A program made the translations under genes and the position numbers. From Octopus vulgaris (taxonomy: Eukaryota): a stretch of 64,000 bases of DNA. The stretch lies in contig OX597815.1 of NCBI GenBank assembly GCA_951406725.2, positions 97,092,001 through 97,156,000 on the forward strand. Direction: 5' to 3'. The notes under the pieces were generated by a model. That model was not told where the DNA came from, did no database searches, and saw nothing but the letters and a program-made list of their open reading frames with translations. Positions 1 through 64,000 of this stretch are shown piece by piece; positions within the stretch are counted from its first letter, which is position 1, and each line of letters opens with the position of its first letter.

Positions 1-1010
1 GGTTTAGTGGCTAGCGATCTATCATGGCGAATGCCGGACAGAGGGATCTCAAAGAAGAGTTAAGCAGAAGGGACATAATTAAGCAGTAGTGATCCCAAAA
101 CCTGGTGCGCGTACGTATATATGTGAGATCGTGTATGTGCGTGTGGAATGGGGCTGGTGATCTTGACGTGTGCTTCTTTGCATGTGTACGTGTGTGAATG
201 ATGGTGTAGTTTCTGGGAAGTGGTCAGTGCTAGTGTGTGCGGGGTAGTGTGACGTGGTGTGGTATGGTATGGTGGTGTGTGGTGTGTTGGTGTGTGGTGT
301 ACTGGTATGCTGGTGCTTGGTGTGGTGTGGTGGTGTTGGAGTGTGGGGAAGCGAGAGTGGGGAAAGAAGAGTGGGGTCTAAATGATGGTGTGGGGTGTGA
401 TGGGATGTATAAGGATATTGATGTTGGAATGTGTAGGGGTAGGGTAAGGGGGGGCGACGGATGGAGAGGTGGAAGGAAGAAGGTGGGTAGAAGTTACGGG
501 AGGAAGAAGGTTCCAGAGCAAGAGAAAAGAGGTGGGTGGGATGAATTAGGTGTGAGAGGAAGAGAGGAGCGAGGAGGAGGGTTCGATGAAGGAGAGAGGA
601 GATTTGAACCCATGTGGCCCAAAGGAGAGAAGAGAATCCCTGCTCATGGCGAAAACAGGAGACCGAATGGCCCCTATGCAAGGACAACCCGAAGACAGAC
701 AAGTATTGTAAAGAGCGTGTGGTAGAGCTGAAATGGCGCGAGACCACGGTGTCGTTGCCGAGTCAGATGTCTCGGAGGTTTTCTGCGAACCGGTCAGCCA
801 AGCGGCGGCCAATTTGAACGATATATAGAGAAGGACAGAGAGAGCAAGAGATGTAGTAGATGACGTTCCTAGAAGTGCAAATAAAGGAGTCAGTGATATG
901 ATAGGGTCGATGATGGATGCCTGTGAGGAGGGGGTTTTGGAGAGGTATGGGTAAGTTCTCTACTGTTGCATAATTTAGAGCGTGCTTCTCTTTCGGTTCA
1001 TGATTTACTG
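1..1010 (-). mobile_element. Penelope-like element 3' part: decayed GIY-YIG endonuclease (about 590-965) and low-complexity 3' region
   Basis: Minus-strand translation HITDSFICTSRNVIYYISCSLCPSLYIVQIGRRLADRFAENLRDI*LGNDTVVSRHF matches the PLE GIY-YIG pattern (C-x-S-x-NVIY-x-I-x-C-xx-C...YIGxTxR-x-L-x-x-RFxEH...V-x-x-HF). It has an in-frame stop and abuts a (TA)n tract. Confidence 0.85.
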
Positions 1011-1012
1011 AC

Positions 1013-1470
<458 letters not shown>

Positions 1471-2205
1471 CATATAATAACCATTCATCTTTTGTCAAGA
1501 ATTTTTAATATAATCAGAAGGAAATGATGACGCCTTGTATCGTTGAAACATTTTTCTATGAAATCGAATAAGAACTGAATTCACTTGACCGTATCGGAGG
1601 CCAGCTACAAATGTTCTCATCTTAACGATTGATTATTCATCCACTTCAATTTTCGTAAAGATGAAACTGGTTTTCGCGTTCTCTTTAATCTTCAATTTTG
1701 ACGGTACTCTTTATATAGTGTACCATCGATTCTTTGTTAACAAAATAGATATTTTCTGAACATAATTGCTTTAATCTAAAAGCAGTTGTTCTCCCTGAAC
1801 TTGATTTTCTTTCTAAATTACTCGGTGCGAGTATTGTTCATACAAAATATTACATAAGTATTTATACATATAGGAACGTATGCAATTACCAATATTCGGG
1901 CCGGAGATTACCTGATAACTTTTTGTTTAGACTCGAAACCCATGCAATCAAAAATAATAATGCAATTTTAAATTTTTTTTTTTTTTTTAAATACATATTC
2001 CAAATGAAAGAGCATTAAAATATCCACGAATAATCTTATTAAACTTGTTTCAGATGAACGTTTACCAGAACTCTATTACACTACACCTTAGAAAAGTGGC
2101 CTACTAGTAATTTTCATCTCAACGTTAGATGTTTCTTGAAGAAAAGAAAAAAATTACAAACCTTTAATTAGCAAACGTATCATACTAGAACGAATCAATG
2201 TCTCA

Positions 2206-2246
2206 ACTATTAAGACTATTTCCCCGCTTCATCAGTAAAATTAGCC
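2206..2246 (-). ncRNA. Degenerate minimal hammerhead-like motif
   Basis: Minus strand reads CTGATGA-AGCGGG-GAAA-ATAG-TC; stems I and III are imperfect. Confidence 0.35.
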
Positions 2247-3630
2247 GCTGTAAAAATTCATCATTGCAAACACTGGACAACCATTCACCAGAAAATGTGG
2301 AATGGGGTTATCAGGATAAAGGCAAAGATATGGGAAGAAGACAATATATTATAAAAAGGAGAAAGATATCTAAAAGAAAATGTGATAAAAGTATTTATGT
2401 GAGGGAATTATTGGTGAATAATCAACAGAAGTGCCAATGTTTCATCTACGAATAAGGCACATACTTCCAATAGCAGATCAACAATCATATATCAGGGCAT
2501 CCGAACACAAATTTTCTTTTCCCGAGAGGTAAGAGAAGTTCGATTTGCATCAAAATCTCCACACATACATATACACTTATAAAAATACATCAATGTGACA
2601 AACCACCTACATACTCTATACATGTATCAATATATACAATTGATGTATATGAGTGAGTATATGCTCATTCTTCTAGAAAATTTGCTCTCACATATGCTCA
2701 ATGAAATAATGAAAAACGATCATTCAGTATGTTTCGTGTGCGCTTAATTTTGGGAGCAGTTGATTTATAAACTTTATTTTTGAAGCGGTTAATACGAGCT
2801 CATTAGAAATTATCATTAAGTATAATGCATTATATCTAAGTCAACGTAATCATTAATGTGGGAAAGACTAAAGTAACACTGATTTTGTGAAATGGTAGTG
2901 TATATAGTCTACAAGAAGATTTCAATTCAAAGAATCAATTTGTGTTGTAGGATAGATTAGGTTATTGCGTTGCAGAATCCAAATTTTGCTGCTAGATTGA
3001 CTGATGTCCGAAACTTTTCGCTGTGTTCTAAATTTTTACGTTATCTTCTAATGCGTATTTATTTTAAATGTATATTTATTCTATAGCTTATATTGATTTG
3101 CTGTTATACTGCTGTAATCTGTTAAACGTTAAACGTTATTTCAATAATTGACTTTTCAACACAAAAGGAATTTATTGAGAACACATTGTAAATTACTGTT
3201 ACATTTTTAAGGGAGTGTGAGATATTCAAATTATATTTATATTTTCTCTGTTGATCATAATTTAGCAAAGATAGTTAGCGTTGCATATCATAATTTGAGT
3301 GACTTTCCTTTGAAATCTTTCTTGCATCTATTGGGAAACATTGAAGATAAAGATTAGTGACAATTGTTTTCCAAACGTCATATTAACAAACATTGCTTAT
3401 GTCTCGAAAAAGAAAGATGTAGCCTTGCTTTTGCGATTCCTCATGCCAATTCTATTTTTTCAATTTTTTTTTTTTAATTTCTTTACAGCTGGTACCCGCT
3501 CTGTCCTTGGCTTTTTCTCTGTGTGAGTATATGTAGGTGCGTGTACGTACGCGTGTGAAAGAGTATGGTGTATTTTAACGTTCTATACATACGCAAGCAG
3601 GCATACAAATATTCTCAAACATAGGAATAG

Positions 3631-3661
<31 letters not shown>

Positions 3662-4477
3662 TGTGTGTGTGTGTGTATGTGTGTGTGTGTGTGTAGTTAT
3701 GTTATATTTGGTTACAAACGTGGTAGAATACAGTATAAATCTCGTCCACCTTCAGAACTGCCCAGTACTATCCGCTAGTATTATTACATACTTCCAAGTT
3801 AAAGTTTGGTCATTCGTCATGCAACTGTTTTCTTGCATAATGAGATCTAGTTCTGTTTCCTCAGGCAATAGGTAACTGCTATTTCAGTTATTCGAAAATC
3901 GACGATTTTGATTTTGATAAAATATCTGTATTCTTGGAGAACTACGTTGTGTTGAAACAATTGTAGCGATTAATGTCCAAACGTACTCTTTTTGCTGACT
4001 CCAGTTTCTTCAGTTATATATACATACATAAATACACACATATATAGATATATTTAGATAGATAGAGATAGAGAAAGAGAGAGAGAGGTACATATACCCT
4101 ATACACACACACCACCATACACATATGTGCAGTCACACACACATGTTCACAGACATAGACATGCAAACAAGCACTCTAGTTCAACTCACTGGACTTAAAA
4201 TCACAATTACGTTTCACACTTTCGGCGAGGCAGAACCTGGACATATGGACTTAATGGCGTGCATTGTTCTGGTCTTTCTCTCATTTATCTTCTTTTTCTT
4301 ACGTCCTTGTCTCTTCCTCGACCTTCCTCTTGTATTTGACCAAGGATCATGCCTGAAACAAAATATTTTTCTCTATTCATCTTCAGCCTAACGTTATAAA
4401 CTGTGAAAATCCTGAAGATCTCTGCCTCTTTTGCAGTATTTGATTATTTATGTATACATGTGTATATGTGTATATGT

Positions 4478-4537
<60 letters not shown>

Positions 4538-4679
4538 ATATATACATACATAGATACATGCATGTATATATATACATACATACATACATACATACATGCA
4601 TATATATATATATATATACATACATACATACATACATATATATATATGTGTGTGTGTGTGTATGTATGTATATATACAT

Positions 4680-5170
4680 GCATATATGGGTACAGGGCAT
4701 CAAAACAAAAAACGTTAAACACAAAACGAAAATATAAAAAGAAAAAACATAGTGCAACGAAAGAAAACAGAGAAACGAGACATGCAACAAAAAGAATATT
4801 CCCCTTCATCAGTTGTCCCTGTTTCATCTACCCCGCGTTACCAGGGCAATATATATGGATCAAAACTGATTGATACAAATTTGTTGGTACGGCGAGAGTT
4901 TCAGGAATGGCGCTAATCTTCAGCCATTTTGAATTTGGATGAAATAAGATGATTGTTATTACTGTAAGTGGGCTGCGATTGGTCGAGGAAGGTTATGTGG
5001 TGTTGTGGTTTGATATTATTATAACCGTATATCGGTGACAACAGTTATTTGGAAAATACCGTATAATTGAACAGGAAATGGTCCACGTGATGTACAGGAA
5101 ATCGACCGTATGTTAGACAGGAAATCGGTCGGATACTTATAGGTGAGGGAGAAAGGTAGAGGTTAAGGAA
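4680..5170 (-). mobile_element. PLE-type terminal region next to (TA)/(TACA) microsatellite
   Basis: Contains CAACTGATGAAGGGGAATA, similar to CAACTGATGAGGGAATA at about 24836-24853 (minus), and three ACAGGAAAT sub-repeats at 5071-5125. Confidence 0.45.
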
Positions 5171-5179
5171 GGATTTGAA

Positions 5180-5660
5180 ATTTCAGAAATTTTAGATTGT
5201 CTATAACGTTTAGCGCCAACTTGACTACGATCGACTTCTAGGATGCAAACTTAAACCTGTATACGGGTAAGTATTACCCGTAAAAGAAGCCTAACGTGGA
5301 ATCGGTACACATCAACAAGAGCACAAACCACCAATCCGCTGTAATTTGAAACCTCATTCCAGGAATTACCAAACGACTATCTAATCTTTTGACAAATGGA
5401 GAACTCGATAACAGGGCCGCTCCCACGCTACAACGATGTTTTGCCAAGGAGCGGATTTACTGAGAAGCTTACTTATGCTGACAATCTCCAAACACACTGT
5501 TCTCACCCACCAAAAGTATGGAAACGGTAAATTATATGGTATAATCCCCCTTTTAGCCTAGAAGTTTCCACCAACGTAGCTAATTGCTCACTGTCATTAA
5601 TTAAGAAACACGTCCCTAAGAGGCCGCAAGCATTACAAGCTCTTCACCCCACATAAATCA
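5180..5660 (+). pseudogene. Decayed Penelope-like reverse transcriptase palm/thumb fragment
   Basis: Translates as LSITFSANLTTIDF*DANLNLYTGKYYP*KKPN...INKSTNHQ...KRLSNL...SGF...[17 protein letters not shown], typical of PLE RT C-terminus; stops and frameshifts present. Confidence 0.8.
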
Positions 5661-5816
5661 AGGTGATCGATTTTTCTGATCGATTTGAGTTGGATGGTCA
5701 CTCTCCATTACACCTCTCTGTATTGGAGTATTATGTGATCTGATAGCTGAGACCATTTATGGAGATTTCAGTAATAGCAACAGGATTCTCTGAATCCTTT
5801 TACTAGAACTATTTAT

Positions 5817-5821
<5 letters not shown>

Positions 5822-5913
<92 letters not shown>
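5822..5913 (+). repeat. (TAA)n microsatellite, target of the downstream element
   Basis: Directly visible. Confidence 0.95.
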
Positions 5914-5914
<1 letters not shown>

Positions 5915-6198
5915 TGACCAAAATAGATAGGAAAACAAGAAAAATAATGACAGGATCTAGGATGCATCACCCAAAATCTGACATAGAAAGACTATATATA
6001 TAAGGTATATAAGGTGGTAGAGGCTTAATACAGCTGGAAAACAACTATAAAATAACCACCATAGGACTGCAAAAATATCTACTTCAGAAGGAAGGAAAAC
6101 TGATACAAATAGCGGCAAAACACGAGCAAAACAAAAGACTGTTCTGAGTATTTAAGGAAGCTGACAAATACAAACAAGAAATCATACCACCTAATAAA

Positions 6199-6229
<31 letters not shown>

Positions 6230-7259
6230 AAGAAGAAGAAGAAGAAGGAGGAGGAGGAGGAGAAGAAGAAGAAGAAGAAGAAGAAGAAGAAGAAGAAGAA
6301 GAAGAAGAAGAAGAAGAAGAAGAAGAAACAACAAAAGCTATAAAACAAATGAAATCCAAAGTAAAAATAGAACAGCAACGAACCATGATAACATGATGGC
6401 AAGAAAAGCCCCTTCATGGTAAATACTGGACTAAACTAAACGCAAAAGAAATAGACAAACAAAAATCACAGCAATGGTTGAGAAGCTCAGAACTCAAAGC
6501 AGAGACAGAGAGATTTTTAATTGCAGCACAAGACCAAAGCCTCCCCACCAGAAATTACTAAAAACATGTAATGAAAAGAAATATAACAAGTAACTGCAGA
6601 CTATGTGGAGATGGACAAGAAACAATAAATCATATTATCTACTGCTGCCCATTCCTGGCTAAGAAGGATTATATTCACAAACATGACAGAGTTGGAACTT
6701 ACATACACTGGAAGCTATGCCAACATTATGGAATAACAACAGAAAAAAGATGGTATAGGCACACACCAGAAAAGGTCACAGAAAACGAGAAAGCAACCAT
6801 ACTCTGGAATATGCCGATACACATAGATAGAGAAATTAAGGCTAACAGACCAGATATAGTTGTCAGAGATCATGAAGAAAAAATGCTTTCTAATTGATGT
6901 ATCAATACCGGCAGATGACAACGTGTCTCTAAAAGAAATGGCGAAACTTTCAAAATACAAAGACCTGGAAATAGAGGTAACCAGAATGTGGAATCTAAAG
7001 ACAGAAACAATTCCTATCATAGTAGGTGCATTACGCATGATAAAAAAATATTCAGACAAATACATAACAAAAATACCAGGACTTACAAACACATATAACA
7101 TACAGAAAATTGCACTACTAAGCACCGCACACATCCTATGCAGAACACATTCCCTACAATAACCATCAGAGCATCACAACAAATCACAGCACACACCTAA
7201 GGCACACAGAGCTGCGCTCGGTAGTGAAGTGAAAGCACGCTATAAAAATAAAACTACTG
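5914..7259 (+). mobile_element. 5'-truncated R4/Dong-clade non-LTR retrotransposon (RT C-terminus, CCHC knuckle, RLE endonuclease, 3' UTR)
   Basis: HHPKSDIERLY..GGRGL; LIAAQDQSL; CRLCGDGQETINHIIYCC; HKHDRV; NRPDIVV..LIDVSIP..KLSKYKDL; IPIIVGAL. Frameshift near 6880; (TAA)n on both sides, matching Dong target specificity. Confidence 0.93.
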
Positions 7260-7284
7260 AATAATAATAATAATAATAATAATA

Positions 7285-7777
7285 ATGCCCTGATGCAGTA
7301 CCAGGCAGTGGCTATGCCCTGATGCAGTACCAGGCAGTGGCTATGCCCTGATGCAGTACCAGGCAGTGGCTATGCCCTGATGCAGTACCAGGCAGTGGCA
7401 ATGCCCTGATGCAGTACCAGGCAGTGGCTATGCCCTGATGCAGTACCAGGCAGTGGCTATGCCCTGATGCAGCACCAGGCAGTGGCTATGCCCTGATGCA
7501 GTACCAGGCAGTGGCAATGCCCTGATGCAGTACCAGGCAGTGACAATGCCCTGATGCAGTACCAGGCAGTGGCTATGCCCTGATGCAGTACCAGGCAGTG
7601 GCTATGCCCTGATGCAGTACCAGGCAGTGGCTATGCCCTGATGCAGTACCAGGCAGTGACCATGCCCTGATGCAGTACCAGGCAGTGGCTATGCCCTGAT
7701 GCAGTACCAGGCAGTGGCCATGCCCTGATGCAGTACCAGGCAGTGGCTATGCCCTGATGCAGTACCAGGCAGTGGCT
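7285..7777 (+). repeat. Tandem array of 17 x 29 bp (ATGCCCTGATGCAGTACCAGGCAGTGGCT), no spacers
   Basis: Counted by hand: 493 bp / 29 = 17 units; 11 match consensus and 6 are variant. Confidence 0.97.
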
Positions 7778-8278
7778 CTCATGGCTTCTTGTCTCATTGT
7801 TTTGTCTTGGTATAAAAGATGGGCTACAGCAAATATTCTGCTCAATACCACAGATTTGCGTGTCAGTTGTTTGACCTTAACCAGTTGAGCATGTCCCTTA
7901 GTGGCTGATGATATGTGCATCTCTGATCACGAGCAGAAGTAGTGGAGGAGCATCATAGCCATGTGTTGAGAGGGATTCTTTGGGGTTTGAATAATTCACC
8001 TCTGGAAACATGGGTGGTTTTTTCAACATCCTTAAACAACCCTTATTCAGGGACCGTTTGAGCGGGATGGGCTACTCAACCTGAAGAAAATTCTAACTGG
8101 GCCCCACTTGCAAGGTCATGTGCTGTTTATCTTGATATGAGATCACTATGTCGCGCACATTTGGTTGTGATGCATGTGCCTGGTGTACCCTTATCAGACG
8201 GGTAGTCATGATGGGTATATTGGGCTTCGTATATTTTACCCCAGTGTCACTTTGATGGCATGAACTGCTCTCTCACTC
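7285..8278. mobile_element. Non-coding element embedded in (TAA)n, probably a non-autonomous retroelement
   Basis: About 500 bp of complex, relatively GC-rich sequence with no ORF, bounded by (TAA)n on both sides; its terminal 29 bp is the array unit. Orientation uncertain. Confidence 0.65.
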
Positions 8279-8351
8279 AATAATAATAATAATAATAATA
8301 TATAGATAGATAGATTGAGGGAGAGAGAGAGGGGTGGAAGAGAAAGACATG

Positions 8352-8412
<61 letters not shown>

Positions 8413-8490
8413 ATAGGTAAATAAATAGTTATCTGTAATTATATGGTTAAAGAAATGTACCTATGTATATGTGCACGTATGTATCTATGT

Positions 8491-8534
<44 letters not shown>

Positions 8535-10715
8535 GGGATGTATATTTATCTAGACATGCATATATACAGGATATATATATGAATGCCTGTGTATATGTGA
8601 ATGTGGAAAGAGAGAGTGATATGAAGGGAAAGAAATATAAGTAGTCATACATATATATATGTATGGAAATATGCATGCATATTTTATCATACTCTTGTGT
8701 TCGCATTTCTTCAAGAGTGCCAAAATCTAAATAATATTTCATACAGTCATCATTTTTTGAAAAAAAAAGCATTTTGATATATATCGCATTTTATCTACCA
8801 CAAAATAGTTCTTACATAGTAAGACACACTTAGGTTTACGAAATGATAACTGAAAGACTGATTCTTTTTCTTTTGATTAACACGTAGAAAAAGATTGTGA
8901 CTACATGAATATTATTTTCAGTTAAGAAAGTATACGATAGGAAAAGTTTTGTTAAAATGATTTAATCAATTTACATGCACTGCCTCTAACTCAAACATGT
9001 GAGTACATTATAAGAAATATATCTTGTTATAATAATCCATGTGCTTTAACTTAATTTTTGTTTACGTTGATTTTGGCTAAAATTTTCGTGAGCTGATAAG
9101 AACAAAAAGATGACAAATATATGTTTGTCCGATATACTTCATATTATTGTTCTTTCTGTGTATGAAATATATTACTAAATGTATCATTTCATATTATGGC
9201 AATTCAAATTGTTGTTTTCCTGTATCTGGGGATGAAATACATTTACCTACATTCATAACTTACACTGACAAATTCAATATGTCAGGTATTTGAAATCAAT
9301 ATGAATAACTGCACAACATGCACCTGCGAAATGACTGAAGACAAATTTTTTTAAGCTCATGATTATTATCTCATCCTCATTGATAAAATGATCAAAATCA
9401 CGTAAATATACAAACGTGAGTATTATGTGTATTTGTGTGTGACTTGGTGTGTGTGTTTTGAACTTAAGATATTCCGAATGATTTAATGTGCTGCATTATG
9501 CAACATGTTCGACAAATAGCAAAATACTTAGTATATACATTACAGAGCACAATAAATATAGACAGAGATAAACATACGCAAAACATAATATATGGATCAG
9601 GTGGCATGCATGTACATTTATGTGGAAGATTTTCTGATCGTAGTTGTGTTTAATATGAAGGAGGTAAACATAAATATCGGAGTATAAGTTCCTAAATTAT
9701 GCAGGCACTAATGATATTCATTCCAACATTTGACTCTGGTAATATATCCTAACGTACGATTAAGATACGTACCTGTTTAGCATTAAAATATCAATCAGTC
9801 ATTGTGTCAAACTACGTTGTATTTGAATATCTGTTTCATTATTTTTAAAAAAATAATGTAAGCTAATAGAAATTTCGCAATTGAAATGTCGGTGTGTTAT
9901 GCAGAATTTGGAATCAATTTAATAGAAGTTTTAAATATTTTAAGTGCTTAAATAGCTGGGTTGAGGGAGATTTGTTAGTTTTCGTCATTCTAATGCTTCA
10001 TTTAAAATCACACGTGTGATCAATGTTTTATTTATTGTTGTAGAGTTTCATAAACCTACAGGTTTTCACGGATTCTAAGCATTCAGATATGAGATCGTTT
10101 CTAAAATATCAATATTTCCTACCCATTTCAGAGAGATAGAAAAGTATGTTTAGCAATGCGTCGAAATAATTTCGTGATGCGGAATTATTTGTGAATCACA
10201 TACTTCTGACACTCAATTTTGATGGAGCAAAATGTGCTTTCCATTCTTTTGCAATCATCATTTGCAAGAAATCAATGAATTAATTGAAACTCTCAAATTT
10301 CTGTCTGTCTTCTAATAACTAGGCATTTTATGCCTGTAAATGAAAAATCAATATACAATGCGATCGAGTTTCAACTCTAGTTTGCATTATATTCAATTGA
10401 GAATGTACATGTAAAGCATCCTTAAAATATAGTAGTATAAATTCATATACCTGTGCTTTGTAAAAAGCACACACTGCATTCGGTAAGTTGTTGGTGTTAA
10501 GAAAAAAAAGGCAGTCGAAGAAACCAAACCAGACAGGGCTTGATGCAGTCTTCTACCTTATCATTTCCTTAGAAACGGTTGAGCCCACACACATTAGATG
10601 GTGATGAGAAGCAGGAGGGGGAGATGCTGGCGGAGGAAGAGGAGGTAGAAGCGGAAAACTTCAAAGACTTAAGTTGTTAATATAAAATTAGGTAAATGCT
10701 TTTCGCTTAAAATTA

Positions 10716-10930
10716 AGCGGTGACTTGGTAGTATTATGATTAAGTCGGACAAAATACTCTGCAGTATATATATCGGCAATTTGCGAACTCAGTTCAAATG
10801 TGGCAGAGGTCGGTTTTGACTTTCACGCTCCTGGAGTTGAAAATATAAGAAGTATAAATATATTGCAGGTAATGTTATTGACTAAATCCGCTTCCCAAAA
10901 TTGCTGACTGTGTGCCCAAATTGAAATTCA
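10716..10930 (+). mobile_element. Old diverged tRNA-derived SINE
   Basis: GCGGTGACTTGG head, AGTTCAAAT B-box-like motif and GAGGTCGGTTTTGACTTTCA body, colinear with the SINE at 21266. Confidence 0.6.
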
Positions 10931-11496
10931 TGCGTTGCTTTAAATGCATTAAATTTACATTTAGTTTCGCCTAAAATTATTCAGAATTGCTTTAATACAT
11001 TTCTCCATAACGCATACAGGTCTATTTTTGCATAACATAGAATTATTGAATAAAACTTACGTATAGACACAGTAGGTTATGATTACAAAACTGTAATAAA
11101 TATATATTGCCGGTACCTGCATTGTGTACTGAAATACATGAATATACAAAGACGTATGCGCGTGTGTTGGTGTTTGTGTATGTGTGTATACATGTGCGTG
11201 TGTGTGCGTAGGTGCGTTCACTCTGTATGTACGCCAGCGTTTGTAATAAAAATCTGTACATTTTGAATAAAAACTGCTTGCATATATAATAGGCTACATA
11301 TTCAAACAAAATTGCATGTGTGGTTATAATTGCATATATACAACAATTGTACTTTTCTACTATAGTATTTGGTATATCTGCTATATTTTCCAAATATTTG
11401 CAGGTTTTTTTTTAACAACATTAATATATTTCAAGAATTCACTTATATGAACTAGTGCACATTAAAATATATTCATATACAAAAATACGGATATAT

Positions 11497-11550
<54 letters not shown>

Positions 11551-12609
11551 ACATAGATATATGCGTGTGTATATGTTACTGTTTGTGCTATGGGTGAGGA
11601 AGCGTTAGTATATCGACTTGAATATTTGTGGTGTGATGGTTTTCTTGCATGACAAAATATCTTGAAACCAGTATCATAGGAAAATCTATATTTATGTCTC
11701 TTGAGGTTGCATCCATTCAAGAGCCATTGCTATTAAGAAATCACAGGAAAAAAAACATTTCAAAAATCAAAATTTATGTTGCCATTTATATCTTCATACA
11801 TATATTAAGATATATGTGAATGTGCATGCACACGCACATTCAAACACTCATAAATATGCACACTAGAAGGGCAAATGTTTATATAAACCCATACCGACAT
11901 TATATGCTCGTAGTTTTGTTTCAATTTTCCTAAAATAATCTCATACATACTGTGTACTTTTACGCATAAAACATTTTGAGAGTCAATTTTAGCAATATGA
12001 AAATATTTTTTAACATTATAAGAGGGAAATAAAACCGGGAAATTTGGTCTAGGCACAAATAATTAAATGTAATTATGCAAAAATATCTTTAAAAAAACCT
12101 GTAAGCAAAACTATAATGATTTAACACTTACACGCACACAAGTGAATCGAATTTGTTTTTGAAACTTCCGAATGAAACATGAAAATCAAAAATAAATCCG
12201 GTACTCCACGTAAGAAAGAGAAGTAAAATATAAGGAAAGCACAGGTACATGGAACATGAAGTAAAAAGTAATGAATACCGAAATCGTAACTGATATTTGA
12301 GTAATTAAATTATATGTAAATAATGAACAAATATAATGTACAATGATACCGGGTATCGCTACTCGAATATATAAATGAAATAGCAAAGGTAAACTATGGA
12401 AAACAGTAAAAAAATATCAAAGAATGGAACAATAAAATAAATGAGAAATATGTTTAAAATTATTATGTGGTTTAAGGAATTCATCCGAATATTAATTGGA
12501 GTGTAGAGGATATTATATCAAAGAAAAAATAAAATGCAAATGAAAATATGGAGAAATATAAACTAGGATATATGAAATGCAGAATGGAAAACATGCAACA
12601 GTAAATAGG

Positions 12610-12669
<60 letters not shown>

Positions 12670-12683
12670 ATGTATGTATGTAT

Positions 12684-13067
12684 AAAACCCGTCAAAGGGC
12701 GGAGGAACACTTGAGAGACAACGGCCATCCGATAAATATCTTAAGCCTGTATCATGCGCGGGGACATAGATATAATCGGACTGAATACCCGATCGCGCGG
12801 TTAAACAATTGGGAGTGAAGGACTCCTAGCCTTTGTTAGGGCATCCTTCTAGGAGAAGGTAACTCAAGTAACTGAGATAACTCCAACATAAAATCTGCGG
12901 CTCAGTGGTTACCGATGATATTGACTTCTTCTTTTCGGAGTGGGATTGACACAGTGCACAGCCGTTCCTCACTTTAAAAAAAATCTTCTTGCAAAGGCAT
13001 TGTACGAGAACAACATTGATTAAGCTTCGTGCAATGGCCATACTCGATAACGAGGGGGCAGCCACCA
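12684..13067 (+). mobile_element. Bipartite non-autonomous RTE derivative (5' UTR-like part plus 3' end) with (ATGT)n tail
   Basis: GGGCATCCTTCTAGGAGAAGGTAACTC resembles an RTE 5' UTR motif. The terminal CTCG-ATAA-CGAG hairpin followed by GGGGCAGCCA and a tandem tail resembles RTE 3' ends. No ORF. Family assignment from memory. Confidence 0.55.
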
Positions 13068-13186
13068 TGTATGTATGTATGTATGTATGTATGTATGTAT
13101 GTATGTATCTATGTTTGTTATGTATGTATGTATGTATGTATGTATGTATGTATGTATGTATGTATGCATGGCTTAAAAGCATCTTC

Positions 13187-13419
13187 CAGATCATCGTCGA
13201 CTTACGACCACAATTGTTTCCAACACAGTGGCGATCGATAACCAAATCTAGGGTAAAGTTTCCTTAGCCGCCATCAACCACAGCCGGGTTAATTATTAGG
13301 AAATTAAACACTTTAGATATCAAGAGGACTATTTATTATTGCTGTCGGGAGCTGGCGCGGCAATCGTGGCGAAGTGGATCGGTCGCAAGTCGAACAGGTC
13401 GTAGGTCGATGACGCCCTG
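13187..13419. mobile_element. pogo/Tigger-type MITE
   Basis: Imperfect TIRs CAGATCATCGTCGACTTACGACC / GGTCGTAGGTCGATGACGCCCTG followed by TA; internal sub-terminal GGTCGCAAGTCGA. Confidence 0.65.
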
Positions 13420-13573
13420 TATATATATTTGTGTGTGTGTATGTATCTAGCTATATCTATATCTATATCTATCTATCACTCTATCTATCCATCTATCTAT
13501 CTATTTATCTGTCTATTTATGTATGTACGTATGTATGTATGTATATATGTATGTATGTATGTATCTATCTATA

Positions 13574-13684
<111 letters not shown>

Positions 13685-13745
13685 CTGTAGCGTGGAAGAT
13701 TCTTCTAAGCCATTTACGAACACCCAAAAATCGTTAGTTTCACTG

Positions 13746-13893
13746 AACATTTAGATTTAATTTGTGTCAAAATATTTTTGTCGCCTTGAAACCATGACCT
13801 GTTCACTGAATGAAACTTCATGCTGCATCCCAATGAACTGGTAGTGGTTTCAAAGCGACCAAAATATTTTGATACGAATTAAATTTAGATGTT
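13746..13893. repeat. Foldback inverted repeat (about 67-bp arms)
   Basis: AACATTTAGATTTAATTTGTGTCAAAATATTTTTGTCGCCTTGAAACCA... pairs with ...TGGTTTCAAAGCGACCAAAATATTTTGATACGAATTAAATTTAGATGTT. Confidence 0.85.
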
Positions 13894-13952
13894 GAAGTAT
13901 CTTTCAGCACATGATCTCAGATCAAATCACTTGCTATGCCTAAACATCTCCG

Positions 13953-14102
<150 letters not shown>

Positions 14103-15441
14103 TCATGCACTCTCATTTACATATGCGCACACATACATATGCATATAAATACAGACAGACAGGCATTATACTCTCATACAGTAAAAACTTTATGCCTGGT
14201 ATAACTTGTTGGTGACAATCAATACGGGGAATTCGACTGCTAATTGTGGTGTGACAAGATGGAAGCTTCCTAGTTATTTCAAGTTATATATTCTTATTTT
14301 TATTTATTTCACGATACTGAAAAAGAAAGAGCTACTGAGAGAAAGGGAGGGAGATAAAGTACCATTGACTATTAAAAAAAAACCAGACAGCTACAGAATG
14401 AAACCAGCAGAGATGATGCTTTAGTCACTTTTCTCATCCGGTATGTGGCGGAGGAGATAACTTTATGCAAGTATTAGTGTGAGTTGCATCCGTCGCTTCA
14501 TGTTCCTCTTTCACTGACACACATAATGCAGAATATTGAATTCCATTTTTGTGACAACGCCGCATATTTGTAAAGACAAAAAAAAAAAACGACCGAAAGG
14601 AATTGAGTCATATGACAGTGCAAAAATATTAATAAAACTATCGATCATTTCATGCGTGCAAGGCAAATATCAATTCTGTTGAATAGTGCAAAAATATGCA
14701 TAAAAGTATTGATCCTTTCATGGATGATGGCAAATAACACTCTGTTGACTTTATCTCAAAAGGTAAAAATATGTCACTAAGTACCGAAAGGCATTTAATT
14801 CAGCACAGTGCAAGCAATTACTGCTATGCCTTGGACCTAAAGCAAAATCGATCGCAGAGAGATGTGAACACGTTATGTAGCGAAACGAAGTTAAATACTG
14901 CAAGGTATTTACTACTACTACTACTTATGATGATGATGATGATGATGATCATGATCATCATCATCATCATCATCATCGTGGTAATAATATATTTATATAT
15001 ATATCTACTCTATGTGGAAATGAAAATGTTGGAATATTGGAAATAAGGAACGAAATATTGAACTCCAGATAGAAAAAGATAATCTATTGAAATATAGATA
15101 GAAAGAGATATTTTATGTGCAAGATATCTAAAATGTTTGAAATATCTAAAGAATGAAGCAATGGTTTTCGAATTAATCGACTGAATGAATGTCACTCAAA
15201 ATGCTTTCAGTTACGTTTCAACTGTTCTATTGTTGTGTGTGAGTGTGTGTGTGTGTGTGTTTGCGCGTGCCTGTGTGTGTGCGTGCATGTGTGTGTGTTT
15301 GTGTGTGCGTTTGTGTTTGTGTGTGGTATCACCTTTTATATACCATGTTTTTGCGTATGGAGAAACATTAAAGCTATTGTTATTCTAGCATTTTGAGTGT
15401 GCAAAATTATTAAAGCCATTTATCTCACAACCATAAGTATG

Positions 15442-15483
<42 letters not shown>

Positions 15484-16102
15484 GATAGACAAAGAACTGG
15501 GCTGCAGATGATGCAATATAGAGCTACTAGAATCAAAACTGAATTAAATCAAGTATAAATCGGATTTTTGAGAATTTACAGCTGTTCTACAAATTTCTCG
15601 TTATTTTATATAAATGAACATGATCAGTTCGATGTGATATTTAGAGCTGAGTAAAACTGGTTAGACAATATTGTTCTATCTAATTTGGCGCCTGTGTATG
15701 GGATGAAGAGTTGATATTGGTTACTCGTAACACAACGCAGACATCTCTAGATCATAGCAAATCTACAAAAACATATACGAATACAGAAAGAAACGAACTG
15801 CGATAAATCGTAGAGATTTTTCAACTCAATAATGTGTACAGTGAGATTAAAGGTAGAATGAATTAGCTTTATGACTATAACTTCGTATTTCTTTTTATTG
15901 TACTGATTTAGAATGAAGGAACAAAAGAAAGAATTTTTATGCCTTTAGCAAATTCTGTAGTGTCAGACTGACAGTACTTTAGCTTACTTTCCATTATTCG
16001 TTCACCTTCTATTCAATTGAAAATATCACCTCAACTACACAATTAAAAGAACGAACATAAATGCATAGTCTAGCCAACAGACAGAAGGAAATAAATAAAT
16101 AT

Positions 16103-16160
<58 letters not shown>

Positions 16161-16944
16161 GTATATGCATAATCGTGTACGTATATATGAATTATGCACG
16201 ACAGAGCTTTAAATAGAAATACTGAAAGAAATTAACATTTTAGAAAATCTTTGGCCTAGATATAATTAGCTGTATAAGAGTGTGAACAAATTCATTCTAT
16301 TTGTTTCATGTACAATAAAAAGAAGTGGGGACCCTTACAGAGCGATACCTCATATCAAAACGATACTAAAATATCTTGCATTTCACACTTAATTTTAGAT
16401 ATATGGAATCCCTACTGCGGTCTATATTTTTGTGGGTTTTTTTCAAGACATTAAGAGAGGCTGTTAAACCAGCAAATTTACTTGTACGTACACACGCATA
16501 TTTATGTGTGTGCGTGGGTGAAGGTGCGCGGCCTCGAATTCGGCTGTTGAAATCGACTTCTATTCATACGATTCTATATGCATACCCGTTATTATATTGC
16601 ACATGAATATGATAAAATATATAAAATACATAAATTGTAAATATCAATATAATGTTTAATATCAAAAATTTCTTGTAAATTCCAAAAACGATGTTGAAAA
16701 CAGTCCTCTATGAGATTGGCATATTTAATATTAAGCATAGAACAACTGATGATAATGTATTGAAATTATTGTAATTTATGTAATTAATAAAGCATGATCA
16801 ATCCTCTAATTATAGATATTTATATATGTATTCTACGGAAATATACAGATTTCCACATGTGTATCCAGTGACAGAACTCCCACTATATGGTAGCATCTGG
16901 TAGCGGATACTGGTAGTTCAGCTTTGGAAAGCACTACAGACTAA

Positions 16945-17000
16945 AAGGCGGTGCTCCAGGATGGCCGCAGAAAATGACTGAAACAAGTAAAAGAATAAAA
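16945..17000 (+). mobile_element. 3' tail fragment of a SINE
   Basis: GGCGGTGCTCCAGGATGGCCGCAG..TGACTGAAACAAGTAAAAGA, recognised from memory as an octopus SINE tail. Confidence 0.5.
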
Positions 17001-17038
17001 TGAACGAGGTATAAACAGTATCTGCACGACGATGCGAA

Positions 17039-17300
17039 TTAAATGTGGCTAACCGCTAAGGGTGGATGCTACTGTAGCTTGTAGCCCCAGGAGAACGTCT
17101 TTTCCAGCTGGTTATTGACACATTTTCTGTGCCCTATCAGTATTTGCAAAGGGAAGTCATCCTACCCATTGTCGAAGGATGGCTTCCCTTTGCAAATACT
17201 CATAGGGCACAGAAAGTGGGTCAATAGCCAGCTAGAAAAGACGTTCTCCTGGGGCTACAAGCTACAGTAGCATCCACCCTTAGCGGTTAGCCACATTTAA
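17039..17300. mobile_element. Near-perfect 262-bp palindromic (foldback/MITE-like) element bounded by TTAA
   Basis: About 125-bp arms; the outer about 55 bp (TTAAATGTGGCTAACCGCTAAGGGTGGATGCTACTGTAGCTTGTAGCCCCAGGAGAACGTCTTT) pair perfectly; short central loop. Confidence 0.9.
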
Positions 17301-17310
17301 GTGCCAAATA

Positions 17311-17354
<44 letters not shown>

Positions 17355-17509
17355 TATATATACATATACATTAATCTAGCTCTATATCTACACACATACA
17401 TTTATACACACACCTATATAGCTATCTATCTATCTATCTATCTCTCTCTATATATATATATATGTGTGTGTGTGTATATACGTATACTTATATATACATG
17501 TACACACAA

Positions 17510-17564
<55 letters not shown>

Positions 17565-17583
17565 AATATGTATTCATACACAT

Positions 17584-17662
<79 letters not shown>

Positions 17663-18698
17663 TAGATACATAGATAGATACATAGATATAGACATGGCTG
17701 GTTCGGCCTATACGTAACACACGGAGATTAGTCTCACCCTATCTCAAATTCTCTGGTCCGACAGATTATTTCAGCCAGCGGTTAACATTAGTGCATGTGT
17801 TCGTGCTTGTTCGAATGTAAGTCACGTTAAATATAGCAAGAAATTATTAATATTAAAAAGATGTCACATTTCTTTTTGCTGCTTGTGCATGACTTATCTT
17901 TGTCGAAATTACTACATATATTTGCATATCTTTGATTTCGTTTCCTTTAAACTTCTAGATATATTGGACACAAATATAGAGTTGAATAGATCTAAGGATT
18001 TGAATGAAAGTATGTTTAGCGTATAATGGAAAGTTAGGCCTTATCTATTAACCCTATATATGGTATTTTGAACCTTCATCCTATATTAATACAGCTCTAT
18101 ATTTTACCACCTAATAAACGCCTTTTCTATTCAGCGGGAACATTACTTCGCTTCTCCGGTTGCATTGAGAATAATTGTATGCTGAAGTAAATCGCAAAAA
18201 TTGCTTGTGTTTGAAGATACGCGGGCCTGTATATTCTCTTTCTACATAGTAACTTTGTCGGTGTTTTTAAGATGTGTACAAGAAATATCTTGTAGAATAT
18301 ATATTTATCTTGAATATTGGTCAATTCGACCATGAAATATTTGCTATTTTTCACTTCCCTTAATATGTTATACAGGATAGCTTCATACCGATGTCCTCTT
18401 TAAGTGTTTGGAGTGTATTTGTGAAGGAATGTTGTGGAATTTTCATTAAATTCTCGACTTTTATTATGATAGAAATTTAGCGGTAATTTTACAATGATTT
18501 ACGTTATACGTCAGTGGATTTATACACCATAAGACATCTCATGCCTAATACCGGTGTATTTGGTGTTCCAACAAAATAAATCAAGGTAAGTTCGAATATA
18601 GGGATCTCGTTTGTGTGTGTGTATGTTTGTATACGTGCACGCGCGTACTTACATATATGCCTCTGTCTCCTTTCTTCTATGCACCCCCCACTCACACG

Positions 18699-18732
<34 letters not shown>

Positions 18733-18806
18733 CATTACTAAATGTAACTAAGCGTTCCGGGACAGCAACATTGTTAGAGATAGGAGTAAGATACTCGTGC
18801 TGTATG

Positions 18807-19234
18807 AAGAGCACTAATTTATACAAGACGCTGACATGTGAAGAAACCTCCCAAGACGGAATCGAGAATCACTCAGATTAGAAGTTTAGTTTCGCGTATT
18901 TCCGTATGCTTCATCAGTAAGAGAAGCCCGGTCAACTGGAGTCGGCTAATCCTGCCTTTCAGCAAGTAGGTATTTGCCATAGAAAACTATGACTGATTTA
19001 GTGGAGTGCTAATGCTTATACAAAAAATTAATATAAACAACATGCAGCAACATAATACCATAAAATAAAATTCAATCATCACAAAATTTGACTAAGGGTG
19101 CCGAGAAACCTACGTCACAAGGAATAAGAATAAGAAAAACATATTTTGTGGTAAGGAGAGATTCTGGGAGAATCTTGATTCAGTCTTCGGGAGATTTCTT
19201 CACATGTCAGCGGATTGTATACATTAGTGCTCTT
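18807..19234. mobile_element. PLE-like inverted terminal repeat pair (18807-18877 / 19163-19234) with hammerhead-like motifs
   Basis: Arms share AAGAGCACTAAT..TATACAA..CGCTGACATGTGAAGAAA.CTCCC; hammerhead-like motif at 18868-18925 (minus) and a decayed one at about 19090-19120 (plus). Confidence 0.7.
18868..18925 (-). ncRNA. Hammerhead ribozyme-like motif (type I, partly decayed)
   Basis: CTCTTA-CTGATGA-AGCATACGGAAATACGC-GAAAC-TAAACTTCTAA-TC-TGAG: core intact, a few mismatches in stems II and III. Confidence 0.6.
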
Positions 19235-19262
19235 TATGGTACACTGCACCCAGCTATTTATA

Positions 19263-19330
<68 letters not shown>

Positions 19331-19345
19331 TATATAAAAGGGCTT

Positions 19346-19585
19346 AGTAAAATAAATTACTTTGCCACATACTGAACTCATTAGAAATAGTAGCTAAAAA
19401 AACTTTTTTTAAACTATTTCTAATACTTAAAGAAAATCTCTCTCATATAGTGTTTGCTCAATTCAACTCACGAAAGTATGGGGGTAAATACATTAAAAAA
19501 TCAAATGCAAAGGTTATTTGAGAGTAAAATAAATTACTTTGCCACATACTGAACTCATTAGAAATAGTAGCTAAAAAAACTTTTT
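19346..19585 (+). repeat. Exact direct repeat of about 63 bp (19346-19408 / 19523-19585)
   Basis: AGTAAAATAAATTACTTTGCCACATACTGAACTCATTAGAAATAGTAGCTAAAAAAACTTTTT occurs twice, between two (TA)n tracts. Confidence 0.92.
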
Positions 19586-19637
19586 AAAAAATACTTGGTG
19601 AAATTGATTAATAATTAATTAATTTTACCCTCAATTG

Positions 19638-19723
<86 letters not shown>

Positions 19724-20227
19724 TATATATATATACACATACATACATAGACATATGTATGCACATATATATATACATATGTACATACAAATATACATAC
19801 ATATATATGTGTGTGTGTGTATAAACGTTTATTAATACCACGGGCTTCTTTCATTTTCCGTCTAATAGATCCACTCACAATGTTTTGTCCAGCCTCACGC
19901 TACTGTATCTTAGTCAAAAGTTCTGCATTTTGTCTGATATCATGAAAGAATCCTGCGCTGCTTAAACTGGAATTAATGTCTAACTGAATCAAACGTTCTG
20001 TGCAACTAAATACGTTGAATACTACATTCTCACGTCATCTTACTCACTCATGTGTCACTCACTGCATCTCTGTCATTTAGATCGCCTCCCTCCCTGTATA
20101 TATGTATATGTGCATGTGTGTGTATGTAAGATTATGAGTGCGTGTGTGTGTTTGTGCACGTGTGCGTTTGTGCATATGCGTGTTGTGTATATGTGAGTGC
20201 AAATATGTTCACAATCATTGGTACATA

Positions 20228-20325
<98 letters not shown>

Positions 20326-20434
20326 TGTATATATTTATATACAGAGAGAGTTTAGGAAAATAAACAAAAGACGAAGAATGGTGGTGTACAAAGCAAACAG
20401 ATGTATTAGTATAACGCTCGGGAATAGAAAAAGT

Positions 20435-20472
20435 ATTTTACGTTTCGAGCCTACGCTCTTCTACAGAAAGGG
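20435..20472 (-). ncRNA. Minimal hammerhead variant in a PLE-type terminus
   Basis: TTT-CTGTAGA-A-GAGC(GTAG)GCTC-GAAAC-GTA-AAA: perfect 4-bp stem II, palindromic ACGT mini stem III, non-canonical U at core position 6. Confidence 0.55.
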
Positions 20473-21265
20473 ACACAGAAAAAAACAAAAAGTGAAAAAA
20501 GTGTGTATATATATACCAGTTAATAGTAGTCCCAATACATTTAATGATGCGTACGCTTCGAGTGCTTGCGTATGCCGTCGCCTGTTTCAAGCAACGTATA
20601 TTGATATTTTAAAATTTGGTTCTACATATAGTAGTATGCATAACAAAAAGCCACTGAAAATTCTGAGAAACGAGAAACAAAAATAAGGAAATAGTGGAAG
20701 AAATAGAAAAGGTGAGAAAGAGAAAAATTATATTGCCACAAAGAAATCAGTAAATGTTCAAACTGATTAATTAGTATTTTATATTTTAGCAGTTAAAGAT
20801 CTTAATGAATTTCGACCTAATTGTCTGGGTCACGTCGCCTTTAAATATCAAAATGTACCAATATTATATTAGTAATGTTTTCAATTTGTACGCTGTGGAG
20901 TGGTATATGTGTGTGTGTGTGTGTGAGCGTGTGTGCGCGTTGGTGTATATAGTGTGTGTGTGTGCGCGTGTGTGTGTGTGTATTTCTTGTATTCAAGTTG
21001 AGTGGAGAAGTTACTTTGCAGTGAGCTCAGTATCGATAACTTAAGTAACTGAACAATGCGTTCTTCGAACGACACGGTTTCTAGAAATTATTTCATGGTT
21101 GGTATTCAGGGCCGTGCTATAAGCGCACAGGGTTAACAAGTTGTCAGGTTCATAGTGTAATGTTCACAGGTCTCAGGCATCAACCTTTTCTGGGTGAGGG
21201 GTGAATTTAATTTTGAGAAGTTTTAAATTAATTCATGTCATGATCTGCCGTTTAGAAGGTATCAA

Positions 21266-21488
21266 GAGCTGGCAGAAACGTTAGCACGCCGGGCGAAATG
21301 CGTAGCCGTATTTCGTCTGCCGTTACGTTATGAGTTCAAATTCCGCCGAGGTCGACTTTGCCTTTCATCCTTTCAGGGTCGATAAATTAAGTACCAGTTA
21401 AACACTGGGGTCGATGTAATCGAATTAATCCGTTTGTCTGTCCTTGTTTATCCTTCTATGTTTAGCCCCTTGTGGGTAATAAAGAAAT
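21266..21488 (+). mobile_element. tRNA-derived SINE monomer with Meta/MESC-like central domain
   Basis: A-box-like TGGCAGAAACGTT, B-box-like GAGTTCAAATTCC, GCCTTTCATCCTTTCAGGGTCGATAAATTAAGTACC body; 9-bp TSD AGGTATCAA (21257-21265 / 21489-21497). Domain name from memory. Confidence 0.9.
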
Positions 21489-22082
21489 AGGTATCAAATG
21501 GCAGGCCGACAGTATTCATGCAGCATCGTAGAAAGAGGAAGACATAGCAACAGAGAGACAATAGACAGAACCATCAAGCAGTCTACGGCTATTTCCAGTA
21601 GGATGGCGACGGCGTTGGTGATGACCTTGGCGGCGGCGATGGTAGAAGTGGTTGATGAGTTTGTATATATTCTATTAGCAGGATGTAAATGCTATCGCAC
21701 GTGTGTGTTTGTCTCCAGGCAAATTACTATTATCATTGTTAGTATTATTATTTGTCGTAGTAATAGCAGCAGCAACAGCAGCAGAAATATTAGTGCGGTC
21801 AGGAATCAAAAGAAGCGTCACACCATTTCGGTCAGCAGAGATCAATGTATTTGCTAGTTACAAGCGCCCAAAGGGAGTGTTGACACTGGAACGACTAACT
21901 CACTCTGCTCTGTTTTAATTACGAATAGAAGAAATATCAATAATATATATTCATGCACACGTGCGCGCGCGGGTATTGATATTTACATCGTTGAATTTTT
22001 CTAGCCTTTTTATAGGTTTTGCTCTGGTTTAGTGTTCGTAATTGTGCAGTTTGTATATATTGGCAGTTGTTTATCTCCTAAA

Positions 22083-22650
22083 GTTTCAAATTTTTAAAAA
22101 GTGATCGTTTGTGTGTTCGGCCAGAGAAAATTGTGGATATGTGAGATTTTCAACTTATTTGGGAGGAAATTTTTGTTGTGCATTTAATAGTAATCTTGGA
22201 ATAAAGGGTATGTTTTATCGTGCATTTAATAGTGTTGTTGCAATAAAAGGCACATTTGCGTATTCGAGTCGTCAGGGAGAAGAGAAGGGCAAAATCTTTA
22301 CAGAGAATTGTAGTTATTAATGTTTTTAAAATTTTCTAATCATCGTTTATTTGTTTGGCCAGAGGTAATTGTAATATTCTTGTACTAAAAGGGTGTTTAC
22401 GTTTCCGAATACTCAGAAAAGGACACGCATTCAACAGAAATTTATAGGTATTAGAGTTTCAAAATTTGTGAACATGATTGTTTGTGTGTTCGTCGAGAGA
22501 AAATAGTGGATATGCAAGATTTTCAACTTGTTTTGAAGGAAATTTAAAATACTCAGTTAAATTTTCACGGCAAAATTTTCACAGAAAATTGTAGTTATTA
22601 AACATTGGAAATGTTTTCTAATGATGATCGTTTGTGTGTTCGGCAAGAGG
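22083..22650 (+). repeat. Diverged higher-order repeat (A-B-A'-B')
   Basis: An ATCGTTTGTGTGTTCGGCCAGAG-like motif recurs at about 22104, 22342, 22477 and 22627; 22083-22170 resembles 22456-22545, and 22289-22365 resembles 22569-22650. Confidence 0.75.
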
Positions 22651-22756
22651 GAACCCGCAATGTTTCTTCTTCTTCTTCTTCTTCTTCTTCTTCTTCTTCT
22701 TCTTCTTCTTCTTCTTCTTCTTCTTCTTCTTCTTCTTCTTCTTCTTCTTCTTCTTG

Positions 22757-23552
22757 TTAACCACACAGAATCTGCTGGAAAAAATAGTCGGGATTGGCTG
22801 ATGAAAGGAACACTAAAAAAAGAGACAGAGAGCACTATACTGGCAGAGCAAGAAAAAGCTTTGGCCATGAACTGGAGGTTCAAATTAAGGAGTGAGAAAG
22901 TGTTACCGCTGTGTGGGTGAAACCATTGCTCATATCACAAACGAATTCCCAAGACTTATCCGCAACCACTACAAGTTGTGGCGACACGACCAGGTAGCAA
23001 AAGTGCTACACTGGAAACTGTTCGACAAGTTGGAGATCAAAAGAGAGGCAGGACGTGATATGAGCACAAACCGCAGAGAATGGTGGAGTTGGAGACTTGC
23101 AAAATCCTCTGAGATTTCCCAATCGAAACCGATCAGATGCTAGATCATAACAGACCAGTCCTGTTGGTGGTGCACAAGATGCACCACATATGCTATATTG
23201 TTGATGTTGAAAGCCTATTTGACCCACGAATAGATAAGAAGGCGAAAAGATAGATAAATACAACCCTGTTATGTACAAATTAGCCCGGCTATGAAAAACT
23301 AAGAAAGTGAAGATAGTGCCAATTATTGATCTCAATAGTGTCAGAAGGCATTCAAGGGGACTATAAAGGAAATTGGAATAGATTGCCCAATAGAACTGTA
23401 ACAAAAGTTTTGCCTTCTTGGCACGGCCAGAATAATTATGAAAGTATTAGATAACTGAAAAGAATAGATAGCATGTTACCGAAGGGTGCATGTAGCAACC
23501 CCGTTACACATCTAAGTTCCAGGAGCTCCAACAAAACCTGTGATAAAGAGAA
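22757..23552 (+). mobile_element. Decayed R4/Dong-type 3' fragment (CCHC knuckle and RLE)
   Basis: DWLMKGTLKKETESTILAEQE; ETIAHITNE..WRHDQVAKVLHWKL; DFPIETDQMLDHNRP; CLLGTARII; ends in (TAA)n; preceded by (CTT)n at 22664-22755. Confidence 0.85.
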
Positions 23553-23564
23553 TTAATAATAACG

Positions 23565-23613
<49 letters not shown>

Positions 23614-23772
23614 TGATAATGATGATGATGATGACGACGACGTCGATGATGTCGATGACGATGATATTGGTGATAATGAAGATGATGATGATGATGATGA
23701 AGATGATAATGATAATGATTATGATGATGGTGATGATGATACTGATGATGATACTGATGATGAGAAGGAAAA

Positions 23773-23804
<32 letters not shown>

Positions 23805-23807
<3 letters not shown>

Positions 23808-23860
23808 CAAATGACTAAAGACCCCTGTGCATTTTTACTTACACTGTGTTCAAAAGGAAT
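23805..23860 (+). mobile_element. About 55-bp 3' tip of the Dong-like family found at 53590-54646
   Basis: TGACAAATGACTAAAGACCCCTGTGCATTTTTACTTACACTGTGTTCAAAAGGAAT aligns with 54592-54646. Confidence 0.75.
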
Positions 23861-23883
23861 GATACTAATAATAATAATAAAAA

Positions 23884-24243
<360 letters not shown>

Positions 24244-24362
24244 GTAATAATAATAATAATAATAATGGTAATGATAATAATAATAATGGTAATGATAATA
24301 ATAATAATAACAATAATAATGGTAATAATAATGATAATAATAATAACAACAACAATAATAAA

Positions 24363-24421
<59 letters not shown>

Positions 24422-24433
24422 GAAGAAGAAGAA

Positions 24434-24464
<31 letters not shown>

Positions 24465-24739
24465 AAGAAGAAGAAGAAGAAGAAGAAGAAGAAGAAGAAG
24501 AAGAAGAAAGAAGAAGAAGAAGAAGAAGAAGAAGAAGAAGAAGACCTTGATAACAGGTTGGTACCTGCTCTCACAGAATTAGCAGAAGGAATTGAAACAG
24601 AGAGCTCCATGAAAAAAATGACAGTAATAAAACGAGATTATTGTAATTATTATATATGATTATTAAAGATATTGATAGCGATGTTAGTAACAAGGTATAA
24701 TGACTATAACACGGTAACAATAATAAAATATATTGTAAG

Positions 24740-25550
24740 ACAAGGGAATTTACAGAAAAGAAAACCAGAGAAACACTAAAAATAAACACACACACACACA
24801 CACACACATACTTATACACAACGGAAGCACACAAACTTATTCCCTCATCAGTTGCCGATTAAACATCATCCTAATTTTGACAACTTCAAACAATATTGCT
24901 TGAAAAGCTAATGTCTGTTGACTAAAGGGTAAATAAAGACGACTTAAAAGGAAAATTATATACGAAAGTTTTGACGAGGTAAAACAATGAGAAAAACATA
25001 TAATGCGATATATAGAGATTCGTATGCATAGAAAGTTTTTCGACTTGGCGACAAAAAGAAGACGAGTCGTGGGAACAGACCTTATTATAATTGGTGGTGG
25101 TCCTCTAGGGCTTGAGAATAGAATACAGTATTTTATGAAAATTAGACAAACCGACGAGAGCTGGAACTAATTTACAAATGAGAGGCAAATCAAGAGATAT
25201 AGAAAAGCGAGTGACAGTAGCCAGTTAAGAAAGAATAGGTAACAAGAGAAATATGAGGGAGGCGTTGGAATGTCTTGTAGGACGGAACAGAAGAACATAG
25301 AACAGACCAGCCAAGTGTATAATAGTAAGAGGGATAGAGAAGAAAGGCTGTTTCAGTGCATGGGATTCCGTACATACATATACATGAACATAGGACGTAT
25401 ATAGTATTTCATCTAGTCCACTGCGTATATTTCTTCTGTGAAATGGCCGATGTAAATGGATAATTGCAGTTCGCAATCACTTGAAGCATCAATAAGCATG
25501 AGAAATTAAATCAAATGGCATCTCTTATAATTTAAAAAATCATTTGACTC
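24740..25550 (-). mobile_element. Old PLE remnant (GIY-YIG traces and terminal region)
   Basis: Frameshifted NCNYP..YIG..RRNIRSGLDE traces near 25400-25475; the terminal motif CAACTGATGAGGGAATA is shared with the 4800 region. Confidence 0.45.
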
Positions 25551-27105
25551 ATGCTTTTGAGAATCTAGCTTATTTGCTGGGATGATACAAATACAACGCA
25601 AAATATGTAGACGATAGGAATGTTGCTCTACATTCCTTGTTAATCTAAATCTGGTCACATGAGTCGCATTAAAGCACACTATACACTATACATTCATGTG
25701 AACCAATGAGATAACTGCATAGGTTTTCAGCGTAAAGTGTATTTGAAATTTATTGTAACATTTTTATCTCTACCACTATTATAATGTTGTCTATAAACAG
25801 GCATCACTGAATTTTTCATTTCTCGTTGTTCACTTCAATTGATCACCAATTATTTTAGTCCTTATGTTTCTAGTAGTTGACCATACAAGCACAGACACAT
25901 ACTAGAACACTGACAAATACACAGAAACACCACACACGCATGCGCGCGCGCGCACACACACACACAAACTGTCAAAGAAACAGACAGGTTGATTCAAAAT
26001 GTGCTTTTTCCATTTCAAACATTTACAATTTTTCAGATAGTGGGTGATATATACTTTGAACAACCTATGTACATATCACTTGAAAGTATTTAGTTTTTAA
26101 TACAGCTCAAAATATTGTTTCTTTCATCAAATACCTTTATCCGCTGAGTTTTTTTGTCAAGGAAGATGTTCTCAGTAATTTAAGGATATTTTTTTCATCG
26201 TGTCCCGAAGAAGTAGCTATAGGAAATTACAGGGTTATATAAATTGTTGACATATTTTCTTTTAATAGAATTTACTCATCTTGTCATGGTGTTTGGAGTT
26301 TTATTTCTTATTTGGATGTTTTTTCTAATTGTTATGGCAATTGCTACGAGTAAGAAATAAGTCAATATGTACTAGACGGATCATTTTCTATTCTGGTATC
26401 GAGGAATATGAGTAAAACTGTTGATCTTCCATATTAAAAGGTGGTCAGGAATAATTCGAAAAAGATTCACATTTTATCTGTAGCCATTTAAATAATACGG
26501 AGACTCTCCAGTGAACAATTAAGATGTTCCAAATTTTTACTTTATTTCATTATTTTATTATTTTGATATTAGATATGTTTTGTTGTAGTCAAATATTTTC
26601 ACAAGGCTGTAAAATTATGTTCCCTGCATCAAAGAGACGGACTTCTTAACAGTCGCTTGATATGTTACAATTAACAATCAAATACCTTTAAAATTTCGTT
26701 GTATTATCTTAAAAAGAAAAAAACAAAATAATTAAATAGTGTACCACTGGAATCGGAATACGTGGAATATAATAAAATGGGAAGAAGGGCTTTGGTAATG
26801 TGCTGATCCGGCATTAAATAAGAAGTACATCATAAATTATCTATATTTAGAAGGATATTTGAGTTTACGTTCCATTGTGTGACACATCGAACAGAAAATA
26901 CTGCAATATTTTAAATTTATAATTAGATAGAACAATAAAAGGAAATAATTACCAATGGTAGTGAAAAAAATATTTTCTACAGAAATCATAATTGACATCG
27001 AAATGAATAAACATAAGAACATATCGTGATGGAATCGAAATGGAAATAGAAGCAAACAATATTTTTAAAATTTGAAAATGAAATAAAAATAAACATATGT
27101 ATACA

Positions 27106-27139
<34 letters not shown>

Positions 27140-27149
27140 CGTACGTACA

Positions 27150-27216
<67 letters not shown>

Positions 27217-27323
27217 TTAAATAATGAGGGAGATAAATTTAATATTAAATTAATTAATATCAATTTAAAACCAGTAGCCTAGCATACAAAAATCTGAAAA
27301 ATCAGAGAAAATACTAATACATG

Positions 27324-27567
27324 TGTATATTCAAAAGGCAATACCACTAGGTAGTCGGCCGTATGCTAGAAATAGATCACCTACCATCAAACTACAAAGA
27401 AAAGAATGTTCTCTAGAGGAAAATTCAGCGGACACCAGAACAATTAGGCGGGCAAGACAGATGAAAATTATATAAAAAACCAGAATTACTCACAGACTTT
27501 CGTCTATTAACAAATAGGTGATCTATTTCTAGCATACGGCCGACTACCAAGTGGTCATGCCCTTTGA

Positions 27568-27574
<7 letters not shown>
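27324..27574. mobile_element. MITE-like element with about 60-bp terminal inverted repeats
   Basis: TGTATATTCAAAAGGCAATACCACTAGGTAGTCGGCCGTATGCTAGAAATAGATCACCTA (27324-27383) pairs with 27515-27574; adjoins (TA)n. Confidence 0.85.
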
Positions 27575-27611
<37 letters not shown>

Positions 27612-27614
<3 letters not shown>

Positions 27615-28140
27615 CAAAATGAGCAACAAGGATATCCAAGGTAGTGTAGTACAATTGTTTCATGCTACTTCGTTTTATTAAAGACTGTAAATATTACATC
27701 AAATTTAAAATATCGAGCAATCTTCAGCCACATATAGAACTTTTTGAATAAACGGACAATGCACTTTCTTATACTTATTTTAATTTGCCAACATTACAAA
27801 GAGTGTAGATATATAGAAAGAGAGGTTAATTTGATATTTAAGAACATGGTGGTAGTATGTTCTTCTCCGTCTGTAGATTTCTTTTATCACTGAGTTCACT
27901 TTGTTATTCAGATCTATCAGTGGGGAGGGGGTTTTCTATTCTTGGTTGGATGGAGACAAACAAGAATTTTTTTTCTATTTATAGTTAGAGGCAGGGGTAG
28001 TACAAATGTTAAAGCCATAAATCCATACTTATTTTGAGGAATTTAGTTTAGACATATTTGAATGTATTATAGCAAAAGCTAGTAGGCTCAAAATTCAGGT
28101 GCCTTTAACTTAAGTACCATATTCATCTGAAAGTATATTT
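27612..28140 (-). mobile_element. PLE-type 3' terminal segment between (TA)n tracts
   Basis: Carries the hammerhead at 27644-27734; flanked on both sides by TA microsatellite. Confidence 0.55.
27644..27734 (-). ncRNA. Type I hammerhead ribozyme candidate with long stem II
   Basis: TGTGGG-CTGAAGA-TTGCT[AT-rich insert]AGCAT-GAAAC-AATT-GTA-CTACA: all core nucleotides present, palindromic stem III ACAATTGT, GUA cleavage triplet. Confidence 0.7.
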
Positions 28141-28170
28141 TGCTGAACTTATATATATATATATATTTAC

Positions 28171-28262
<92 letters not shown>

Positions 28263-28545
28263 GGATATATATATGTATGCATACGTATATATTAATAAAC
28301 ACAGACATATATATATGTTGTTTCATATATATATGTGCGTGCGCGCGCGTGTGAAATACATATTAAACACAGTATCGAAGCATTATTTCAGGGTAAGTCC
28401 CAGGTCCCTTGTCTGCGGAGCAAGTTCACCACTTTTGGTTACCAGGCATCATCAACGATACCAGCCATCAAACATCCAGGAACTCAAAGATGGACGTTGT
28501 GTATATATTAAAGATAAAAAGAGAGGACGGAACAATTAATATTAT

Positions 28546-28650
28546 CACACCAGCTGTTTCAGCTTCAACATTCACTGCATTCTTGTTGGCGTGGAAAATG
28601 CAAAAACACCAGGTGCAATTCACAGTGCATAGAAGACTCCTCAGGTTGGA
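28546..28650 (-). ncRNA. Decayed hammerhead-like motif with long stem II
   Basis: CTGAGGA-GTCTTC...GAAGCT-GAAAC-AGCT-GGT; cleavage triplet disrupted. Confidence 0.4.
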
Positions 28651-29157
28651 CAATAGGGTTTTAATGTTGGAGATTTACATTTCAGTTTCACAGTATTGAA
28701 ACAATTTAGCAGTTATTGAAGCGCACAGTCAAACAGACGCGCGCATTCAAACGCTTAAATCAATTTAAAGATATATATACACGCACAGATGAATGATTAT
28801 ATGCGTGGCATCTACCGGCACACACCAACACATGTATGTATGTCATTCAGTCACACACGGGCGCAGTTATGCAGGCATAGAGAAACACATCTACACACAC
28901 GGATACATCCCTCAGGGAACAAAAATTGACCGACTCAGATACATACAGAGATCACACAAGCACTGCCTCCAAAAAGCACATGCCTGCACTCAAACAGATG
29001 CAGTTACAGACACACTCACACATGCACATTCACACATGCACACACCACAGGACATACAAAAATCGAAATGTAAATTAACACTCAATTTCCTTACTAGGGA
29101 AAAGGTCATTAATAAATTTACTGAACGCATTTCCCGTCGTGACACAAAATATATTCG

Positions 29158-29330
29158 TATGTATGTATGTATGTATGTATGTATGTATGTATGTATGTAT
29201 GTATGTATGTATGTATGTATGTATGTATGTATGTATGTATGTATGTATGTATGTATGTATGTATGTATGTACGTACGTATGTATGAATGTATGTATGTGT
29301 GTATGTATGTAAGTATGTATGTATGCATAG
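29158..29330 (+). repeat. (TATG)n microsatellite
   Basis: Directly visible. Confidence 0.97.
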
Positions 29331-29341
29331 ATAGATAAATA

Positions 29342-30142
29342 TTAAGTTGTCAAAGTTATTGAGGAACTTTTGATTTTGGTTTTAAATTATGTATTTTCAA
29401 ATTAATTTTCGTTAAATTACTTTGACTATATAAATCAATTTAAGGCCGGTTTTTTTGCTCTATCTAATCCTGTTACTCATTTTCGTTTTGAATAATTAGG
29501 CCATTTTTTCCGGAACGTTGAATACAACATTGACAAAAAGCAAATTCGCACAATTTTTTTTATTCCAGTTCAAGCTAGGCCAAAACACTGCTGAAACAGC
29601 TTGCGATATCAACAATGCGTTTGGTCCAGGAACCACTAATGAAGGCACAGCACAATGGTGGTTCAAGAAATTTCGTAGCGGTGACGAGAGTCTTGAATAT
29701 GATAAGCGTAGTTCTGGCCATCAGTTGTTGACATCGATTAACTAAGAGCTCTAGTGGAAGCCAATCCACGTACAACTGTTCGAGAGCTTGCTTGTGAATT
29801 AAACGTAACGTATACGACAATTTCCAACCACTTTAGGAGTTGAACGAATTGGGCTACGAGACTCTGCCTCATCCACCATACTCACCAGACCTCTCGCCTA
29901 CCGACTATCACTTTTGAAGCATCTCGACAACTTCCTGCGTGAGAAATGCTTCAAAAACCCAGACGATGCCCAAATACGCCTTCAACGGCTTCATCGCCAT
30001 CAGAATGCAGCATTTTTACGCTACTGGCATAAACAAACTTTTTCGCGTTGGCAAATGTGTGTTGATTCAGTTTTGTTTGGGCCGAGATATGTGCATCTGA
30101 ATTTAAATGTTAAAAACCGCAAGAAATTTCTTGACAACCTAA
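29342..30142 (+). mobile_element. Internally deleted mariner (Hsmar1/cecropia-like) DNA transposon
   Basis: TA-flanked TIRs TTAAGTTGTCAA / TTGACAACCTAA. N-terminal FKLGQNTAETACDINNAFGPGTTNEGTAQWWFKKFRSGDESLE; near 29837 it jumps to LNELGYETLPHPPYSPDLSPTDYH..KHLDNFL. Confidence 0.93.
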
Positions 30143-30536
30143 TAGAGAGATATATATACATACGTAGATCTACATATATAGAGAGTGTTAGAAGTGGTGT
30201 ACAGATATTGAATATTGAGTAAAGAAGATGTTGTCAGAATTTTGAAAAACTTGCTTATTGTTTAATTATTTGGTCATTATTATTAGAGCTTTCATTCGTC
30301 TTCCAACTTGTCAAATAAAATAGTAAGTGTGAAAACATGTTATTCATTTATAGAAATCAGTTGTTTTTTTTATGTTTGGAAGAGGAGAACATTGCTTCTG
30401 TTTATGTGGTTTTGGGTGAGGTTCCAGGACAATGCAGATAGATAGATAAGTAGATAGATAGTCAGACAGCCAGTCAGATAGATGTATAGAGAGAGGGAGG
30501 GGAGGGATTTCTTTACAATTTGTAGTGTATATATTT

Positions 30537-30570
<34 letters not shown>

Positions 30571-31179
30571 ATGTATAACTAAGATACCTTAGTTGTATGA
30601 ATGTTATAATATTCAGACGATCTTCCTAAAGCTTCCCTCTATAAAACCTGTCCAAGTTGCCGCGTAGTAAAACTGAACGGGGAACAATGCGGTTGTGACG
30701 CAAACTCCTAAGCACATGACACATTATACTGTTAATGATTAATGTTACTGCATATATTTTTCGAGTGATACATTTTCAAGATTGTCTTAAACATTTTTCT
30801 TGAATTTCTGGTCGTGATATAGATGTGTGAACTGATGTTGCCAAGTCAAAGGTGTATTTGATTGGAGCACAGTTTAGATGTTCGAAAGAAAATAACATAT
30901 ATTATTTTAAAATTGTTTGTTTGAAGTGGATACTGATTTCAAATGTTCATGTCTCTTTTAATAATTACTCTGTCTTGTGAGGATATTTGTGTTTGACATC
31001 ATTCTATTGTGAAATATACATATTTTGTCTCATGTTATTAAATATAGTTTTCAACTTATAGAAGTGGTCTACAATATGTGTCCAGAAGATGAAACATTTG
31101 TCCTGTTTTCAAATAGGTATTTAGGAAAGTTATTAACGAAATATGAAGTAGAATGTTCGTACCATAAGGTATATTGGCG

Positions 31180-31269
<90 letters not shown>

Positions 31270-32114
31270 GCGTATATATATGTGTGTTTGTACGTGCGAG
31301 TTTGTCTGAGTTTGTACGTGAGTGTGTGTGCGAGTTTGTGTGTGTGAAATAGAGAGAGAGAGAGGGGGGAAAGGAGCTGGTGTCCGTGATTATATATGCA
31401 TGTGTGCGATTCTAGACGTGAACAATTTCCACCTGTTCTGAAATACACCTCGAGGGAATCCTAACAACACTACTCTCTATTTACCAATTATTATTTTACC
31501 TACATGTTTATGTTCGTGATTGCATCAAAGTAACATAGTGATATTTCTGAGAAATCTGTTCCTAACACATCTCTGTCTAAAGATATTTCGTGTGTAGATA
31601 CATTTGTAATTCTCTTTAAAATATGCCTATTATCCATATCCAGAACAAATAATTCCCTTAAACTAAACTCATTCCTTCAGTGTTAAGTGACTACACGCAA
31701 ATAGAATTGTAAGCGAGCAAGTTTCAAACACTCTGTCGTAAATTCCCTGTGGATTGGAAATGTGAATGTTGTAAGGTTTTATCTCCAATAACCTAGCTGT
31801 TTGACAAGTAGAGATTCATGAAATACGTGCTAGACTGAAATAAATGAAATCTGTATGATCGATTAAAATCCTTGAATGCGTTGAACCGTCATAATTTTCT
31901 TCGTCTTTGTCATCATCGTTGCCGTTACCATCATCAACGCCGTCGTCAATACCATCATTATCATCGTCGTCGTTAGACAATTTACATTCAATAGTAACAG
32001 TATTCGCATAGCCGCCTCTATCTAGTCTACCTACCATGCCATATTGATTTTTAGTAGAATTCTACTTCCTACTTCTAATATTTCTCCTGCCGCGTGTCAT
32101 AACTGCACAGTCTC

Positions 32115-32168
<54 letters not shown>

Positions 32169-32662
32169 ATTTAAATCTCTGACAATAAACAACTAGTGTC
32201 ATGCATATTTACTTCAGACTACCTCCCACTATCGAATATAATTTCCTTTATATGACAGCTATTCACCTCATATTGTCTCTCTCCTAGTCTCTCTTTTCCT
32301 CTGTCACTCTCTCTCTCTCTCTTTCCCCTCTTGTTTAGCCAATCTTTCTATCTGTCTCTTTAAATACCTCTCTTTGTATCTCTGCACCAATCGATACCTA
32401 TTTATTGCTACCGTTGCTGCTGATGCTATTGTTATTATCAAAAGAACCTCCTCAAATCCAGTTACATTTTTTTCATATGTATTTGTTTGTTTCTGTTTAA
32501 ACTCAATAACACATGTGAGAGGGGTGATTGTGGCTTTCATCTTTGTAAGGTCGATAAAAAAAATAATAAAAGGAAAAGAAAAAGGAAGTTAATATTAATA
32601 TACAATGTTTAGTAATATCGCTTTATCACTCCTTACAAGAATGAGCTTTATGCCAAGAAAAG

Positions 32663-32676
32663 ATAATAATAATATT

Positions 32677-32717
<41 letters not shown>

Positions 32718-32737
32718 CAACAACAACAACAGCAACA

Positions 32738-32771
<34 letters not shown>

Positions 32772-32879
32772 TAATAATAATAATAGTAATAATAATAATA
32801 GCAATAATAATAATAGTAATAATAATAATAGTAATAATAATAATAGTAATACTACTACTACTATTACTACTACTACTAC

Positions 32880-32941
<62 letters not shown>

Positions 32942-32958
32942 GTAACCATAATGATAAC
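32663..32958 (+). repeat. Compound (AAT)/(AAC)/(ACT)n microsatellite
   Basis: Directly visible. Confidence 0.95.
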
Positions 32959-32959
32959 T

Positions 32960-33060
32960 AGAATACGTTACTAGGGACGGCTAGAATACTTAGGAGGGTT
33001 CTTGGCATCTAAGGTTACTTTTGTAGTCGGATGTTAGGAAGTTTTGTTTCCCAACAGACT
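32960..33060 (+). mobile_element. 3' tip of an R4/Dong-type element
   Basis: TLLGTARIL C-terminal motif and short 3' UTR ending in TAA. Confidence 0.65.
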
Positions 33061-33109
33061 AATATGTTGTACTTATGTGAAATAACTTTTTTCTGTGGCT
33101 CTGACTGCC

Positions 33110-34300
33110 GAAAGCATTCTTTCTTTACTCTGTACCACATAATTACGGAAAAGTGGCTGAAAGAGTAGGAGAATTCAATGAGAAGGACGAACAGCAGAAT
33201 AAACAAATGGAAAGAAATAGAACTGCCTGACCATTACATACAACACACCGAGAATGCTGGAAGAGAACATACCTGGCTTTGGTTCATGAGTGGGAAATTT
33301 AAATGAGAAACAGAAACACTAATTTTGGCTTCTCCGGAAGATGCACCTTGAAGAAATCTGATAAGCTCATACATCAGCAAATCTCAGACACCAAATGTAG
33401 TAGTTGAAGGTAAGGAGACGAGAGTATCAATCGCATTTTCAGTGAGTGCAGTACACTAGTGCAACAGGAGTGAAATTGCAGATTCGTTTGTGTAGGCACA
33501 AAAATGCATGCAGATAATACCAATAGTAGCTTCAAAATTAGCAGAAGGCTTACAAATTTAAGTGAGGGGCAAGCATGTTCATTTAAGACCTAGTTATTTT
33601 ATCGTCGCCCAAATAACGTGAAGCAGAGAAATCTCAGCAGAATACGAACACAGCAATAACAACAACAACAGATAATAATAATAACAATAATAATAATAAA
33701 AGCAACAACAATAATAATTATAATAAATACAATAACAATAGCCCAAAACCTCTACTGACTAATATGCTATAAATATCGTTATAAGGTTACGAGTTCTTGG
33801 AAAACCTAATGGAAGAAAAGAGGAAGGAAGAAATCTTCTGGGATTTTTATTTACAGACAGACAAAGCGTTAGAGCAGCGAAGGCCGGTTATAGAAACCTT
33901 TAGGCGGGATAAACAAGACTGCGTAATAATCGACGAAGCAGTGCCAGCAGATCAACATATCATCATGAAGAAAAGAGAAAAAGTTGATAAATATGGAAAC
34001 CTGAGAATTGAGATCACTAGCATGTGGCAGCTACCAGAGTCGAACATAAAGGTTACCTCTATCGTCATCGGTGCATTGGGTTCATTACTACCCAATCTGA
34101 AAAAAAAACATCTGAAATTCTTAGTAATACTCTACAATCAAGATGTATTGCAAACATAGGCATTGCTTGGAACTGCACGTATATTGCATCAAATACTGTC
34201 TGCCTGAGGTCCTTCTTGAGACTTGACAAACACTACAAACCATCGTTAGACACAATATCTTCTAGCAACAAGCTCACGACATTGCATATTATGCGACGTT
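33110..34300 (+). mobile_element. Decayed R4/Dong-type 3' portion, interrupted at about 33480-33780
   Basis: TWLWFMSGKFK*ETETLILA; IFWDFYLQTDKALEQRRP..IIDEAVP..KREKVDKYGNL..IVIGALG; ALLGTARIL; ends in (TAA/TAG)n. Confidence 0.85.
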
Positions 34301-34322
34301 TATAATAGTAATAGTAATAGTA

Positions 34323-34378
<56 letters not shown>

Positions 34379-34399
34379 GATGATGATGATGATGATGAT

Positions 34400-35115
34400 G
34401 ATGATGGATATGAAGTATGGTTAATGAAAGTTGGGTAAGAAATAGTGAGTGAAAAACACCCAGATCTAAATATCAACAAATGCATTAATGAGTAAAGTGT
34501 GAGAGAAAATGCCGAATTGGAAGGGCCCAGGATCAAATTTAGTTCAAGAGTACTGGCTAAAGAAATTCAGTAGTTTAAATGGGAAACTGAGGAAACAACT
34601 TCAGAATTGCACTAATGGAGAAATAGTACCAGATTGGATGACTAAAAGGAGGACAATACTCATAATAAAAGATACGAGCAACGGTAATACAGCTAGCAAT
34701 TATACACCAATCACTTGCTTGTCATTAATGTGGAAGCTGTTAAGTGGAAGCTATAAACGAGAATTTAATGTTAGAAAAACAAAAAGGTTGCAGGAAGAAG
34801 GGTAGAAGAACGCATGAACTATTATACATAGACCAATCAGTTCTAAAAGAAGTAAAAGCTGAAAAGAAAAATCCAGCATAGTTTAGATAGATTATAGGAA
34901 AGTCTATGACATGATCCCACACTCAAGGATCAGTGAGTCTGAGTATATTCAGTATGACAGACAAAATAAGAGAATTAATTAGCTTTATCATGAAGAAACG
35001 GAAAGTAGTTCTCTACTCAGGTGACACAGTCTTAGGGAAAGTTAATATCAAGGGAGGAATTTTCCAGTGGCACTCGTCCCATTTAATATTTGTCTTATGT
35101 TTGAACGCACTCAGT
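34400..35115 (+). pseudogene. R4/Dong-type reverse transcriptase fragment (domains 0-4)
   Basis: MPNWKGPG..YWLKKF; NYTPITCLSLMWKLLSG; QKGCRK; DYRKVYDMIPHS; GIFQ..LIFVLCLNAL. Confidence 0.9.
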
Positions 35116-35900
35116 TTTGTCTCTCGGATTTTCCTTCTGCATCTCTTCTCTTCCACTGGCTGTTTGTCATTCATCTAGTTATACACACAACTAGATGTTA
35201 GTCCAGTTATCAACTTTCACATCACCAGAGGCAGACAGGAGATAAGCCGGTAATGAGCCACTACATTAACATTACTTGATGCGTTTGTCAAAGAACCGTT
35301 TTACTTATGGTCAGCCACTTTGCGATGTCCGCTCCGTTGTCGATCACTTTATCCATTTGCGCAGTTATTCTTTTGCGTTGTGCCAGGAAATTTTTTCCAT
35401 CAATACCATTGTACCCCATCCGAGTTTGGGCATTTCCAGCTCATGATCCCGGTTGTCTGCTCGATCACCATTTTAGCTACTATTGTTATATTAAACCTGT
35501 TTCACTGCATATTTCTCCGATCTTAATTCCGTCAACCATGCAGCGTCTTTGTTGTGCTTTCTTCTATTATCCCAGATATTGGAACAAAACCTTGATTTTA
35601 TATTATCGAATTCTTTGGTAATATTATTTCATTTTTGTAGCAGTCTTAGTTTCAGCTTTTGAAAGACTACATTTAGCCTCGTAAAATCTCGTGATTTTTA
35701 TCCTATAACTACTTTCGAGACCTTGATATTTCTCCTTGATGATTTCACCTTATTTCTTTCTTCCGAAGGTTTTGATATATTTTCGTTGCTCGTTCATTGA
35801 TTGTTTTATCATTCGTTTCCGCTAAGGCTCTTTTCCCGCAATTTCTTTTTTTATATTATTGCTTCACCGCTCGGATTATTAGCTCTGTATCCAATATATC
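35115..35900 (-). pseudogene. Second R4/Dong-type RT N-terminal fragment in opposite orientation
   Basis: Minus strand: FCSNIWDN; MSWKCPNSDGVQWY*WKKF; HYRLISCLPL; EEKRCRRKIRETK. Confidence 0.8.
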
Positions 35901-37069
35901 AGTAGTAAGCAATTAAGTGCTTCCATGCTTGTGCAGGTTTGTTGCGTGAGTGAATATTTGCGCGTACCCTAATATATCTAAGTTATTACTTATGCTAAGA
36001 TGTCGAAATTTATTTTTGTTACTTATGCTAGCTGTCTATTGCCTTTTCTAATTGTTATTTTATATATGAAATAAAAACACTAGTTCGCAACTTGTGCTTA
36101 GCAGTCTAGTATTAGCATGAAATACCCAAACTGTTCCTCAAGAAAGAGAAAAAGGAAACATGTAATAATCGACACCTTTTTAGCTATAGGCCTATGATGC
36201 TTAGTCATGTCTTATATACAAGATATTGACTTGCAACTTGAATTTCGTTTAAGATTTTACATTTCCAATTTGCATTTTTGTTTTCGTACAACACGTTTCC
36301 ACCATGAAAAATGACATGCTCATTTGTTTTGATGAAGGCCCCATTTCCATTGTTTTAATACGGAGAGGCTGATATTGTTTCTGTTCTAGTTGTGCTTTGC
36401 ATTTTAGAAAATGAACACTTTCCTAAATCAACATGACATATGTCTAGAATACGAGAAAGAGATGGTCAAAAAGAAAAACTATCAACGATTTTGTCAGATG
36501 GTGTATACTAATAATAGCAAATGGGGAGTGTCAGATATTTAATATAAGGAGTGCAAAGAAATGTGCAGTAAAATGTTTAGAGTTCAATAATGTTAGACCA
36601 AGCAGAATCCGAGAACAGAAGCTCGTAAAGAAGAAAACATCACGATGAATTGATTTTCAATATTTAACTTTATATTTAGAAGAAATCCTCCTAGTCATAA
36701 TATGATTACTAAGCCAAACACAAAATCGCATTTAGTTTTTCAAAAGTTTGTATTTCTAGTAAGTTTATTTGATGTAGAATATCGAACAGTTATATTCAAA
36801 AGCATATGCATGCAAGCTATTAGTTATAACAAAATAAAATCAATTCTACGAAAGCCAACATGCAGTGGAAATAATTTCTCATACAGTTAAATACGGAGAA
36901 AATTTTATTTAGTAATTTTTAGTGCAGTAATGCAAAGTACATTGAAATATTGACTTCAAATAAATATAAGAAAACTGTTTTATAAATTCATCTGCATTCA
37001 ACTGACATCCGCAAAAATATTTCTTTTAAACATAGTCTTTAATGATACTTTTAAAAGCACGTATTTTAT

Positions 37070-39330
37070 TAAGGTTGACCTTTACGCTCTGAGTAAAGAC
37101 GAAGACGACTATGCCTTTCGCCCTTTCAGAAATCGATAAAAATGTTCACTTGTACACTGGTGCCGATGTAATCGACTCCCCCATTAGCTTCCAATTGCTA
37201 CCCAGCGGAGGAAAATTCGAAAACATTATTAATGTTGGCCCAAAGTAGCGAAATGGTAGAATAGTAATCCCGCTGCGCAAAATGCTTAGCAGCATTTCTT
37301 CCGTGTTTAGAATCTGAGTTCAATTTCTGCCAAGGTTGGTTTTGCCTTTCACATTTTTGGATTCGATAAAATAAGTAACAGCTGAGAACAGGGTTCGAGC
37401 TAAGCGACTCTAAACCCACACTACAAAGTATCAGGTCTTGTGCCTTATGTAGAAATATCGATTGCAACTGACCTGGGCAGCGAGCTGGCTGAACCTTTAG
37501 CTTAGCGGCACTTCTGGCTGTTTACTTTCTCAGTTTACTTTTGATTTTCATATTTTCGATAAAATATGATAAAATAAACTGCCACCCAAACACCGGGATT
37601 GATGTAATGCATTGCCCTATTCACCATAAAATTGTTGGGTGTTTGAGAAAATTTGAAACCATTATTGAAGTTGACTCACGGCAGAAATTAGGAGATACAT
37701 TATACCGCCGGAAAATTTTCTCGAGTTATTCGTTTCTTCTATTTACGTTGTGTGTTCTAATAGGTCTGTGGTCAAATTTGATTTCTTCCTGTGATCAATA
37801 ATATGATGTGCCGGACAAGTTTTTGATCGATATTATTGATCAATCCACTCTACTTAAAAACTTACATTTTTTTTGTCTTAATCAGAAAATATTAAATGCG
37901 GTGAGATGGCAGAATCTTTGGAATGTTGAAAAAAATGTACTTCCCTCTATTTGATTAGCTATCGAGTTCTAATTCAGCAAGAATCAATTTTAACTTTTAT
38001 TCCTCCAGTGCGAAAATCTAAAACAATTATTGAAGTTTGTCTGAAGCGTCGAGCTAACAGTCCGTACACTTTGTTCGACAGCTCTTTACATTGTAATTCT
38101 ACTTCCACCAGATTAAATGTCATCTTCAATCCTTTCGGCAGCGATAACAAGTTCCAATTGATAAAATAAGTACCATTGAATCTGATAAAATAAAGCTCAC
38201 CTTTGCTCATGTATGACCACAGGATTCGCACCTAGAAAGTTCCCTTCCGAGACACAAGTCCAGGTAAGGTTATTTGTTTCAAGGCAAGAGGTAGCCCATG
38301 CATATCGGTGCCTTCTCTTAAGGCCACTGATGTAATCCAAGGGAAAGGCAAAGACCGATTCAGCTTGGCACCAGTGACGTCGCAACTCATTTTTAGACTT
38401 GAGTGAACAAGAGAAACATGAAATAAAGTATCTTGCTCAAGAAAACAGTACATAGCTCGGTCCAGGAATGAAACTCACATCCTCACGCTTGTAAGCTCGA
38501 TGCTCTAACCACTAAGCTATACACTTCTACATTGAAGATATCGCCTACCACATGTGCTTCATACTAAGGCACGTGTTCCTTTATTAAAATCAATTATTTA
38601 AGCTGATTTAATCTACTATTCCTCCCGAAGCAAATTACAGTTCTTCTGGCGAAGCTACAACCATCTATCACTGTGATGGGTGCAATGGAAAAAAATCGCT
38701 CTGGAGCATTTACTCGAAATCCACTGTTCAAATTCCACTGTTTTCTACTTTTCATTTCTTTCACATCCGATAAAATATTGTACTGGTCAAATGCTGCGAG
38801 TTTTATAATGGAAAATTTCTTTCCGTCCAGTAGTTTAATAATTACGCTTACGTCAGTGAAACTTACTAAGGATAGGGATTAGCAGATTCTTTAGAACGGC
38901 CAAAAAGTTCATACTGTCCTTTTTGCAGCTCTATATTTTATGAGTTCAAGCTACCTAATGCAACGTTGATTTTCCTTCAACCGGTGTTACGAGAATGCAA
39001 CCTTAAGATGGTTGACCTTGTATATAAATTAAAACATTACTATGGTCATAAGGCAGTCGATTGCCTGAATCACTGGAAGTCGATTTTGCGCTTTATCCTG
39101 CTGCGGTCGATAAAATGAAAACCACTGAAATAATGCATTTGTTAAACTCCATGTTAAATCACTCTAAATCTCTAGTTTTGTGTCGACATAAGCAAACATC
39201 GTTTGGGATATTTTTTATTAATTGGGCAAACAATTGAATTGTTAGAATATCGACCAAAATGTTCAGGGATAAATGTTACAGAGCGATTCATCAACGTGCA
39301 TTCAGTTCATCAGATTTCAGGTAGAAATCG
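37070..39330 (+). mobile_element. Head-to-tail cluster of about 8 old diverged SINE copies
   Basis: Recurring head (GCAGCGAGCTGGC / GCGGTGAGATGGCAGAAT), GAGTTC B-box-like motif and TCGATAAAA-like body at about 37085, 37243, 37476, 37676, 37897, 38065, 38870 and 39050. Confidence 0.7.
38195..38525 (-). mobile_element. tRNA-derived CORE-like SINE
   Basis: Minus strand: A box TAGCTTAGTGGTTAGAGC, B-box-like GAGTTTCATTCC, CORE-like TTCTTGAGCAAGATACTTTA. Confidence 0.75.
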
Positions 39331-39567
39331 ATGGACATAAAATATATATTTAGGTAGTTTCTTTCGAAATGTCATCCCAATATTCAAAAACAGAAATAAG
39401 TGGTACACAGTGAGTGAACTGCCATGAGATGTAACGAACCTGAATTATAAATCATGTATCCGAGATTGCGAGATGATTGGGAATAACTCCTAAATAAGCT
39501 CTTAAATCAAAAATCAAGTATTTTTTTCAAGTAGCAAAGAACACCTTTCACAAATTTGCATACGTTT

Positions 39568-39912
39568 CGTAGCCAACCAACGATTGTACTGAGAAACTGG
39601 GATGCGTCTTGCTGCATGTATGATTCGGGAGCGCCAGCTCAGATTGTTTGGCTATGTTGCGCAATTTACAGATTTAGACACCGTTTGCCATGTTCTGTTC
39701 ACTGAGTATCCTGTTGGATTGACGGCCTATGTTACATGACGACTACATGTTACATGGTCACGGCAGTTGAAGAAGTGTCTTGCAGAGATGGAGACTTATG
39801 GGAATTCTGCTGGACGGGTTGCCCGGGAGGACCCAGGAGGATCCATGAAGGTGCAAAAAATGTTGACTGCAGCAAAACACTGTAACGGTGCATGACCGCA
39901 CACCTGACTTGG
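39568..39912 (+). mobile_element. RTE-clade LINE 3' fragment
   Basis: VANQRLY*ETGMR..CMIRERQLRLFGYVA...HVTWSRQL; ends in ACCTGACTTG. Confidence 0.75.
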
Positions 39913-40685
39913 CTTTCAATTCCGAGCAAAATATTAAAACTGAGGTACACCTGAGGACAATTACAATAATAAATGAAAATATATGGCGTGATAAACTTTG
40001 ATTCCTGGGATTTCCTCCAAAACCTTAAATTTTTATATTCATCTCAGACCTCAGTACCTCACTATTTAGACAAGTGCGAAATATTTCATCTACCTTTACA
40101 TACAAAACTACTGTCAAATTCACAGACCAACTTTGGCCGCGAAACATCTGCCATATTTTCCTTCCAAAAATCAGGGACAACATAGTGGCAGGAATAAACT
40201 TTACTTAAAATTCACCTACTTTAGTTCATTTATTCCCCTCCCTACAAAAAGGGAAATAAGCGATCCTATAACTTCAAATCGTACCTGGACAAACTTATTT
40301 GAAGAAAAACAAGATAAGCCTCAGATTCTTGAAAATATTTCGGCCAACAGTATCTTCCAACACGAACGCTGTTCTGTATCAGAAAAATCTGGTATTACAT
40401 GTCTAATACCTGAAACCCATGTTAGTAATGTATACGAGTAATCGGGTTTCGAAACTGACATAACTAAATTCTGTTGCCATGTGAACTACGCCGTACATGA
40501 ATACAGTTGCCATACGGTCGTATATTTTCTTCTTCTTCGTCTAATGTATACATAATGCACACATATACAAATACATAGCTATGCATATTCACACAGAATG
40601 AAGTGTGTGTGTGTATATGCGTGCGCGCGGGCGTGTGTGTGTATGTGCTGATCTACTTAGATATTTCTGTGTGTGTATGTGTATA

Positions 40686-40732
<47 letters not shown>

Positions 40733-42457
40733 ATATATATCGGTGTGTGTATGTGGAGCATATGTGTGATGGCATGCCATGTAATGTAAGAGAATAGAGT
40801 CTCTCGTGTATATCCTTAATTTCCACTACCTGTCAAATCAATATATATCAATGACCAATAAATATATAATTACGACACCTACCGAACGTAAAAATACAAA
40901 AAAAAAATGGACTTTAAGTTTCATATAACGAAATAAACAATAAAGTGAAACGAAATGAGATATTTAAAGCTAGAAACTTCTCCGGAATTCTCTTTATATT
41001 TATTTAAACCTCACTTAGTTTTCCTGAGAGATTCTGACATTAATTCGAGCACGAGCGATATATTATGGGAAATGTGTCATCATAACTCACGATGCCAAAA
41101 AATAATTACTCGCTCAAATATAATATTAACTGTTTTACCGCATAACTTTCTTACTAACGTTATATCAAAACAATGCTATAGATATATTTCTAACTATTTT
41201 AATGCAAACCTAATACAATTTACCTGGATGAGTTTATTAAATTACCTTACTTGCACAATATTTTTGCCAGGACGTGATATTTCTGTTGTTTTTCATACGC
41301 GGTTTTCGTTCAGCTTGTCTTTACAGATATAAATATAAAGTATTATACCGTCGTCCCACACACTAACAACGTTCAATATATTGTAAACAGAATGAGTTTT
41401 CCGTCTTTATTATTATCCATACAGACATAAAGAGCCATAAGCTAAAAGCAACTTACATAGATCTAATAAAACCTCCTTCGTATTTTCAGAGACCACTTAG
41501 GGCCTATCTTCTGGGTGTATAACAGTCGTGTCTCTTAAAACAGCACACATTCGAAACTATTGCGCGTATGAATAAAACAAATTAGTACGTAACCCTCTCC
41601 GCAAAATTAGGTTACATAATATCTGATGATTTCCTCTAGCGCTCTCTTATAATACAGGAAAACCTGCATCCTAAAAAATGACGCTTCTACAGTTTTAGTA
41701 ATGCAGTGTAACTCTTCAAACAGTTGCTCCTCTTCGATACGGTTTAAAGGAGTTCATTGTTCACACTTATTGAGACACTGCCAACAGAATATACTAGGGC
41801 TTACTTTTAAAAATAACCGATTTATGAAGTGTCAGTTGAGCAAAAACTTACGAACCCTCTAGGACACCTAACCATTATTACTCTTTCCTAACTACATCTA
41901 TAATAAAGATAATAAAAGAAAAATGCTGTAAACGAATGCCTAAGTTATTTTTTAAAACACTACTACTGCTAAATAATGCCTCAGTATACTTATATCAACT
42001 TGTATTCGTTAACAAAAAGAGATCTGGATGTAAAGGTAATGGTGTTCGTCGGCGAGTACGGGACTTTAAACTACGGATGCTGAAGGACGGATCAATCGAT
42101 GTATGGTATCCGGTCCAACTCTAAAAGTTCTGCCAATATACCACCCGGGACTATAGTTTATTCATTGACACGGAAATGCTGAAGGCAACGTTGAACTCAC
42201 CGACATTTTAATTCAGCTTGAAGTGACATTACACGATATTTTTAACAAAATTCTAATGATTCACCCAATTTACCGAATTCTATCTATCTAGCCATCTATC
42301 TATCTTTCTGTCTGTCTATCTAATTGTATATTTTGTGTACAATATGTAGGAGATATGTCTTATTACTATAATGTTTTGGAGTGTGTACTTGCTTTCCTCA
42401 AAACCACATTACGAAAACTTAGACATTTAAATAATGGTTTACCATTGCTCGAATTTT

Positions 42458-42772
42458 GCATCCACCAAACGACTATAATCAGAAATTGGGATGCGTCCTG
42501 TTACTTGTATGGTACCGGATGAGTCACCTCAGACTACACAACATTTTTATGAGTTGGATCCTGCGTATCGTGTTCTCTGCTCTGATGATCCGGCAGTGGT
42601 TACGGCTTGTATTTCTCAGCCACATGTCACATCATCACGGATAAGAAAGTATCTTACAGAGAGGGAGACTGACTGGGACTGTTTCTTTGGAAGATCAACG
42701 CAAATATCGACAAAAAGGTGATGTAGCGACGCGATGCAATATCGCATGCCTTCATGCCGGACCTGACCTAGG
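42458..42772 (+). mobile_element. RTE-clade LINE 3' fragment related to the one at 39568
   Basis: Shares GAAA.TGGGATGCGTC and CTCAGA; DPAYRVL; tail ACCTGACCT. Confidence 0.7.
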
Positions 42773-42894
42773 TGATGAACACTGGATTATCATTAAAAAC
42801 AAAATTCAACAAGTTTTCATGTAATGTTTAATAAGTTACGACAGACTGAATAATAAGTCAATAAAAAAATAAACTATTGTCTTATGAACGTCAT

Positions 42895-42970
42895 TAACTC
42901 ACAGCTGTTTCTGCTACCAGATGCAGTGGATTCATAGATGAGTGCTTGAGTAACACAGCTTTATCAGAGC
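42895..42970 (-). ncRNA. Decayed hammerhead-like motif
   Basis: CTGATAA-AGCTG...AGCA-GAAAC-AGCT-GTG; G8 and the cleavage nucleotide are mutated. Confidence 0.4.
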
Positions 42971-43405
42971 ATCCCATATGAAGTGCAGTTTATTTGGGAA
43001 AAGTATGACGTTTGTTCATATAGTTCGAAATAAATATTACCAATGAGAAAGCCAACACGTACTTCGTGGCTGAAGTCAAGGGATTCTCCCATTAACAGAA
43101 TAAAATTAATTATATAGATTGGTATATCCAGATTTAGATAAATAGTAATTAGATTTTACTGTAGAGATGTATGTATATAATCATGCACACATACGCACAG
43201 GTACGCGCATACACAGATGCACGCACACGTACACACACACACACACAGATACGTGTATATATGGGTGTGTTTGTTTTATGCATATATACATCAAAATACA
43301 TATATAACCAAAGACTTACACATACACAAATACACACGCACACGTGTACGTTTCTGTACATATATATATACACATTCACACAAGCACATACATACACAGA
43401 TGGAT

Positions 43406-43510
<105 letters not shown>

Positions 43511-43779
43511 TAGATAGATAGATAGATAGATATATAGATAGATAGATAGATAGAAAGATACACAGTATACACACACACACACATGTACATTATGTGTATG
43601 AATGTATGAATGAGAGAGAGAGCGAGAGAGGTTCACGTCGCTATGTGGGAAAGAGTTTGCTTTCCCACTTCTTCGTTCCTGGTCCAGCGCACTATATGGC
43701 ACTTTGGATCAGGGTTTTCATCTATAGCCCTAGGTTAGCGAAACATCTTGAGTGGATTTTCGAAAGCAGAAACTGAAAG

Positions 43780-44192
43780 GCAGCGAGCTGGTAGAATCGT
43801 TAGCACGCCGAGAGAAATGCTTAGCGGTATTTCGCGTACCGCTACGTTCTGAGTTCAAATTCCGCCGAGGTCGACTTTCCCTTTCATCATTTCGGGGTCG
43901 ATTGCATAAGTACCAGTTACGCACTGGGGTCGATAAAATCGACTTAATCCGTTTGCCTGTCCTTGTTTGTCTTCTCTGTGTTTAGCCCCTTGTGGGTAGT
44001 AAAGAAATAGGTATTTCGTCTGCCCTTACGTTCTGAGTTGAAATTCCGTCGGGATCGACTCTGCCTTTCATCCTTCCGGGGTCGATTAAATAAGGACCAG
44101 TTACGCACTGGGATCGAAAAAATCGATTTAATCCGTTGTCTTTCCTTGTTTGTCCCCTCTGTGTGTAGCCCCATGCGGGCAGTAAAGAAATA
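43780..44192 (+). mobile_element. Dimeric SINE (full monomer plus headless second monomer)
   Basis: Junction AAAGAAATAG|GTATTTCGTCTGCC at 44010; 12-bp flanking direct repeat AGAAACTGAAAG (43768-43779 / 44193-44204). Confidence 0.9.
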
Positions 44193-45442
44193 AGAAACTG
44201 AAAGAACATTATCTTAAAATAAACTGAACAGCTATTTGCTTATGTTGTCTAGTTAAATCGTTTTTTTACTTTCTTCTTTTTCATTATTCGGCATTAACTG
44301 GTGTTAAATGCTCAACATATGTTACTGATATGTTAGCCCTCAAAAATACCAGATGGCCACGCCTCCGATATCCAGGTAGACTGGGGGAAGAACATCTCAT
44401 TAATAAAAAACAAGAAAAACAATGGCAGGACGAATAACAATGATGTTAGTCGCAGTCCCGATGTTTCCGTCATAAATCTTGATGAGAGACACCGTGACTA
44501 GTAAATAATCAAGTTTTATATGAATAGCTACAGACATACCTCTATCGAGCTGACTGATAAATAGTGAGTTGATACGAACTTCCGTAGTACACATTTGACA
44601 AACAAGTTACTACGCTCATGCATCAACGTCCCGTAGGCTGTCCAAAGCAAACTATCACGCGCACACATTTACTAAGGGACATATTAATTTAGTCTTTGAG
44701 CATACTCGTTAGTGCTTTTATACTTTTGTTTCCGAATGACTACACTTCGTTCTCTAAATTCGGTACAGGAAATGAAAAAATGCGGCATCAACTAAAACAC
44801 TAAGATCAAACAAGAACACGCTTGGAAAAATTTGAGATTAGAAATTAATGGGCAAAGCATAATCGCCAGAGGAAGATAAACAATGGCGTATATATGAATA
44901 AAACAGAATTTTTCATTAACGTCAATGAGGTCTCAATTCTGTACATAGACTACACTTCGTTCACTAAAGTAGGAAATGGTCTAAACATAATCCCACGTGA
45001 GTTTACTTTGGCTAAGACAGCTTACATATGTAACGACTTTTATGAAAGTTCCGCAAAGAAAACGAACTATATATAAATATTGTTGATCACCCATTGTTAT
45101 TCCTTGTTTGTTAAATTTGGGAGGTATTCAAATGTGTTCCAACGAGACAAAAGTTAGTTATCAGATCAACTATTTAGTATTTATTAACGTTGCATTTTTG
45201 CACGGCAAATTGCCAAGTAGATGGAAAGATTAGAGAAACATATACACATTTCAATCAGACAGTTCACAATGAAAAATGAGAATTTGTTGCTTATTCAGAG
45301 AAAAGAAAACGGACAGTTGTGGTATAAATATTTTGGCACATGTTTTTAAGTATTCATGTATTCCGCTGACAACAAGTACACACACATGCGCACACCCACA
45401 CAAATGTATATATATGTGTGTGAATGTGTGTGTATATATACG

Positions 45443-45784
45443 TGGCACTCCGTCGGTTGCGACGACGAGGGTTTCAGTTGAACCGATCAACGGAACAGCT
45501 TTCTCGTGAAATTAACGTGCAAGTGGCTGAGCTCTCCACAGACACGTATACCCTTAATGTAGTTCTCAGAAATATTCAGCGTGGCTCCTTTGAAATACAG
45601 GTACTACAGAAACAGGAAGAAAGACTGAGAGAAAGTTAAGGTGAAAGAGTACAGCAGGGTTCGCCTTCACCCCCAGCCCGATCTTCTTGGAGATTTAGGT
45701 GTTTCCGCTCAATAAACACTCACAGCGCCCGATCTGGGAATGGCAACCGCGAGTCTGCTGCCATGACCACCGGGACATTGCGCT
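45443..45784 (-). mobile_element. SINE of a second family
   Basis: Minus head GCGCAATGTCCCGGTGGTCATGGCAGCAGACTCGCGG (tRNA-like, partly deleted); tail AACCCTCGTCGTCGCAACCGACGGAGTGCCAC. Confidence 0.7.
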
Positions 45785-46637
45785 TACACACACATACATA
45801 TATACATATGTGTGTGTACAAATATAATTATGCATATGTGTGTGTATATGTATATCTACCAATAAACATAAACATATGTATGTCCATGCATAAGTTCGTA
45901 CATATATATATTTCTCACGATGATGGGAGCGCATGTTCGCCTGCTATGCCGGATGGAGCGTATTTTGTTATTGTCCAAGACACAATTTTTTCACACTTCC
46001 CTGTGTTCTCAACTAAAACCAGAACTAGGCTACCGCTGACGCAGCACTCCTCTCCTCCGGCTGGCATATCCTTGACGCATACCTCTCCAAGCGTGCGAAA
46101 ATAACACCTGATAACTAAACAACGAAAGTGGTGTGCATGCTACAACGATTACATTTGACACATGCATAAATACATATATATTCACACACACGCACTCACT
46201 CACATACACACACACATGCACGTACACACTCACATACACACACGTATATATATAATGTATATATATATGGATATATATGTGTATATATGTATATGTATAT
46301 ATGTATGTATATGAACACATGTGTGTTTGTGTGTATACCTAAACATTGTTATATTCTAGCAATTTGTAAACATCGTCATTCCAGCGCTAAAAACTTGATT
46401 ATCTTTACTTTAATTCGGCTCTCTTCTGCTATTTCAACGGAATTTAATCAGCTGCGTAGTTATTGCCTTGCATTTATTATGTAATAATGGTATACATATT
46501 TTGATGAGACACTTGAGCAAATCATTTTTAACACCTGAATAAAATACAAGAAGTCACCGCTAGTGAAGTTGTGAAATTCATGTTGAAATATTTTTGAGAT
46601 GCAAAAGAACTATTCATAATATACAGCATCAGTATAA

Positions 46638-47210
46638 AGGCAGTGAGCCGGCAGAATTGTTAGCAGCTCCGAAGGCGGCGTGCTGGCAGAAACGTTAGCA
46701 CGTCGGGCGAAATGCTTAGCGGTATTTCGTCTGCCGTTATGTTCTGAGTTCAAATTACACCGAGGTCGACTTTGCCTTTCATCCTTTCGGGGTCGATTAA
46801 ATAAGTACCAGTTACGCACTGGGGTTGATATAATCGACTTAATCTGTTTGTCTGTCCTTGTTTCGGTGTTTAGCCCCTTGTTGGTTGTAAAGAAATAGGT
46901 ATTTCGTCTGCCGTTACCATCTGAGTTCAAATTCCGCCGAGGTCGACTTTGCCTTTCATCTTTTCGGAGTATATAAATGAAGTACCTGTTACGTATTGGG
47001 GTCGATGTAATCGACATAATCCGTTTGTCTGTCCTTGTTTGTCCCCTCTATGTTTAGCCCCTTGTGGGTAATAAAAAATAAAAATTGTTAGCATGTCAGG
47101 TAAAATGCTTGGCGACATTTAGTCCGAATTTACGTTTTGTGTTCAAATTCCGCAGAGGTAGACTTTGTGTTTTATCATTTCGGGGTCGATAAAAAAATAA
47201 TTACCAGTCG
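46638..47210 (+). mobile_element. Dimeric SINE (46666-47082) nested inside an older SINE
   Basis: 11-bp TSD AATTGTTAGCA (46655-46665 / 47083-47093) splits the host SINE head from its body; dimer junction identical to that at 44010. Confidence 0.9.
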
Positions 47211-48038
47211 ACTTTGCTGGCCATTATACAGAGGTAAATTAGAATCTAGGAATGTCGAATATATAATACCGCAATATAGGATAGGAATATACTTATATTG
47301 ATACACAAACATATGTATGAACTTCATGTTATTTAAAATAAGTTGGTGACATAGTTTGATTTCAGTTTAATTTATTGCAGTTACCATGTAGAAAAAATTA
47401 TTTCCTATGGCAAAATGCTTAAAAACGCTACTGCTGATATTCAAACACGCGTTTCTTAAGCATTAGCCTTCCTCTATGAGAACTATCGAAGAAAGATAAC
47501 CCTGGGCATATTCAAAACCGTAACTTGAACTAAAAAAAAAAAAAAAACTGTGATGGAATTGCGCTATTTGGCTGCCTGGTTGCGATAAATATAGCTGCAA
47601 CAGCGCCAAGCAGTGATTAGCACAAACGAACTTAAGGTTACTTAATATATGATTGTCACAAATCACAACTTCTAAGCGCAAATTCACTGCGTTTCCGAGG
47701 AGAAAAAATTCTCTATTACGAGAAAAGTTGTGAACACATCTAGAGGGAAGCACTGTAATGATATCGTGTTTGTAAACAATTTTTAACATACGAAGGGCAT
47801 TTTTTTGCACTGTAACACTAAGAATATGCCAATAGAAGTTATAATGTGTTACTGACATATTTTAACAAATCTAAAGCCAGTTTAAAACTAATCAACACTT
47901 AGTGCTGACGCTCATGTATGCTTGTCTATCTATCTATTTATCTATCTATCTTTCTCCCACCCTCTCGGAAAATTAGCAAAAGCTGTTCGGCATGTCTGCA
48001 TTATACATATACGCTTAATCATATACATACACATCTAT

Positions 48039-48111
<73 letters not shown>

Positions 48112-48120
48112 ATTCTATAT

Positions 48121-48603
48121 AATTAAAGGGGAATTGAGGGTTGGTAAGGATGTAAAATTAATTTATTAACATACTGTCAAAATAAATTAAAAATAAAGTC
48201 ACATAAAGCCTACGTACTTTTCAATTCAGTCCACTTAATATTTTCATTATTAAATCATTGGGATAAACACGATGACAAGAATAATTATACGCTAGAATTT
48301 TATCAGGGTTTCAGTATATCGGAAAAAAAAATTACATGTTTATAGATTCGATTATATCTATTGATGTAATCCAATGCAGAAACATATAACCTGTTTTTTA
48401 ATATACCTATGTACTGATAGATTCTACCGAATATTATTCAAAATGCTATTTTATTCTTAACATTGGATTTATTCCAATCTTTGAATTATGCAATTATTTA
48501 TTTGACTGAATTGAAACGTACGTAGGTTTTAATTCACTTTATTTTGGCAGTATGTTAATAAATTGATTTTATATCCATATTAACTCTCCATTCCTATTTT
48601 TAA
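48121..48603. repeat. AT-rich inverted repeat, about 160-bp arms with about 165-bp spacer
   Basis: AATTTATTAACATACTGTCAAAATAAA..CCTACGTACTTTTCAATTCAGTC pairs with GACTGAATTGAAACGTACGTAGG..TTTATTTTGGCAGTATGTTAATAAATT; lies between (TA)n tracts. Confidence 0.8.
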
Positions 48604-48719
48604 ATCATATTTATACTTATAATAATCCCGTAAATATCGAAGAGATTTTCCTGAACGGTATTGGCGAATGAAGCAGTGGAATGTTGGATATAATAATGCC
48701 TTATGAGATTAAGACAACC

Positions 48720-48762
<43 letters not shown>

Positions 48763-49599
48763 CCATGCATACATACATGCAGACACATGTGCGTGTTAGG
48801 GTGTCGGTGTATGTATTTATATATGTGCTAATATGACATTTTTGGAGAGTGACTTCGAATTGTTATTTTGAATATAAAAATGAAATCATCGAACGAATAT
48901 GTAAATAAGTAATTTAGTTCTGTAACTCGAAGCGAATGCTACTATCAATGATAGGTTGCGATAAAATTTCTTCGGAACTCCGTGGAGGAAAAAGCGTCAA
49001 GAAAATACGGATATCACCTCGAGTGATATTCGTCTATATTCCGTCCAAAGTAGTTTCTACTTTATTAATACTTGTAATTCCTTCGAGTTATGCTGTTAAA
49101 TGTCTTCTATATTTAGGCGTAGGACGAAGAAATAATATTAAGTGAGACAATCCGAACTAGTTTAGTGCAGATATTTTGTTGTCGTTTTTATAATATTCAG
49201 CGATTCGTAGTTCCATTTTGGCAAACATCAAAGTTATAGTATGCGGAATGATATCTACTCTCTAAAAGATTGTCTGAGATTCTCTGACTGACTTCTAAAT
49301 TAGCTGATATTTAAGCAGTTGCTGACATGTGGATACTTTGTTTCAACAATTCAGTGTAAGTACTTCTGTGATGTCCAGGAAACCACACTTACCTTCATGA
49401 AGAATTCATTATTTTCTTGCAATCAACAAGAGTGGGAATAATATTTAATGCAAAAAATGAGCTGCTCGGACAGCCTCTGTACTTCCAACGACCTATGTGA
49501 GTTACTATATAAGTGTGTACCCAACTTTGCTTTACTTTTAGTACAAAGCAAATTGTTGTGCTTGTGTATGTATGTATGCATGCATGTATGTATGTATGT

Positions 49600-50903
49600 C
49601 ATTATTCTGTTTATTTAAAAATTTGCTGCCAACAGAGAAAGGACAAGTTTATGACCTAGATTCAAGGCTCTTTCGTTGGAATTTCAACAATAACAACACG
49701 GTATTTTTGATTGTATGTATGCATGTATGCATGTGTGTATGCATATATGTATGTATGTATGTACATATTTGTATGTTTTATGTATGTATTTTCATGCATA
49801 TCTAGATATTCTCATATATATTTAAATGATAAACTTCTAGAAAGTTTTACGCATTTTTACAGTTCCAGCGATGGGTTGGATCTGTAGACTTCGAACTGGC
49901 TTTCTCCTCTCTGGTTTGATAAATCTAATTTCTCAAGATTAGTATTTAAGCAGTGTGTTACATATCCCAGGAACCCAATAACTACAGGTATAAATCTGAT
50001 CTTGTAATCTGGAGAGAGTAACTCCAGATTTCTCAATAATTCAGCATAAGTATTCTCTTTTTCACTGATCTTCAGCTTTATGTTAACATCCGCTGGGTAG
50101 CTAATTTCTACAACTATTCACAGTTTCTCTTCTCTATCCCAAAACATTATGTCAGGTTTGTTGTGCTTACATTTTTTGAGGTCTTCATTGGTACATTCCA
50201 CCAGGATTCCTTTTTATTATGAGTGGCTATGGCTTCTACCATATTGTGGGTTCCTGTTTATTTGTCCTCGGGATTATTCTTCCGACGGAATTCCTTATAG
50301 AGTGTCCTAGCTACAACCTCATATCACATCTGTAGATTACACCGTGATTACATTTTCGGACAACTGCTTATAATGTGGGTGATATCTTCTGGGTGAAATC
50401 AACAAAGTTTGCAACGGTTGTCACACTTCACGGCTTTATCTGCATCAATATCTCTTTTGTGGTTGATATTTCCTGTTCATGGATTGCAAACGCATACCCT
50501 TCCAAGTGGGAGGTAGTAATCCAGCTGTTGGTCCATGATAAGCCGCTTTGATGACCGATGTTACTATCATCACGGAGCTTTCTACTGACATATCCATGCA
50601 TAGTCTTCTGCTCATATAGACTCATCCTTTCATCTGATGATATGTTGCTGTAGAGTTGTGCGAATTATTTGGGCATGTATTCTAGGAAATCAGACAAAGA
50701 GTGTTGCTGAAGGAGCTGCCTTCCAAGTCTTATGATGTTACCAGCCTCATGTATGCAAAATTGGTCAAGGGGTGCACATCGACACTTGGTGGTTAAAAGA
50801 TGTTGATGAAGAGATATGATGCGACATTCAAATGCATTTTGGATCAATGTTAAACGTCTTCCACCTTGTTTTTGTCTTCGATAGACGCGGTCTACATCAC
50901 TGT
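49600..50903 (-). mobile_element. 5'-truncated R4-like RLE non-LTR retrotransposon embedded in (TACA)n
   Basis: SDVDRVYRRQKQGGRRL; MHGYVSR; LEGYAFAIHEQEI; CKLC*FHPEDITHIISSC; KPDIMFWDRE..VVEISYP..EKENTYAEL; IPVVIG. (CATA)n lies at both ends on the sense strand. Confidence 0.88.
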
Positions 50904-50920
50904 TTATGTATGTATAGATG

Positions 50921-50951
<31 letters not shown>

Positions 50952-53589
50952 GTGTGCAGAGTCGGTACAGGAAGAGCGGTAACAAACCATTAAACATTTG
51001 TTAAAGTATTTATTAGTCCTCTTAATATTTGGATTATAATTTACTCTTTGCCATAGCCACACAGTGGTTTTACCGTCATGGAACCAGGATTTTCTACATT
51101 TAAAGAGTTTCAATATGAGTTTGAAAACCGACGGAAATGATAGGCCTGAGATCGAGCTGAGTGCTTCTCTGGTAATTTCTTACATTTGTACACTCCCAGG
51201 CCTTAATATATTTATGTAAATATATGCATATATATTTATCTATTGTTCACTATAGAGTGATGAGATCTGAAATTATGCGAAGTGCCTCACAAGTAATTTT
51301 TGAAGATAGAATTAGAAAAATCGTCAGCATTCAAAATGAAAATGAAACACTAGATATCAGAGTATATCTGAAAGTACCACCGGAGGGAATGTTATCTAAC
51401 TGTCTACCAAAAGACAATCGAAAGTATGAGAATACTTGGATTAAAGATTACGCGGTTTATTTTGCTGGCGAATATATAGAATATATTTCCAACCCCCCCC
51501 CCTTCAAAATATATTAAAGTAAACATAACATAAAACAGGAAAGCACACTTAATATTATTCGACTTCTAAATGTCCATTACGTATGGCAAGCAAATTATTT
51601 CCAGAAGTATCAATGTAACAAAAATGATTTTATTGTCTGATATTGAAACCCGAACGAGGGGACTGTTTACCGCATTTTATGAAATATTTTCCCCTTCAAC
51701 TCAAGGCCAAAGTCAACGTGACAATACATTTTAATACTATTTCGACAACGGGTCAGTTATAATCGACTCAAACAAGATGGATTATTTATGGTAGTTAATC
51801 TCGTCCCTATGCTTGTTAAGATAAAATCCCAAAGGAGCGAGCATTACATTCACATTTCGTTGTGCTATGGTCGAGAAAATAAGAACTACTCAAACAGCGG
51901 AAAGAATATAAATAACTAATATTCCTCTACTGTTGGTACATTCGTACTTGAGCATACTCAGGAGAAATCAATATTACTTCAGATATTACTTTCATTTGCT
52001 TATATTTCGTTTACTAAATGAAACAATTCAGAAGGAGATTCGCACTGTCATATTCTCAAAGTAGTATAAATATATGAGAATGGAATTGAGACGTGATACC
52101 TATTATTATTTTAAGTGCATTAGTCGTGTAAGTAGAAACGGAAGAACTACGATCGGATTAAGAGCTTTGTGACAGAATAGCCGGGCCAGGAGCCTGGATC
52201 TAATCTGCAGTACTTGCTTCCAAACCTTCTGTAATATCTTTGCGTGTGTGTGTATGTGTGTGCGCGTGTGTGTTTGCGTGTGTGTGCGTGTACGTAAAGG
52301 TTTTTGTCATGGCGTCTTCCGAAACTAATCGCACAATAAATCCTGGTGACACTAGATGAAACATTCACTTGATTTGTAATGAATTATAATACATAGAAAA
52401 TCCCCCGATGAAAGTAGTATAGATAGACCACAAAATAAGTAGTTAAGCAATATCAAGGGATGAACAGGGGAAAAGATTATGGGGAACACGAGGTTGGCTG
52501 CTGGCTGACAGAGATAGAAAGGGAAACTGTTTCTCCTGTTGCGTAGCTACTACCTCCCTTGGCAAAGGTTTTTGATTGATGGATTAATAACAAACTGAAG
52601 TAAATAAGAGGCAACTCTTCTTTAGGTCTTTTGTAACGTAATGAAACTGATTTCTTTCTCTTGGTAGTTGAAATGCCAACAATATTTCCAAAAGCGGAGT
52701 AGAACAGCAAAAATCAAGAATACTTGAAATATATTTCAATAATCTAACAACTCCGTTCTTTCTCGTTTCTATGATACATGATATCACTATACTTATAGCT
52801 CTTATCTATTTTCAACTTATTCATATAAATGAACTTATGCTGGTTTCTGTGATATGTGTTCCGAACCATGATGAATGTGAAGTACGCTGATATTGTATAT
52901 TGGCAAAATATCTGACACTGTTCTCTTGAGTATAGGAACGTTAGTTAGCCTTATCAGTCAGACATAACCGAATAGGAAATATCATGGAAACTAAATATAA
53001 ACTTTATTGTAAACAAACAGAAGCAAATTAAATCATCTAGCTTCTACTGACACCGATACGAATGTATTAATGTAGATGCATGTGTACGTGTGCGCGTGCA
53101 TTTGTGCATGCACGTGTGTTCCGCAAGTATGTGTTTGTGTGTGTTTTTGTGTACTCGCCTTTTGTGCGTATGTATGTGCATGCGTGTGTCTGTGAGAAAG
53201 GTTCTCACATTAGCTGACTTACGCGCAAACACAGATGCACACATACGCACACTCGCGCACATATATGTACGTCATACATACATGTGCATATAATATATAT
53301 ATATATACATACACATATATGTATATATAATTATAACACAAATTTAGCACATGAAATGAGCGCCATTAACGAAGATACTTATTTATAGCGGAGAATGTTG
53401 GCATCTATTTTAAATCCTAATTGAGACTTGTAGATATACCAGACCTACTAGAATGTATATATTTTTAATGCCTTTCTAATTACTATTCATGAGCCACAAT
53501 AATAGGGATAGTGATGATATTGATGATTTTGTTGTTGATGATGATGATACTAATAATGATAGTAATAATAATAGTAATAATAATAATTA

Positions 53590-54646
53590 AGTAGTTGCGT
53601 TGGTCAGATATAGGGCGTCCATCCTCATTTGGGCTAAGGAGAAAATATCAACACTTGATAGAAGGGCGAGAAAGTTGATGACGCTGCATGGGGTGCTACA
53701 CCCTAAAGCAAACATTGACAGACTGGTATATGAAAAAATGAATGGTGGCAGAGGACTAATTAGTATAGACCATTATATAATGAGAGCACTTGCCGGGTAT
53801 TTGATAAATAGTGATGCAGACCTGCTGCAATATGCCGCGAAAGATATTGCTGTAAATGCAGGTAAAATGATGGGAAAGGAAACGTTGAACAAAAGAGCTA
53901 AGGAGAAGAGAAAAGAAGACCTTCTTGAAATGAGAATGCATGGACAGTTTGAAAGTAATACAGAGGACGTTAAGAATAATACAGCATCGTGGGCATGGCT
54001 TATGCGTGGTGATTTGCAGCGTATCAGCGACAGCCTGATCATTGCTGCACAAGAACAGGTTTGTCCTACCAATATAATAAACTATAATAGCTATAAAACT
54101 TCTGATACCCAGAAATGCAAACTCTGTTGAAAGTGTGTGGAAAATGTGACCCACTTGGTAAGGGGATGTGAGAGACTTGCACAAACAGGATACAAGAGCC
54201 TTGCTCAAAGTTATGCAGGAGGAGGGAAAAGTAAGGATACTCGGGGACTATGATTTTCAGACGGATCGTTTTATAGAACACCGTCGGTCGGATATTGTTA
54301 TACTGAGTAAAATACACAAATACTGTCAGATCATTGATGCAGCCATACCAAATGACATGAATGTTGTGAGTAAAGTGGTTGAAAAAATCACCAAATACTC
54401 TGAAATGAAAGTGGAAATGGCAAGTCATACCAGTGGTGATCGGAGCATTGGGCTGAATTCCACTGAGATTTCAAGACTTCTTAAGGCAGCTGGAAATCCC
54501 AAGCAAGATTGATGTCTTGTAAAAAGCAGCCTTATCGAGCAGAGCGCACACCTTATGGAAAGTATTTCTGTCTGAGGTTCTTATCGTAACTTGACAGATG
54601 ACTAAAGCCTCTGGTGCATTTTACCTACACAGTGTTACGAAGGAAT
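53590..54646 (+). mobile_element. 5'-truncated R4/Dong-type element
   Basis: LDRRARKLMTLHGVLHPKANIDRL..GGRGLISI; MHGQF; LIIAAQEQ; CKLC; DFQTDRFIEHRRSDIV..IIDAAIP..EKITKYSEM; TAA tracts at both ends. Confidence 0.92.
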
Positions 54647-54665
54647 AACAACAACAACAAAAAAA

Positions 54666-54707
<42 letters not shown>

Positions 54708-54708
54708 C

Positions 54709-54751
<43 letters not shown>

Positions 54752-54754
54752 TAA

Positions 54755-55130
54755 GACTAAAACAATACCTGTTGTCATAGGTGCCCTGGGAATGATAGCA
54801 AAAGGGGCTGATAGCTACCTAACTCAGATACCAGGAAACCCAAAAATGGCAGAAGTTCAAAAGATAGTGCTCATGGGAACTGCTCATATCCTACGCAAAA
54901 TACTCTCTATGTAATCTCAAGGTTTAAAACAAACATAATTTTCGGTTTAAAGGAAGGAAAAAAAAAGAAAAAAACTTTTTTTTTTTAGACATTCATTAGT
55001 ACAACATCCCCACCCCCCAAATATATGGCACACTAGGCATAACAACAACATCCAACCCTGTTGTCTCTTGAGGTCTCTGGGTGAAACTTGGAGCCAACTT
55101 GTACAAATATAAAGCAAAAGTCAAACATAG
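54755..55130 (+). mobile_element. Young-looking 3' fragment of another R4/Dong-type family
   Basis: Uninterrupted TKTIPVVIGALGMIAKGADSYLTQIPGNPKMAEVQKIVLMGTAHILRKILSM* plus 3' UTR; (TAA)n on both sides. Confidence 0.88.
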
Positions 55131-55149
55131 AATAATAATAATAATAATG

Positions 55150-55223
<74 letters not shown>

Positions 55224-55338
55224 TATAATAATAATAATAATAATAATAATTTGGTCAATGCTGAATCAGAGGAAATATTAAAAATGGCCAATAGGATTAA
55301 AAGTAATTAAAATAAGGATATCAGTGATAATAATAATG

Positions 55339-56285
55339 ATGGAAGGAAGATGCTGGGATTTCCCCATGTCTTGATTTATGATACATCTAGTGATGATGTC
55401 ACATTAAAAACACCGGTAATTAAGCAACCTGATAATCGCAACATCATATGAGTAACAATGAAAAAACAAAATATTGTGAATAACAGTGGTAACGAAAATG
55501 AATCCCTTGATGGTGACAGTGTTGCACCCGGCAGGCTCGGAGATGCTGGTCCTACTCCAGCATGTTGTTATCCAGCAAGGAACCAGCACACAGGGTGTAG
55601 ATGGAACAAAAAAATCAATGCTTTGGTCATGGAGCGTTAGACGAAAATGATGTTCATAATAGGGTATACCGACAACGTATGTATCAATGGAGAGATAGCG
55701 GTTTGTTTCAAATCACGGAACAAATATTATGTGATCAAGCTAGAGCAATAAGAGAAAGAACATCAAATGAAACGATGAAAACACAGTTCCTACTGATAAA
55801 AGTAATCTCATAGCAGACAACAGAGATGAAATCTCTAATAAACCACGGAAAAGTGATAGCCTGCTTGCGGAGAGACATATAAATGGTTTGGAATACGACA
55901 ATAAAACTAATGGTGACATGACAGATGGGCAAAAGGCAATCTAAGACAGAATAAATGCAAGGTTACATGCGAACCATAGCAACATTATTTTCAACTGATA
56001 TCCTGCTTGCCAATTATGTGGAAATTATTGACTGGAATAGGTGCAGAGTCAATGAACGGATATCTGGAAATAAAGATGTTCGTCGGGGGAAATTGAACTA
56101 AGAAACGAAAAATTTGAATGCTTTTCTGAAATACAACAGAACAAATAATATCGCAGTAACAAATAATTTCATCATTGCAGCAAGTATTACTGTAGGAGAA
56201 AATGTGGGTGTTGATGTAAAAAAGAGGAAATATAATGGGAGTGACAAAACAAAATATCCATGGTGGAATGAAGAATACAGGTGGG
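55339..56285 (+). mobile_element. 5' UTR and N-terminal region of an R4/Dong-type element (3' part missing)
   Basis: RWNKKINALVMER; YRQRMYQWRDSGLFQITEQILCDQARAIRE; TNNFIIAAS..PWW: N-terminal motifs of R4/Dong ORFs; preceded by (TAA)n. Confidence 0.75.
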
Positions 56286-56699
56286 TTAGATATGCTCTCT
56301 AACCCGTTTTACTATGGGTATTATTTATGATTAGTAAATATTGTTTATAATTAGAAAAGTTTCCAACTTGATGCCACTCAAGATCTCTGTCTAGACTTGG
56401 AACAGCTTGTCAAAAACAAAGTAGCAATAACCTAAATAATAATTATAGTAATTATCTCCTGTGCAATAATTAAAAGGCCTGAAATTGTTAGTGATCAATA
56501 GTACTGACTTATCGACGCTGAAAGTACAGAAGCAAAGCCGACCACGGTGGAATTTGAATTTATTACGCACAACGCCAAATATTTGTTGTGATTAAAGTGA
56601 TGGAGGCACTAGTAGCACTATCTCAGCTCTAGATGGATGAAATGTAAAGCCAACTGCGATGAGATTTGAAATAACTTCTTAATGGAATGTGATTCGGTA

Positions 56700-57620
56700 A
56701 CCTCTGTGGTATATTTTAAGTTGGGTAAAGGAATAAATTATCTTTTGACAGGAGACGTGCTTAGAATGTAAGCTTCAATGGGCAGTGTTAAGATGCCCAA
56801 ACCCCAAATGACCAAATAAAATTGACAGATAATTTAAAGCTACCACCGAAGAGCAAGAACGATTAATGACGTTTCAGTTATGTTCTTGTAAATGAAATTT
56901 CTGACAAGGAAGCTTTGCCTGCCACTAGACTAGGAAAGACCAGTATTTTACGCAGTAGTAATAAACAAACAAACATGTAATTTCGAAGTGAATTCTTCAA
57001 ATACAAGGGCCATTACTGCACTCTATCGATTATGACATTTAGTGTTCTGATATTGGCGAATTGTAAAATAGTCAAATGACTATGAATATTGGTGACTTAT
57101 AATATAGTCAAATCTGTATGAATAAAAGGAGAATATATCTTTGCAATGATGGACGTCAACAATGTACTCACAGCATTTGAAAAGAATATTGCGTTCCAAT
57201 ACTATACATATCAATAGTATGTACATCAATAATATACAGTTTGGGTTCAAGTATCAATAATCAATTTTGTTACTTATTATGTTATTCTAGTTTTTAAATG
57301 ATGTCGCTACGTAGCTCTATGAAGTAAAATTATTTGTAACAAAAGTAGAACAAACCGAGGCTGTTTTCACTGGCGAAGGTGTCTGAGGTATAATTTTTAT
57401 GGAAGAAGCGGAGACTTATGCGTAAGGGTCGTAGTACAATGTAATCAACTGAGGGTTAGTTAGGAATGAGAAGTAGTTGTTATACCTTAGATATACAAAG
57501 GATTTGATAAACTAGTCTATAAATTAAAACTCAATCAATGACAGGCAGAGTCCGTAACAATGTAAAGCTTCTTGAAAACTTAGTAAATTCTATGGTGGAG
57601 TGAGACAGTATGTTCTTTAT
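56700..57620 (-). mobile_element. Very old PLE RT-thumb-like remnant
   Basis: Traces TIEFT, LYYDPY, VCST and FKTR in the expected order; heavily frameshifted. Confidence 0.35.
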
Positions 57621-57682
57621 CTATCTCCTAAACTTCTTGGAGATTTTTAGGTATTATTATACTGTGTACATCTGTTCTAATT

Positions 57683-57720
<38 letters not shown>

Positions 57721-59226
57721 ATTATGTGTGTCGTTGTGTGTGTGTGTGTATGTGTGTGTGTGGAGAGAGAGAGATAGATAGAGAGAATCACAGATATATT
57801 TTTAGAGCTCAATATACATTTGTCTATAATATTTATGACATATTTTAGCATGCAAGAATATCTTTCCACCTACAGGTGACATTTAAAGTAATTATCAGTC
57901 TTTATCAGAGTGTTTTACTGTGACTCAAAGCTGAACTGCTGAGTTAAAAGTACCTTCTCTCCTATGGGACTCCGCACAATCTCCATTCACACACAAATAA
58001 ACGTATAACTATGTCGAACGTACAGCAAATGTACTAGCCCGCGACACCTCTCACCGTGATGTAACTCGTAATTTTCTGACTTCGAAAAAAATCCATAAAC
58101 TACAGTTCATCACAGTCACACACGAACAAGAGCACACAAACGCTCATACACACACGACACACACACACACATATATAAATATTCATGCTTATAATTTATA
58201 AACGGTTCTGTAACTGTTGTATTTAATGCAAAACGAAGCTTATTTTCTATTTCCGAAACTTTCGTCAAAATGCTGTCACACAGAGATGTAAAAATGGTAT
58301 CTTATATAATATATTTGACGATTGAAAAAGACGTGTAATCCGGGCTTATTTACATCCTCTAATCTGATATTATTAGTTGACTCTGTACCCACATTGAATT
58401 TACCTGGGGGCACTACTGAGAAACCTATTATTGCCAGGGGTGTTAGTAAATTAAGATAGACAAGTTGCATATTTAATCCATTCTTAACTGCTAATTTGTG
58501 ATATTTTTGCTCTATCAATGTCTTCTGTCTAAAGGCTATGCTGTACATAATGTGTACCAATAGATATACAACTTTGTACATGATAACGATACACAGTTGT
58601 AAGCATCTTCTCTTTTTATACAGTAACTTTGAGCTTAAAATAGGAAATCTACTGTAGTAATTTTGTTCCTATGTTATAATTTCAAGCGTGATGCTATACT
58701 TAAAGTAACTACGGAGACTACATTTAATGATACTATTATTTATCGCGTATATACAATACCTGCAATAAAAGCTAAAATATATGAATCAAAATGGTTAAAG
58801 AAATATACTAATAAAATTCTTATAAAACTTTATGACAGTATGCAATGTGAAATGGAAGGATCAAACTGAATTTAGAATTTCTAGAGAATATATATTTTAC
58901 GATAAACTGTAAACCATTGCTAACCTTCATTTGACCATACTCATCTCCCAAATCGCTTTCTTGCTGGCCACCCAACAAAAAACGAAGCCATTTTGAAGAT
59001 ATTTTTTTTCATTCGAATATATCAAAGTAAGGTCCACCACTCCTTTATATTGTGGTTAACTCAATATCAAGATGGATCAGTAAAATTAACAAACTATTAT
59101 AAACTAAAATATTGCGAACATATGGAGATTCCATAACACATTCAGCTTCAGGAATGAAGAACAAAAACAAAACCCATAATGTTGCACAGGGAATAATAAA
59201 ATAGTTGCAGTGGTAAGAAGAAGGAT

Positions 59227-59261
<35 letters not shown>

Positions 59262-59262
59262 C

Positions 59263-59321
<59 letters not shown>

Positions 59322-60730
59322 CAACAATAAAAATTATAGTAACAACAACAGCAACAACAATTATAACAATAATAATAAGAATAATAACAACAACAACAAC
59401 AAATATTATTATTATTAATATTATTATTGTCCTTTCTTGAGAAAACTATAGGAATGTTCTAATCGGCTTAAGTAACGCTTAGAGCTCAAATCGATAAAGA
59501 TAGAAATATATACAACGTACCGAAAAAACATGTTTCGGTATTGTTTTTTGCAATGAATACGCAAGCGATATATAACGTCAATATATCAATGGATATATTG
59601 TTTTATCTATTTTATGATACAAGCATGCACACAAAAATATAAGCGATATGTATATAAATGTGTGTGTACACATAATATACATACCTATATACATAACAAT
59701 GTATGTATATATGGACGATAGACATTGTGTGCGCTCGGGGGGGGGGAGGTGTATGTGTGTCTGTGTGTGTTTACGCTCATGTTTGTTTGACTGTCTTACA
59801 AATGTTTTTACTAATTTTGTTTCCTTTGACAGAAATGTTCCCCAAATAAGAACTCATTTTACATATTTCTCTGTGCATATCTTCAAATAGAAAATAAACG
59901 ACTGACATAGGATTAATAATTACATATACAAACAGAAACGAATCTACATATAGCACTAAAAGGCGAGTAGGTTTGATTTCTATAAAATACCGTTTAATCG
60001 TATACCTACTTAATTGATGCACTCCTCCCTTCCAAATTTACACAGACCAAATATAGAAAGTTTTAAAAACATTATACTAACACTTTACCGTTTGGTTTCT
60101 TATACAAACGCGTGTCGCATTACTGATTTGAACGATGTGCCAATTTTGCTTTCAGATTAAAACTAATACAGCACATCCTAAACTAGGCAGAGCGAAAAAA
60201 AAAAGAAAAGAAAAGAAATGACCGTTTAGATTCAATACAAAAAATGGTCAAATAAACTTATATTGATATCGATAAATTTGTTGTGAATTTGGTTTAATTT
60301 TGGAGTATGCATCTTGGTTCGCAAAGAGAAAATATTTGGAAAGTGTAATTAATCGCTTCGATAGTAATTACAGCTAGATTGTTTTTCATATGGAACCATT
60401 CTGAAAATACATTTTCTATATTTTGTGTATACAGACATGTGATTGATCAATTGACTCGCTTTACCGCATCGCTGGCTGATATAAATTTCTGTTTAAGTGA
60501 TTTAGCCTTCGATATTTAATGTTAGATCTCTATCTATCTATCTCTATCTATGTATCTATCTATCTATCTATATATCTATACATACATATAAGTGTGTGTA
60601 TAGATATGTTTGTATATATAAGTATATAGACACACACATACATATGTTAAAGTATACACATACAAAGTGAAGAGGAAGGAAAAGAGTGTTTGGCAGAGAT
60701 AGAGAGCGAGAGAGAGAATGAGTGTGTGTG

Positions 60731-60783
<53 letters not shown>

Positions 60784-61499
60784 ACTGTCAGCATGGGTTA
60801 TGTATGTATATATTTCTGAGTGTATATCTGCACACACACACACACACACACACATATACAAACACACTCACTCAAACACACATATATATAATCACACAAA
60901 TGGGTACACATAGATACGCTCTTAATTCATTAGGTTTGTAAAATGGTATCAAAATATTTAATAAAAAATATAATTAATTATTATATAGAAGAATCAATTT
61001 CATTACACACAGAAATTCAAATAGTCTTATAATGTTATTTTTTAAATCAAATGCAACCACCATATACATTAATGTGTCTGCTTGTACATATGTGTATTAT
61101 GGAAATGTGTTTTTGTGTCTAGTTATGTTCATCTTAATGCTTATATAATTGGTATCTTACTTCTGGGATATCAATTCTAGTTAAGTATATCTTTGGTAAA
61201 TTGGTGGTATGTGACTATTTTGACGTGAATGTTCTACGATTTCCTGAGTTTATCCTCATGCATTCGTTTCAACAGTTTATTTTCAAGAGCATTGCTTCCT
61301 ACCCAGCATCATTTCCTCTGCAACGGTTAACTCAATATAATAAACTTCAGCGAGGAAACAGCAATATTAAAATTATTTACCTGTGTGTGGTATATATATA
61401 CATACATACACACACACACACACATATATATATACACACACACACACACACACGCACACACACACACATATATATATATATATACATATGCATACATAC

Positions 61500-63300
61500 A
61501 TGACTTACTGTTCTGTTCAAGTAAGGTATCCAGTGAGGAGGAAGAAAAATATTTGATGAACTTAATGGATAAGAGGTACTAATAAACACACCACGGCATC
61601 AGATCCTACCTATTGACATGTTTTTGTAGAAAGAGTCTACTAGTGACTTTTGTATTTAAACTATTTACTTGAAATGATCCATCTACCTCATCTATATAGA
61701 TATGCCTGTTGACATATACTCAAACGATGTATGTTTTGCTACCATAATCCTTTTCCGTTGTCGTTTTTAGGTGCCCTCTTTGAAGAAGAAAATGAATCGC
61801 AAGAATTGGCATTTCGTTCTGCGATTGAAAAAATTAATCTTCTGAGTGAAATAATACCTAATAGCCTCCTTATTGAAGATGTTCAACACGTCCGCACTCA
61901 TGATAGCTTCCATGCATCCCGCAGAGGTAAGTACAATTTACAGTTTTCGTTTTTGATTTACAGGAGAGATAATTTCCCTTCTGTTTTATCAGAATTCCAG
62001 CTCAAGTCTTCGGAGTAAGAGATGATATATAAAGGAACAGTTGTAGACTTGTCCGATATTTATATGATTCAATTCGAGCTGCATTTACATTGTTGGTCAA
62101 GTTACAAAAAATGTATACTTAAAATAATACTCAGTGATGAGGAGTCCTCAGTCGTAGAACTCATCAATTAATACCAAGCTGAAGCTATAAAAAGTATTTT
62201 GTGAATACAGCTCCTGATCTGCTAGAAGTATCAAATCCACCTCCATCAATGTAAAATTCTAACTCGTTAAGAAACTGAAGAACAAATCTGATAATATAAT
62301 AATAGATTCATACTTAGGAAAAGTTGATGATAACTGCTGGAAACTTTCTGGTCAAACTTGCCATCGGTTCGATCTAATCTGACAGGCAAGAAATATGACT
62401 GGAGTTTAACTTAATGACGTGGTTCCTATAAAAGAACTGTTAAGGTAGCAAACCACGAAACGTGGTTGGAATTCCTCCTGCTAATCGCAGAAAAGAATTG
62501 TTAACCGATGTGATTTGACTAAATGAACACAAGTAGGATTTTCAGTGTAATGAAGCTTGATCGGACAACATATTTAGTTTCATCAATTGTTGGTTATGGA
62601 GGAATAAACATTGCTTATGCATTTTGCAGGTTCTTGACAACGGTGAAATTAAGGCCTTTAATGTGACACATGATTACTATAAGATATGAAGTGGTATTGA
62701 ATTTTGCAGCAGTGTTCAAGGAAGAAAGAGATAGGCATAATGCTTAGTTTCGTAGCAGTTGCAGATTTGACTCAGCAAGGTTATATAAACATGTGATATA
62801 AAGACAACTGTGTGATTGTGGTGCACAGTCAATAATATCCGTCAAGTGGAGAAAAGAAAGAGAATAATGTGAGGGAGATGAGAGTGAGGAGACAGTATGT
62901 ATGGGGACCAGCATTTGGAGCCTATATGCGACTGAGTTATTTAAGCATTTGCATTGGCCTTTTCTGGATATGTTATGATATGTCTGTAACTGACCGCATT
63001 AGTAGTAATATGAGGGAGAAATATTCGATTTGTAATCTCATCTAAACTGTGTCAAAATTTGTTGAGGATGAATTATCTGTTGGTCCTGACTAGGGAAGCC
63101 AATCATTGAGATACTGTTGTAACTAAGTTAAGGATCTGATTTCGACAGGAGAGAGCCTCGTTGACCAATAATTCGAGCAATCTCGACGGATTTATTGGTG
63201 TACCACTTATGTTGCAGGGTATGGGTGAAAATGCTTGATACGAGTAACATTTGTAGATGGCAGAGGAAGGAAACAAGATTAGCAAAGAGAATAGCTTTCG
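61500..63300 (-). mobile_element. Very old CR1/L2/Jockey-type LINE ORF2 remnant
   Basis: Traces such as PEKANA, KSAT, LEHCC, LGII and LDTL in RT-domain order; purine-skewed plus strand; many stops. Confidence 0.4.
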
Positions 63301-63548
63301 AAGTATTGTTCATTATATCGCTGCTTGTTTCACGTTTACTCTCTATGTTGCTGTTCGTGATACATTGTTCAGGAAGGTTAAATGCCAATGAAGAGTATAT
63401 CACCTAAGACCGGTTCTTTGTTTTCGAGAGGGCTTGAAGTTCATTTACCTACAGAAAAATGAGAAGCGGATGTAAAGGCGAATCCTGGGACATGGCAGAA
63501 ATGATAGTGTGACGTACGCAAAGTACTCCCTCAACCCACATCGATATA

Positions 63549-63760
63549 TGAAGGGGTGCTGAAAAGTTTCTGGCTTTGGTTAAAAGAAAATACAGGAGAA
63601 TCAGTTGACTATGATTTTATTCACCATATTCCGCTCTCAGTTTCACTCAGTGGAACGGTCCTTCGGTTTTTCGATTCCTTGTAAAAGAACTCGAAAGTTT
63701 CAGCCTCCAACTAGACCTATCGCGAAATCCTTAAAACCAGGATCTTTTCAGTACCCCTCT
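63549..63760. mobile_element. Mariner-type MITE
   Basis: TA-flanked TIRs TGAAGGGGTGCTGAAAAGTTTCTGGCTTT / AAAACCAGGATCTTTTCAGTACCCCTCT. Confidence 0.85.
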
Positions 63761-64000
63761 TAGTGTAATCTAGTGATAAATATATAATCCAAGTGATGAG
63801 CAACAATTGTGATAAATAGGTACACCGTTACGATAGAATTCTCGCACTCGAAAGCTGATGTCAAGCGCAACAATATTCATTGAAATAAATTTCTTTAAAA
63901 CTAGCTCTAACTTGTGTGTCATAGAAGAAAATTGCTGAAAAAATGAATCTACATTACAAAAGCCATATATTTGTTATGAGAAAGAAATTGGTAAAACTGA

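Follow-up and report, generated by a model that had tools for sequence, protein, structure and literature searches.

The locus

We begin by considering a 64,000-nucleotide stretch of the Octopus vulgaris genome (GCA_951406725.2, contig OX597815.1, positions 97,092,001 to 97,156,000 of the forward strand), referred to here as the window. Analysis of the window finds at 7285-7777 a tandem array of 17 units of 29 bp, the last of which, unit 17, continues into the body of a non-coding element; both points had been put forward in the original prediction, which was made from the letters alone. The element and its array have (AAT)n on each flank, and upstream is a broken LINE reduced to its 3' third. 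The features of the locus are the following.

5820..5913, + strand: (TAA)n tract preceding the LINE fragment
5912..7259, + strand: broken, 5'-truncated Dong/R4-like LINE copy, 95% identical to L244, a copy with an intact ORF
7260..7284, + strand: (AAT)n tract, the tail of the upstream LINE and the target of the element
7285..7748, + strand: the array proper, in which the first 29 bases of the element are repeated 16 extra times in tandem
7749..8278, + strand: body of a non-coding retroelement of 558 bp with (TAA)n as its target, the first 29 bases being unit 17; 519 of 530 aligned bases match copy L016
8279..8299, + strand: (AAT)7, a 3' tail or target remnant; the same right end is found in 30 of 30 loci compared

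The body in the window is 530 bp long and carries a 26-bp deletion about 45 bases from the element start. The LINE fragment at 5912..7259 comprises the CCHC finger and restriction-like endonuclease part together with the 3' UTR, and within this broken copy, at 6200-6327, a short poly-Glu coding run has expanded to a (GAA)n microsatellite of about 43 units. Elsewhere in the window there are older fragments of other restriction-like-endonuclease LINEs (22756-23208, 33788-35163, 49959-50177 and 53597-54911), which are 25-55% identical to P0001, the protein of the neighbouring LINE, and several of which lie beside (TAA)n. Two diverged two-copy tandem repeats, of 68 and 36 bp (14620-14748 and 57050-57124), are unrelated to the element, and an abundant tRNA-like SINE with internal tandem units of about 177-184 bp is present at 43780-44192 and 46673-47040.

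Within the array the differences between units are concentrated at the unit ends. The modal tail is GCT, while units 4 and 8 end in GCA, unit 9 in ACA, unit 13 in ACC and unit 15 in GCC; unit 7 has a single internal T>C. This matches exactly the earlier count of five variant units among six that differ only in their last three nucleotides. The final 3 of the 29 positions hold 7 of the 8 substituted bases (binomial P = 9e-7), or 3 of 4 when each distinct change is counted once (P = 0.004). The GCA tails are 4 units apart and the AC- tails likewise (chance about 0.09), a spacing that could reflect a later duplication of 4 units.

The inserted element and the neighbouring LINE

The genome searched amounts to 2.8 Gb in 227 contigs. 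Exact matches to the 558-bp element number 3,881 for the left-end 34-mer, 4,352 for the right end and 14,887 for an internal 16-mer. Among copies sampled by the right end, 13 of 30 are shortened on the left, while 28 of 30 sampled by the left end extend to the right end. Target-primed reverse transcription leaves just this polarity, left truncation with an intact right end, and the array accordingly marks the 5' end, the placement that the original prediction had preferred. Nearly all copies sit in (TAA)n, and the element has the traits of a SINE: it is short, non-coding and high in copy number, with a fixed 3' end bearing a simple-repeat tail and with 5' truncation. A head derived from tRNA, 5S or 7SL RNA was looked for, with no relevant Rfam match and no tRNA found; a crude descriptor for an HDV-like ribozyme did no better than on shuffles, and in this search for a ribozyme or known RNA head the first 160 nt gave a folding z of -1.3. 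Because none of these signatures is present, we call the element SINE-like only. One 5'-truncated copy (L185) is preceded by an inverted piece of the element, resembling snap-back or twin priming.

We turn our attention to the LINE. Its copy L244 has one ORF of 1,227 aa with a Pfam RVT_1 match (E 1.5e-31), and against solved structures the protein matches R2 proteins only, from residue 449. The C-terminal part of P0001 holds the motifs CRIC..HIISSC and RPDIVV..LID, which we take to be a CCHC finger and a PD..D restriction-like endonuclease; zf-RVT scores below its cut-off. No Pfam family of an N-terminal zinc finger or Myb domain matches at E 0.1, and the absence of such domains is a difference of Dong/R4 from R2. 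The LINE insertions are flanked by (TAA)n, which is the target of Dong (PMC3812793). By architecture and target the LINE fits the Dong/R4 clade, although no named R4/Dong protein is among the 120 matches listed for it. The 5' UTR of the LINE (L244, L246) resembles the start of Bombyx mori Dong, as given by a primer in PMC3774820, about 44 bases inside the LINE 5' end.

A (TAA)n target and a single ORF with reverse transcriptase (RT) and C-terminal endonuclease are thus shared with the Dong described in passages of PMC3812793, PMC13282606 and PMC9115989. The pertinent passages of the latter two report Dong-R4 families in octopus genomes and mention no 5' arrays. B. mori Dong has a 5' HDV-like ribozyme (a passage of PMC3774820); none was detected in the octopus LINE, where there is no relevant Rfam match and the crude descriptor found none. 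Does the element share its 3' end with the LINE? The best local score between them, for this LINE family, is 14, equalled by 661 of 1,000 shuffles. With no detectable end sequence in common, only the shared target and behaviour link the element to the enzyme of this LINE.

Arrays across the genome

The window array is one of hundreds that stand at the 5' end of retrotransposon insertions in this genome. The 5'-terminal 16-mer of the element has 9,336 occurrences and forms 880 tandem junctions (gap up to 30), compared with 43 of 14,887 occurrences for an internal 16-mer and 3 junctions genome-wide for the 3'-terminal one. An array unique to this locus, the outcome that would have spoken against the original prediction, is therefore not what we see, and independent loci have arrays with the same start register and variable junction bases, as had been anticipated. 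All 20 loci with arrays of the internal 16-mer were fetched: in 19 the array abuts a microsatellite at the insertion's left end, mostly in 5'-truncated copies, and the remaining one (L226) is an internal duplication. Arrays, then, form wherever the 5' junction falls. Inheritance of the arrays from a master copy is rejected as their main source, since truncated copies bear arrays at their own break points. Only a minority of element copies carry arrays, as none of 30 copies sampled by the 5' end has one.

The neighbouring LINE family shows 5' arrays as well, which upholds the earlier proposal of a Dong/R4 link. Its 5'-terminal 16-mer gives 442 tandem junctions against 185 full-length ends. A hand count on contig 1 finds at least 2 copies at 17 of 22 full-length LINE 5' ends, with a maximum of 26, and truncated LINE copies have arrays at their break points at 4 of 4 loci in one set and 4 of 4 in another.

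An unrelated tRNA-like SINE (45,321 exact 16-mers), which inserts outside (TAA)n with ordinary target duplications, was intended as a negative control and is not negative: it has 121 tandem junctions among the 45,321 occurrences, with units of 17-45 nt in the 5'-terminal arrays L333-L342. The arrays are thus not exclusive to Dong-type insertions, although this SINE makes them about 35 times less often than the 558-bp element.

Host repair probably completes the 5' junctions of non-LTR retrotransposons. A host polymerase, through iterative templated insertion of the polymerase-theta kind, might build the array in the course of connecting the cDNA end with the target; the arrays of the unrelated SINE speak for this, and a passage of PMC11331408 allows a cellular polymerase as the source of extra bases. 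Nevertheless, we consider such an origin improbable given the roughly 35-fold gap in rate between families of one genome, arrays that attain 26-70 copies, inserted bases that track the element (see below), and the avoidance of microhomology registers.

This avoidance is seen in the lengths of the units. Unit length in the element's arrays is near-constant within a locus and differs between loci, up to 138 nt. At 68 loci, drawn from the first 100 of 420 rows, it is 17-19 nt in 36 and 28-31 nt in 14, and below 17 nt in only 1; the registers with the best microhomology, 8 and 32 nt, are used by none of the 68. A fixed unit species of 26-29 nt, as first envisaged, has accordingly given way to a length set at each locus. 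The peaks near 18 and 29 nt differ by 11, which is one turn of an RNA-DNA helix, and this may be taken as a speculative hint of phased nuclease cuts.

There was also a concern whether the arrays might be produced by the assembly or by long reads. The window array is known here from the assembly, and L291 has many homopolymer length differences that are possibly read errors. Arguing against an artefact, short-read contigs from four runs labelled as four organisms contain joints that go back to element base 1 (a joint with a 33-nt unit in X1, X4, X8 and X11, one with a 138-nt unit in X1, X4 and X8), and such a joint is found in X9, putatively an RNA run, too; moreover, the arrays are confined to element ends. 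An artefact is in our view scarcely credible. Runs X23 and X24 contributed 7 and 52 reads on a single-unit element copy, too few to use. The joints at positions 33 and 138 of the element (numbered on L016) recur across runs of different organisms with different inserted bases, which suggests either preferred RNA cut sites or shared old loci.

Anatomy of the junctions

About 130 loci were read, with contigs 1-4 and units of 29 bp over-represented. The parsed set comprises 338 units in 76 element arrays, about half of which were selected for their similarity to the 29-mer, and 160 units in 36 LINE arrays. In 39 element arrays, mismatches to the modal unit of the array fall on 44 of 597 positions within the final 3 bases and on 84 of 4,778 outside them, or on 37 of 552 and 83 of 4,388 when the window array is left out. 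The LINE arrays give 8 of 171 in the last 3 bases and 16 of 1,132 elsewhere, and 56 of 120 units are off the modal length. The junction-focused variation first noticed in the window is therefore not an even spread, with the reservation that units within one array are not independent, so that the P values overstate the significance.

The inserted bases themselves differ between the families. Next to the element start, the inserted base is G in 24 of 32 distinct cases for the LINE and in 6 of 64 for the element; as both families sit in (TAA)n, the inserted bases follow the element and not the target. Copying of a cap would explain the extra G of the LINE, but untemplated addition does so equally well and Dong RNA may be cut by a ribozyme.

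The next question is "in what order were the units laid down?" Outermost copies lack bases that inner copies hold in 19 of 37 LINE arrays and 7 of 48 element arrays. Inner junctions must then predate the final join, and the arrays were built mostly before the 5' join. Re-nicking of a finished junction, a target duplication without insertion, is ruled out by the same inner copies. The unit adjacent to the body has a changed tail in 34 element arrays and 7 LINE arrays; an outer unit reverts to the template in 12 and 1 of these, respectively, some of the changed tails being old point mutations.

These results bear on the ordinary explanation of a minisatellite, in which one chance duplication at or after insertion is expanded by replication slippage and unequal exchange. 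According to a passage of PMC9659126, minisatellites are known to arise from transposons, and there are signs of such expansion: higher-order patterns in L230 (where units alternate between 85 and 87 bp, like a duplicated dimer), L063 and L082, the 38 near-identical units of L093, and perhaps the 4-unit period of the window array. Identical junction types also adjoin each other more often than chance would give: for the LINE, 35 against 24.8 expected (P = 0.005), and for the element, 58 against 49.3 with L082 and L063 (P = 0.009) but 35 against 32.5 without them, the window array itself having 5 against 6.1. This clustering means either that the rounds were not fully independent or that later duplication occurred, and together with the alternation in L230 it indicates that later duplication contributes. 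As the origin of the arrays, however, this process is most improbable: it cannot yield inner copies with bases missing at the outer junction, and it does not predict the 4-fold excess of changes at unit ends, the one-base junction differences within LINE arrays (the units off modal length given above), or arrays at 5' ends with almost none at 3' ends.

Among arrays with at least 3 copies (n = 89, with merged units dropped and L004 left out), 15 have a length step of at least 4, and 14 of the 15 shorten away from the body. Starts are nested in L093, L173, L221, L223 and L224. Proceeding outward, the units of L223 cover 1-138, then 80-138, then about 93-111, and L093 has its 38 units from base 1 and, outside them, about 30 from base 7-10. 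In L020 an internal fragment is present twice upstream of base 1. Two arrays, L316 and L333 of the control SINE, have a longer unit further out. Outward shrinkage would result from any mechanism in which units are appended on the outer side, and is not specific to an RNA template.

A rival process, which would likewise act at insertion, is repeated restarting of the second strand. The upstream target end would prime on the cDNA, copy 17-30 bases up to a barrier such as remaining RNA, release, add untemplated bases and return to the cDNA's free 3' end, so that the template is DNA and the direction is opposite. It accounts for the fixed start at any 5' end and for truncated outermost copies, it fits the purine-rich inserted bases on the sense strand, and if the RNA barrier receded, the longer units would lie close to the body. 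On the other hand, it demands repeated homology-free landing at one internal position followed by a shift to base 1, as L093, L221 and L223 would require, and it leaves the repeated internal fragment of L020 without account. We judge it unlikely, though it deserves more weight than the two alternatives of host repair and slippage.

Mechanism

The explanation that we consider best, and regard as probable, is repeated end-to-end template jumping onto a short 5' fragment of the RNA that has just been copied. Target-primed reverse transcription would reach the RNA's 5' end, and a nuclease, probably host RNase H, would cut the RNA behind the enzyme, at a distance of 17-31 nt or sometimes more, leaving a short fragment with a free 3' end. 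The RT would append 0-4 untemplated bases to the cDNA, jump end-to-end to the 3' end of the fragment, copy it again, and repeat the cycle; its reuse would require the release of an 18-30-nt RNA from its cDNA. Further trimming of the fragment would give shorter, nested outer units, and the last cDNA end would be joined to the upstream (TAA)n, often with loss of a few bases. Some arrays may have been lengthened later by slippage or unequal exchange.

A fragment with a fixed 3' end would provide the constant length at each locus, the altered unit ends, the nested shrinking and the floor of 17 nt, which may represent the footprint of the enzyme. The required activities have precedents: the RT of R2 appends 2-5 bases without a template and makes serial jumps from one template to another (PMC8594491, PMC11371274), and in the structure of a group II intron RT an overhang pairs with the 3' terminus of the acceptor (bioRxiv 10.1101/2021.05.13.443781). 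The dimer pattern of L230, the clustering of junction types and the longer outer units of L316 and L333 count against the RNA model. The original prediction, that the array was written at insertion by an RT recopying a short terminal RNA, is thus supported in what it foretold for the genome, while we infer the RNA as template and the RT of this LINE as the putative enzyme.

A stronger version of the template-jumping model can be put forward tentatively, at somewhat less than even chances. A Dong/R4-type RT would have processive repeat addition in vivo, cycling on the RNase-cut 5' RNA fragment at most insertions, and the array would serve as a sacrificial buffer: the final join would trim the outermost copy, and an inner copy would keep the 5' end intact.

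Comparison with known systems

Template jumping as published resembles the octopus arrays in that untemplated bases at the cDNA end precede a jump to the free 3' end of a template, and in that serial jumps give head-to-tail copies with variable junctions. The published cases are multimers made in vitro with template in excess, or junctions seen rarely in cells (tandems of whole templates, the U6 'extra template'), whereas in the octopus a short 5' piece of the inserted molecule recurs 2-70 times in natural genomic insertions, and does so at the majority of full-length LINE ends on the contig that was counted. The 5' junctions of R1 and R2 in arthropods are described in passages of PMC2718515 and PMC3774820 as having untemplated bases, microhomologies and duplications; the duplications in these passages are single copies of the upstream 28S target carried in the RNA, or tandems of whole elements, and not arrays of the element's own 5' bases.

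Telomerase and the bacterial DRT2 are alike in that an RT copies one RNA segment repeatedly into tandem DNA, as given in passages of PMC12039810. According to the same passages, both have a dedicated RNA, fixed template limits and a realignment sequence; in the octopus arrays the limits vary from locus to locus, homology registers are avoided and the junctions are error-prone. The telomerase-like route first suggested therefore does not hold in detail, the best microhomology registers of 8 and 32 nt being unused.

Minisatellites from the 5' end of Alu are known, and SINE-derived minisatellites are usually ascribed to slippage between short repeats after insertion. Alu- and B1-derived minisatellites (a passage of PMC9659126) are similar to the present arrays in taking their unit from a SINE, but the evidence here points to an origin at insertion. 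In the openly accessible literature, as covered through keyword passages, we found no account of insertion junctions at which the element's own 5' bases form an array.

Biological meaning

The arrays are a real, genome-wide feature and probably a form of the known template jumping. They bear on how non-LTR retrotransposons complete the 5' junction, as they look like a frame-by-frame record at hundreds of loci in which the ordered changes at unit ends report on the ends of the RNA and the cDNA. They would also give a concrete route to the birth of a minisatellite in a single event, and they make the RT of the LINE a natural enzyme candidate for repeat-addition activity. For gene-insertion tools of the R2 type the matter is of relevance because such junction products would be unwanted. 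If the stronger version of the model is true, processive repeat addition by Dong/R4 would be a third kind of repeat synthesis by an RT, beside telomerase and DRT2 and in the lineage nearest to telomerase, and the arrays would be a record of the intermediates of the 5' junction at hundreds of loci.
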